NCBI RefSeq assembly: GCF_009914755.1
Contig: NC_060934.1
Strand: one strand, 5' to 3'
From: the human T2T-CHM13v2.0 reference genome, Homo sapiens
Length of the DNA stretch: 64,000 nt
Under the pieces are notes generated by a model. That model was not told where the DNA came from and made no database searches. It worked only from the letters and a program-made list of their open reading frames with translations. This document shows positions 1-64,000 of the stretch, piece by piece (the first letter of the stretch is position 1; each line of letters begins with the position of its first letter). A program made the translations under genes and the position numbers.

Positions 1-814
1 CCTGTAGATAAATGATGGCACTCAGAAGCCAGGGGCTCATGTTACCCCAGAGCTGCCCACAACTGGCTTTCCTCACCCTAAGTGCCTTGGCAGCAGTGTC
101 TTTTTCAGCTCTGCATCTCTGGCTTAGTGGGGAGCCAGTCCAGAGCTCTGGAACAAAGGACATGAGATCCAAATCCGATTCCAAGCGAGTGAGTGACAAG
201 CAGCTAATTTCCAAAGCTGTGTGGTGGACATTTTTTCTTCCTTCAACCCTCTGGGAGAGAAAATGATGCAAATGAGATACCCCAAGGGAGAGTAGCTTGT
301 TGTAACTTATGATTAATCTTGAAAAACCACGAGTTAAGTATTCCAGTCCTGGAGTTAACCTAAAATAAGGAACGTGATACCACTCACTGACATGCTCACT
401 GGCTCCCCTGCTCCTAGAATCCTAGATGCATTTGCCCCATGCAGCTCTCTTGCTGCTTAAGCCAGTGGAGGGCATCTTTGTTGGGATCAGCTAGGAAATG
501 AGCAGCCTTAGAGTCTGTCTTGAGGAAAAACTCCTCTAACCAGAAGAATAGCCCAATGAATTGTTACAGATTTTTCTTTTTCAAGTACTTGATCTCACTG
601 TTCTTCATGACAGCATGATGTTGGGAGCCATCTCATCCTCTCCTGAGTCCAATAAAAAGGCTTCTGAAAGAATGCTGAGCCATGGCTCACTATGGGTAGA
701 AATGGTAATGGTAAATGGCACCTGGGGGAGAAAGCACTGGCCATCCCACCTCTTCAAAAGTAGGGCATCTATATGACCTGAAGAGGGCTCTCTGCCGGGT
801 GACCACCTCTTTAC

Positions 815-1052
815 CGTGAGCAAATCATTTTACCCCTCTAGGCTTCGGTTCTTCACCTCAACAATGGGACTGGTATTGTTCATCTTACCTCCAAAATTTC
901 TTGAAAAACAAAGTCACTGTGGCAATAATATAGTCTGTGCCTCAGTTCCTTCTCTTGGGGTTTTTATGAAAATTAAATGAGCTAATGCATGCAGAGTGCT
1001 TAAAGTCGTGCCTGGCACACAGAAAGTGCTGTATAAATGTTGGCCATTATTT
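815..1052 (+). mobile_element. MIR SINE (degenerate)
   Basis: MIR 3' half: aaattaaatgagctaatgcatgcagagtgcttaaagtcgtgcctggcacacagaaagtgctgtataaatgttggccattatt. Confidence 0.8.
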
Positions 1053-2259
1053 TTATTGGCTTTTAATAAAGCCACACTAAAGATGATGAAAAGTAGAAAG
1101 TGTGGCTCCAATAAAAGCATGAATTACCTCCCTATTATTGCAGCTTTTAAGATATTTTCCTGAGTAGGCAATTGGGCAAGAGGGTTCTTCAGCCCAACTG
1201 CGACTGGTTGAATGCTCACATGCCTAGGTCACCCTACAAGGGAAGTGGAATCTTTGGACAGGTCCATTTTGAGCCAGGGGGATTTTCAACATGGACCTCT
1301 TGATGATGAGCCATCAAAATGTAAGAACATTTTTTAAATTAACAAGTAATGAAGACAAGAGTTAGCCTTGTGCCTTCCTCCCTCCTTGAGCCTAATCTTG
1401 TTTTCGAAATGGACCCTCTTGGAGTCCACGAAGGAGTGTTGCTATTTCCCACATTTCCTGTTAATGATATATTTAGGGTTTTGTTTTTCTTTAAAAGTTT
1501 GAGCATTTGTTGTCTAATTTGCATCAGACTATCTTAGGTCAAAGTGGTGAAGTCAAATATGTGTATTCTTTCATAGACCACCCAGTCTTCTCAAACAGTG
1601 CGTCTTTTTTGGAGCCTAGGCGGCTTTGCCAGCGGTAACCAAAGACAGTATTAGACCCAGTCATGTCCTAAAGGGAAGGAGGCAGCCTCACTGGCCACAA
1701 GCACAAGAAAGCCTAAGTTGGGGTACTGGGGTGTCCAGGATTGGAAGGCATTTACATTAATTGGCCACCATTTACAGCTTCATTCCCAGCCCTGATTTTA
1801 ATTAGCTGCTTCCGGATTGAATCTCCCAAATGTTCTGCCTCCATCCTTGTTTAATCCTGCAGTCTGATGGGCCCTGACTTATGCACATCAATACTGTTTA
1901 CAAACATGAAAGCTGCCCAGCAGTGTTTGAACTTTAGGTGCCGTCATTGGTTATCGATAAGGAAAGGCAGCCCTGCAGGGGGTGCATCAATACTACCAGG
2001 TCAATATTCCACATACAGGCAAGATCCAGGCCTTTCTGCATGGTCAGGGGGAGGAGGTGGCTGTGGGCTGGGTATCTGACTCACATTTCTTTGCCCTGTA
2101 TAATAAGCATCTTTTTCCCATTCTGAGTCACTCACGGATCCCTAGGGGTTGATCCAGTTACTTAAGAAGCTTCCAGTTGGGCAAGAGGACAAAGCCACCA
2201 TTTTGGAAGAATATATATATTTTTTTCCAGTGGACACATAGGGCCATGGTTCTCCTAGG

Positions 2260-2885
2260 GTGCTAGACTTGGAGTCAGTTTTCTGCAAGGCTCCTACACT
2301 AACAAGCTATAAGATTTGGAGCAAGTCATATCCTCTCTTGGCCTCACTGTTTAAATCTAGAAAATATCAGTTTCAATGGTTAAATGTGGTAACATATGCA
2401 AAAGTGTTTTTATAAACTGAGAAGGATCAAGTGTGTTGTGCAATGGGAAGTGCATGGTCTATGAAGCCAGACATAGGTTTAAACCCCAGTTCTTGTAGTT
2501 ACTGGCTGGCTATCCTTTAGTAGTTTGCATGTTCTCTCTAATCCTCAATTTACCTGCATGTTAAATGGGCTTAATTATGGTACAAACTTGGAAGGCTGTT
2601 TGAGGATTAGATGGATTAAACATCAAAGAATGTATCTTAGTGCCTGGACCTAAGAAACACTTAATACATTTTAACTGTTTCTCCATTATTAGGGCTATTT
2701 TTATTTAATTATCATCATTATGATTACAATTCCAAGGTCTGTTCACTTAGCCAAGTGACCTTGGAGAGGTTACTTTCCTTTCTCAGCCCTGGTCCCCTCA
2801 GCAGTCAAATATAGAATTAAATGGAAATATTGTAAAATAGATGGGGAGGCATATTTTATGCACTCAATGCATGTTAGTTCTCTTC
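2260..2885 (+). mobile_element. Three adjacent MIR relics (~2260-2420, ~2432-2690, ~2730-2885)
   Basis: Repeated MIR hallmarks: ttggagtcag, gtgaccttgg, ctcaatttacctgcatgttaaatggg, gtttgaggattagatgg, cttagtgcctgg. Confidence 0.7.
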
Positions 2886-3475
2886 CCCTAATTTTTGTTG
2901 TCTTTCTTTCCTCTTGTGGAGAGACAGATCCTTCGTTTCTTCTTGCAGCATTCTTTATAAATCTGAAGGAAGCATGCTTAGCCCCTTCATTTCAAGTCAG
3001 GATTGAAAGATCTACCCCAGTTGAGAAGAGCAAGCTTTCTGCGCCCTGGCACCAGGTCGACTTCCCTCAGGAGTTGCCTCTGCTGGGCAGTTTCCACAAG
3101 GCCCCTCTGAGTTTTTTGTTTTTGTCTTGTTGACTCTTAAACATCTCTTCCTCTCCCTCTCTGTATTCCAGAAAGTATTTGTGGGGAGCAGCTTAGTCGA
3201 TTCAGGACTTCATTCTCAAAAGTTCCCATATAGGACTCCAACTTCCAAGGGGGTGAGACCCACAGCCCATGTACTGTGCAACTGGGAAATTATGTGTTTC
3301 TGTGATTTCTGCAGTCAGAAGCCCCCAAGCCACATTTATCCATTTACAGTTTGCTGATATTCTGAGATGCCTCAGGTTTTCACTGAGTTTATTAAATTGC
3401 TGGGTGGCTTGGAATTAGCACCTCCCCCAACTGCACTGACTCTCGTAAACCAATAGCTAAAAATCTGCCTTCCAG

Positions 3476-3588
3476 AAGGGTGACCAACTCATCCAGACTT
3501 GTCTGGGAGTTTCTGCCCTTGTGCACTGAAAGTCCATGTCCTGGAAGTCCCCTCAGTCCTGGGCAAGCTAGGACAGTTGGCCACCCTA
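3476..3588. mobile_element. MER81-like non-autonomous hAT (Blackjack) DNA transposon
   Basis: Terminal inverted repeats agggtgaccaact...agttggccaccct, ~113 bp, internal gcactgaaagtcc...cccctcagtcctgggcaa; degenerate 8-bp flanks ccttccag/ccttttgg. Confidence 0.8.
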
Positions 3589-3849
3589 CCTTTTGGCGCA
3601 GTCAAATTATCTTCCCTTTCAGCGGATGATGCAACAAAAGAAAATGGAAATTGTGAGGTTTCTCTACCGAAAAGGAATGGGGACACCCAAAGAGACCCTG
3701 GGCTCCCTGTTCTGAGGACTGGGACTTAAATAGCCTCTCCTCCCTCAGAGAGCAGGAGGCAGCTCCTTCCTACAAGGGATTCTGTAGAAAGCACTAGACA
3801 ATATGAATGGTGTGATGGGGTGAACGGTTTGACTTCTTATAGAGTATGA

Positions 3850-4271
<422 letters not shown>

Positions 4272-4484
4272 GTCTTTGGGTTTAAGAGTCATAAATACTA
4301 CAGTTTCTTAGAGAAACAGCATATGCCATTCTACTAAATATGAAAAAAAGAAAAAGAAACTCTTGAGAATAAGTTAAATATAAGCAAGGCACCCACAACA
4401 CTGATGCCAAGTTCCTGGTGTAACTGATGCTCCTGTGGACGTTAGCTTTTAAATGAATGAGCAAGCGGGCAAAGGACGTACAGT

Positions 4485-4720
4485 AGCTAATGGTTCCCGA
4501 GTACTCGGTGCATACCAGGCTCTGTGCTGACCACTCACAGGCCTCGTCTCATTTGCTCCCAGCAACCACCTAGGAGGCAGCTACTGTTATTAGAGGGATG
4601 TCACAGATTAAAACACGAGTTTCACAGATGTTGAAGTAACTGATCTAAGGTTGTGCAACAAGTGAGTGGCCAGACAAGACTTGGACCCTGGTCATCAGGA
4701 GACAGAGCCACGCTTTTGCC
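4485..4720 (-). mobile_element. MIR SINE
   Basis: Reverse MIR core: ccaggctctgtgctg...tctcatttgctcccagcaaccacc...aagtaactgatctaaggttg. Confidence 0.7.
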
Positions 4721-4879
4721 CACTGTGGGGCACTGTCTGCCTGTCTTGTCTTCCCTGGCACGGCATAATCAACCTCACCAACTGTCCCACAGATTTTTAC
4801 CATGTTCTCCTGAAAATTACTTCAAAGGTGCTTTGCTCAGAATGACCCCAAGCAGACACTGCTATTAATGACAGCTGGG

Positions 4880-4937
4880 GCGCACACACATGCATGCATG
4901 TGCACACACATGTGCGCGTGCACACATACACACACGC
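4880..4937. repeat. 58-bp uninterrupted alternating purine-pyrimidine (CA/TG/CG) tract
   Basis: gcgcacacacatgcatgcatgtgcacacacatgtgcgcgtgcacacatacacacacgc. Confidence 0.95.
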
Positions 4938-6379
4938 CACTGCTAATGAACACAAAGAGACTCAAGTAGAATTGTTATTAAACCTGCAGCTTTGCTTTTA
5001 GCCTTGAGCTTGCCAGGCACTTGTCTCAGTGACTTCTGGCCAGAAGTTGGGCGAGGCAGTCTAAATTTGGAGTGATCATAGAAGGTGGTGATGAAGGTGC
5101 TGGTGCTTGGAAGGCAGGGCCATGAGGGAGGCAGAAGGCTCTGTGTGGGTTGTGGCTCCTGCCCATAACTCCTCAAGGCTTCGGGAAAGGTAGAACCATT
5201 GAGTGCAGGCCTTGGGAACAGTGAAGGGGCCAAAGACAGCTCGCATCCCCAGAAGCAGATGTGCAGGACTGGGTGAGGTGGAAGCTGGGAACCAGAAGCC
5301 AGGAGGTGGGCTCTGGACTCCAAGGCTAAGCTGGGAGGGCAAACTGTGGAACTGGGAGAAGAAGTCAAGTTCACCTAAATGCATCAGGGGAAGACTGCTC
5401 CAAGTAGTGTCTGGGTCATGCATATTCTTGCAGTCCCTGAGCTTCTAGCCACATATTTTCAAAGGCCCAGACTCTTCTAGCTCAGGGCTCTGAGCGGAAG
5501 GAGAGCTGAAGCTGGAACAGCTAAACCCTAAAGAGTCTAAATGTCACTGCTGGAAACTCAGGAGCTGAAAAGAATATGATTCTGCCTCAAAGGCCCTTTG
5601 AGTTCCTCCCCTTTCTCTCTCCACTACCTCAGTTTCCCTCCTTGCCCCTTCCCATCCCTCCTCCCTCTCCCCCAGCCAAAGAACATCAGCCAGTTTATTT
5701 GGGGCTTGCCAGCTCTCAGAACGGGTGTGACCCAGAGGTATGAAGCTGGAAGATACAACTTCCTCAATGTTCTCCTCTAACTGGAAGTGAGAACTGGGGG
5801 AAGACGCTCCCAGTGGTGTGTGGTTGAGTGTTGGAAGGTACTTCTTGGGGACACTCACTTGCAGCTCTAACTTGCTAGATTCCTCCATGAGCTGGAAGTG
5901 CCTTTATTTACCTTTAAGGCAGATTCTTCCTCAGTGGCACAGGGTAGACTGCCCTGTGATTTCATACTTGTGACTGGGGCCTGTTCTATGAAATTCTGGG
6001 AAAAGTTTTCATCAACTTTTCCACCAACAAGTCAGAGCAGGGTCTGGCTGACTGTTACCGCCTCTTTCTCCAAAAGGGAGGGAACGTGTCATTTTGAAAA
6101 CATGATCTTCACAAGGTAACGCATTAGGCTGCAAATCTGGACTTTTTTCTCCCCCTCCCCATCTACCTTTTTTTCCCTTGCTAATTGGCAGAAAATTAAT
6201 GAACAAGGTACTGATGGAGCAGATGCTTCTTGTGGAAAAAGGCAGAATTGGAGTTTTTCTTACCTTCCTTTTTTTTTTTTTTTTTTTTTTGAACACATCA
6301 AGAAGGTAGTAACATGTGGCAGGTCAGAAATTAAGAGAAGGTAACAGTACAGACTGTAAAGAACACAAAGGAGTTGGGG

Positions 6380-6478
6380 ATGTGTGTTTGTGTGTGAGTG
6401 TGTGTGTGTAAGTGTGTGTGTGTGTTTTCTCTTTTGTTTCAACTTCCTTGCATCTTTTTTTTTTTTTTTTTTTTTTTT
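6380..6478. repeat. Imperfect (TG)n microsatellite followed by poly(T)
   Basis: tgtgtgtttgtgtgtgagtgtgtgtgtgtaagtgtgtgtgtgtg, then a T run at 6455-6478; a further T run at ~6269-6290. Confidence 0.95.
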
Positions 6479-6480
6479 AG

Positions 6481-6660
6481 CTCATATTCGGCTGCAGCTC
6501 ATAATTAGCAGCTAGGCCTCTGGGACCTAATTAACCAATTTAATTAACAAAAAAAGCACACAAGTCACCCTGACATTTGTCAGCCATTAGGAGGGATGTC
6601 AGACTGGCAGTTTCAGCCGACACATTAATGGTGATTAGCTCATTTGTGACTCACTTTTAC
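6481..6660. promoter_or_regulatory. Putative developmental enhancer (homeodomain/TALE/AP-1 motif cluster)
   Basis: TAATTA at 6502, 6528 and 6541; TGACAttTGTCA palindrome 6571-6582; CATTAATG 6623; TGACTCA 6647; non-repetitive sequence. Confidence 0.5.
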
Positions 6661-7369
6661 TCCAGGATCCTCCTAGAGAGGCAGCCTCTGAGCCACACTG
6701 CCCAGAGCTGTGGGGTCAGGAGCTTGACCTTCAAAGGTCAATAGAAAGCCCCCTCCTAGCTCTCCTATTGGGTCAAGGGGCCCCATCCAAACCTTTGTGA
6801 AGATGTGTCTATACTGCTCCCAAGTTTCCGCTGAAGTCCCTTTGGAAAAGCCCAACACTCTTGGCTATTTCTCCAGGGAATGAGAATTCAGCAAAGCCTT
6901 CTTTATAAGGGAAGAAGCTTTTTAAATTTTATTATCATTGTTATATTTGGCCTGTTGGTTCCCATATTTACTTCCTGCACTTGGCAGGGTTGCTGTAGTC
7001 AGCTCCACCAGGCGGTTTCTTCATTCAGGCACTGCCTTTGTTCTTGGAGTTGATTAATTCCACTATCTTATATGATGCAGACAGGTATTTATATAGTGCC
7101 TTGACTATCTTTGCCTCTGATCTCTCTTAATTTAACTCCACTTTCCCAGAAGCCTCAATTTACTAATAAGCCAGGAATCCTGTGTAAATAAAAAAAAGCT
7201 CAGGTGCATAGGTTGACAGATAAAGGGAAAGGTGGTGAGGTCCTAAAATGCCAGAGCCCTGGTAATATGTCTCCCAGTGTCTTCCTCCCCTTTGCCTTAG
7301 TCAGTCCCCAAGGAAGTTTCCAAGGGCCTGGTTTGCTGGCCTGAGGAAATATAAGCACCAAGCATCATT

Positions 7370-7897
7370 TAGAGGTTGTGCTTGGCTGCATGTAACAGAA
7401 AGCTCAAGAACAACTCACTTAAACACATGGGAATTTATTGTTCTCACCTGACGAGGTCTCAAGGCAGGCAGGCAGGACTGGGACTGGTACAGCTGCTCCA
7501 TGACTTCATAATACCTCCAGCTCCCTCTGTCCTTCTTTCCCACTGGCCTTAGCATGTACGGGATTTCTCTCTGTGGTTGCAAGATGGCAGTTCTTATGCT
7601 TCCAGGTATCATGATTGCATTCCAGGAAGGAAGAAGAGGGCTTAGAAAAAGAAAAGACCTTTGTGAAATCTGCTTTAAAAACAAAATCGAGGAAATAACA
7701 GCTTTCCAGGAAGACTTACCCAGCAAATACCCATTTTCATTGACCAGAACTATGTCATGTGGCTATCCCAACTACAAAGGATGCTAGAAATTGGGTTATT
7801 CTTGGATGAATACATTGTGGTCATGAACAAAACTGGGATTCTCTTGGTAAGGAAGAAGGGAAGGACAGCTATAGGCCAACTAGCAACGTGTGCCGCA
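7370..7897 (-). mobile_element. MLT1 (K/L-like) MaLR solo LTR
   Basis: ggctgcatgtaacagaaa...ggttgcaagatggcag...cattgaccagaactatgtcatgtggc...aaaactgggattctc...aaggaagaaggg. Confidence 0.75.
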
Positions 7898-7939
7898 TCC
7901 ATGGATTGAGTTCCTACTGGGGAAACATATTTCCTTGTA

Positions 7940-8100
7940 AGAACCCTGCGGGGAAGCGGTGATGATATTCATGTCTGCCAGATGAGACAAGGGGTGCCTA
8001 GTGAGGTTAAATCATTTGCCTAAGGTCACACTGCTGGTTAATAGTTGGAGTTCAGACAGACCAGACCTGAAGCTTGGGTTTTTCTCTGCCTACACCACGG
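7940..8100 (-). mobile_element. MIR SINE
   Basis: cagatgagac...gaggttaaatcatttgcctaaggtcacactgctggt. Confidence 0.75.
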
Positions 8101-9808
8101 TGCACTAGTCATGGGTTCTCAAATACTCAATCTGTAGCCACATAGTGGGAGTCCTGATGACCAAGATTTTGTCCAGCTGAAAAACAGGATGGGAAACTCA
8201 GAAGACACTCTTGCCCTTCCAGTGTGCCTCTGTTGCTTGCCTGGTTCCAAGCCACATGTTAATAACACCCATATGGGTTTCATTTCCTCCAGAGCTTGCC
8301 CAAGTAAGCCTCCAAAGCAACCTGGCTTGCCATCCTCTGCCTCCTCCTGCCAGCCCCTAACCCCTGCTCACAGGTGGAGTTGACCCATTCAAACTGGAGA
8401 CACCCTGGGCTGTGCAATTAGGCTGGAGAAGACAGACCCCATTTCAAAAGGTGACTCCCTACCATTTTGAAATAGGACTTCATTAATTGCATTCCCCTAT
8501 TGATTCATTACCATGAAACAGCCTGGAGTGCTTGCCTGTAGCCTAACCTTTCTCAACAGAGGGAGCCAGACGTTCTTTGCAGGTAATCTACAGGGCCCAA
8601 CAGCAAATATCTGGAATCGGGACTATTCATGCATGAACAATATAGCAGCTCCTTATTGTTACACGCATTGTTCTCTGACAAAGAGCAACGGGCAGGTTAA
8701 ATCTATTTTAGCTGAGAAGGCTCTACAGAAATCCTTGCTACCGAGCATTTGATACTGATCACAGAGTCACATCAGGGAACAGCAGCTGAAAGGAGAAAGT
8801 CATTTTTATTTCTGAACTTTAGAGGAGACAACCTCTCCTCCGCGCTGGCTCCCCAGGACCTAGGCCTCTAGGTGGGAGTGAGGATTTTGTTTTGTTTTGT
8901 TTTTTAATGCCACTCAATGAGAATGCGTTTCTTAAGGGAATCGGGGGCTGGACGGTTAGGGGGAAAAAGGTATTACACAATGTCGCATTCAGGCAACATA
9001 TGTGAACTCTGGATTCATTCAATTTTAAAAACGTGTTCTCAGGGGAATCAAGTCTGTGAGCTGTGAATTATAACGAAGGGCGTGGCAGCCTCAGGGTTGG
9101 TGGTGCCTAAATGGTACCATTTGGAACAGCAGAAAAACAGGAACTTGATTCTGCCTTGGATTTGCCTCTGCTCAGCCGGGCAGTGGAAATGCCACTTGCT
9201 CAATTCACCCTCCTTCTCCAAAGAGTGAGCCCATTGAGACTGAGACTTCTGTAAGGCCCAACATGCATGAGGGCTGGGAAGAGATGGGCAGGGTGAGATA
9301 TGGATGGAAGAAAAATTATTTAATCCAATCCTTATATTACAGCAGCAGAGACAGGACCAGGGCGAGGGTGTGCCTTGCCCTTCTAGTGAGTGCTGAGATT
9401 AGAAGCCAACCCACAACTATTCATCCTCCATGGTAATTTTCAGTAAGAAGCATGGTGTTGAACTGGGCCAGGAGGATGGCAACAATTTAGCTCGGGGGCT
9501 GGTGGGAAGGACAGTATATCCAAATCATTTAACAACCAGTCCAGGGTGGGCACCACTAGATCGGGCAAAGGCATCAAGCAAGCATAATGGACACTAACCA
9601 CAAATGCCATTTGTGCCCCCAAGTGGGTCCTGATGCTGACTCTCAGGCCTCTCTAGACCTCAGTGAAACCATCATGGAACAGCCCTGGGATAGAGCCATG
9701 TGAAGGAAGGAGCAGCTGACAGTCACCCAGTCACTGACTGATGTGTCAGGAAAGTAGGTGATTCCATTAGTTGGTTGAAATTGTTTATTCTACAAATATC
9801 TAGAAAGG

Positions 9809-10339
9809 TGCATGAAATAAACAAAGACCAACCAAGTGAGGGAAGCAAAGCCTATTTATTCAGAGCTTGCTATAGCAAGGGAGTCAGCCACCACCCTTTG
9901 CAAAGACTCAAGGGCAGGCCAGGGGAGTGGGAAAGCTTTATAGAGAGAAAAGGGAAGCCTCAGGTGTGTGCAGATTTGAGGCTGTTGGTTTTGGGGAGCT
10001 GTGTGTGGGATAACTAGAAAGGGGGCATCCTATCTGATTGGTTGGGGTGCATATTTGGCTTTCTCTGGTTGGTCCTTAAGTTGGAAGTGGAGACAAAAAT
10101 TAGGGAAGTGTCAGTTATTAATCAAGTCCCATCTATTTGAGGCAGATTGTTACAGGGGTTGCTGTTTAGCTTCCTGGATTGTCACTAGAGAGAGCAAACT
10201 GGCTTCCCATAAATCCGACTTACAGCAGACTGGCTTCCTGGGTTGTTTGTTGTAGATAGGAGGTTGCTGCAGGTTGTGGGTCAAAGTTCTATTTTTATAC
10301 ATGGTCTGAACATTTTCTGTTTGTATATTCAGTCTCTTA
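9809..10339 (-). mobile_element. ERV1-class solo LTR (MER67-like)
   Basis: Minus strand begins taagagactgaatatacaaac...ataaaaatagaactttgacccacaacctgcagcaacc and ends ...gactcccttgctatagcaagctctgAATAAAtagg...tttatttcatgca. Confidence 0.65.
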
Positions 10340-11279
10340 GTCCCCGGATTGTCTCTAGCTTGGTTCAATTATTTCTCCCCCACCATTCTTCTCCTTGGGA
10401 AAAATAAAAATCATTATGTATATAGATTCACTCTGAGGTACCTTCTTCATAACCACAACCCACTTCTCCAGGATTTCAGCCTGAGTGTTTCCAAATGAAA
10501 AGTTTCTCTGAAACTTAAAGTTGAAACTGGCTGCTTTGTTAGCCATCCAAGGCAAGAGATATACTGGGGGTCTCACATCTGCCTTCCTTCTTCTGCCCCA
10601 GCTTTCCACACAACCAAGCAGGATCCCAGTCAAGTCCAGGGCAATATCATGTTGCTTTTGGCTAAGTGCTGCACTTCCATGGTCTAGGCTCTGATGCTAG
10701 ATGCTGGCACTCCCACTCTGTGATAACATGTGCATGTTTAGTTCTGTACAATTTTATCACGTGTGTAGGTCCTGTATCTACCACCACACTCAAGACACAA
10801 AACAAACAAGCAAAACAACAACAAGATACAAAACAATTCCCTCCCACAAAGGTAAAGATTCCTACTCTTGCCCTTTTATAGCTACCCTCACCTCCCTCTC
10901 ACCCCCACCTCACCTCCTATCCCAGACCTCTGGCAACCTCTAATCTGTTCTCCATGTCTATAACTTTGTCATTTCAAGAATGTTATGCAAGTGAATTCAT
11001 GTAATATGTAACCTTTGGGATTGGCTTTTTTCACTTGGTGTAATTCTCTAGAGATTCATCCAGGTTGTTTTGTGTAGCAACAGTTCCTTTTCTTAGGTGA
11101 GTAGCACACCATGGTATGGATGGACCACGGTTTGTTTAACCATTCACCCACTGAAGGGTATCTGGGTTGCTTCTAGGTTTGGGGTGTTCTAAATAAAGCT
11201 ACTATGATCATTCATGCACAGTTTTCTCTGTGAACACAAGTTTTCGTTTCTGTGGAGTAAATGCCCCAGAGCATAATAG

Positions 11280-11613
<334 letters not shown>

Positions 11614-11661
11614 ACATGGTTAGTTTTATAAGAAACTGCCAAATAGTTTTCCAGAGTAGAC

Positions 11662-11721
11662 ATTCCCACCAGCAATGAATGAATGATCCAGATTCCCACC
11701 AGCAATGAATGAATGATCCAG
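11662..11721. repeat. Perfect 30-bp tandem duplication
   Basis: (attcccaccagcaatgaatgaatgatccag)x2. Confidence 0.95.
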
Positions 11722-13739
11722 TTCCCCACATCCTCTCCAGCATTTAGTATTGTCCCCACTTTTAATTTTAGCCATTCTGGTAAATGTTAGTGATTTCTCA
11801 TTGTGATTTAATTTGCATTCTTCTAATGGTTAAAGATATTGAACATTTTTTCATGTGTTTGTTTGCCATCTGTATATCCTCTTTGCTGAAACGTCTATTT
11901 CTTTTGTCCATTTTCTACTTAGATTGTATGGTTTATTTTTTGTTGGGATTTGAGAGTTCTTTTCAAAAAATATACTCTAGATACCAATCCTTTTCAGATA
12001 TGTGTTTTGGGCATATTTTCTTTTAAATTTGTTTTTAAAGGCTTTCATAGGTTTGCTTGTACCTCTGCTACAAACTCTGTTTTTCTAAGATCTTAAATTC
12101 TTCAACCATAAATTTTTCAGCCATAAGCATTTTGGGGAAGGTAATGTGTGAGTTGGAGAAAGACCATCACCTATCCACACAAAAAGCCAACCTGTAAATA
12201 GTGGCTGAGTCAAATGAGCAGGCAATGTGCCTCATCTTTCTTAAGCTGCAACATCAGCACCAGCTGTTTTAATGGACTCTTTGAAAAATGAGGTTTTTTT
12301 CCCTTCCCAAAAACACACTGGCATGCAATTCAATTCATTCACTGCTCATTTAAACAGGCTAGATACATTCTTGCCATGTCCAAGAAAGTCTATATATCCC
12401 AACTCTCCCAGCTATCACCATCCCAGGATACAAACTTGGTCATGATTACTTTTAAGGGCAACATTAGAAAGCACAAGACCTCATTATCTTGACTGCTGGA
12501 AACGAGCCCCTCTTAAAGAAATTACCATGCGATTATGCAAGCCCCTGAAGAATCCTTGCATGTTTGGTATTACTCCATGCCCATGCATTCGTGAAATGTA
12601 TCCCAAGTGCCAGATGCTGTACTAGGTGATTGAATCTAATGGCAGACACAGCTGGCAGGACCCCTACACTCATGGAGCAGATAATCCAGTGGCCACAGTC
12701 CAGTTTGTCAGCTGTGATCCTCAAGCCCTCTTTCTTCTCTCTTCTGGTTTCCACTTATTCATACCTCAAAAATGCTCTTGAAGAAACCTTACAGTGGCCA
12801 CATGAGAATAAATAGTCTTGTCCAGTCCAAGGGTTCTGACACCAGATGTGCCCACAGTTCCCAATCCTCAGATGCTAGGACGTCTCTGGGTTCTGTGCAG
12901 CGGTGTGGGAAGGTTCCCTCCCCATCAAGGTGTAGTACATGGTCATCTGTGCTCAGATGTGGCCCTGCTTGTGCCCACAGCCTCACAGAGCCCGAGATCC
13001 TGTGCTCTCTCACACTTTGTCTTGAAAACTCATGTATTTATGGACCTTGCTGCTCTAATCATGGAAAGTTAAAACTCTTACAGGAAGGCTGCCAGACTGG
13101 ATCAGACACTGTACTCTCCTTCCATCTTCCTCTTTCCGTTGAAACAATAGCCCATTATACTTAGAAACCTAGTTTTTAGAAACCCGAGTAAAGTCCAGTT
13201 GCTTCTAGTAATGTCCAACTGAATCAAAAAACAGTAGGCAGAAAAGGTGATTGAATATTTTTGGAAAGGTGTTTAAAGTTTGGGTGGACGGGGTTGAACA
13301 GGAAAGGTGCAAAATTGTCTTTAGTCCAAGGAAGGCACAAAAATGAAAAGATTAAAAATAAAAGGGGGTCTCCCATGACAAAGACGGACTTTGTAAGGAA
13401 AAATGAGAATTAGGCAAGGTGCAAGGTAGGAAAAGACCAACAAGCATTTATGGAGCGTTCTTAAAGATCACCCTCCACCTCGAGATGGCAGGTTTAGCCA
13501 CATTCTCCCAGTGAGTAAGGGCGTTGTCACTGTAATTTAGACCATACAAATGATGTCAACTTGAAAGCCCTCCGGAAACTTCTCTGCAGGTTTTATCTAA
13601 TATGTTTTTACCTAATTCGTTTCCTATAAAGGCTACAGATATATTGTGTTTGCCTTCTAAGGTTGTTGAGAACTAGAACAAGTGTGACAATTGGAGAAAG
13701 TACAGTCAGGAAAAGCCGATCTCTTTCACGGAAGGGACT

Positions 13740-13830
13740 CTGTTTCATTCCTCTTTATCTCCCCATTACTTTTCAGTTTGACACAAATTAGGTACTCATA
13801 AATGTTCTTTGAATGAACAAATTAACTTGC
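13740..13830 (+). mobile_element. L2 3' end
   Basis: tgacacaaattaggtactcataaatgttctttgaatgaac. Confidence 0.65.
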
Positions 13831-13884
13831 TTGTTTCAGGTCATAAAGTGAGTCATTGCCTGGGACAGCTTTCCTCTACTATGT

Positions 13885-14135
13885 TCCCAGATACAACAGA
13901 GAGTTACAAGTATTTGAGGCAAATAGGAGTCTGTGATCAAATGAGATTTGGTCTTAGGGAGCCACAGTGCACGTTAACATAATAAAGGCTCCAAGAAGTC
14001 CTGCAATAAAAAGCCCATGTAACTTTTTCTAACTCTGCACTTCTGAAAACTTTTTCTGACCATGGAACCCCTTTATTTCATAGAACAAAAGCTTCAGCAT
14101 CTTGCAGAACCAGTGTTCCTCAGAACACGTTCAGG
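13885..14135. mobile_element. hAT-Charlie-type DNA transposon relic
   Basis: ataaaggctccaagaagtcctgcaataaaaagcccatgtaact...tgaccatggaacccc...agaaccagtgttcctcagaacac. Confidence 0.6.
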
Positions 14136-14139
14136 AGCT

Positions 14140-14545
14140 TGAGTTAATGAGGCAAAGAAGAATGGCAGAGAGCTCAGCAAAAACAAAAGGAGAGAGAGAT
14201 GTTTCCTGGGATACATGGGAGTGATAACTGCAGGCACTTTGGTAGTGCCAGAACACAACCTATCAAGTGGGAAGGGATGAACAAAGAGGTTTGAGAGTGT
14301 GTGATGGGGCTATTCCTGCAGAGCACACTGGCCTGCCATGCCATGGAGCTTAGGTTTAACCAACTAGACCCTTTGGAGTCCTGGCTCTCTGCACAGTGCC
14401 GTAGAATGATGGGGTCACATTTGAGGTCTAGGCAGGCTGTTCTGGTGGTTGGGTGGAGAGTGGGTTAGAAGAGGACATACAGGATGACCAATTAGGTGGT
14501 TGCCTTGGTGTTTGGGTAGAAGATGGACTCTGATCAGCAGGCAGT
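14140..14545 (-). mobile_element. L2 fragment
   Basis: gccatggagcttaggttt...ggtcacatttgagg...tctggtggttgggtggagagtgggttaga...gaccaattaggtggttg. Confidence 0.6.
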
Positions 14546-14711
14546 GCATGGTTTCTCTTACATCTTAAATTTCTCATAGCATGATTTCTCTTACATCTAC
14601 AGCGTAAAACAATCGTGATTGATATTACGTGTCAAATAAATTTCCAATAAAATTTTCATTGTAATCTCAGCACCCAATTTACTGATCTATTTTGGGAATG
14701 CTTCTACATTA

Positions 14712-15302
14712 CACAGGATGCTTTTAGGTCTAAGAGACAGAAACTCAACTCAAACTTGTATACACACCAAAAGAAATATATTAACTCACATAATTGGGAA
14801 AGTCCATATAGTCAGACTTAGAAGATGTCACCGGGAATCTCTGTCCTACCTTCTCTTCTGCCTGCTTTCCTCTGGGCTGGCTTCAGTCTCAGGTGGCTCT
14901 CCCCATGTGGGGGCAACTTGGCCACCAGCACTTCCAGGCTGAGGGGCAAACAGTTTAGCTGCCTCCACAGAAAGTACATTGTCCACCAGTTCCAGCAAAA
15001 CCTCAGGATTGATTTTCTCTGGGTCTGGCTGAAGATACATACCCACCTCTGAAACAATCACTTCTCCAGGGTGTGAAGTCCATGTATGGATCTTCCCTGG
15101 GCTTCACACCCTGGAGGAGTGACTGTTTCAGAGGATGGGTGTCACATGCCCATCCCCAGAGATGGTGAATGGAGTTGGACTAATTCAGACCAGAAAACGG
15201 AGAGTAAGGAAGGGGTGGCCCCCAAAGGAAAACTCAGGATGCTATTATGAGAAGAGGTGGGAATGGATGCTGGGCCGGCAGAAACATCAGATGTCCACTA
15301 CA
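14712..15302 (-). mobile_element. MLT1K-like MaLR solo LTR containing a long inverted repeat
   Basis: gacagaaactcaactcaaact...ccccaaaggaaaactcaggatgctatta...ggaatggatgctgggc...gatgtccactaca. Confidence 0.75.
15039..15142 (+). repeat. Long inverted repeat / hairpin (37-nt arms, 34/37 complementary, 15-nt loop)
   Basis: 15046-15082 cctctgaaacaatcacttctccagggtgtgaagtcca pairs with 15098-15134 tgggcttcacaccctggaggagtgactgtttcagagg; stem extends to 15039/15142 with one bulge. Confidence 0.95.
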
Positions 15303-16049
15303 AGTTACCGAACATGTCTTGAGGGGAAAATAAGTTAGCTGTTTGAGTCATACTTGATACCCCATTGACCCAAACCCTCCAACCTCAAATATTCTGGCAA
15401 TATATTTTTTTCTTTATTAGAGAACCACTTCAACCAATGCTCTGCCAGGATGTCCTAAAAACCAAGGTGGCAAGAAGAGCGCAGCAGCACCTTGCATGCG
15501 GAGCTGAGCTGAGACCCCACCTTCTTCAGCTCAGCAGGGTTGGTGGATGTTACTGTTGTCCTGCTTGAGTAGAGAAAGCTCTTTGGAGACATTAGTATTT
15601 CCCTCTCCTGTGACCTAAAAAGGGCCTTCCCTCAGGGGTCTCACTGGGGTTAACTTCACCCCTGATTGGCTTGAGACAATGAGACCTTCCTCAAGCTCAG
15701 ATGAGCTGGGAACAGTGCTGGAATGGGGTCCAAGCCCTCAGGGACCCCCTGTCCCACAGATTAGCAATCCACCCACCCAAGTCAGCTCACCTAGGGGAAG
15801 TTGAGCATGGGCTGGTCAGAAGCAAACAGCATCATAAAAGCTGGTAGAATAGCCATTTCATAGTTTTCTAGCATCCTAGTTTGTTCACACACGGAGCTGA
15901 CAGATGGCCCATTTGGACTGAATTGGGCATTGGCCCAATTCAACAAACATTTACGTGCCTTTTTTTTTTTTTTTTTTTTTTTTGGCTTGGGGACAAGCTA
16001 AGTAGTAACATTCTAGTCGATTTCATCAAACCAGTTAACACAGCTTTGT

Positions 16050-16262
16050 GCTGTGAGGAGACTTCAGGCTTTGGAGTCAGACTGACCTGGGTTTAAGCCC
16101 AGTTCCATCACATATTTGCTGTGTGGCCTTTGGCCTTCATTTCCTCATCTGTAAAATGGGGATGCTAATACAAGGGCCTCTGTCTCAGGGCTGCCATGAG
16201 GTTTACACGAGGTGACGTATATCAGGACCCATAGCCCCACCATAGAAGACACTCAGCCAAGG
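16050..16262 (+). mobile_element. MIR SINE
   Basis: ggctttggagtcagactgacctgggttt...tttcctcatctgtaaaatggggatgctaata. Confidence 0.9.
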
Positions 16263-16599
16263 CAGTGGCCTCCTTTCCTTCCTCCCTCAGCTGACTCTCT
16301 GCTGACTTGACTCACCAGATGGTTGGACAAGTCCTTTTCCTGCTATATCGAGATGGGCACTGACTGTATCTTGAATGGTCTTAGATAGCATCTGATAGCA
16401 CTGATACTCAGTTGAGTTAACTCTCTGAACAACTCCTTCGGGTAGTAGAAAGAGGAAGGAGTTATTAGATGAAAATTGGCCATCATTTAGCCAAACACAC
16501 ATCTTGAAAGGCAGCCTGGGGCTTTAATTATGACTCCAAATGCGGGTTCAAGCCTGTATATTTAGCTTTGATCATTGTGGCATCTAGATCCAATAATCA

Positions 16600-16745
16600 T
16601 AGCAGACACCAGGTACTCAGCTAAATACTTAACACTGTTTCCATACTTCATTAATGCCCACCACAGTCCTGTGGTGATACCGATAATATTATTCCTTTTT
16701 ACAGATGAGGACGTGAGACTCTGAGAGGTTAAGTCAAGGCTGCCA
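16600..16745 (-). mobile_element. MIR SINE
   Basis: attccttttttacagatgaggacgtgagactctgagaggttaagtcaagg-like core. Confidence 0.8.
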
Positions 16746-16984
16746 CATCAGTTGCATCCGTAGTCCATGTGACTAGTACCCCCGGCACTGTGGGTGCATA
16801 ACAGTAACGAAAATAGCAGGCAGCACTCATTTGGAATCCGCAATATGCCACACATTCTCACATGTATTAATTCTTTAATCCTCTTGCAAAACTCAGAGAC
16901 CACACACCAAGGTCAACAGCTAATAAGTGACGAATCTTTTAGAGTCTCCTCCATAACACCCTACACTTTTCCTACATAGCACTT

Positions 16985-17238
16985 TAAAAGAAAATAATTT
17001 CAACTTTTATTTTAGACTCAGGAGGTACATGTGCAGGTTTTTTACATGGGTATTTTGCACGATGCTGAGGTGTGGGGTACGATTGATCCCATTACCCAGG
17101 TAATGAGGATAGTACCCAGTAGTTACTTTTTCAGCCCTTGGTCCCTTCCGTCCCTGCTCCTCTAGTCCCCAGTGTCTATTATTGTCATCTTTACATCCAG
17201 GGGTACTCAATGTTTAGCTCCCACTTATAAGTGAGAAC
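16985..17238 (-). mobile_element. 5'-truncated L1 (L1PA15/16-L1PB-like 3' end) with TSD
   Basis: ttcaacttttattttagactcaggaggtacatgtgcagg...ctcccacttataagtgagaac; TSD cctacayagcactt at 16971-16984 and 17239-17252. Confidence 0.9.
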
Positions 17239-17279
17239 CCTACACAGCACTTCTTGATTAATCTTGATTAATTCTACCC

Positions 17280-17404
17280 CCTCCCATTAGATGCAAGCTC
17301 CCTGACAGCAGAATAGTCATTCTTGTGTCCCCAGGACCTGGCAGAACACTAGGCTCATAGAAGGTGCTGAATAAATCTTTATTGAAAAACGAATGAATGA
17401 ATGA
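17280..17404 (+). mobile_element. L2 3' end
   Basis: attagatgcaagctccctgacagcag...aggtgctgaataaat...gaatgaatgaatga. Confidence 0.8.
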
Positions 17405-17951
17405 GGTGTGTAAGTCAGATACCAGGAAGAGTTTTCACGGCAAAAAAAAAAAAAAAAAAAGCTGTCCTTTATTTCACACCAAATAATGATGGGAGCATAT
17501 GTGCGGGGTGGCAGTGGGGTGGGAGCCTGAATGCTGGCATTGGTGCCCGGCCATGCCCCATCGATGAAGTCCTCTGGGACACACAGACTGAGGCTGGCAG
17601 GGACGAACTTTCTAAAGCACCACAAAGTTCCTTGGCCCCCACACAACGTCTGGCCCCAAAGCCTTAATTTCTCAGATAAACAAAGACAATCCAGCCCAAC
17701 TTCCAACCTGGCCACCGGCCAACAGGCACTTGGGTTCAAGACTGATTTTGTTGAAACAGCTGAATGTGCACCAGGCAGACCCGGCCCTTCTGCTCTGGAT
17801 CCCTTCTCTCTGTCTCTGGCTGAAGACGAGAGCATCCTGGGGTCGGGACTCTTAATCCTCCTAACCTAAGGGAGGATGTGCGCCTGACACAGGGCCAAGG
17901 CCCCCCGACACCCTGATGCGCGGCCCCGGGCCCATCTGGAATGTTCAGAAA

Positions 17952-17970
17952 TGCTGCCATCTTGTGGCGC
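17952..17970 (-). promoter_or_regulatory. CTCF motif in a small CpG-rich patch
   Basis: Minus strand GCGCCACAAGATGGCAGCA closely fits the CTCF core CCASYAGRKGGCRS (one mismatch); ~10 CpGs in 17821-18000. Confidence 0.65.
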
Positions 17971-18299
17971 CTGCAGGCCGGAGCAAGGCACCTTCCGGCT
18001 GATCTTGAAGTTGATTCCTAGAAGATGTTGCTCCAAATAAGCACACACAGACTGTGTGCATTTGCATTGCCACATGCTAAGCCGCCTATACCACCCACTC
18101 ACTGCTACCCCAGGTGTGTTATCTGCTTTGGGCCAGCCTGAGGTAAAACTGTCAACACTGAAAATCATTACCTTTGGCACCTCCCAGCTCTCCGGAAGTT
18201 ATCTGGTCTGTAGACAACAAGTCCCTGAGGGAAGTGGGTGGGGCACAGGGCAGGTAAGTTTTGACAGAAAAGGAAACTGGGCACAAAGTCTAAGGTGCT

Positions 18300-18300
<1 letters not shown>

Positions 18301-18345
<45 letters not shown>
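18301..18345. repeat. (CAA)15 microsatellite
   Basis: Perfect trinucleotide run. Confidence 0.98.
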
Positions 18346-18449
18346 AAAGATGGGCCCTACAGGAGCCTGCTGAGCACAGAGTTACTGAGTTGAGCTGTTG
18401 GAATCACAGTGGTAAGGGGCCCTCCCTGCTGGTGCAACAAGACACAACA

Positions 18450-18690
18450 GAGTGTAGTTATTGTGCACTTGGACCCTCGGGTTAGATAACCTGAGTTTGA
18501 GTCCCCATTCCACCACTTGGTAGCTTTGTGACCCTGGTGAAGTTGCTTAACCTCTCTGTGCCTCCATGTTTTCAACTATAGAATGAGGGAAATAAGTTGT
18601 AATTACCACAAAGGATAGTTTTAAGGATTCAGTGATATTTGTAAAATATTTATATAGTGTTGGTGCATTATAATTGTTAAATAAAAATTA
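18450..18690 (+). mobile_element. MIR SINE
   Basis: acctgagtttgagtcccc...gcttaacctctctgtgcctcc...atagaatgagg...aaggattcagtga. Confidence 0.85.
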
Positions 18691-18932
18691 AATCAAATGT
18701 TGTGTAGATTTGGAAGCAGGATTAATTTATCCCGTACCTATTTTATTCAGCACCCTTGCCCAGTGCTAGGTGTCAGAGGTGCAGAAATGGAGTTCCAATT
18801 GTGGCATATATACAGTTACTAGGGAGCAGAGGTGAAGGCAGGCTGAGGTTTAAGCAACTACCTTATTATTCCCCAGCTGTGAAGCCCTGGCAAATGTCCG
18901 TTCCCCATCCTGAGTCTGTTTCCCCATCTTTG

Positions 18933-19529
18933 TGTTACTGGTGGAGGATGTCCAGGTTCTTGTTGTTTTGAACAAAGAATTGGACAAAATGCACAAACGA
19001 AAGAATGAAGCACCAAAGCAGATTTATTCAAAGGAAAGTACACTCCACAGAGTGTACTCTACAGAGTGGGAGCGGGCTTCAGCAAGTGGCTCAAGAGTGC
19101 TGGTTACAGAACTTTCTGGGGTTTTAATACCCTCTAGAGGATTCTCATTGGCTACTTGATTTACACCCTGTGTAAATGAAGTGGTGGCCCGTGACCAGTC
19201 TGATTGGTCATGGAAGGTGAAGTTACATCCAACGCAAATGAAATTACAAAGTTACATCCTATGCAAATGTCTGATTGATTGTGGGAGGGGACCAGAGACT
19301 GAAGTGAAGTTACAAAGTTTCACCTGTATGCAAATGAAGACTAGGCCCGCAACAGGACTTTCCATTTTTTCATCTATGACATAGAAAGCAGGGAGTGCAA
19401 AGGGAGTAGCCTCTGATCGTTTTGTTACTTGAACATGGAAAGTTGGGGTTTTCCTTTCAATTCAGTTCCAGGAAGTCAGTGCAAATCAGCCTTAGGTTCC
19501 CTGCCCCCACACCCCATTCTCCTGTCTCA
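18933..19529 (-). mobile_element. MER51-family ERV1 solo LTR, inserted into a MIR
   Basis: tgttactggtggaggatgtccaggttc...ccttaggttccctgcc...attctcctgtctca; 4-bp TSD TTTG at 18929-18932 and 19530-19533; flanks rejoin as MIR core tttccccatctttg|aaatgagg. Confidence 0.9.
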
Positions 19530-19556
19530 TTTGAAATGAGGGTATTGGACTATGAC

Positions 19557-19650
19557 AGTGTTTCTTCATCCTGGCTCCTCATTCAAATCACCTAGGGGGC
19601 TTTTAAAAACTATCAACACTGGGCCTTACACTTTCCCACTCTGACACTGA
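19557..19650. mobile_element. MER5-type hAT fragment
   Basis: cagtgtttcttcatcctggctcctcattcaaatcacctagggggcttttaaaaa. Confidence 0.65.
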
Positions 19651-19654
19651 TAAT

Positions 19655-19960
19655 ATTTAGTCAACAAATATTATGTGAGAATCCAGGCTGGGAACAGTTT
19701 CTGCTAGGCACTGGGCTCCCTCTGGGGTAGAGTTAGAGGATGTCATCCTGTCCTTGAAATAGTCTCAGCCCATGGAGAAGTGCAAGTATGCAGGCAACTT
19801 ACTGAACACAAGTGGAGACTGAGGCATGTCATGAAAGAAATCTATACCAGGACTCAGAAGGGAAGGCAGAGGCAAGAGATGGCTCTTCCACCTTGGAGGT
19901 GGGGTTGAAACTGTTGCAGGTAGCACCTGAGTTAGCCAGAAAAAAATAAGGGCAGAGGGG
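19655..19960 (-). mobile_element. L2 fragment
   Basis: atttagtcaacaaatatt...tgctaggcactggg...catcctgtccttgaaatagtctcag. Confidence 0.55.
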
Positions 19961-20542
19961 ACAGTTTCTCCCAAGACTTCCTAGCCCATCCACATGAGAA
20001 AATCAAATTGAGCCTTTATTACCACACATTTTTAATAAAGGAAAGAGATAGATAACAAAGAAGGAAGTAGAAACTCGCACAGTCTGCCATCCCAGCATCC
20101 ATCCTGGGTCCCAAGGCAGGGTGCTCTTCTGGTCGAGGGGTTCAGTCCCAGGAGGGTTACAGCAGATGCTGGATGCGGTATTAGTGACCTCTCCCGGACC
20201 ACAGTCCCATGCCTGCTGGGACCCTATTTCTCCAAAGCAAAAAGCCAAAGGACTGAAAGTGCACAGGTCACTTCTGCCCACAATCATTGGTGAGAACTAA
20301 CTAAACACAGCCAGCTCCTGGCACACCAGTTAAGCAAGCGGCCTCTGCAGCTCAGCACATACTTGGGACATATGCTTCCCGCTTATAGCTCTTGCAGTTC
20401 AACAACACAATTCATGCTTCCTCTTTCCCCATCTCCCAGGTGAGAACATCACAAATAGAACTTTCAAGAATGCAGTCTATGGGGATGAGGAAAGGCTTTG
20501 TAGAGGAGGTAGCGTGAAGGGTGGTGGGGCCCAAAGGACCAA

Positions 20543-20920
20543 TGTATAGGCTGTATGCTGTTTGCCGAATTTCTCAGCTCTTTGCCATCCATGCTAGGCT
20601 TGTATTTCCTTTGTTGTCCCTGTGTAGCCTTGTGGTTAGTTCTGACCAATGCGTGTGGGCAGACGTGACCTGTGTCACTTTTGGGCCAGAGCACTAGACC
20701 CTCCAAAGCCCTCTCATTCTCTCTGATACAGTGACTATATTGTTTGAAATGATAGCTGCTCTGCCACTCTAGGCCCCTCCGTGATTACGATGAACAGAAC
20801 CCCCTGCCAACCATGATGAACTTGGAGGATGGGCAAAGAGATAAATCATGTTATTTTAAGTCACTGTGTTTGGGGGCTGTTTGTTACTATAGCATAGCTT
20901 AGCCCATTCTGACTGATACA
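20543..20920 (+). mobile_element. MLT1 (I/J-like) MaLR solo LTR
   Basis: tagttctgaccaatgcgtgtgggcagacgtgacctgtgtcac...gtttgttactatagcatagcttagcccattctgactgataca. Confidence 0.8.
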
Positions 20921-21914
20921 ATGGTCATGATTTAGATGAATGACTGGCTATCAGAGAAGAAGATGTGATTTTGAACCAGTCACGTTTCTTCTCTGGTCTT
21001 CACTTTTCTCTTGACATGGTGACATCGTCCTGGAAGGCTGAGCCTACACTCAGAAAGGAGGGAAAAGAAAGAGTCGCATGCAACTTTTATACAATAGGTC
21101 CACATAGACCTCTGTGTGTCTTTTCACACTAACCTGAGGAAATGGAAGAGCAGGTGAACTTTCCACTTGTTGAGGTTGGAGAAGGATGACTCCTCTGCGT
21201 TCCTGGTTTCCCACTTCATCCCCACCCCACTACGCTTTCATGCCTGGCACCAATTGTACATGTTCAAGCAATAGTTTCCATCTCCGGATGTTCATCAGAA
21301 AGGTGGGTAGAGCTATTTTTATTTCACCTTTTTACAAACTAAAAATTTATTTACACATTTTAAGACAAATTCTGGGCTCTGCCACAGTCTGAGTTTAGAT
21401 TCACTCAAGAGTCCATAGTCTACAATGACAGCCTTGTACAGAGAAAACTGACACTTACCACAATGGCCCTGCATTGGGGTAAAGTCCTAAAATGTCTTCA
21501 GAAAATGAAAGAAAGATACAATTGTATGTGAAATATCTTTAGTGATTGAAGGAATCTTAGAAATCATCTAGTTCAACACTTTCAGGTTACAAATGAGAAG
21601 AAATGAAACCCAGAAAGAGAAAGGAAATGACTTACTTCCTCAGAGTGCTTGGGAGGTAGGTCCTCTGTCTTCTGGGACAGAGGGAAGAGGCTTGCCAGGT
21701 GCCCACTGACTCAGGTCCAGGACAGTGGCACACGTTTGTATGTTGTTGTTAAACTGACTTTACCAGTCCCCATGGGCTGGCGAGGCTTAGAGCGTTTTGG
21801 GTGATAAAACAGGAATACGTCCCCGTTTTATTGATTAAGGCACCAAAGCTCACAGAGAGTTCAATGCCACGGCCAAAGTGTTAGGGCTAATCAAAGGCAG
21901 AGCTGGGGCCAGGC

Positions 21915-22385
21915 TGTGTTCATTTCCTACGTGGCTGTAACAAATTACCACTGACTTAGTGGCTGAACACAACATACATTTCGTATCTTCCAAGAGCCAG
22001 ACCCGGGTCTCACTGGGCTAGTCAGGATGCCAGCAGGGCTGTGTTCCTTCCAGAGGCTGCCGGCTAAAAACCATTCCCTTGCCTTCTCAATCTTCTAGCA
22101 GCCACCCGCATTCCTTGGCTCATGGCTTCCTTCTTCCATCTTCAAAACCAACTATGTTGCTTCTCTTGGACAGCTCTTCTGTGGTCACATCTCTCTCTAA
22201 CTGCAGTCAGGAAAGGGTCTCCCCTTTTAAGGACTCGTGTGATTAGAGTGTGATCACCAGATAATCCAGGGTAATCTCACCATGTTATGGTCCTTAACCT
22301 TAAGCACACCTACAAAGTCCCTTGTGCCACGTTAAGGTAACATATGAACAGGTTCCAGGGAATTAGTCAGGCACATCTTTGAGGG
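21915..22385 (-). mobile_element. MLT1C/D-like MaLR LTR
   Basis: ggctgtaacaaattaccac...cattccttggctcatggc...ataatccagggtaatctc...aaggtaacatatgaacaggttccaggg. Confidence 0.85.
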
Positions 22386-23029
22386 CTCCCAATTTAGAGC
22401 CCTGGGCCATACACCAGGCTGTGCACCTGCCCTCCTTCCCTCCATGCCCTCCCGGATTCCCTTCAAACACAGGGAGTGACTTCACCTCGGGCTACATCTG
22501 CTTCCAAACTGCTCAGCACGGTTCTCACCCAAACCCACCATTTGATTCAGAAATTACATGCAGGACTAATTGTTGCTTGAGGCTCCTTATGAAATGGGGA
22601 TCATTTATAACAAAAAAAAAAAAAACCCAGCACAAGGCTTCAAGGTATGAAATAAATTGTTCCAGGAGGAGACAACACACACACAACCACAAACATATCA
22701 TTTGAGCCCAATACTACACCTCCTACCCAGAAAAGCAAAGGCCTCCTATTGTTAAAAGGACAGTGAAGGTACGTCTTCTTATTTTATTTTTTTAACCCAA
22801 TAATAAAATGGAGGCAGGAAGATGAAGCAGAGATGTTCCAGATGTTCCAGGTGCTGAGAACAGGGCTGGTTGTGCCCTGAGAAATCACAGCAAGCTCTCC
22901 TCTCTCTGGATGTCAGCTTCCGCTTGTTTTGAAGGAGGAGAGAGGTTACCTGCAGACTCCTCTCGTGGTAAGAGCCATAATGTAGTTTTCTCATTATTAA
23001 AATGCTTGCCTGCTCCCAGGGCCCCTGGG

Positions 23030-23340
23030 AGGCCTAAATGAGGAACCAAACGAGAGGCTCTTAGCACGGGGCCCAGCGCTAATAAGAGCCAGTCAATGGC
23101 AGCTCCTGCTGGGATGATGATGATGATATTTAACTCGCCTTCCCCTCGCTGCATGCTCTGTATTCTTCACCTTATTGAATTCTTACAGCAACCCTATGAA
23201 GTGGGCATTCTTCTTACTCACATTTTCTGCATGAGGACCTGGAGGCCCAGAGCTTGAGTAAGATTCCACAGCTTTTCAGAGGCAGAGCTGGGAGACAAAC
23301 CAAAGCCTGCTGAGCCGGGAATCTCTGCTGGAACCCTCAA
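23030..23340. mobile_element. MIR relics in opposite orientations
   Basis: (+) tail cttagcacggggcccagc; (-) core cagcaaccctatgaagtgg...gaggacctggaggcccagag. Confidence 0.6.
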
Positions 23341-24133
23341 TGTACCTCTCTGAGATGTTGACAGCACCCCCTACAGCTCTGAACACTTTTGGAGCATAGC
23401 AGGTGCTTGAACAAATCATCAATTGGCCATTTTGTCAGCAGGAAGAGAATTCAAGAAGAACACTAGTGATTATTCTTTTGAAGAGTTTGAAGAAAATCCA
23501 GATAAAAGAAGAAGAGTTTAACCAAATTGGCTAAAGATACATAGGCCTTTGAAAAACAGGGATTTTTAAAATGAGAAATGTTTGTCAATTTTCCATCAAC
23601 AAACACTGGATTATTACCAGATTAACATTCAGTGATAATCTACAGTTGAAGAATGCGACCCAGCACCCACCTAGTTTACCCTGGCTGTCAGGTAAAGTTG
23701 GGATTCAAGTCCAACAATCTTTGTTGAAAGAATTCTTTTATCTCTTCGTGTATTTGACTTATCACTCTTGCTTTGTGGTTTTTTTTTTCTAACTTTATAT
23801 GATCTATTTCCTTCTTTTTTCATTGTCTTTTCTTTTCTTTTTTTTTTCCTCTATCAGCCACTTCAAACATTTTGGCAAGTGTATGTGATCCAATGGGTGG
23901 GGAATTCTTAGCTTACATCTGAACAGCCTTTACCCAGGGAGACAGGCATGTGGGGACCCATCCAAGGACTGTGGATCCCCAGGAGAAGTCTATTTGAGGC
24001 ACAGAAGAACCTGCTGGGAAAGGCAGAAGGGACCAATTTTGGAAAAAATGAGGCTCCTCCAAGTGCAGGCTGTCACTCAAGCTAGCCTCCAAATTCACCT
24101 ACCAAAGCTGAACCTGTGTCCTTGGAAGAATCT

Positions 24134-24508
24134 TGATAGGGTTTGGCTGTGTCCCCACCCAAATCTCATCTTGAATTGTAGTTCCCATAATCCCCACATG
24201 TATGGGAGGAATCTGGTGGGAGGTAATTGAATCATGGGGGCAGTTACCTTCATGTTGTTCTTGTGATAATGAGTAGTTCTTACAAGACCTCATGGTTTTT
24301 TAAGGGGCTTTTCCCCCTTTTGCTCAGTCTTCTCCTTCCTGATGCCATGTGAAAGAGGATGTGTTTGCTTCCTTTTCCACCATGATTGTTAAGTTTTCTG
24401 AGGCCTCCCAAGCCATGCTGAACTGTGAGTCAATTAAACCTCTTTCCTTTATACATTACCCAGTCTCGGGTATATCTTTATTAGCAGCGTAAAAAATGGA
24501 CAAATACA
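24134..24508 (+). mobile_element. THE1 (C/D-like) solo LTR
   Basis: tgatagggtttggctgtgtccccacccaaatctcatcttgaattgtag...gtgagtcaattaaacctctttcc...ggacaaataca; ATCT flanks both ends. Confidence 0.93.
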
Positions 24509-24559
24509 ATCTGGAACAAAAGAGGGGGAAAACAGAAAGAGCAGAACATCTTGTTTCTG

Positions 24560-25040
24560 ACAAGATGTCAAACAGACAGAGGCTGCTGGTTCCTCCCCTG
24601 ACCCAGCCCTGCAGATGCCATGGAGGCAAGAGGAAGGTGAATGGAACTGAACATGCCTTTGCAGACTGTGAGGAGCCCTGAGGACACAGAAGGCTGGGCC
24701 CCCAGCCTGAGGAATGGGGGCACCTAAGTGGAAGAGGTCAGGCCCCAAGGTCTGGAAGTGCTTTTTCATTTTGTTCTTTCCTCTTTCTCACATTGGCCAG
24801 GGAAGTTGGCTCCTTTCTTTTTCTTCTCTGGGAGCAGCAGGAGACCATCAGGTGACTCTAGCCTAGCAGGGTGGGGCACCAGCTCCCCTGAGAATGGAAG
24901 CATCTCCAGCTAAAATCATACTCTGTGGTTTATCCTGCCCTGTCCGGATTCCCTGTTTTCCCTCTCCTGAGAGCTCTTCTCCAATAAATCACTTAAACAA
25001 GGATGCTCACCTCAGGTTCTGCTTCTAAAGGATTTGACAT
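24560..25040 (+). mobile_element. ERVL-class LTR relic (LTR33/41-like)
   Basis: 3' end ccAATAAAtcacttaaacaaggatgctcacctcaggttctgcttctaaagg. Confidence 0.55.
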
Positions 25041-25784
25041 AGTGTGGGAAATGGAAATGCATAAAGTGACAGAAATTAGCTGAACGTAACAGTCATATTA
25101 AATAGGTTAAATTCACTGATCAAAACAAAACAGAGATTTCCAGGTTGGACCGAAAATAAAAACCATGCAAATGAATAAAAACAAAGGCCCAGAAACATGT
25201 GCAACATAATTAGTGGGTGTTTATAAAACTTTGCATTTAACACAGAACATACATCATTTTTGAGCACACATGAAACATACAAAAAATTGGCATAGATTTG
25301 CCATAAACGAAGCCTCAATAAATTCTAAAGAATTAAGATTAATGTCTTAATCATGTTGGGGAAAATGAGAAACCAATATCAAATTATTAGTTTTTAAAAA
25401 TTATGTCTGTTAGGTATCTAAAATGTATACTATTTAATAATTCTTGTGTCAAAGAGGAAATCATAAAGGTAGTTCTAAAATACTTAAAGCTAAGAGAAAA
25501 TGAAAACACTATATATCAAAATTTTCGCAGTGGATGAAAGAAGACACATTATGTCTTTAAGTACATTTGCAAAAAACTAAAATTACTAAAAACAAATATC
25601 TAAGCTTTCAAATCTAAACTGTTTAAAATTGCAAAAAAAAAATTGAAAGAAATAATGAAAATAAGGATAGAAACCAATGAAACAGAGAACAATAAAACAA
25701 AAGACGGGACTAACAAGACCATAAGCTGCTATTTTGAAAAGATTAAAAAGAAGCAGCAAACTTCCGGCAAACTTGATTTTTTAA

Positions 25785-26094
25785 TTAAAATTTTGATTGA
25801 GAGAATTGCAGATTCACAGGCAATTAATTGTAAGAAATAATACAGAGAGATCCTATGCATTCTACCCACTTTTCCCCAATGCTAACATTTTGCAAAACTG
25901 CAGTGCAATATCTTAACAAGGACATTGACATTGATACAATACACTTATTTTATTCAGAATTTCCCAGTTTTACTTGTACACATTTGTGTGTTATGCTTGG
26001 TTCTATGCAGTTTTATTACATTTAGATTCATGTATTCACCCTCCCACTCAAGATACCAAGCAATTCTTTCACCGTAAAGATCTCTCACGAAAGA
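25785..26094 (-). mobile_element. 5'-truncated L1MC-type element with TSD
   Basis: gtaagaaataatacagagagatcc...cattgacattgatacaat; TSD TTGATTTTTTAA at 25773-25784 and 26095-26106. Confidence 0.85.
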
Positions 26095-28540
26095 TTGATT
26101 TTTTAAAAAGGGAGAGAATATATAAATAAATAGATACATAAGGAAAACAAAAATGTCTAGATGCAGTAAGAGACTAGAGACTATATGAACAACTATATAC
26201 CAAAATATTTGAAAACTTAGGCAAAACAAATAAAATGCCAGAAAAATTAAAAAGCCAAAATTGGAATAAGAAAAATAGAAGCATTTAATAAAAATAACTA
26301 ATAAAGTAATAGGCACAGTGATCAAATAACTCTCCATTCTAGGTCCCAGTATCAGTTTTAGATGTAAGCTCTATTAAATTGTTAAGTAAGAGATAATTCC
26401 TACCTTACACAAGCTGTGTCAGAAAGCAGAAAGAGGAAAAGCTGTCTAATATATTTTATGACAGAAATATGCCTCGATTGAAAAAGTAGATAAGAACAGA
26501 AAAATACAATATCCTAGAGAAACATTAGCCAACAAGATCCAATCATGTAACTAAAATAATAATGACAAAGTAGAGTATATTTCACAGTATAAAGATGGCT
26601 TAACCTCAGAAAAGCTCTTAATGTAACTCACTAGATTAATGTACTGAAGAAAATGTCCTAAGAATAATTATATGGTTATCTCAATAGATCCAGAATATGT
26701 TTTTAATAAAATCTGACACCTAATTATGATTTTTGTTAATTCAGAAAAAAAGTAATTTAAAAAATCTTTCCTTAACTTGATAAATGTTTGGTGCCAGAAC
26801 TTGGACAAAAGTTAAACTTAATGAAAAAAATTCAAATATGTTCCATTAAGATTGCCAACAAGATAAAGATACATGCTGTCATTTTACTAAATAGTACCAA
26901 GTATCCTGTTTAATGCTACAACATAAAAAAAGGAAAAAAAACAGAAATTGAAAGAATAAGAAGAAAAACTACCCTTATTCGCAGGTGATAATGCACATTT
27001 CCACAGTGAACCCAACAGAATCAATAGAAAAACTCAAAAGAATTACAAATTTGACAAGATTGTTGGATGCAAGAGTAATTTATATACCTTAATGAAAAAA
27101 GTCATCTCTGACTTCCACGTATGGTCATGTTGAAGTAACTGGGACTGGACTTACTGTGCTATGATAAACATCTAGAAAACAGGATAAAGTATTTGAAACA
27201 GCTGTTTTCAGGCATCGAATAACAGGCAGCACAGGACTGTGATCTCTGAAAAAAGACAAACAAATGAGGTAAGTTCCATAGTCCCTGGCCTTCTGCCTGG
27301 AGGAGCATTCTGGAACAGACCACAGGGAGGGGGACCCCAACCAGCACAAGGCTGCCTCGCTGAGTGGGAAACAGATCAGAGTTTGATGAGACTGAGGAGA
27401 CTGGGATTTGTGGGGGCAGAGAACCCAAGAGGAGGGAGGTACATAAAGAAATAATTCCATGAGTTTCTGCTGACTACTAAAATGTGCACATGTAAAATAA
27501 AACTCCATGAATCCAGGCAAAGAATGTTGGGGACCTGTAAGGCAATCAATTTCTGGAGTTCATATATGGTGTGGAGACACTTGAGTTCTCACCAGCTAAA
27601 GAAGAGAGTCGGTGAACACCGGAAATTTTCAGTAGAGTAGCTAAAAGAGTCAGACCTTAACAAGAAAACTAGACTAGCCCAGAGGAGAGTTTACTCTAAC
27701 CCTACTCCAACAAAAGCTTAAACACAAGCCTCAAAAGAACCAAGCTGATCTGTAAGTACCTAAACTGCTTGTTTCCCAGAACAAACCCAACTTTCTGGAA
27801 GAAAAACAACAAAATCCAGCGCCTAACAATATAAAATTCTCAATGTCCAGCATTCAATAAAAATTAGTTAAAATGTCAAAAAGCAGAAAAATATAACCCA
27901 TAGCTGAGAAGGAAAATAAAAGTCAAAAGAAACAAACATGAAAATGACAGAGTTGATGGAATTAGCAATCAGGGGCTTTAAAGCAGCTCAAGAATTTAAA
28001 GGAAGATATAAACACAATGATGAGAAAAATGAAAGATATATATTTTTTAAACCCAAAGGAATATCTAGAGATTAAATAATACGGTATATAAATGAAAAAA
28101 GAATACTGGGTGAGATTAACAGTAAATTAAAAACAGCAAAAATTCTTTTGCTATGAAGACATAGCAATAGAAATTATTCAAAATGAAGCACAGGGAAAAA
28201 AGACTAATTAAAAATGAATATAACTTCTGTAGGACACTATCAAATAGCTTAATATCCAATGGTTCTGATCTTTTGGGACAACATCAAAGAATCCAACATA
28301 CACAAGATTGTAGTTTTAGAAAGAGGAGTCTGAGAGTGAGGAGGACATAAAAAGTGTTTGAAAAAACAATAGCCAAAATGATACAATTTTTGGTAAAACT
28401 CAGAGATCCAAGAAAGTAAAAGGTTTATAAGCAGGATAGTTACAGTGAAAACTACAACAAGGTACATCATAATCAAATTGCTGAAAAACAATGATAAAGA
28501 TAAAATATTTAAAACAGCCAAAAAACCCCAAATTATATAA

Positions 28541-29098
<558 letters not shown>

Positions 29099-29341
29099 GT
29101 GTAGAGGAACAAAGAATAGCTGCAGATTTCTCCTCAGAATATATGGAACCCAAAAGATAATAAAACATAAAATTCTATGTTCGGCAAAATTAATGTAAAA
29201 GTAAGACTGTTTTAGACAAATGCAAGTTGAAAGAATAAATTGCCTACAGATCTGCACTTCCAGAAACTTGTATCTACATTTAAAAAAAGAAGAGTACCAG
29301 AAATAGTAAATATATGAGTAAGTGTAAAATAATTTGTCTAA

Positions 29342-29688
<347 letters not shown>

Positions 29689-30926
29689 TAAAATCAAACT
29701 AATAATTATTTATCAAGCAATTTATAACATGTAGAAGTAGAATGTATTACGAAAATAGTGCACAGGATGGGATTGGAGAAATTGAAGTACACTCTTGTAA
29801 GGTTTTTATATGCAAAGTGGGATAATATTGTTCGAAGACAGATGGCAACAGGTTAAATGTGTATATAGTAAACTCTAGAGTAACCACAAAAGAATAAAAC
29901 AAAGAGTTATAGTTAATAAGCTATTAGTAGAGATAAAATGTAGTGTGAAATAATACTTGATTGGTCTGAAAGAAGGCAGGAAAAGAGAAAAAAGAAATAA
30001 ATAATAAATGGGAGAAAAAGAAAAGAAATTACAAAGTGGTATATTTAAACTCAATCATTGTCAATTATATTAAATGTAAATTATGTAAACACTGCAATTA
30101 AAAAGCAAAGATTGTCAGACTGAACCCAATTATTTCTTGTTTCAAGGCAAATAAGGAAATATTTTTAACTTTATGAAAATGTAAACAGAACAAGCTAAAA
30201 TTTATAGAATGCAGCTAAAGCAGTGTTTAGAGGGAGATTTGTAACCTTAAGTGCTCCTGTTAGAAAAGAATAAATTTCTAAAATCAGTGATCTAAACTTC
30301 CATTATAAGAAACTAGGACAGGAAGTACGAGTAAACTTAAATTTTGTAGAAGAAAGAAAATAATAAAAATAAAAATGGAAACTCATGAAATAGACAAAAA
30401 CAGAAAAAAATCAATAAAATCAAAACTGTTTTCTTGAAAATATCAATAAAACTGATAAGACTTTAACCAGACTGGTGAAGGAAAAAGAGAGAAGACAGGA
30501 ATAACTAGTATTAGAAATGGACAAGGAGACACTATCATAGATACTACTGACATTAAAAAGGATAATAAGGGAATATTATGAGCAACATTATGCTAATTTA
30601 ACTTAACAACCTATATAAAATGAAAAAATTACCTAAAAGACCCAAATTATGAAAAAAATAAACTCAAGAAGAAATAAGAAGCACAAGTTGCCTTAAATCA
30701 ATTTTTAAAATAAGTTTGTCATTAAAAATCTTCCCACAAAGAAAAATCCCAGCTTAGACGGTTTCACAGGTGAAGTCTAACAAATATTTAAGGAAGAAAC
30801 AACTTCAATCTTAAATAAATTCTTTCAGAAAAGAGAGTAAGAGAGAACACTTTCCAGTTCATGCGGTGAGACTGGCATTACCTGAGTATGAAAACAAAGC
30901 AAAGACATTATAAGAAAAGAAAATCA

Positions 30927-31215
<289 letters not shown>

Positions 31216-31380
31216 AAAAGAAAATCATGCACCAATATCCTCCCCAAACACAGTGCAAAAGTGCTTAACAAAATGTTAGTAATTCTATTTTAACAATGTG
31301 TAAAATGGATAAATATACTGTTTCCAAGTGTGATTTATTCCAGGAATTCAAGATAGTTTAATATTCAAAAATCAATAAAA

Positions 31381-31587
<207 letters not shown>

Positions 31588-32551
31588 TCAATAAACATAG
31601 TTCATCTTAGGATAAAGTAGAAATCTCATATGATTATCTCAGTAGATATAGAAAAGGCATTTGATAAAATTTAATACTCATTCATGATAATGAATATCAA
31701 CAGACTAGAAATAGGAACTTTTTAAAAGTGATAAAGTTCTTCTACGAAGAAACCTACCGCTAACATCATATTAATAGTGAGAGATTAAAACTTCTTCCTT
31801 AAGATTGAAAACAAACGAAGGTAAACATCTCTCACCATGTCTGTTCAGTACTGTAATGGTGGTCCTAGGCAGTGCAATAAGACAAGAAATGTTTAAAATA
31901 AGAGGCCTACAGATTGGAAAGGAAGCAGTGAGACTGTTTGGAAATGACATAATTATATAAAAAATCCTGAGAATTCTCTAAACGAGCAACTGAAATTAAT
32001 GTACCAATTTAACAATATTTTGTAATACAAGGTCAATATACAGTAATGAATTGTATTTCCACATACTACCAAAGAAAAATTAGAAAATAAAATTCTAGAA
32101 AAGGCAATTCTAATCTATAGTGACAGAAAGTAAATCGGGGATTCCTTGGGTGCGTGGAAGGAATAGAATTGACTACAAAGGGGCATAAGGGTATATTTTG
32201 GGGTGATGGAAATGTTCTGTATTTTTATTGTAGTGGTGATCATGTAGGTATATATGTTTATCAAAACTCATTAAATCCTACAATTAAAATGAGTATATCT
32301 TACTTTTTATAAATTTTTGTTTTGATAAAGATGATGTTCAAAAAAGTAAAAAAAAAAAAAAAGGGAGAGTTTCCACTATATTAGCAATAACCTACTAGAA
32401 AAATATAATAGAACTCAAGTTATAATTCCTAATAGCCCACCCCCATCCCCACCTCAGGAGTATCTAGAAATTAACCTAAAAATATACAAGATCTTTACAG
32501 AGAAAAATCCGGATAAAATAAGACCTAAATAAGTAGAACCCCAGTACATGG

Positions 32552-32949
<398 letters not shown>

Positions 32950-35105
32950 TAAATTGTACTCAATTCTAATAAAATTTCATCTTTCTGGATCTTTAGAAAA
33001 ATAAAGCTATATAAACAGCTAAGATAATTTTGAAAAATAAAAGAGCAAAGAAAGAAAACTTTGCCGTGTTCCATATCTAGACATTACAAAGGTGGTAATA
33101 AAGATAGTGGGATACTAGTGCAGGAACAGACAAATAGACAACTGGGATAAAGAAAAGAACTCTGAAAGAGATTCATAGTCTGTGGTAAGGAGGCACCAGT
33201 ATTCAGTGGAGGAAAAAAAAAAATGAATTATTTAGTAGTGCTGTTGGGGTAACCGGCTCACGGGATGAAGCTGAATAAAGTTGTAGCTCTAATTCAAACC
33301 ACATTCAAAAATGACTCAGGAAAGACCGAAATGTGAAAGAAAATGTTATGAATTCAATAGAAGAATGTAAAAAAGACTATCTTTTTGACCTAAGGGTGAT
33401 AAGGATTTCTTTAATAAGACACCAAAAGCATAAATCACATGACAAAAATTGGTGAACTTGACTACATCAAAATTAAATATATCTGTTCAAACGTGGCCAC
33501 TAGAGCCGTGGTTAACGAACGTGTTGCTGCAGATGGGGAGGAGGTAATGAACGCTGTCTAACCTAACAAAGGAATAGGCCCTAGAATATAAGATACTGCA
33601 AATTAACAAGACAAAGACAGGAAATCTAATGGAGGGAAATGAGCATTTGCTGGAAGAGGAAACTAGATGGCTAATGAGTTTATGAAGAACTGATTAACTT
33701 CATCAGTAATTAAAATAGCAATGAGATGACATTGGGAAACATTAGAAAAGTTAGAAAAAAAAGATCAGGTGTCAGGGAGGATGTGGGGAAGCAGGAGCCT
33801 TCCTAGCAGCCAGCACTATGCACAATTCTCCAAAAATACAAGGACCCCATGTCCTTTGGAGATAGACAAGGGTCTACAGCCATGCTACCATCAGTGAGCT
33901 CAGGATTGCTAGCTGGCCCCTTGGGCAAGAGTGGCACAGAACTGTTTCAAGTAAAGCAAGGTGGAGCTGTACATGAACTACCAGGTAATCTCCAGGGCTG
34001 CCTGGATGTAGGCCAACAAGAGAGACCATGGTGGCATTCAGATCCTGGGGCTCATCCGGAGGAGATCTGGGGACATTCAAGAGGAGGGTGTAGCATGCAC
34101 TAGCTTTCCACTTAGGAATGCACACAATGGGGGAAATACAGAAGGGTCATGGGACGTTGGGAACATGAACACCCACGCCCTGCTTCTCAGTCTTCCAAGG
34201 AGGGAAAGAAGCAGGCAGATATGAGATCCTCAGTTCTGACTCTTCTGGTACTTCCAACATGCCTTGGGACCCTCTGTAGGGGCCATTCCTGCCTCAGAAT
34301 CCTCATCCATGCTGTGGGAGTGGCCCTGCCCCTATCCACCTCAGAGGCCAGGTTACATAAATATGACGGCCTGTAATTTCAAAATCCAAGTAGCGGGTTG
34401 GATCATTAGGAGGAGTTTGCTGGGCTGCTTTGAGGTTTGACCTATTTATTTTTCACCAGGAGCTTTTTTGGAAACATTCTTTGTTAAGGTTTTTCCTTCC
34501 CTCTTCCTTTCTTCCCTCTGACTTTGACGTCAACACAAAAGCCAGCGTGGGCAGAATTTGGGCGTTCGGGGACACTGCAGAGCAGTGAGTCTGTTCCTGG
34601 CCCCTCCCAGACTCTGGTCTCTGCAAGAGTCCCATTGAACCCCAAGGACAAAGGACAAGGCTTCTCATCCTTTGTCCCCTAGATCTCTCACTTTCTAGTC
34701 TCCTCTACCCAGCAGCCCAGGTCTGGGGGTACCAAGCAGAGGCCTCAGGGCCCCACGTTTGCCCTAAGCCATCTAGGTCCAAGGTGTAGTCACACTTCTC
34801 CAATCTATTACTCCATAAAGAATTTCAGCTCTGTAAAGTGTGCCCCAACAGAACATTCAAGAGGCGGAATGGGTTTGTCCATGGGAGACTCTGGCTACCA
34901 TCTTCACATCCCCTAAAAATTTCCCCACCTGGCTGACAGATGTCTCAGAATTTGTCATTAGAACTAAAGTCAAAGAGGAAAAACTTCAGCCCTGACAGTA
35001 TCTCATTAAGCCTTATCAGCTATTTACACCTCAGTGTGAATGTGATGCCTGGAGCTTTCCTGAGAGGAGAGTGTGAGAAGATTGTAGAGCCCTCCAGAAC
35101 CCTGC

Positions 35106-35510
35106 TGTGTTAGTCCATTTTGTGTTGCTATAAAGGAATACCTGAGGCTGAGGCTGAGTAATTTATTAAAAGAGGTTTATTTGGCTCACAGTTCTGCAGG
35201 CTCTACAAGCATGGTGCCAGCATCTGCTCAGCTTTTGGAGAGGCCTCAGGAAGCTCATGGTAGAAGGCAAAGAGGGGGCAGGCGTGTCACATGGCAAGAG
35301 ACGGAGCGAGAGAGAGAGAGAGTGGAGGTGTCACACTCTTTTAAACAACCAGATCTCACATGAACTCATTAGCGTTCACAGGATGGCACCAAGCCATTCA
35401 TGAGGGACCTACCCCCAAGACCCAAACACCTCCTGCCAGGTTCTACCTCCACCATTGGGGATCACATTTCAACATGAGATTTGGAGGGGATAAACATCCC
35501 AACTATAACA
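35106..35510 (-). mobile_element. MST (A/B) MaLR solo LTR
   Basis: tgtgttagtccattttgtgttgctataaaggaatacctgag...catgagatttggagggg...aactataaca; perfect 5-bp TSD CCTGC. Confidence 0.93.
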
Positions 35511-35623
35511 CCTGCCAAGTAAGATGGGGACATCTAAGGAGGAAGGGGACACAGATAGGGCAGTTGAGGCTGCCACAGACAAATCTCACCCACCCTGACT
35601 GGTCCTGCTTGGGACTGGCCTGA

Positions 35624-36092
<469 letters not shown>

Positions 36093-37354
36093 TCTTTCAC
36101 ATTTTCTTTCATGCTGCTTTCATTCTCTTCTGCCTCCTCTATCTCACTTTTTTTTTTAAACCATGCTCAGTCTGCTAGAAAAATGGTGTTTCTCCATCTA
36201 CTCAAGCCATTTTGATAGCTTTCAACAGGGAAACATTTTATTCTATGTGGATGCTACACATTCGATAAGCATGCACTCCTTTTCTCACCTTTTTCCTTCT
36301 ATACTTCTCTTCTCTGTGAACCTCTTCTCTCCTTCTCTTTCTACATCTTCTTTTCAGCTGCCTGAACATCTCAATTGTACCATGTTGGCAGATCCTCACT
36401 CGTCTGATATTTTATATTAGGTGCATCTGCTTTAACTATTCCACTTAAAAATTAAACCCATCTGCCCCAAACTGAAAACAGCCTCTCCCTGACCAGGGAC
36501 AATAAATATTGATGACTTGAGGCATGATTAGCTTTTATGATGTTTGATGACAACTGGTATCAGTTACAGAACTTACATCATTTAATAAAAAAAAAAAAAA
36601 AGCCCTAGTAGGGATGTTGCATGTCAACAGACATTATTAGATGTCAAAAGAAATACATGTTCTTCAAGAGCCTAAAATCTAAACAATGTGAGGGGCTGGG
36701 GAGGGGTTCAGAGGGGGAAGTTTGGACAACTTTTATGTGAAGTTAGGAGTATCGTTTCTTTTTGTGTCCACCCTAATTTGTCCAGTTGAGTTTTCTAGAG
36801 CCCTACTACAGCCACCACCAAAGACTTCTTCAAGAAATTCTCTTCCTTGATACGATTTGGAAAGCTGAGCTTATTTGATGTCCCTCTCCTCCAACAGGAG
36901 ACCTCTCAGATGCCTCCATTTGGGAGAAAACTGAATATGTCAAAGGGCACCAGATCTGGGAACCAAAGGGGAGATGAGAACACTTGCGCCCTCTTTATTT
37001 TTGTTGTCAGTATGAAATCAGGACTGTCTGGCTCTGTCTGAGGTTTAAAGCAAATAAACCAAGATCTGGTACGTGAGCCTACTGTGCTTCCATTTATACC
37101 CCAATGCGTTAAGTATAAATAGCATTATTAAGAAGGTGGCTGCCAACATTTCTCTTTACAGCACATTCAATCTTTAATAAAAAGATGGGTGGAAATATTT
37201 TACTGCTATTTCAACTGTATTTATGTGCTTTAGGGAGCTGGATTCTGACTACCTACTCTACTTCCGGAGACTCATTTGGGTATATTTAGAAAGATCTTAA
37301 ATTCCTGTGGTCTTGAGAGTGGTTTGGTGAATTAAACCCCTAGAGACTAGAGAC

Positions 37355-37701
<347 letters not shown>

Positions 37702-37999
37702 TAACTGACCCCTCTCCCATCCCCAGTAGTTTATGCTACGGGAGAATCAGACTCCTCTTCAATCACTGCAGCTGTGGTCTCCCAAGGAACGTTCTGGAAA
37801 AAGAGAACAGAACTGCAATGGAATGCAGAGATTTCTGCTGCTTGATCCTGCATTTGTAAAACAGGGTTACTATTAATATCTATCTTATGGGGTCTTTGTG
37901 GAGGTCACAGAAACATTGTTTGTGGAAGTGGTTTGAAAATGGAAAAGGGCTAGGAGTTCTCTCTGCTGGGGAAGCAGCACGTCACTGGGAGATCACTGG

Positions 38000-38260
38000 G
38001 CTGAGGTTGCTACTTAATAGCTGGGGACTTTGGACAAGTCTTTTACACTCTCAGAGCCTCAATTTTACCATCTGGGAAGTGGAAATGATAATACCTCTTA
38101 GGCCTCTGGTGCAGATGCAAAGTGTCTGCAACTGTTTAGCAAACAATGAAGTGCCGCATTCTTTCATTCAGAAATGCCTTGCAACATTGACTGTGTGCCA
38201 GGCAAGCTGCTAGGAGCTGGGGATGGAGAGAGAAATTATCAGAAGAGCAGTTCTGACCTT
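38000..38260. mobile_element. MIR (+) followed by an L2 3' end (-)
   Basis: ctcagagcctcaattttaccatctgggaagtggaaatgataatacc; cattctttcattcagaaat...ctgtgtgccaggc. Confidence 0.7.
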
Positions 38261-41200
38261 GATGACACCACTCAGCAGCTCTGGCTTCAGAACCTGGAGG
38301 CACCACCAGGCTATAGAGAAATTTCAGCAGTGGTGGAGGGAGGTGGGAAGAGGAAGTTTCAAGGAAAGGTGTGAAAGAGCAACTGGGTTTCCATTGTCCA
38401 GGCCATGCAGTGTGGAGAGTGGGGACGCTGAGGAGCTGGGAGTCTGTCCTTTATTTGATGAGTGGTCTGAGGCCAATGGAGGCACAGGAATGGTGCTGAA
38501 GGGAAGGAATGATGCTGGGCTTGGATCAAGTAGGGACACAGAGGCTGGAATGATGTGTTGCAAGACCTGGGATGAGAAGAATGGTGAGAAAAATGCAAGG
38601 TTTATTAGGATTTTTATAGATATTGTGGTTGTGTTCACGTTTACATGATTTGCACTGTTTTTGTGCAGTTAAGGCTGGAATGAAATGGGAATGCTTGGAA
38701 GGTCCTGAGTCCAGGTCCAGACAGGCCCTCTTCACTCCGGCCTGTTATCCGAATGATCTTAGCCACCAGAGGGAGAGGGCTGGGAGGGCAGACATTGGCA
38801 GGATTCTCTCAGGAATGACTTTCCTGTGATTTGTCCAGCAATTCCTCCCTGCAGCCAAACCAGAAATACCACTGAACCTGAGGTATTTGGCATGGGTGAT
38901 GCATTCTGAATCCTTGAAGGGCAAATAGCTGTAAAATAAAAATGGTTCCCTTAAAAGTTCACTGACTTAGTCCTTGGAGCATGTGTACAGAGGACGGGTC
39001 CAATAAGGCTCTCACTTTTTCCAAAGGAGCGTCCCCAAGCTAATTAAGAGCAAGTGCAAACAGATGGGAAAGGCATATTTCCTAATAGAAATAGGCTCTT
39101 CACCACAAACCACCATCGAATTAATAATAAAAAAAAATCCCCATCTCCCCCTTAGTCCTTCTTTTGGAAATTGTCCCTTCAAGTGAGGTGGGCATGCTGG
39201 TTGTTTTACTCCAAGGAATTTAAGAGAATCAACATGTTTTCGTTTCCTGGTTGCATCTGCGGTTGAATTGCTTAAAATATTTCACTTCTTAAGGTAACCT
39301 CGGTTTGTTATGGTAGATTTTTTTGTTTTTTGTTTTTTGGGTTTTTTCCTTGGAACTTTAAAAAAAAAAAAAGACAGAGAAGACCAGCTCCAGGAAAAGA
39401 AAAAGAAAAAGAAAAAAAAAACCCAAAAAAATACAACTTCTAGTTGTCAGAATCGGAATGCTTATCAGTTATGCTGGGAGACAATGAAAACATCAAAAAG
39501 CACATACAAGCCATAAAAAATTCAGGTCCTCTGAAGCAATGTGGGACACGCTTGGTTGTGCTCCTCATTTGCATGCCAGTACCCACAGTGCTTTGCAAGC
39601 TCCTAGATCTTTCGGAGCAGCCCCAGTGTCTGAGCTCTAGGGAACAAAGTGAAAGGTTGGAGCGTGCTTCTGGGGAGAGAGGGACGTTTGTGTCTGCACA
39701 GAAAAGCAAGGCGGGTGTGGGTGAGAGAACTTCTCCCCCCGTGGTGATTAGCAGCCAGCCTTTGAGGGCTTAATCACAGGCTTGAGAGCTGTACCTGGCC
39801 TTTTGTCTTATCGTTCTGTTGCTTTTTTGCCTTCCTCTTCTTCCCTTTCCCCAGAATGCTGCAACGGTGAAGGTAGACTGTGCAGGGAAGAGGAGAAGGA
39901 TGCCAATCTTTAGAAGTCCTGGTTGTGCTGCTATATCCCTTGCCTGGAATTGGAGATTTGTGTGCAGTGTGTATCTTCTGGTGCTGGTCCTCACCTCAAA
40001 GCACCTTGGCCTTTACATCTGTTCCCATGGACAGTCCATGTTTGGTCAATGTGAAGAACTTAGAGGTGCCATCGTGCCTTCGGCTGGGGGCAGGGGTTCC
40101 CCTTAACCTTGCCAGTGGGGCAGCCTCTGACCTCACTCTTCCCACCCACACACATTGCCTTTCCCTCCAAACCTTGCTCTTCAAAGAGTCCAGCCGAGCC
40201 ATTGTCTGGATGGTCCAAATTCTCGAGGTGGCTTGGGGATACAGGACTCAAACTAAGAGCTGGGGGAGGAGAGAAGTAAATTTGGCTCCTGACCGGGCCC
40301 CCTCAGCCTTCTGGGTGTATCACATACCACCCTCATTTCTCCTGCCCTTTCCAAGCCTGTCCTGTGGGGTCAGGAGATACAGAAGGGTTGGTGACTATTA
40401 TACAACTTGATTTTAACAAGACCAACTGTTCTGGGGCATTACAAAATACATAAAAAATAAAAGTAAAGCTCAGTCTTTGAGGTTGCTACCTGGAAAGTTT
40501 TTCTCTGGGTTTGTACTTTGATTTTTGAGCTGTGCTTTTCTCAATGCTGCAAAGGAGTTCTTAGGCTAGATTAATTTAGCAGTAGGAAGATCTGGGCAGA
40601 AGAGTTAATGTGTATACGTGTCAGCTCTCAACCTACCCCCTGAAACTCCCAGCTTCAGAGGTAAGATAAAAGTCTGCCCCTACCCACAATTTAGAAGCAG
40701 GCTGCCCTGCAAGCCGGATCCAGTCAACAGATTTGTTTGCTTCAGCCTGTACACACTGTTGTACAGTGTGTTGAATCAGTTTCCAACATTTTTTGAATCA
40801 GGGGCTTTATAGCATTTCTTAAGACATCTGAAGATCTGGCCACACAGGCCGACATTTCTCATAGGAACCACCAGCCTGGGTTGCATAGATAGAGCCCCCT
40901 AAGTGGTAGGGGGTTGGGGGAGGTTGAATCTTCTCCTGCTGGGCCTGCAGTCTCTGGTCCACCACAGTCCCAAAGGCCTTTGGTCTTAGACTGCCCACTC
41001 CACTTCCAGATGTTCCTATCCCGCTCTTGCAGGTCTCTGCACGCTCAGCCTTGGCTGGGCTCATAGACAATCCCTGAGTTTTTCCACTTTGTTATCCATA
41101 GCATTGGTATAAGGGTGTCCAAACCCTCAGCTGTGACAACTTTTCATAGTGGGGATAGAGAGGAGGCAAGACTGAGGGCCCTGACTCACAAGCCCTCCCA

Positions 41201-41959
41201 GCTTTTCTGTCCCAAATAAAGCAAATGCATTTTTTCACCTGCTAGAGCCCGAGGGGTTCTCTCTGCCCCCACCCACCTCCTCCTGGAATACATATTTCCT
41301 TTCCTCTGATACCTAAAGTATTCTGGGGTGAGGAGTAGTTTGCAAGATTTGGATTTTTAAAAATTCTTTCCCAGATTTGTTGTGTCTAATTTGGGCTGCA
41401 AGCGGTTTTTGGTGTCAATGACTAACCACTGTTTGGTCTGCACAGCCATTTCTGTTGAACTTGGATAGCGCTGAAAGCCCAGTTTCCCCCAAATAAAGTC
41501 TAAATACATTTACACATTTATTCCCACATGCATCTTTGTGTTTCTGCCTGTCTCCTCACACCTCACACATGTGTGTGGATGGGAACGTCCTGGAGAGAAA
41601 AGGGGCAGGTAACTTAAGCTTCTACTGTGAACTTCAGAAGAGAAAAAACATCAGCAAGTTGACCCAGTTGGATGGTAAGAGATAAAGATGCTTCCAAGAA
41701 AAGGTGTTAGAATGAGAGTTTGGATTGGAATTTGGTTGTTTCCTTGTGATCTAACAGACAAATAATATCACTAGACAGAAAAATGGGACATAAAATAGAG
41801 AGTTTAGGAAAATATGTGAAAAAGGTCACTATCAAAATTACCCCTCTCCCCAAATCCAGCTGGGATTCTTTATCAAAATCAGAGCTTTCAGTAGGTTTAA
41901 TATTCACCAGTTTCTGAGACAGTTATAACAACAGGTGATGCCGGGCTTTAATAACACGG

Positions 41960-42140
41960 ATGATGACAGTTACCATTTACATATTGACTCCTTTAATCCT
42001 TACAACAACTCCATAAAAGTGATATCTCATATACCCATTTTACAGGCAGGAAAACTGACGCTTAACATGATTAAGTAATTTGACCAAAGCCCGAGAGGTG
42101 GAAAGGGATAGAGCTGGCATTTAAACCCATGCTGCCCTCC
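41960..42140 (-). mobile_element. MIR SINE
   Basis: tttaatccttacaacaac...cccattttacaggcaggaaaactgacg...aagtaatttgaccaaag. Confidence 0.85.
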
Positions 42141-42453
42141 AGCATATCCTGGGCTGGGACAGCAGAATGGGTACCCTCCTTGCCAGCTGGCTGGAGTAAG
42201 AATCTGACAGACAGCCCACCTTGGTCATGACTGGCTTGGGGACTGGCACAGTGGAGAGCCCGAGGGAGACAAATGGCATATTTGGCCCACAATTCCACTG
42301 CTAAAAGTGACCCTCAGGGATGTGCCATGAGAGTCACTGCCATGAGAGGACCAGTGGCTCCTCTCCTCTCTGATGAAAACTTGGACCTTTGGAGATTAGC
42401 CCCACTCTAGGCTATTTGATAGAATGGGCCACAGCCTGGGCAATTCAGGTGAG

Positions 42454-42758
42454 TTTTGTTGTTGTTGTTGTTTAATAAGACACGGTCTCACTCTGTCACC
42501 CAGGCTGGAGTGTAATGGCACGATCTCAGCTCACTGCAGCCTCAACCTCCCAGGCTCAAACAATCCCCCCACCTCAGCCTCCTGAGTAGCTGGGACTGCA
42601 GGTGCCTGCTACTAAGCCTGGCTAATTTTTGCGTTTTTTGTAAAGACAGAGTTTCACCATGTTGCCCAGGCTGGTCTCAAACTCCTGGGCTGAAGCAATC
42701 TGCCCTCCTCAGCCTCCCAAAGTGCTGGGATTATAGACATGAGCCACTGAGCCTGGCC
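42454..42758 (-). mobile_element. Alu (AluJ) with (TTG)n tail
   Basis: cactgcagcctcaacctccc; degenerate TSD tcag(g)gtga. Confidence 0.93.
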
Positions 42759-43454
42759 TCAGGGTGATTTTTTCAGCCTAAATACCTGTGGCCAAGCCAT
42801 GGGACACTGAAAGTGCTCACTGCCTGAGGGTGCTGGGGTCTGACTAAGCTGATGCAGCCATGCCTGAAGCAAGGCCCAGATGGACAGAAGGTCAGAACGG
42901 AGAGAAGCCACGTCTTCCTCTGTGTCTTATCTGGAGACGGTTGGGAGGGTGGAACGGGGAGGCTGAACTCTGAAGCATATGACTGGGGACCATCAGTGAC
43001 TACGAAGTTGGGGCTAGGTGACTATGTAGTGACTGTCAGATGTTGGCAGCTGCTTAAACAAGCTGAGCTGGGCTGAAGGCTCAGCTTTTATATACCCCTT
43101 CCCATAGACATTGAGCACCTAAGAGGGGAGGCATTGTACCGGGGACCGTGGGAGAGACCAAGATGGACAGGCGGGTTCTCTCTCTAGCCACTTACACAAT
43201 TCCTCTTTGGGGAGCCAGCTCTAGAAGAAACTCAAACTTCAGTGAGTGACAGCAAGTCATTCTAATTGGGAAATGTGCACCCAGGGTCAGGGATCATGTG
43301 TATTCATCTTTCCCATGCCCCATGTGAATCACAGAGCTGGGCCTTTAGTGGGAGTTAAGTAAATGTTTGTGGATCAATGACTGCTTCAGTCAATAATTGA
43401 ATTTTTAGGGGCTTTTGGAAGGACTTGTGGGAGAGGAGGAAATTGAGTGTATGT

Positions 43455-43925
43455 TGTATCTGTTAAAATTAAACTTGGTGCTAGTAACAGACATCTGAAT
43501 TAACAGTTGCAATAAATAATTAGAGGTTTATTTTTCTACCATATAACAGTGTCTGGAGGTTAAGAATCTATGGCAGTATGGCATCTTCACGTCCATCAGG
43601 GACCCAGCCTTCTTTTATCTTTCTGCTCTTTGGTCTTAAACTCATGAATTCCAACCCCAAGATTGCCTGACGGTAACAAGATAACTACTGGAACTCCATT
43701 GATTACATCCATGTTTTAGGTAGGAAGAAGGAGAATGGGGAGAAAGACAGCCTTTCTAGAAGGCTCCATTGACCTCCACCAACATTTCATTGGCCACTTC
43801 TAATTTCGAGGGATATTAGGAAATATATTCTCTTGTCTGGGCACATTCTCAATCTGAGTAAAATCTTGCTTCTGTTAGGAAGAAGGGAAGAATAAATCGT
43901 GGGTAAAAAACTGCAGGCTCTGCTT
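43455..43925 (-). mobile_element. MLT1 (K/L-like) MaLR LTR
   Basis: gctagtaacagacatc...catcagggacccagccttctttt...catttcattggccac...ttctgttaggaagaaggg. Confidence 0.7.
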
Positions 43926-45262
43926 TGCAAGATTGGGTCTTCTTTATGGAGAAGGAGAAGGAAAGGTATTCAGCAACACAACACTTGTTTCACTCCTGTC
44001 CTCTGAGATGCACAGGTTTGGGACATTCTTTATTGTGACCTGATAATGTGGCAAATATAAGGCATCGGAGCCTGGGGCACTTAATTAGTTCCTTGACTAT
44101 TCAAATCCTCCTGCCAAGGGCTTGGTTAATTGCATGGACTTCTCCTTCATTATTTTCAGCTGTTTAAAGTGCCTCTAAGAACACTCATCCTCTATTTTGT
44201 GTAATGAAGCCTCTGGTGAAAAATGGAGTCTGACAGGTATGTGGACAGAAATGCCCTGCAGGGGCGGGCAGAACTGGCTGTGTTAGCCGGCAGGTAGATG
44301 GACAAATAGATGGATAAAGTCTTTGGTAAACATGGAGCATTACTCAACAGCAAATTTACCACCTCTTGCTGACTCAAACCAGCTCTTGCAGAATACTTAA
44401 TGACTTCTGCTAAACAAAACACTAGAGTTTCTCACTTTTTAAAAAGTCTACAAAAATGAAAGCTACTGTGTAAAATGAGTGCCAAATTTCCACTCATATG
44501 TTTGTTCAGCTTTCTTTGCTTTTCTCCCAAACCATAACGAAATAGACGCTATCAATTTTCCCAAGATGGCAACCTAACAGCTAGCCAGGTGTTCTCAGAT
44601 AAGAAGGGCTCCCTTGACACAAAGAGTTTAACGGGGTTGGGATATTTTCCAGTTTTCTTTTCCGAGGGCTAGGGAAGCTGGATTGAGGTTTCTGAAGAGG
44701 AGAGGCAGGATGGTGAAATGGGAGCCCGTGGGCTGCTTCTGCCTGTTGTTCCTCTTGACAAACTTGCTGAAGGGGTGGATCCCCCCCTGCTGAAACCACC
44801 AGCTTCTACTGGGTGTGCTGGAAATTATCAATCCTTGAAGGAGGTGAAATTATCCTAAACCCCAAACCTCACCAATATTCCACTCCCTGGAGAAAGGCCT
44901 ACTGAAAGGAGAATGAATTATTTATGTCATCCATACTAGTAAGTTTTACAAACATCTTCCTTTCCAGTTTCACTATAAACTCCATACCAATAGGAAAATG
45001 TCATTATTACTCCCTGTTCTAGCCCTTTGCCCAGAACATAAGCAGTGCTCAGTTTGCTTCTTGGTTATGTAGGTAATAGCATTTAGTTTCTTTCTGGAAC
45101 AGCGTCCAACTTGGCTTCTCCCTTACCTTTTGTTGTACTTTGACATATTTTCTCCTAGACATTTTCTTTGTGTTGTTTTTTTTTTTCAGTGACTGATGCT
45201 CTACTGGATATGAAATCGTGTATGCTTTGTCAAGTAGCATTTTAGGATAGTATGTTCCCATT

Positions 45263-45670
45263 TGTGTTAGTATAGGCTAAGCTGCTGTAACAAAGAGGCC
45301 ACAAAACACAGAGGTTTAAATAAAATAGAATGTATTTCTCTCCATACGACAATCTTAGGATAGTCCAGGGCAGGTAGGCAATTCCGTTCCACAAGGTCAT
45401 AAGGAGAACAGGCTAGAGGAGCAGCCCTCTCTTCCTTAACATGTAATTTCTGAATTTTGGTCCCAGTGAGTCCTGTACTTTTCATCATTTCCGAGCCAGA
45501 GAGAAGAGGGAAAAAGAATAGAAGACAGGCAAATTTCTCATAAAAATAAAATCCAGAAGGCACACATTTCACTTCTGCTAACATCTCATTGGCCAAAACT
45601 TAGAACCTGGCTATAGTTACCTGCAAAGGAGGCTGGAAATGCAGTCTCTAGCTAAGCAATCATATGTCAG
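45263..45670 (-). mobile_element. MLT1J-like MaLR LTR
   Basis: tgtgttagtataggctaagctgctgtaacaaag...catctcattggccaaaacttag...aaaggaggctggaaatgcagtc. Confidence 0.8.
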
Positions 45671-45774
45671 AAATTGGCATTTCCAAATACCCAGTGGATA
45701 TTCATCAGGATATACAAATGAGAAGTTGGAATTCCTGGGAATTCTTAGAAATTTCTGAAATAATAAGTTATCCT

Positions 45775-45842
45775 TTTAAAAAAAAAACTTTTATTTTAGG
45801 TTCAGGGATACATGTATAGGTTTGTTATAAAGATAAACTCGT
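45775..45842 (-). mobile_element. ~70-bp L1PA 3' stub with TSD
   Basis: acttttattttaggttcagggatacatgtataggtttgtta; flanks gttatcct 45767-45774 / gttattct 45843-45850. Confidence 0.75.
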
Positions 45843-45863
45843 GTTATTCTGAAAAGACTTCCA

Positions 45864-46598
<735 letters not shown>

Positions 46599-47365
46599 AA
46601 AAGACTTCCAGCAATTTTTATACTCTTTAGTCATTACTGTGGATATCTAAAAGAAATTGGTTTAATAAATAAGAAATATTACATTTAGCAAATTTATAAA
46701 CAACTATAGCCTGAGATAAAAAAAAAATCAAACATTAGAAAATACCAGTGAACATTTTTGGGTAATATTCAAAGAATGTGACATTCAGATCTCCTAGCAA
46801 GGTTAAAGCACTACACAGAATCACACATTGAAATTGCCAATTAAGGGCGTATTTTGCTTCCCAAATTTGTTATTTCCTAGAACATCACTAGCAGGATTTG
46901 AATAAAGTATACATACATATAAACCTAATACTGTTTATTTTATTTCCAAGAATGACTTGCCATTAGCATCAGTCAGGGCCAAGAACACACACTTAGAACA
47001 GGACAATGGCTACAAGCAAGATTGACTGATCAGCTCTTGACCTATGTGCTCTCCTATGTGCTATATGCTCTTCCACCTGCCAGCCTTTCCTGCTCTTGCT
47101 TTTCATTTGACATTGATGGATTCAAACCAGTGATGTCTTTATGTTGATCATTAAGCCTTGATTCCTGCAGGATAATTACAATACTTTTTCCCAATTTCTT
47201 GACTGATTTTTCTTTCGAGATTTGGAGAAACATAAAAAATTCTCAAGAAATACTGGGAAGGAATTCCAGCGTGGAAACACTAGTCAGGGTGTATGTATGA
47301 AGCAAAGGGAGGAGGTTCTATTACTAAAAGACAGGAGAAAATGGGCACTCAGAGTCATCTCTGCT

Positions 47366-47542
47366 CAGGACTAGCTAACAATTTATAGGCTCAATGTGAA
47401 ATGTAAATGTGGAGGACTCTTGTTATAAAACTATTCAGAATTTCAAGGTGGCAGCCATGGAGCATTAAACCAAGTGTAGGGCCCTTGTAAGTGTGGAGCC
47501 CTGTATGACTGTGTAGGACCCACACCCATGAACCTGGCCCTG
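47366..47542 (-). mobile_element. MER45A-like hAT-Tip100 element
   Basis: caggactagct...agcattaaaccaagtgtagggccc...cccatgaacctggccctg; perfect 8-bp TSD TCTCTGCT. Confidence 0.9.
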
Positions 47543-48460
47543 TCTCTGCTACATTGTGTCATTTAGAAATCTGAATTGATGTCGGTTTTAGTGGCTGCAT
47601 AATATTTCATTGTGCAGATTTACCATAATTTCTATAACAATTGCTGTATTCTTGGATATTTTTATGGCATTGAATGAAGCAATCTTTTCAACAGCCCTCA
47701 GGAGCTGCAGACCACTGTTGCACGTGGGCTGTTACCCACAGGGTTTGAGTATGAGCTAAGGCAAGAGAAGCAGAAACCAGGACCAGATGGGAACTCCCAG
47801 GAAGAAGGCAGCATGGTCATGAGCAACATCAAAGACATCAAAGATAAATCAAGCCAAGACAGGGTCAGAATACATCAGTAAGGGAAGAATGGCAGACAAG
47901 GCAAATGTGGGCCTGTCCTTAGAGGTGGGGCCTCCAATAAGCTTCCCAAGGAATCTTGCTCAACCAAGGGCAGTTGTTGCCTTTTGCTTGGGGCAACCTG
48001 GTTCTTCCCAGTGTATCTTTGAGCTGATCTCTCCGAATTTCAAAGAGCCCATGCCTGCTCAGGCCATCTCTATTCATGTTGGATGACTGTCTCTCTTATA
48101 AACTCTGGGCAGACTACGAATCAGTCCTTAGGGGCTAGGAGAGGAGAGGAGAGGATATGCTGGATGATCACTTTCTGCAAGTCTCCAGAACCTCCTGTTG
48201 ACTTCTGTGTGATGGTCAACCTGAGACGTCTTGTTCAGTGCAAATGAATGTGTTCTTTTTGGCTGACACATTTAGTAGGAACAAATGAATGTGAAAGAGT
48301 AGGAGATGCTATAAGGTAGGGAGGAGAAAAGCATAGGGAACAGTTGTCTCTGGGTCCGAGACATCTCTGACACTATAATTTATAACCCAAATGATCTCAG
48401 TCAATGCGCTTAGCTTTTCTGTGCCTCATATGTAAAGTGGGAGCAATGTCCCATTTATCT

Positions 48461-48672
48461 GAGGGGTCAACACACCTTTGCTGTAAAGGGCCACATAGTA
48501 AAATAAATATTTTGCACTTTTCAGGGCCTAGAGCTTTTGTCACAACTACTCAACTCTGCCATTGTAGAGTAAAAGCAGCTATAGACAATATGTAAATAAA
48601 TTGTGGTGGTTATGTTCCAATAAAACTATATTTACAAAAACAGGTAGCTGACAATGGTTTGCCAAATCCTAG
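48461..48672. mobile_element. MER58A hAT-Charlie element inserted in a MIR (48360-48730)
   Basis: ctgtaaagggccacatagtaaa...caactactcaactctgccattgtag...gttccaataaaactatatttacaaaaacagg. Confidence 0.9.
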
Positions 48673-49101
48673 CCTGTTTCATAGAACTCTTGTGAGAATT
48701 AAATGAGGTACGTGTGTCAAACGCTACTGCAGGCCCTCCAGGATAAGAGTCATTGTCATGAGGAGTAGGACAGACAGAGAAGAGCAGGTGGGAGAGTTGC
48801 TCACAGCCTCGCAGGCTTTCAGGACTGGCCCCCCGTCATTTGCTAACAATGTCTCTTTTGACGATGTCCAAAGGGTCTTCCTCATCCACTTTTTCTTCCT
48901 AGGAGCCAAAGTACCAAAAGGAGGAATTTTGAGGCTCTATTAAACAGTTATAATGAAACATTTATCTTCTATATTAGTCATTCTGTGTAATTATTTCTGA
49001 GGATGAATTCTTTCCAAGATATATTTACAGACACATGGCTGCAACCATGAGACACACCACTGAGAATTTTCCAGCTCTTCTTTTCCATGCTCTATGTTCT
49101 T

Positions 49102-49367
49102 TTTTATTCTTCCATTCATTTTTAAAACATTTTATTGTGGTAAGAACGCTTTACATGAGATCTACATTCTTAACAGATATTTAAGTGTACAATATAGTAT
49201 TGTTATCTCTAGGCACAGTGTTGTAGAGCATATCTTTAGAACTTATTCATCTTGCATAACTGAAATTTTATTCTTGTTAAATACCAACTCTTTTCCTCTC
49301 TCCCCCTAGTGCCTGGCAACCACAATTCTATTCTTTGCTTCCATGAGTTCAACTATTTTAGACACCT
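49102..49367 (-). mobile_element. 5'-truncated L1MA9/10-like element
   Basis: ttttattgtggtaagaac...agaacttattcatcttgcataactgaaa; TSD ctctatgttctt/ctgtatgttctt. Confidence 0.85.
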
Positions 49368-49633
49368 CTGTATGTTCTTAAAAAAAAATCTCTCCTTTTC
49401 AATATTGTCAGCTAAGTCCTCCCAGGGGAACACTTGGGGAGAAGTTATCTCCAACCTGAGACCCCCTTGGTAAGCTGCAAAAAGTTGGAGGTCACTCAGA
49501 GTAATGGTGTCTAAGCAGAACTTGATTTCTGCATTTTTTTTTTCATCATAGAATCTCCTAAAGAGCATTTTAAGATGGAGAATCTGGTCTTGGGTAGGAC
49601 CTAGGAAACTGTCATTATTTAAAATGCCCCAGG

Positions 49634-49775
49634 ACTGTATAGTCCTAGCTACTTGGGAAGCTGAAGTGGGAGGATCATTTGAACCCAGGAGTTACAGGCT
49701 GCAGTGAGCTATGGTCGTATCACTACGCTCTAGCCTGGGCGACACAGCGAAACCCTATCTCACAAATAAATAAAT
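49634..49775 (+). mobile_element. Alu monomer / truncated AluJ right arm inside a MER5-like element (49575-49812)
   Basis: tagtcctagctacttgggaagctgaagtgggaggatcatttgaacccaggag...(AAAT)n; flanks end in ccccagg. Confidence 0.8.
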
Positions 49776-50724
49776 TAATAGTCCCCAGGTGATTCCGTGG
49801 CCCAGCCAAGTATCTTCTTAGTTCTAGGCCAGCCTCCTCCACTTAACCTCTCTGTAATAGTTCCCAAACTCCACTCTTCAAAACTCCTAGCCCCACAGTT
49901 GCCTGCGTTGCCTCCTCTTTTCTTTGTCTGCTTGCTTTGTTAGCCAGAAGGCAGAGAGCACGAAGGCATGTTAGTACCTGCAGTGATGGCTCTGCACTCC
50001 AAGAAGGAAATGAGTTCTCATCGGCTTGGCCAGCTGGGAATGCTGGAACTGGTATTCTCAGCCTGTGGACTCAAGAGAGCACTGGGCCAGGAGGGTTTCA
50101 GTGTTTCCAAGTCAATGCCGAAGGCACGTACACCGGTGGATGGGAAAGACATTGATTTTTCTTGAGATAATACCTCAAGTGTATTTGTTCAGTGTCTTTC
50201 AGAAACAAAGCCTTGTCTGATTTATTTTTATTGTTTTTTTGTTTGTTCCGAGAAGACAAAGCTTGTCTGACTAAAGCAAACCTCAGTGTTTTACTGTTCA
50301 GTAGCTCCTGGGAGTCAGGTTGTTCACATCCCTCTGTTAAGTGCATTGATGCTTCAACAGATACTTAGTGAGCACCTACTGTGTGTCATTGTGGGCTATA
50401 GATAGCTTTGGGAGAGTCAAAAGACCCGGTGGTTTCTGAGATGGCAGCCTGGCTCCTGGAGCCTGCAGTTCCCCATGGAGGGGCCTCTTAGTTCTAATCC
50501 CAGTCCTGCACAAAGAAACCAATCCCAGACAAAAGTATTTTAAGAGCACTTGGACAAAATGCTCAGCAAAACAGGTTTGTTGTCTGGCCTTGATGTCTCA
50601 CTTCCTGTACCTAATTCTTGCCTTAGTTCCAGCAAGCATTTATTAAGTGCCTGCCACATAACACTGTGCTAAGTGCTTCCCACCTGCTGGCTGATTTGAT
50701 TGATCCTCCCACAATCATAGCGGG

Positions 50725-51106
50725 TGATATGGTTTGGATTTGTGTCCCCACCCAAATCTCATGTTGAATTGTAATCCCTATTGTGAGAGAAGGGGACTAG
50801 TGGGAGGTGATTGGATTATTGGGGCAGATTTCTCCCTTGGGACTGTTCTCATGTTCATGAGTGAGTTCTCAAGAGATCTGGTTGTTTAAAAGTGTGTAGC
50901 ATGTCCTTGTTTGCTCTCTTCCTCCTGCTCCAGCCATATAAGACGTGCCAGCTTCCCCTTTGCCTTCTGCCATGATTGTAAGTTTCCTGAGGCCTCCCCA
51001 GCCTCCTGTACAGCCTGTGGAACCATGAGCCAATTAAACCTCTTTTCTTTATAAATTACCCAGTTTCATGTATTTATTTACAGCAGTGCAAGAATGGACT
51101 AATACA
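50725..51106 (+). mobile_element. MSTA solo LTR inserted in a MIR
   Basis: tgatatggtttggatttgtgtccccacccaaatctc...ggactaataca; TSD GCGGG/GCAGG. Confidence 0.93.
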
Positions 51107-51464
51107 GCAGGTATGATACCCATAAGACAGATGGGGAAATTGAAGCTTGAGAGATGATTTGCCTGACAACAAAGCTAGTCCTCCCAACTCCTGTGCTAAA
51201 CAGACTCCCATAGCTTCTGTAACTACCCAGCTTCTACCATAGCTTCTGTCACTACCCAGTTAATTGTGCTCCCAGGTCAGATCTCGTCTTCTCCTTTAAG
51301 CCCTCAACCCTGGCCTTTAAAAATCAAGTATCCTGTCACCATGATGCTTTGGTGGGGAAATAGTGCATTCATTATTCCAAAAGAACAGGCCTTGTGACTA
51401 GAAAACCACTCCTTTCCCTCCAGGTCATTATTCTTTCTGGGGAATCACTAAATCCTGCTACGCC

Positions 51465-51652
51465 CCTGCTTCTCAAAGTATAGTCTCTGCACTAGCAGCA
51501 GCAGCAGCACCTATGAACTTATTAGAAATAAGTAAATTTTGGGGCCCCACCCTGGACCTACTGAATCAGAATCTCTCAGGATAGGCTCAGGAATTGTGTT
51601 TTAATAAGTTCTCCAGGTGGCACTGATGCATGCTGAAGTTTGAGAACCACTG
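51465..51652. mobile_element. MER5A hAT-Charlie element
   Basis: cttctcaaagt...ccccaccctggacctactgaatcagaatctc...aagtttgagaaccactg. Confidence 0.9.
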
Positions 51653-51939
51653 GCCTAGATGGGATGCCTCAGGTACTTCAATAATAGCACAGTAGTGTGC
51701 ACTTACCACAGACTGCTGGCTCTATAAGATATCCTGACAAGGGACAACAAAGACAGTGAGGGTGGCACTTCTGTGTTCAAAAATGTGTGAACATTGCATA
51801 TTCTGCTTCCCCCTTGGAAATTCTTAAAGATATTGGCATACTTAAGACCAGAAAGAGTCTTGCAATAGGAAGAGCTGCTTAACTTTACTCAATCACTATC
51901 TCCTAAATTGAGTTTTAATTTTAATTATGGAGTTTTTCT

Positions 51940-53000
51940 ACTTTTTTATAATTTCAACTTTTCAGGGGATACATGTGCAGGTTTGTTACACAGGTATACT
52001 GCATGGTGCTGAGGTTTGAGGTACAAATGATCCTGTCACCCAGGTACTGGGCATAGTACCCAATATGTAGTTTTTCAACCCTCACCCTCTAGTAACCCCC
52101 AATGTCTGTGTTCCCATCTTTATGTCCATGTGTACCCAATGTTTAGCTCCCACTTGTGAGAACATGTGGTATTTGATTTTCTGTTTCTGCATTAATTTTC
52201 TTAGAATAATGGCTTCCAGCTGCATCTATATTGCTGCAAAGGACATGATTTCATTCTTTTTTATGGTTGTGTAGTATTTCGTGGTGTGTATGTACCAGAT
52301 TTTCTTTATCTAGTCCACCATTGATCAGCACCTGGGTCAATTACATGTCTTTGCTATTGTGAATAATACTGCAATGAACATTCAAGTTCAAGTGTCTTTT
52401 TGATAGAACAATGTATTATCCTTTGGATATAAACCCAGTAATAGGATGCTAGGTTAAATAGTAGTTCTGAGTTCTTTGAGAAATCTCCGAACTGCTTTCC
52501 ACAGCGGCTAAACTAATTTACATTCCCACGCACAGTGTGTAAGTGTTCCCTTTTCTTCGAAGCCTTGCCAGTAGCTGTTATTTTTTGACTTTTAAATAAT
52601 AGCCATTCTGATGGGTATGAGACAGTATATGCCATTGTGGTTTTGATTTGCCTTTCACTGATGATCAGTGATGCTGAGGATTTTTTCAAATGTCTGTTGC
52701 CCACTTGTGTGTCTTCTTTTGAGGAGAGTCTGTTTATGTCCTTTGCCCACTTTTTAATGGGATTATTTTTTGCTTGTTGAATTGTTTATTTATAGATTCT
52801 GGATGTTAGACCTTTGTTGGATGCATAGTTTGAGAACGTTCCCTCCCATTCTGTGGGTTGTCTGTTTACTCTGTTGATAGTTTCTTTTGCTGTGCAGAAG
52901 CTCTTTAGTTTAATTAGGTCCCACTTGTCAATTTTTGGTTTTGTTGCAATTGCTTTTGAGGACTTAGCCATAAATTATTTGCCAAGGCTGACGTCATGAA
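51940..53000 (-). mobile_element. ~1.05-kb L1PA16/L1PB-like 3' fragment splitting a Charlie-type relic
   Basis: gatacatgtgcaggtttgttacac...ttttgctgtgcagaagctctttagtttaattaggtcccacttgtc; minus-strand ORFs [19 protein letters not shown] match the L1 ORF2 C-terminus. Confidence 0.92.
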
Positions 53001-53808
53001 TCTTTTCTTTTACAAAATACCTGTTGATATCCCAAGCAACTAGTAATGTCTAGCACACTTTGAAGTGTTGATCACTATGATCCTCAACTGTAGATGACCC
53101 TATAGCTTGAGCATATTTAATCAGAATTAAATTCCAATAGCCATATCAAAAATTGAGAACATCATACAGAATTGTTTTAAAAAGTCACTTTTGGATCCAT
53201 ACAGAACCCTGTGTTGCACAATTCCATGGGACAGCCCTGTGAACAGGGTCCCCCGGAGTTGGGCAACCCTGAAGTATGGGCCTATCATCAAATATTGGAT
53301 TAATGAAAGGCAAAGGAACTAAAATGTTTCCATCTATCAGAAATAATTTAGAATCCAGGGGCATGGGGGAGTCTAAGGAGAGGGTTTCCAAGATATTTAA
53401 CTCTCTTAACTTCATGGAAAATATTTCAGGATGAACTTTGCCAATTATAACTAAGCCAATAAATACAATTACATTAAATGTAGTCATATTCCTGCTCCTT
53501 TGAGCCTAGCTAATTTTACATTATAAAAGCATTTGATGAGAACACTTTGTATTTAGGTAACATCTTTCATCCCCAAGTCTCCAGGATCTACTTGAGAGAT
53601 GATTGGCAAGTAAATTCCCCAATGCAGAGGTCCCTCCTCTGGTGGAATGGTGAGTCTCTAACAGAAGAAGGAAATTTGCTGACACTGGAGTCACTGGCTA
53701 ACTATTGAAGATGGTATCAAAGCTAATCAGCAGACAGAAGAGCCAGTCTGGAGGACATGACTGTGGGCTTTATATTTCTGTGAATTAATTTAAGAAAAAT
53801 AAAAGGAA

Positions 53809-54128
<320 letters not shown>

Positions 54129-54369
54129 AAAATAAAAGGAATAGTTATTTCTTGTTCTCTTTGTGGTGCTCTAAGAATTTCACATTTAATCATGAGATGC
54201 CTGCTACCTCCAGGCCCCACTCATGCCTAAGAAGTGCCCCAAATTACTTTGCATTAGATGCTGGTTCCAAGTTCAGCAGGGAACCAGAAATGTTAGATGC
54301 ACATAAAAGTTGGGCATAGGGAGGAGGTGAGAAGGGCCAGCTTTGAGTTCCCTTCTACTTGGCAGGTGT

Positions 54370-54925
54370 CTTCTTTTTCTCTTATTTTCAAACAAAGTTT
54401 ATTATTTCCTCCTCTATGAGAAGAATATATTCTTATTATAGAAAATTTGGCAAAAATAGAAATGCAAGAAGCAAAGAAACTCCCATGATCCAAAGAGAAT
54501 CACTATTAACAATTTGATGTATTTCCCTCCAGTCTTTTTTCTATGCATTTTAAAAAACAGGATTACAGTCACACTGTATGTACAATCCTGATTCCAAGGT
54601 ATTGTGGTACAACCTAGGCATATGCCCATGTTTCTTTTCAAACTCCACATTAACAAATGACACCATATACTCTTGAAGGCAAGGACGGGGTCAGCTCTTA
54701 CTCATCATAGTGACACGAGGACCTAGTACAGACCTTGGCACACAGTAAATGTTGTTGAACAAAATAAAAATGAAGAGTAGGTCATGAAGTGGATATACCA
54801 GAATTTATGTAACCTGGCTTCCAATGCAGACATGAAAGTGCCTCCAATTGTTTGCTGTGTTAGGCAATGCTTAAATTTTGTTGTGCTTATTTTCTTTTTC
54901 TATGTTGAGATTATTACCTAGAGCA
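54370..54925 (-). mobile_element. Old L1ME/MC 3' relic with an L2 3' end inside (~54665-54770, +)
   Basis: tatagaaaatttggcaaaaatagaaa...cactattaacaatttgatgtatttccctccag; ttggcacacagtaaatgttgttgaac. Confidence 0.6.
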
Positions 54926-54929
54926 GATA

Positions 54930-55402
54930 CTGTCAGCATCTAGCTGTTTTCCCTCAACCTTTCTGAGGGGCACCTGCAGACAGTCCATGGGCAGTCTGCT
55001 GGCTTCCTGTGTCACCTGTCTGAGTTTGTTCTCTGTCGGTTGAAGCATACTTGGTCTATGGACATGTGGAATAGCCTGAATGTGCTCATGTTAATGTCCC
55101 TGAGCAACCCTCAGCCAATGGGAGTGGGAGTTACTGGGTAAACTTTCCAGCTTCCTTGCTTCTCAGGGTGACAACTGTAAGGTGTGTTCTACACAGTCTG
55201 TCAAGTGGTTCTAGAAAGATGGAAGCCCCAACTAGTCACAGTGTCCAACTCATTAGCGTGTCCATATATTGGCTTTCCTCTCATCCTTGCTTTCCACATT
55301 CTCCATTCCCTCATCATGCTTCCTGGGATCACCTCCCAAAGAAACTGCTTGCACCAAACCTTTGTCTCAGGCTCTACTTCAGGGGACCCCCAGCTAAATA
55401 TT
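54930..55402 (+). mobile_element. LTR16-like ERVL solo LTR
   Basis: gcaaccctcagccaatggg...cttcctgggatcacctcccaaagaaactgcttgcacc...tgtctcaggctctacttcagggg. Confidence 0.8.
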
Positions 55403-56614
55403 ATTAACGTTGGATAGAGTCTCAGAAGCAGAATTACCAAGTTAAACCAGATGGATTCCTTAAAGATTCGGGACACATATAGATTGGCAAGTAATTTCCA
55501 TATGGGGGTTTTCAGAGCTCTTTTACTAATCTCTGATTATACTCAAAGAATCTAGACCCTGAACTAGACCCTCAGGAAGAGGAGGAAAAGAAGTCAAAGC
55601 ACTTACCTGCCAGGTCTGCACTGTAGGATTGTTAAGCAGTTTCGTTTGAGTTTGTTCTTTTGTTGTTCACTTTTCTCTGTTGTTTGCCTTGCTTCATTTT
55701 CTCCTGTGTTCCTGGACAGAGGCCAGTGGTTATAGAATGTTCCCTTTTGTCTCTACAAATGGAAAAAGGGGGAATTGACTGCAGCAGAGAAAAGAATCTG
55801 GGAGGAAGGATGAGTGAAACGTTGCTTTGGAATATTTCAGCCTTGGGTCTCTGTAACAACCAGTTTGGTATTTTCAAGGAAAATGAAAGAAATAGACTGT
55901 GCTATAAACAGGTTTTTGTCATCATTAAACCCTTGCAATCTATGAAGAGTATGCACTGTTGTGTTCCAAAATAAAGCTGCATGTTTGGGGATTGTCATAG
56001 TGACCTAGAAATCACAGTTTCTCCAGGGAGACATAGGAATGAAGTTTCCTAACAGCTTTACCGCTAAAGCCATGGCTGCACACAGAAAAAGGACTGAGCC
56101 TGTTTTTCCAGAAATGAGAGACAAATTACCCTTTTTCCTAAGGTTGCCTGGACATTCCAAGAAAGCCTGGTCAATCTTTGCTGGATGGACATGGAAAATA
56201 GACGGTTGAGCACTTACCTTTTGTGTCCAGGTACACAAAATCCTTATCTATCCAGTTTTTGCACATTACATGTGATGGAGATTTTTTCTTTTGTTTTTGT
56301 TGTTTACAGAATGAAGAGAAGGATGCCTTGGTCAAGGTCAGCTTAAAGTCAGTTGTTAACTTAGACGTGCCCTTCCTCCAACCAGAAAATGGAAAATGTC
56401 AGATGCCTCCCAATTGTCCTGAGTCCGTGCATCCTTTCTAAAACTTCCCCAAGCTCTTCCCCACTCTTGAAAATTCTAGCTTACTCATACATCCATTTTT
56501 TGGGGGAAGGGAATCACACCACACCCACAAACTGGATGCTTGGCTGCCTGCAGGAACAACTCCAGCAGAGTTCTAGGTTGGGCTGATGTGGGAGCACCCC
56601 ATGTTGTGGTGGAG

Positions 56615-57031
56615 GAGCTTATGTGGCAGAGACGGCTTCATGTTTACCAAACTTGACTTCTTTTTCCTTCTAGGATGCACAGCTAGACAATGCATCCCAG
56701 CCGCCATCACTGTTCCGTGGACCACGTGATTGGCAGAGGGAAGATCTATGTCATTTCCAGCCCTGGCTCTGTCTTCTCCACCCCTTCACACTCTGTCTTT
56801 CCACCACTCTTACAAGTGGCTGTGCAGCGCTCCCAGGCCGCATGGGATGAGGGAAAATGATGGCAAAAGACTGGTCCTTAAGTCATGGCACAGGAGTGAC
56901 CCACATAAGAGAACTCCTGGCCAGAGACATCAACACGAGACATCACATGACTGAGAAATAGTCTTTCATCATGTGAAGGCATTGACTTTTGGAGTTATTT
57001 GTTATTGCAATGAATCTACTCTGACTCATAC
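56615..57031 (+). mobile_element. MLT1J-like MaLR LTR
   Basis: gcacagctagacaatgcatcccagcc...gagaaatagtctttcat...ttatttgttattgca...ctgactcataca. Confidence 0.7.
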
Positions 57032-57819
57032 ATATTGCAAGTATCTGTTGCCTCTTGGCGTGTGTATGAGTTCGCCTACATGGCAGAGTCAATTCTGCTG
57101 TCTGTCCCACCAAGCTCACCAAAGCTATTTGCATGAAGGATCCTTCAGTCACAAAACAGTGAGAAGGGCATGTGAACAGCATGCAATCAAAGCATGTTCT
57201 CAATATCATGAGTGCACAGGAGTGGAAGTGTTCAGTTCAACTGTGACCACAGGGATGAGAGGCCACATGGCATGAGGAGGGTAGTGACTCCAATCAGATG
57301 TGCAACCCATAGAACCCCAGACTAACTTTTGGACTATCTTTGCACTTAAGGAAGCATCAGCCTGGCATCCATTAGCAACCCAGAAGCAGTTGGAATCTGT
57401 ATTGCAGTCCCATCATAATGCAAAGCAAAATTTACAATTCTTTTCCCCTTCTTCTGAGATATAGTGCACACCCTCGGCTGCTTCCCAAGCCTCTCTTCTC
57501 CTCTATGCCAAACCCACCCCCTTAAACCTCTCCCTAAACCCATTCCAAGCTGTTATTCTAAACTTCTCCACCTCTTCCTGCCTTTTCCCGACTACTCTTT
57601 TGTCCCAGTAAATAACTCTCCACCTTCTCCTCTGCAAATCAAGCCGGACTTTCTGGCCTGCCTGGACTTAACATTTCCTGTTACGACTCATAGGCTCAAT
57701 TCGTGAGTCGATCATAGACCCAGAAAGGTCCAAAAATGAAAACAGATTCTTCTTAGGGGTGTGTTGAGGGAGTGGCTATAAATATTTACACATTATTATC
57801 ATTACTTTTTTTGGATCAC

Positions 57820-58000
57820 AGATTGTCAACTCCACTGCTTGTGAGTTAGGCAATCTTGGGTAAATTCTTCACCATCCCTTAGCCTCAATCTCCTGCCTTG
57901 TAAAATGGGGTTTATTGACCTTCTCAGGATTGTGGTGGGGAGTAAATGAGATGTGGTATGTGAACGTAGTTTGCATATACCCAGCAGTAAGCAATGTTTT
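57820..58000 (+). mobile_element. MIR SINE
   Basis: cttgggtaaatt...gcctcaatctcctgccttgtaaaatgggg...gtaaatgagat. Confidence 0.8.
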
Positions 58001-58114
58001 TTCTGCCCTTTCTGAACTCGTGGCTCCTTTGCTTTATGTGAGCAGAGTTGGAGGTGCAGGCCTAGCCCAACGACATAAAGGAAGGTAAACTGAGATGCCA
58101 GTCGTCAGCAGCAC

Positions 58115-58358
58115 CCGGTTTTGATACCAGCTCCTCTGGATCTCACTCTTGAGTTCCCTGGTCAACTTTCAAGTGACCTTGAAGGGAGAACTGCATTTCC
58201 CGTGCCTCCAGCAGAGTGTTTCCACCACAAGGGAAACATGCCCACCCCTTGTCCCCCAGGGTGGGTTGCGAAGGTTAATGAATTGGTATTTGTGAAGTGC
58301 TTTGAGATCTGTGGATGAAAGGCCCTATGAAGTCAAAAGCGTTGGGATGATTATTAAA
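58115..58358 (+). mobile_element. Ancient amniote CORE-SINE (MIR1_Amn/LF-SINE-type tail)
   Basis: 3' tail aggttaatgaattggtatttgtgaagtgctttgagatctgtggatgaaaggccctat...attatt differs from the mammalian MIR tail. Confidence 0.6.
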
Positions 58359-58859
58359 TTGCCTTGCCTGAGGTCAGACAGCGCAGGACTAGGGGAGCTA
58401 GAAAGGGAAGACTCGTTTCCTTTCTTCCATTCCCCTGCTGGAACAACTAAGACCGTAACCTGTTCTTGTTAAGATGGGCTGTCCCTCTGTGGGTGGATGT
58501 CCTCGGGCCTCACATCCTGTCTCTTTTATTCCCAGCACCCTGGTTAGGACCAGGCTCTGGCTCCTCACCAGCCTGCTCATTGGAATGCCAGACAGCTCCC
58601 TCGCTCTTGGGGAGAGCTCTGGTTTGCTGGGTTTTTAGAAGCTCAGGGAAACTGTCGTGTGAGAGACAGACATTTTCACTTGACCGTGAGACCCTTCTTG
58701 AGAAAGAAGGGGCAGTTTCTCCTGTGCCAGCTGGACACCAAAACAAAGGAGGAGCTTTGCTGTGGCTGAATTTGGGGGGTTGCATTCTGCACCAACCAGC
58801 TCTTTTCTAAACCCCATTTTCTTTTCTCTGTCTCTCTCTCTCTCTCTCTCTTTTGCTTT

Positions 58860-59600
58860 CTCCATTCAACCAGCTTGGCAGTTGCAATATTTGTTTTCCA
58901 AACATTTCCTCCATACCTTTGTTTTTTCCTTCTCCCACATTGGCTGTTGTATAGACACCTCATTGCTATTCAGACACCTGTCACTTTCGGATGTCAGTGT
59001 GGCTGTTGCCACACTGATTAGTTAAGATGAAGAAAAAAATGCAGTGGCATATAAATAAAAAATTAGAGACTGTCACATTGTTTAAAAAGGGCCCACCTCC
59101 CAATGCCAGATCTCGGCAGAGCAGCGTCCTTCTCTTTCCTAGGTAACCCAGCTAAGGGGACCACTTATAATGTCTTGTTTTTAGTGATTAAGTGGTTAAT
59201 GATTTAATGAACTAAAAAAAAATCTCATTTGTTGCTTCCCTTGGACTTGGAAAAAACCTCAAAGAGCTGATTTTCTGTGTACCTCAGTCCAATATTGCTA
59301 CCTGCTGGGATACGAACACAGTCTCTAAATAAATTGCTAGTGGCCTTAGGCGGGTGGAAGAGTCTCCCTTTGATCCTGCTCGAGCGGATGAAGTCAAATG
59401 TTCAATCAATCAATCACGTTCATAACTTGCAGCTACAATCGAGCTGACAACAGCCTATTATTTATTTTTAAAATCATATATTTCATTATTGCAAAACACA
59501 CAGGCTCTCACGAGGGGGAAAAGACTAAATTATTGATAAGCCATATAGATGACGGAGTTTGTTGTTTCTGACACGCTTGTCACTAACTATTGTCAGGAAG
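58860..59600. promoter_or_regulatory. Putative enhancer (HNF1, ONECUT/PBX, GATA, FOX, C/EBP-like motifs)
   Basis: GGTTAATGATTTAAT 59194-59208; ATCAATCAATCA 59405-59416; TATTGATAAG 59531-59540; TTGGCA/TTGCAAT/TATTTGTTT 58875-58896; no recognisable repeats. Confidence 0.45.
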
Positions 59601-59934
59601 GATTTACTAAGATGTAGAGTCAGGAAAGTTGGCGAGGGATGTACGTCGTGCCAAAGCAGAGATGAGGAGAGGAAACTCTAATGGCCTCTCTCTCTCTTAT
59701 TGAATTCTTGTAGGTAAAAGGCAGCTGAAGGCAGAACAGGTTTCTATTGCAAAGCAACACTTGAAAAGCCCCCAATTTGATTGCTACAGAGCAGGAGATT
59801 TGGTTCTCAAAATAGCCATGCGTTTGGGAAATGAATTTTTGCTGGTGTCTGTGCATTCCTGGAAATAACAATCGTAGCTCTCCAGCATTCCCACATGGGC
59901 CAGGGCCAGGCATATTTATTCAATATTGTGTGTT

Positions 59935-60115
59935 GGGGCGGGGGCGGGGGAGGCGATGTGCAAACGCAGCCTGAAGAAGCTGGCGTGGGGGAGGCCGGCT
60001 TTGGTTTCCTCTTGTTTTCGGAGGTGGGAGAAGATGCTCTCCTGCCGTACCTCCGCCAGGCCCCTGAGCTGGCAGGGCGTCTGCAATGGAGGTGTCTTCC
60101 CTACAGACCTGCGAT
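59935..60115. promoter_or_regulatory. CpG-retaining GC-box patch (promoter- or enhancer-like)
   Basis: GGGGCGGGGGCGGGGG 59935-59950; ~11 CpGs in 180 bp. Confidence 0.45.
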
Positions 60116-60719
60116 TGAACTTCTCTAATGGGTTTAGGGGAAGGAAAAGCAGTCAGAAAACTGCTGACCACTCCTTTCCGTGTGCTTCTCTCTTTTCTGT
60201 TTTCTGGGTCACTAGCTGGGGAGGTCGTGGCAAGCTGAGATCTTAAAGCTGCCATTGACCCCCTTGTCTGAACAGTGATGAGTTGGACTGAAAACTCTCC
60301 CAGACGCCGCATTGTCACCTGGTTGTCACCTCCACCATAAGAAGGGGGTTGCTCCTGGATTTGCTGGAAGAAAAAGCCCCCTGGTCTAAAGGAAGAGGAG
60401 ATGTTTTGTTAAGGGAACTTAAATGTGCACACAGACAGATCCAATCCTAGAGAACAAGTACCATTAAAATGGAACAAAAACAGCCATGGAACTAAAGATT
60501 CCTAACTTCCCCTCCCTCCCCGCCCCCACTGGTACTTCCTGAACTCAAGTACAATGTAAGTAAAATCGAAGCTCCTTTGGAAGTTCAGTGAAAATTTGAC
60601 TTGCACTCCTAAATTATTCGCTAATTACAAGATGATCTCCCAGTTGCTGGGGTGGGGAGAGACAGTGCTACGTGTATACTCTAGAACTAAAGGTTTCTCA
60701 AGGCCAAAGGGCCCTTCAG

Positions 60720-60830
60720 AATTAATTTTTCCCCCCATTTCATAGATGAGAAAACTAAAAGTCAGAGAAATTGGAATCAGACATCCAGTTAGCAGCAGAT
60801 AGGGGACCAGACCCGGGGCCTCCAACCCCT
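60720..60830 (-). mobile_element. MIR SINE
   Basis: ccccatttcatagatgagaaaactaaaagtcagagaa. Confidence 0.75.
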
Positions 60831-61231
60831 TCCCTGAGGTGGAGCCGGACACCATTAACAGAGCTTAGATCAGAAAAGAGGCAATTTGATTCCTTATAGA
60901 GTGCTCTGTCTCCCACGTTCTGCTGCCTGCTGGTGGAGTATTCCAGCATGCATTCGTCTGGTTTTAACATACTAACTTCATTCAGAACCCAACCAGAACT
61001 CTCACTCAATCACATGTGCTTTCGCAATGCTGACCCCTGACAATGAGTAGGCAAGGGTATTACAGGATTAGGATTTGGAAATAACTTCTGAATCCATAAG
61101 AAGACAACTGAACCCCTCTTCTGGGAGTCGGGGGCCCTTGCTCCCAGCTCTGTACTACCACTTCTCTGGTGTGATGGGCTTGGCGGAAGCTGCCCCTTCT
61201 GGGCTTCTGTCCAGGAGGTGAGGAGTGGTCG

Positions 61232-61666
61232 TGACAAAGTCCTTGACCACATTTCAGCCAGGCTCCTCGCCCTCTGCTCAAATATGCATCCACCTCAGCC
61301 CCAGTCCTTGCTGGGCCTGCACATCCCAGTTTTAGAGAAAACCCTGCTGAGTTGGTTTAGAGAAAATCTCCCACCCTTGATATTTGTTCATCATAGGCTG
61401 GCTTCAGCAAGAATCCTCTTAGTCCATTTAGCAAGAATCTCTCCCAACATTGGATGAATCCCCTTAGCAATTTTCCATCCACTGACTCCACACCTCCACC
61501 CCACAAACCTACTCCCTGACTATCAATCTCCACTGGCTCTGTTGCTGTTGTATTCGGTATGGCTCTCATTCCATGCTGAGGTCTCTTTTCCCCTACCCCA
61601 ACAGGGTTCTGAATAAAATTCATTTTTACCACTTGAATTACTGTCCAGTTCTGATTCTCTTTGACA
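61232..61666 (+). mobile_element. MER31-like ERV1 solo LTR
   Basis: TGacaaagtccttgacc...agcaagaatcc...ctgAATAAAattc...ctctttgaCA. Confidence 0.8.
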
Positions 61667-61761
61667 ATCTACACATCCTTCAAGTCAACTTCTAAGTCCA
61701 AAATTCTGCATAAAATTCTATATAAAATCCTATTCAGTGATATTTTCCATTCAATTTATTT

Positions 61762-62093
<332 letters not shown>

Positions 62094-62269
62094 TCAATTT
62101 ATTTTTTGAACATTTTGCCACCTAGGATGGCACGTATGGAAACTGAGTTGACCAAAGCCATTGATGCACCGGAATAAACCATTTCTTACCATCTTCATGA
62201 TACAGTAGAAATAAATCTTCACAGAAACCAAAAAACAAAGCAAAACAACGACAACAACAAAAACATGGC

Positions 62270-62480
62270 TTCACTGGAACAAAGAGAGCTGTTGAACTTG
62301 GGTGTGGCATGGAATCTGTCTGCACCTCAGTTTCCTCATCTGTTCAATGGGGAAACTGATTTCTTTTCTCCACACCCAGTTGGGGCAGATTGCCATGAGG
62401 ATCTAAACCCAATGCATAAGTGAGGGGAGGGAAAAAAAGAAGCTTAAAGTGCACCACAGAGGTAGAGTAGGAGCATTATT
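62270..62480 (+). mobile_element. MIR SINE
   Basis: gcacctcagtttcctcatctgttcaatgggg...ccatgaggatctaaa. Confidence 0.8.
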
Positions 62481-64000
62481 GGGTGGTGGGAATTTGCTCT
62501 AGATGAGAGAGAGCCTGCTGCAAATATAGGATTACATTTTTAATTACCTTCAGATGCCGACCTATGTAAACAGGCCTGTTATGCCTCTTTGGGAGGGGAT
62601 AGGAGAAACGGATGGGATGGGACTCATTAACTTGCTGGCAATGCTTTTTTTGTGGCAGTTTTAAGGAAAACCTTTAGGAGAGGGAAAAACAGCCGCCTCT
62701 GTTCACAGCTGCAATGGCAAAGAGATGCAAAAGAGCCGGTCCTTCTTCCTCTTTCCATCCTTTTCTGTTTTCTGTTCTGGGAGGTGCATTTGTCCACTTA
62801 CAGCACTTGGCAACTTCTCTTTGGCAATGTTCATAAACGTTGCAGTGCAGGCATTTCCTGTGTGTGGTTTTTTTCCTTTTGAAGCTTGTTTGCTGCACCC
62901 TTTGGTGAGAGTTGCACCTCAAGGAGGGCTGGAGTACCTGTATAGTGCTGGATTGTGCAATGCCAGACAGATGGCTTTTTTTTACCCCTGGCAAGATAAG
63001 ACTCTATGAAGTATGATTTTGTTAATAGTCTCTCTCCCAGTCCTGGTCCTCTTGGGAGCCTCCCATGATTGGTCAGTTGGATGATTATAATGGGCACTAA
63101 TTATACCTGGAAGCTAAGGTATAGCAGGCCTCACTTACAAAGCCCTTGGTGATAAGGATTTTGGTAAATACAATGAGACGAAAACGACTTAATCTTTCTA
63201 AAAGGACAAAAGAATTACTTCTTGAAAAATGAGCAACTTAAGAAAACGGTTAAACAGAGGAAAGAGAAATGAAACAGAAATGCTTCCAGCTTTTTACCGA
63301 TGAGGAGAGAAGAGGCAAATTTGGATTAACCCTGTGTGGACTGCCGTGGACTCAGTTGAGAGCAGTCATCATCTCGTCCTGGATGGATACTAAGAATGTT
63401 CTGATGACACAGTGACTCCCAATAAAGGGAATTCTCAAGTGTGAAAGCCAAATACAGCCCTTCTTTCTAGACCCTAAATATGTACATTGAAGCCAAGAAA
63501 TAGCCCCAACCTACGCCCAGATACAAAGGCCCTTAGTAAGGCTTTTCTTCCTTCTGAATGATTCATGAGCAGCTATGCCCCAGACCGTGAGGCTGATCTT
63601 TAGCCTGTAGCTCTTCCCCCTAGAATTTATCAACCACGAGTGTTCAGCAAGGCCAGGATGACTGTAGGAGAGCACGCAGAAGAGGGAGCTTGTGCACAGA
63701 GAGGCAACGAAGGCCACATGAGTTCCAGAAGGAACTTCCTGGAAGGAGGGGTTCTGAGCATAGGGAGCAGAAGGAAGCCATACAGCTAAGGGAGAATTGA
63801 GACTTGCTATTTCCAGAGGAGAGCTGATGCCAGTGTTCCACACACCTGTGTGGACTTTCCATTGATTTCTTTCCAGCAGCTGGCTTGCTTCTTCATGATT
63901 TTGGAATGACCCAATTAGGCAGGGCTGTGGTAGCTTAGTACCGCGCTGCTCATTGGAGCATCTGGCCACATGGACCAGGACACCCCCAGGCCTAATCTCC

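What the first reader, a model, noticed from the sequence alone, without database searches (positions are those of the whole stretch)
15039..15142. De novo pre-miRNA-like hairpin inside an ancient MLT1 LTR
Seen: 37-nt arms (15046-15082 and 15098-15134) are 34/37 complementary. On the + strand two of the three differences are G-U wobbles. The stem extends to ~44 bp with one bulge, and the 15-nt loop starts with UGU. Established: Microprocessor prefers a ~35-bp stem with a loop of 10 nt or more, and an apical UGU enhances processing. Inference: the left arm follows the recalled MLT1K consensus, while the right arm looks like a much younger inverted copy, the signature of replication template switching. 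This would be a lineage-specific hairpin that could yield a miRNA or form a cruciform. No well-placed CNNC motif is visible, and I do not recognise it as a named miRNA.
Basis: partly seen in the sequence, partly recalled or inferred. Interest (0 to 1): 0.75.

Follow-up and report, generated by a model that had tools for sequence, protein, structure and literature searches.

The report
Young inverted duplication in old LTR
About 40 bases of a very old retrovirus-like LTR were copied backwards next to themselves, most likely by a slip of DNA replication, which made a strong hairpin that looks like a microRNA precursor but shows no sign of being a gene.

Summary
The hairpin is real. Arms 15046-15082 and 15098-15134 are 34/37 complementary with a 15-nt loop. 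The RNA folds at -81.4 (+) and -76.0 (-) kcal/mol, z about -9.9 and -9.3.

It lies in a solo LTR, about 14705-15303, of an old dispersed family. I recall the family as MLT1/MaLR. No tool could name it, and subfamily K is untested.

About 40 nt (15102-15141) have no counterpart in other copies. Only the window has it among 26 motif-pair matches, and none of the 4 closest copies does. This block mirrors the window's own already-diverged left arm: 8 of 9 private states. Its only near match in the genome is that arm.

This fits a replication template switch, a published mechanism (PMC10710096). Three substitutions since the event give 17-38 My (95% range 4-112), against roughly 90-100 My for the LTR.

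There is no evidence for a miRNA: no Rfam hit at gathering, no RefSeq gene, an intergenic site, and no well-placed CNNC. The published base rate is 0.9%. This is an ordinary new member of a known kind.

The parts
14705..15303 (+). Solo LTR of an old dispersed family (MLT1-type MaLR by my recall; subfamily untested). It is 599 nt including the inverted block.
   Evidence: Nine other loci match its ends at 73-85%. Similarity among copies begins at about 14705 and stops at ...CCACTACA, 15303 (many alignments end at 15300-15303). No second copy lies in 9000-21000.
15040..15078 (+). Template of the inverted copy. It makes up most of the left arm and is family-derived sequence carrying this copy's private substitutions.
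   Evidence: Aligns to 24 family copies. 17 of 32 scored columns are family-like, 9 private and 6 ambiguous.
15046..15082 (+). Left arm as reported by the repeat finder.
15083..15097 (+). 15-nt loop. It is family-derived sequence, not new.
   Evidence: Aligned to letters in the family copies. 20 of 24 rows have >=9 of 12 letters in 15090-15101.
15098..15101 (+). TGGG already present in family copies just before TCAYRTGCCCA. It is the likely microhomology (TGG against CCA 15080-15082) at the first switch.
   Evidence: for example L014, L015, L026 and L035 read ...CTGGGTCA....
15102..15141 (+). Inverted block of about 40 nt, the reverse complement of 15040-15078. It is absent from the other copies of the family.
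   Evidence: 0 letters in these columns in 23 of 24 aligned rows (L036 has 26 unrelated letters; L022 is uninformative). 91% identity to the left arm over 42 nt. The 33-mer 15102-15134 with <=3 mismatches occurs in the genome only here and, reversed, at the left arm.
15098..15134 (+). Right arm as reported by the repeat finder.
15142..15152 (+). Resumption of family sequence (TCACATGCCCA) directly after the block.

Best explanation
An old solo LTR sits at about 14705-15303. I recall the family as MLT1-type ERVL-MaLR. Long after it inserted, it suffered one complex mutation. During DNA synthesis the growing strand left its template just after ...CCCTGGG (15101). It paired through TGG with CCA of the sequence made shortly before (15080-15082), either by folding back on itself or by jumping to the opposite strand. 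It then copied about 39 nt backwards (15078 down to about 15040) and returned to the original template at TCACATGCCCA (15142). The net result is a 40-nt inverted duplication (15102-15141) and, in one step, a stem of about 42 rungs with a 15-nt loop.

Since then the two arms have drifted by 3 substitutions and 1 single-base indel. The hairpin is most likely a neutral mutational footprint. It would fold if transcribed, and could fold in single-stranded DNA at replication, but nothing indicates that it is transcribed or processed.

What is shown: the repeat, its absence from the paralogous copies examined, and its descent from this copy's own left arm. What is inferred: the template-switch mechanism, the switch points, the date, and the lack of function.
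For: 1. Family spacing. Motif-pair searches of the whole genome found 23 matches with 25-55 nt between CAATCAC and GTCAYRTGCCCA (0 control). With 56-86 nt there were 3 matches (0 control): the window itself, one copy with an unrelated extra block (L036), and one unrelated locus. So 1 of 26 carries the inverted block.
2. Looser pattern. It gave 89 short-spacing matches (control 20) and 42 long-spacing matches (control 5). Of the 30 long ones that came with loci, only the window has an inverted repeat longer than 11 nt.
3. Alignment. The window has 40 columns (15102-15141) with no letters in 23 of 24 rows.
4. Fold of the homologous stretch: -78.9 kcal/mol in the window against -10.6 to -31.3 in 24 copies.
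5. The four closest LTR copies, chosen without regard to spacing (L004, L008, L009, L010), have no inverted repeat longer than 10 bp in the homologous interval.
6. Descent from the local left arm. Within the template there are 9 private columns (window base in <=27% of copies, another base in >=55%), and 8 of them are mirrored in the block. All 6 ambiguous columns are mirrored too.
7. Genome-wide, the block's only match within 3 mismatches is the left arm. The left arm's only match at E<=10 is the right arm.
8. Mechanism in print. PMC10710096 (abstract, all of Results, and passages of the introduction and Methods read) describes template-switch mutations that create whole hairpins in one event. 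It reports 53,666 putative events and 6,054 miRNA-sized hairpins in genic regions on the human lineage since the primate ancestor. Its criteria are an inverted fragment >=15 nt and a new stem of 30-55 bases. Both are met here.
9. No function seen.
Against: - The empty orthologous site could not be examined, because no primate genome is reachable. Absence of the block before the event is inferred from paralogous copies only.
- The copies are a mix of subfamilies found by a motif. Some 'private' states may be subfamily states rather than substitutions after insertion.
- The genome search counts are lower bounds, and closed regions are not shown.
- The junctions are not clean. The first switch needs a terminal G opposite T (15101/15079) or a later substitution. 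At the return, base 15141 and the bulged A at 15135 are not explained by simple copying of today's left flank.
- The relative date is about the last tenth of the element's residence: 0.038 against about 0.25-0.30 per site (ratio worked by hand). That is somewhat younger than the date from absolute rates.
- The sequence cannot distinguish an intrastrand from an interstrand switch, or replication from fold-back repair of a break.
Confidence: 0.82

Rival explanations
1. The hairpin is an unannotated lineage-specific miRNA or hairpin-siRNA precursor. On this reading it is transcribed from the residual LTR promoter or from nearby enhancer activity and is cut by Drosha/Dicer or by Dicer alone.
For: The stem (about 42 rungs) and the loop (15 nt, starting UGU) lie within the 30-55 base range used for miRNA-like TSM hairpins. 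PMC10710096 (Results read) attributes 18 MirGeneDB and 111 miRBase human miRNA loci to template switching. It notes that 8 of 12 intergenic ones lie within 1 kb of a TE promoter. MLT1-derived miRNAs exist in print: miR-558 in MLT1C and miR-3927 in MLT1H2 (table passages of PMC10671384). Enhancer features are annotated 2.2 kb away, at 17307-18075.
Against: No Rfam family reaches its gathering score; the best is 38.4 bits against a cut-off of 200, from a generic long-hairpin model. No RefSeq gene overlaps the site. The nearest transcript is 30 kb away and the nearest MIR gene 327 kb away. The stem exceeds the ~35 bp optimum, and CNNC occurs only at 15151 and 15154. The wobble pattern equals chance (P = 0.5). 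The base rate is low: only 57 of 6,054 (0.9%) suitable TSM hairpins in genic regions are annotated miRNAs, and 99 of 111 TSM miRNAs are intragenic. No expression data could be consulted.
Confidence: 0.03
2. The palindrome is ancestral. On this reading it belongs to the founding sequence of this LTR subfamily, or to a palindromic MITE, and other copies have lost it.
For: The family does carry a short inherited inverted motif: CAATCA upstream and TGATTGG downstream in many copies. Sensitivity to very old copies is limited, and the subfamily could not be named.
Against: 0 of 25 other motif-pair matches carry it, 0 of the 4 closest copies, and 0 of 29 other long-spacing loci. The arms differ by only 3 of 37 positions, while significant alignments between copies show K2P 0.28-0.57. 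No other place in the genome matches either arm. The inherited short motif now lies in the loop and is not part of the new stem.
Confidence: 0.03
3. The inverted duplication is much older than the arm divergence suggests. On this reading the arms have been kept alike by repeated arm-to-arm correction, that is, quasi-palindrome perfecting by further template switches or by short-tract conversion.
For: Template switching was first proposed precisely for converting quasi-palindromes into perfect ones (PMC10710096 introduction). The abstract of PMC13100816, seen only in the listing, says that switching between imperfect arms can homogenise and expand them. Correction would also produce mirrored private states.
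Against: It needs at least two events where one suffices. The arms are only 37-42 nt long. The three remaining differences and the bulge show no recent correction. No orthologue data exist either way.
Confidence: 0.08
4. The repeat is a chance match or an assembly artefact.
For: None found.
Against: About 4e-6 such repeats are expected by chance in the whole genome. Fold z-scores are about -9 to -10. The arms carry three substitutions and an indel, which a fresh chimeric artefact would not.
Confidence: 0.01

Closest known systems
Template-switch mutation (TSM) hairpins of the primate lineage (Monttinen, Frilander and Loytynoja, PNAS 2023; PMC10710096)
   Same: A nearby stretch is copied in inverted orientation in a single event, which creates a near-perfect stem from sequence that had none. 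The fragment is >=15 nt and the stem lies in the 30-55 base range. Substitutions accumulate after the event.
   Different: This locus is intergenic and has no annotated miRNA. It lies inside a transposable element. The authors' genome-wide scan covered genic regions, and their polymorphism set excluded repeats.
MLT1-derived miRNAs in print: miR-558 (MLT1C/C2), miR-3927 (MLT1H2), mml-miR-7198 (MLT1J1) (PMC10671384, table passages)
   Same: A hairpin lying inside an ERVL-MaLR LTR.
   Different: Those are annotated and expressed miRNAs. Their flanking LTR fragments show no significant similarity to this LTR, and this hairpin matches none of their Rfam families.
Palindromic MITE-derived miRNA precursors (MADE1 / mir-548 type; recalled, no call; MIR548E is merely listed 2.5 Mb away)
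   Same: A TE-borne long, near-perfect hairpin.
   Different: In MITEs the palindrome is the element's own terminal inverted repeats and is present in every copy. Here only one copy of the family has it.
Quasi-palindrome correction and inverted-repeat expansion by template switching (references 16 and 17 as described in PMC10710096; PMC13100816, abstract in the listing only)
   Same: A polymerase switch between complementary stretches, using short microhomology.
   Different: Here no pre-existing long quasi-palindrome is seen at the homologous place in other copies: the best inverted repeat there is <=10 bp.

Membership tests
MLT1 (ERVL-MaLR) LTR | Dispersed, diverged copies throughout the genome | tested here: met
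   Nine loci on 5 chromosomes match the ends at 73-85%. 23 motif-pair matches against 0 control, and 89 against 20 control with the looser pattern.
MLT1 (ERVL-MaLR) LTR | Match to a named MLT1 (K) reference | tested here: inconclusive
   No repeat library is among the tools. Five print-anchored MLT1 loci (at MIR558 and MIR3927, upstream of PPCS and NT5C1B, and at DDX10 exon 1) gave no significant LTR-to-LTR match. Scores stayed at or below shuffle maxima, and the only hits were Alu to Alu. Two of the fetched stretches were cut to 10 kb. The family name rests on my recall of the LTR's terminal and central motifs. Subfamily K is untested.
MLT1 (ERVL-MaLR) LTR | LTR termini TG...CA and a short target-site duplication | tested here: inconclusive
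   The 3' end is ...CCACTACA, shared by 7 of 8 compared copies up to the end. The 5' end reads TA in the window and TG in L006. The flanking 5-mers GCTTC and AGTTA do not match, as may be expected after long decay.
MLT1 (ERVL-MaLR) LTR | Age before the eutherian radiation | tested here: inconclusive
   The 11 significant local alignments of >=100 nt have K2P 0.28-0.57, median 0.39 (median taken by hand). That is about 0.2 per lineage, or roughly 90 My at 2.2e-9 per site per year (rate recalled). Print: MLT1 members other than A1 and C2 are widespread in eutherians and absent from opossum (PMC10735291 passages). Two MLT1 copies are dated >=90 and >=98 My (PMC3836709 passages). The orthologue of this copy was not examined.
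Template-switch mutation | Inverted fragment >=15 nt identical or nearly so to adjacent sequence on the other strand | tested here: met
   About 40 nt at 91% over 42 nt.
Template-switch mutation | Parent sequence lacks the fragment and has no equally long hairpin | tested here: inconclusive
   Met by proxy only. Paralogous copies lack the block and the hairpin.
Template-switch mutation | New stem of 30-55 bases with the loop central to the event | tested here: met
   41 pairs plus one mismatch rung; loop 15083-15097 lies between the template and the copy. Criteria from PMC10710096 Methods passage.
Canonical miRNA gene | Annotated or matching a described miRNA family | tested here: not met
   None of the 9 Rfam matches at E<=10 reaches its gathering score. 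No RefSeq MIR gene lies within 326 kb. miRBase and MirGeneDB themselves are not among the tools.
Canonical miRNA gene | Transcription of the hairpin | not testable with these tools
   No RefSeq transcript overlaps. No expression data are available.
Canonical miRNA gene | Discrete ~22-nt products with 2-nt 3' overhangs, dependent on Drosha and Dicer | not testable with these tools
   No small-RNA data, and the supplements of papers are closed.
Canonical miRNA gene | Microprocessor-friendly geometry and motifs (~35-bp stem, loop >=10 nt, apical UGU, CNNC 16-18 nt past the cut) | tested here: inconclusive
   Loop of 15 nt and UGU are met. The stem is about 42 rungs, longer than the optimum. CNNC occurs only at 15151 and 15154, too far downstream. 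The stem and loop preference is quoted in PMC10710096. The CNNC placement is recalled.

The most novel reading that the evidence does not exclude
The hairpin may be an unannotated primate-lineage miRNA or endo-siRNA precursor. On this reading it was born in one step by a template switch inside a roughly 100-My-old MaLR LTR in the TCF7L2-HABP2 gene desert, and it is expressed from LTR or enhancer-associated transcription in some tissue that has not yet been sampled deeply.
Probability: 0.03. Interest if true: 0.45.

Novelty: new member of a known kind. Interest (0 to 1): 0.2.

Why it matters
The locus is a clean textbook example of how one replication error turns unstructured DNA into a complete hairpin. 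The donor arm, the copy, the microhomology and the drift after the event are all readable. It also shows that such events can be recognised inside old repeats by comparing paralogous copies. That is a class of sites which the published polymorphism scan left out. By itself it changes nothing: thousands of such hairpins exist, and fewer than 1% are known to become miRNA genes.

Tried and rejected
1. Known RNA family. An Rfam E-value scan of 13500-16700 found only generic long-hairpin miRNA models far below their cut-offs.

2. Close paralogues of the hairpin. DNA searches of the whole reference used 211 nt, 82 nt at E<=10 and a 33-mer with <=3 mismatches. All returned only the locus itself and its own other arm.

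3. Naming the LTR from print. I fetched MLT1 copies that papers name by gene context: MIR558 and MIR3927, and the regions upstream of PPCS and NT5C1B and at DDX10 exon 1. I compared them with the two LTR pieces kept apart and with the family copies. Nothing was significant except Alu-to-Alu hits from the flanks of L004, L009, L011, L026, L031, L032 and L035. The name therefore stays a recollection. A 15-mer from the LTR's 3' end is in no searchable paper.

4. A second LTR or an internal region nearby: no direct repeat of the LTR in 9000-21000.

5. Selection for structure. 2 of 3 differences are wobbles on the + strand, which is P = 0.5. Rejected as evidence.

6. Correction of a count. Note 2 holds a hand count of 14 private columns, 13 of them mirrored. 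The scripted count replaces it: 11 private columns of 36, with 10 mirrored.

7. Not done. I built no profile or covariance model of the copies, because a profile carries a consensus. I made no search of papers by arm sequence. I made no primate, population or expression look-ups, because no tool offers them. PMC10710096 has no mention of chr10, MLT1, MaLR or ERVL in its main text, and its supplements were closed.

Full report
**Observation.**

The repeat finder reports arms 15046-15082 and 15098-15134, 37 nt each, 92% complementary, 15 nt apart. In the whole 64-kb window only one other inverted pair of >=22 nt within 120 nt is listed, a weak 71% AT-rich one.

As RNA, 15025-15155 folds at -81.4 kcal/mol on the + strand (z -9.92) and -76.0 on the - strand (z -9.32). 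None of 200 dinucleotide-preserving shuffles does as well. As DNA the fold is -43.5 kcal/mol (z -9.15).

Parsing the + fold gives 41 pairs between 15041-15082 and 15098-15140. It also gives an A.C mismatch at 15057/15123, a bulged A at 15135, one more pair (15036:15141) and 5 outer pairs. Two of the three arm differences are U.G on the + strand, the loop starts with UGU, and the only downstream CNNC motifs are at 15151 and 15154. A repeat this good is expected about 4e-6 times in a genome of this size.

**The element around it.**

A 631-nt query found nine other loci on five chromosomes that match the two ends of the stretch at 73-85% identity. Alignment of copies shows that similarity begins at about 14705 and ends at ...CCACTACA, 15303. 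Many pairwise alignments stop at 15300-15303. No second copy lies within 9000-21000, so this is a solo LTR of a dispersed old family.

I recall its central and terminal motifs as those of MLT1 LTRs of the ERVL-MaLR group. That is memory, not a test, because the tools hold no repeat library. I tried to anchor the name in print by fetching MLT1 copies that papers identify by gene context:
- MIR558 in MLT1C and MIR3927 in MLT1H2 (PMC10671384 table passages).
- MLT1B upstream of PPCS, MLT1E1A upstream of NT5C1B and MLT1D at DDX10 exon 1 (PMC3836709 passages).

None gave a significant LTR-to-LTR match. The only hits were Alu to Alu. The subfamily (K) is therefore untested. RefSeq's masked-repeat list does not flag the stretch.

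**Age of the LTR.**

Eleven local alignments have >=100 aligned bases and score above the shuffle maximum. Their Kimura distances run from 0.28 to 0.57, with a median of 0.39 (median taken by hand). Local alignment keeps the best-preserved parts, so this is a low estimate. Halved, it gives about 0.2 per lineage. At a recalled mammalian neutral rate of 2.2e-9 per site per year, that is roughly 90 My.

Print agrees for the family I recall. MLT1 members other than A1 and C2 are widespread in eutherians and absent from opossum (PMC10735291, passages). Two MLT1 copies are dated to >=90 and >=98 My by synteny (PMC3836709, passages).

**The right arm is an addition peculiar to this copy.**

Two short motifs flank the region in the family.
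- A genome-wide pattern with 25-55 nt between them gave 23 matches against 0 for the reversed control.
- The same pattern with 56-86 nt gave 3 matches against 0: the window itself (78 nt between the motifs), one family copy with an unrelated extra block (L036), and one unrelated locus.
- A looser pattern gave 89 short-spacing matches (control 20) and 42 long-spacing matches (control 5). The long ones are mostly Alu-like. Of the 30 that came with loci, only the window has an inverted repeat longer than 11 nt. The other 12 could not be folded.

In a MAFFT alignment of the window with 24 copies, window columns 15102-15141 hold no letters in 23 rows. L036 holds 26 letters there, and L022 is uninformative. 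Copies such as L014, L015, L026 and L035 run straight from ...CTGGG into TCAYRTGCCCA, where the window has the block in between.

The homologous stretch folds at -10.6 to -31.3 kcal/mol in the 24 copies, against -78.9 in the window. The four closest LTR copies from the DNA search were chosen without regard to spacing. Their best inverted repeat in the homologous interval is 5-10 bp.

**The block was copied from this locus's own left arm.**

I scored 32 columns of the template (15040-15078), leaving out 7 columns fixed by the search pattern.
- In 9 columns the window carries a base held by at most 27% of copies while another base holds at least 55%. 8 of these 9 private states are mirrored in the block.
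- All 6 ambiguous columns are mirrored, and 16 of the 17 family-like columns are.
- The one unmirrored private column does not point to the family's commonest base either.

In the whole reference, the 33-mer 15102-15134 has, within 3 mismatches, only itself and the left arm reversed, at 2 mismatches. The left arm has only itself and the right arm, at 91% over 42 nt.

A caveat applies. The copies are a motif-selected mix of subfamilies, so some 'private' states may be subfamily states.

**Mechanism.**

The pattern is that of a template-switch mutation as described in PMC10710096 (abstract, Results, and passages of the introduction and Methods read). After a stall, the nascent strand folds back or jumps to the other strand. 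It is extended briefly on the wrong template and then returns, creating a reverse-complement repeat in one event.

Here TGGG (15098-15101) is inherited sequence. TGG is complementary to CCA at 15080-15082, which offers microhomology for the first switch. The copy runs from opposite 15078 to about opposite 15040, and family sequence resumes at 15142.

The junctions are not perfectly clean. G at 15101 faces T at 15079. Base 15141 and the bulged A at 15135 are not simple copies of today's left flank. Later substitutions or a single-base indel in either arm can account for these, but that is inference. The sequence does not tell an intrastrand from an interstrand switch, or replication from fold-back repair.

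**Date of the event.**

Template and copy differ by 3 substitutions and 1 indel over 39 positions. That is 0.038 per site per lineage. It corresponds to 17 My at 2.2e-9 and 38 My at 1.0e-9 per site per year, with a Poisson 95% range of 4-112 My (rates recalled).

Relative to the 8 or more mirrored private states per 32 columns that were acquired before the event, the event falls in roughly the last tenth of the element's residence (ratio by hand). 'Lineage-specific' is likely but not shown. Repeated arm-to-arm correction could make an older duplication look young, and I give that 0.08.

**Function.**

Nothing points to a gene.
- The Rfam scan of 13500-16700 listed 9 matches at E<=10. None is near its gathering score; the best is 38.4 bits against 200.
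- The site is intergenic. TCF7L2 ends 284 kb upstream and HABP2 starts 99 kb downstream. The nearest annotated transcript, LOC107984270, is 30 kb away, and the nearest MIR gene is 327 kb away.
- The nearest annotated functional elements are enhancer features at 17307-18075.
- The stem is longer than the ~35 bp preferred by Microprocessor (preference quoted in PMC10710096), and CNNC is badly placed.
- Two wobbles of three differences on one strand is the chance expectation for transitions (P = 0.5).

The published base rate is low. Only 57 of 6,054 miRNA-sized TSM hairpins in genic regions are annotated miRNAs, and 99 of 111 TSM-derived miRNA loci are intragenic.

A cruciform in duplex DNA seems unlikely with a 15-nt spacer (recalled knowledge). 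A hairpin in single-stranded DNA at replication is possible.

**What I could not see.**

I could not see expression or small-RNA data, primate orthologues, human variation, miRBase or MirGeneDB themselves, or the supplements of PMC10710096, which may list TSM loci. The main text of that paper mentions neither chr10 nor MLT1, MaLR or ERVL.

**Verdict.**

The origin story (old LTR arm plus a younger inverted copy made by template switching) is supported, by paralogue comparison rather than by orthologues. The miRNA reading has no support, and the MLT1K label is unverified. This is a new member of a known kind and of low general interest.

Noticed in passing
window 11662-11721: Two perfectly identical 30-nt units stand head to tail (family D3). 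They lie inside the only RefSeq masked repeat near the finding (11301-11747). This looks like a very recent tandem duplication.
   Followed up: no
L036 (= L050), G000:C3:55692608-55692696: Another copy of the same LTR family has 26 extra letters at the very junction where the window has its inverted block. It has no inverted repeat. By eye the extra letters look like a direct repeat of the preceding stretch. The junction may be prone to replication slips.
   Followed up: partly
L028 and L030 (rows): In these copies a further CCAATCAC- or CCCATCAC-type unit follows directly after GTCATGTGCCCA. In most rows a GGTCAYRTGC-like stretch also precedes CAATCAC. So the family seems to carry a tandem unit of roughly 60 nt in variable number. 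The template switch happened at the start of the second unit.
   Followed up: no
G000:C9:136174622-136174680 (-) and G000:C9:136191261-136191319 (+): Two identical 59-nt matches of the family motif pair lie in opposite orientation 16.6 kb apart. This suggests a recent inverted segmental duplication on chromosome 9.
   Followed up: no
window 14705-15303: The old LTR is not in RefSeq's masked-repeat list for this chromosome, so that masking misses repeats of this age.
   Followed up: no
window 17307-18075: Annotated enhancer features lie 2.2 kb downstream of the hairpin: an H3K4me1 hESC enhancer and a K562 activating tiled region with a CTCF state.
   Followed up: no
window 18300-18360 and 32513-32577: A (CAA)n microsatellite (family D1) and a weak AT-rich inverted repeat, 28-nt arms at 71%.
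   Followed up: no
window 15050-15062 and 15120-15131: The left arm covers the stretch of MaLR LTRs that I recall as holding the DUX4-type double-homeobox motif. PMC3836709 says that most bound MaLR reference sequences hold one but prints no motif letters in its main text. The block would have made a second, inverted, diverged copy of it. This is recollection only and was not tested.
   Followed up: no
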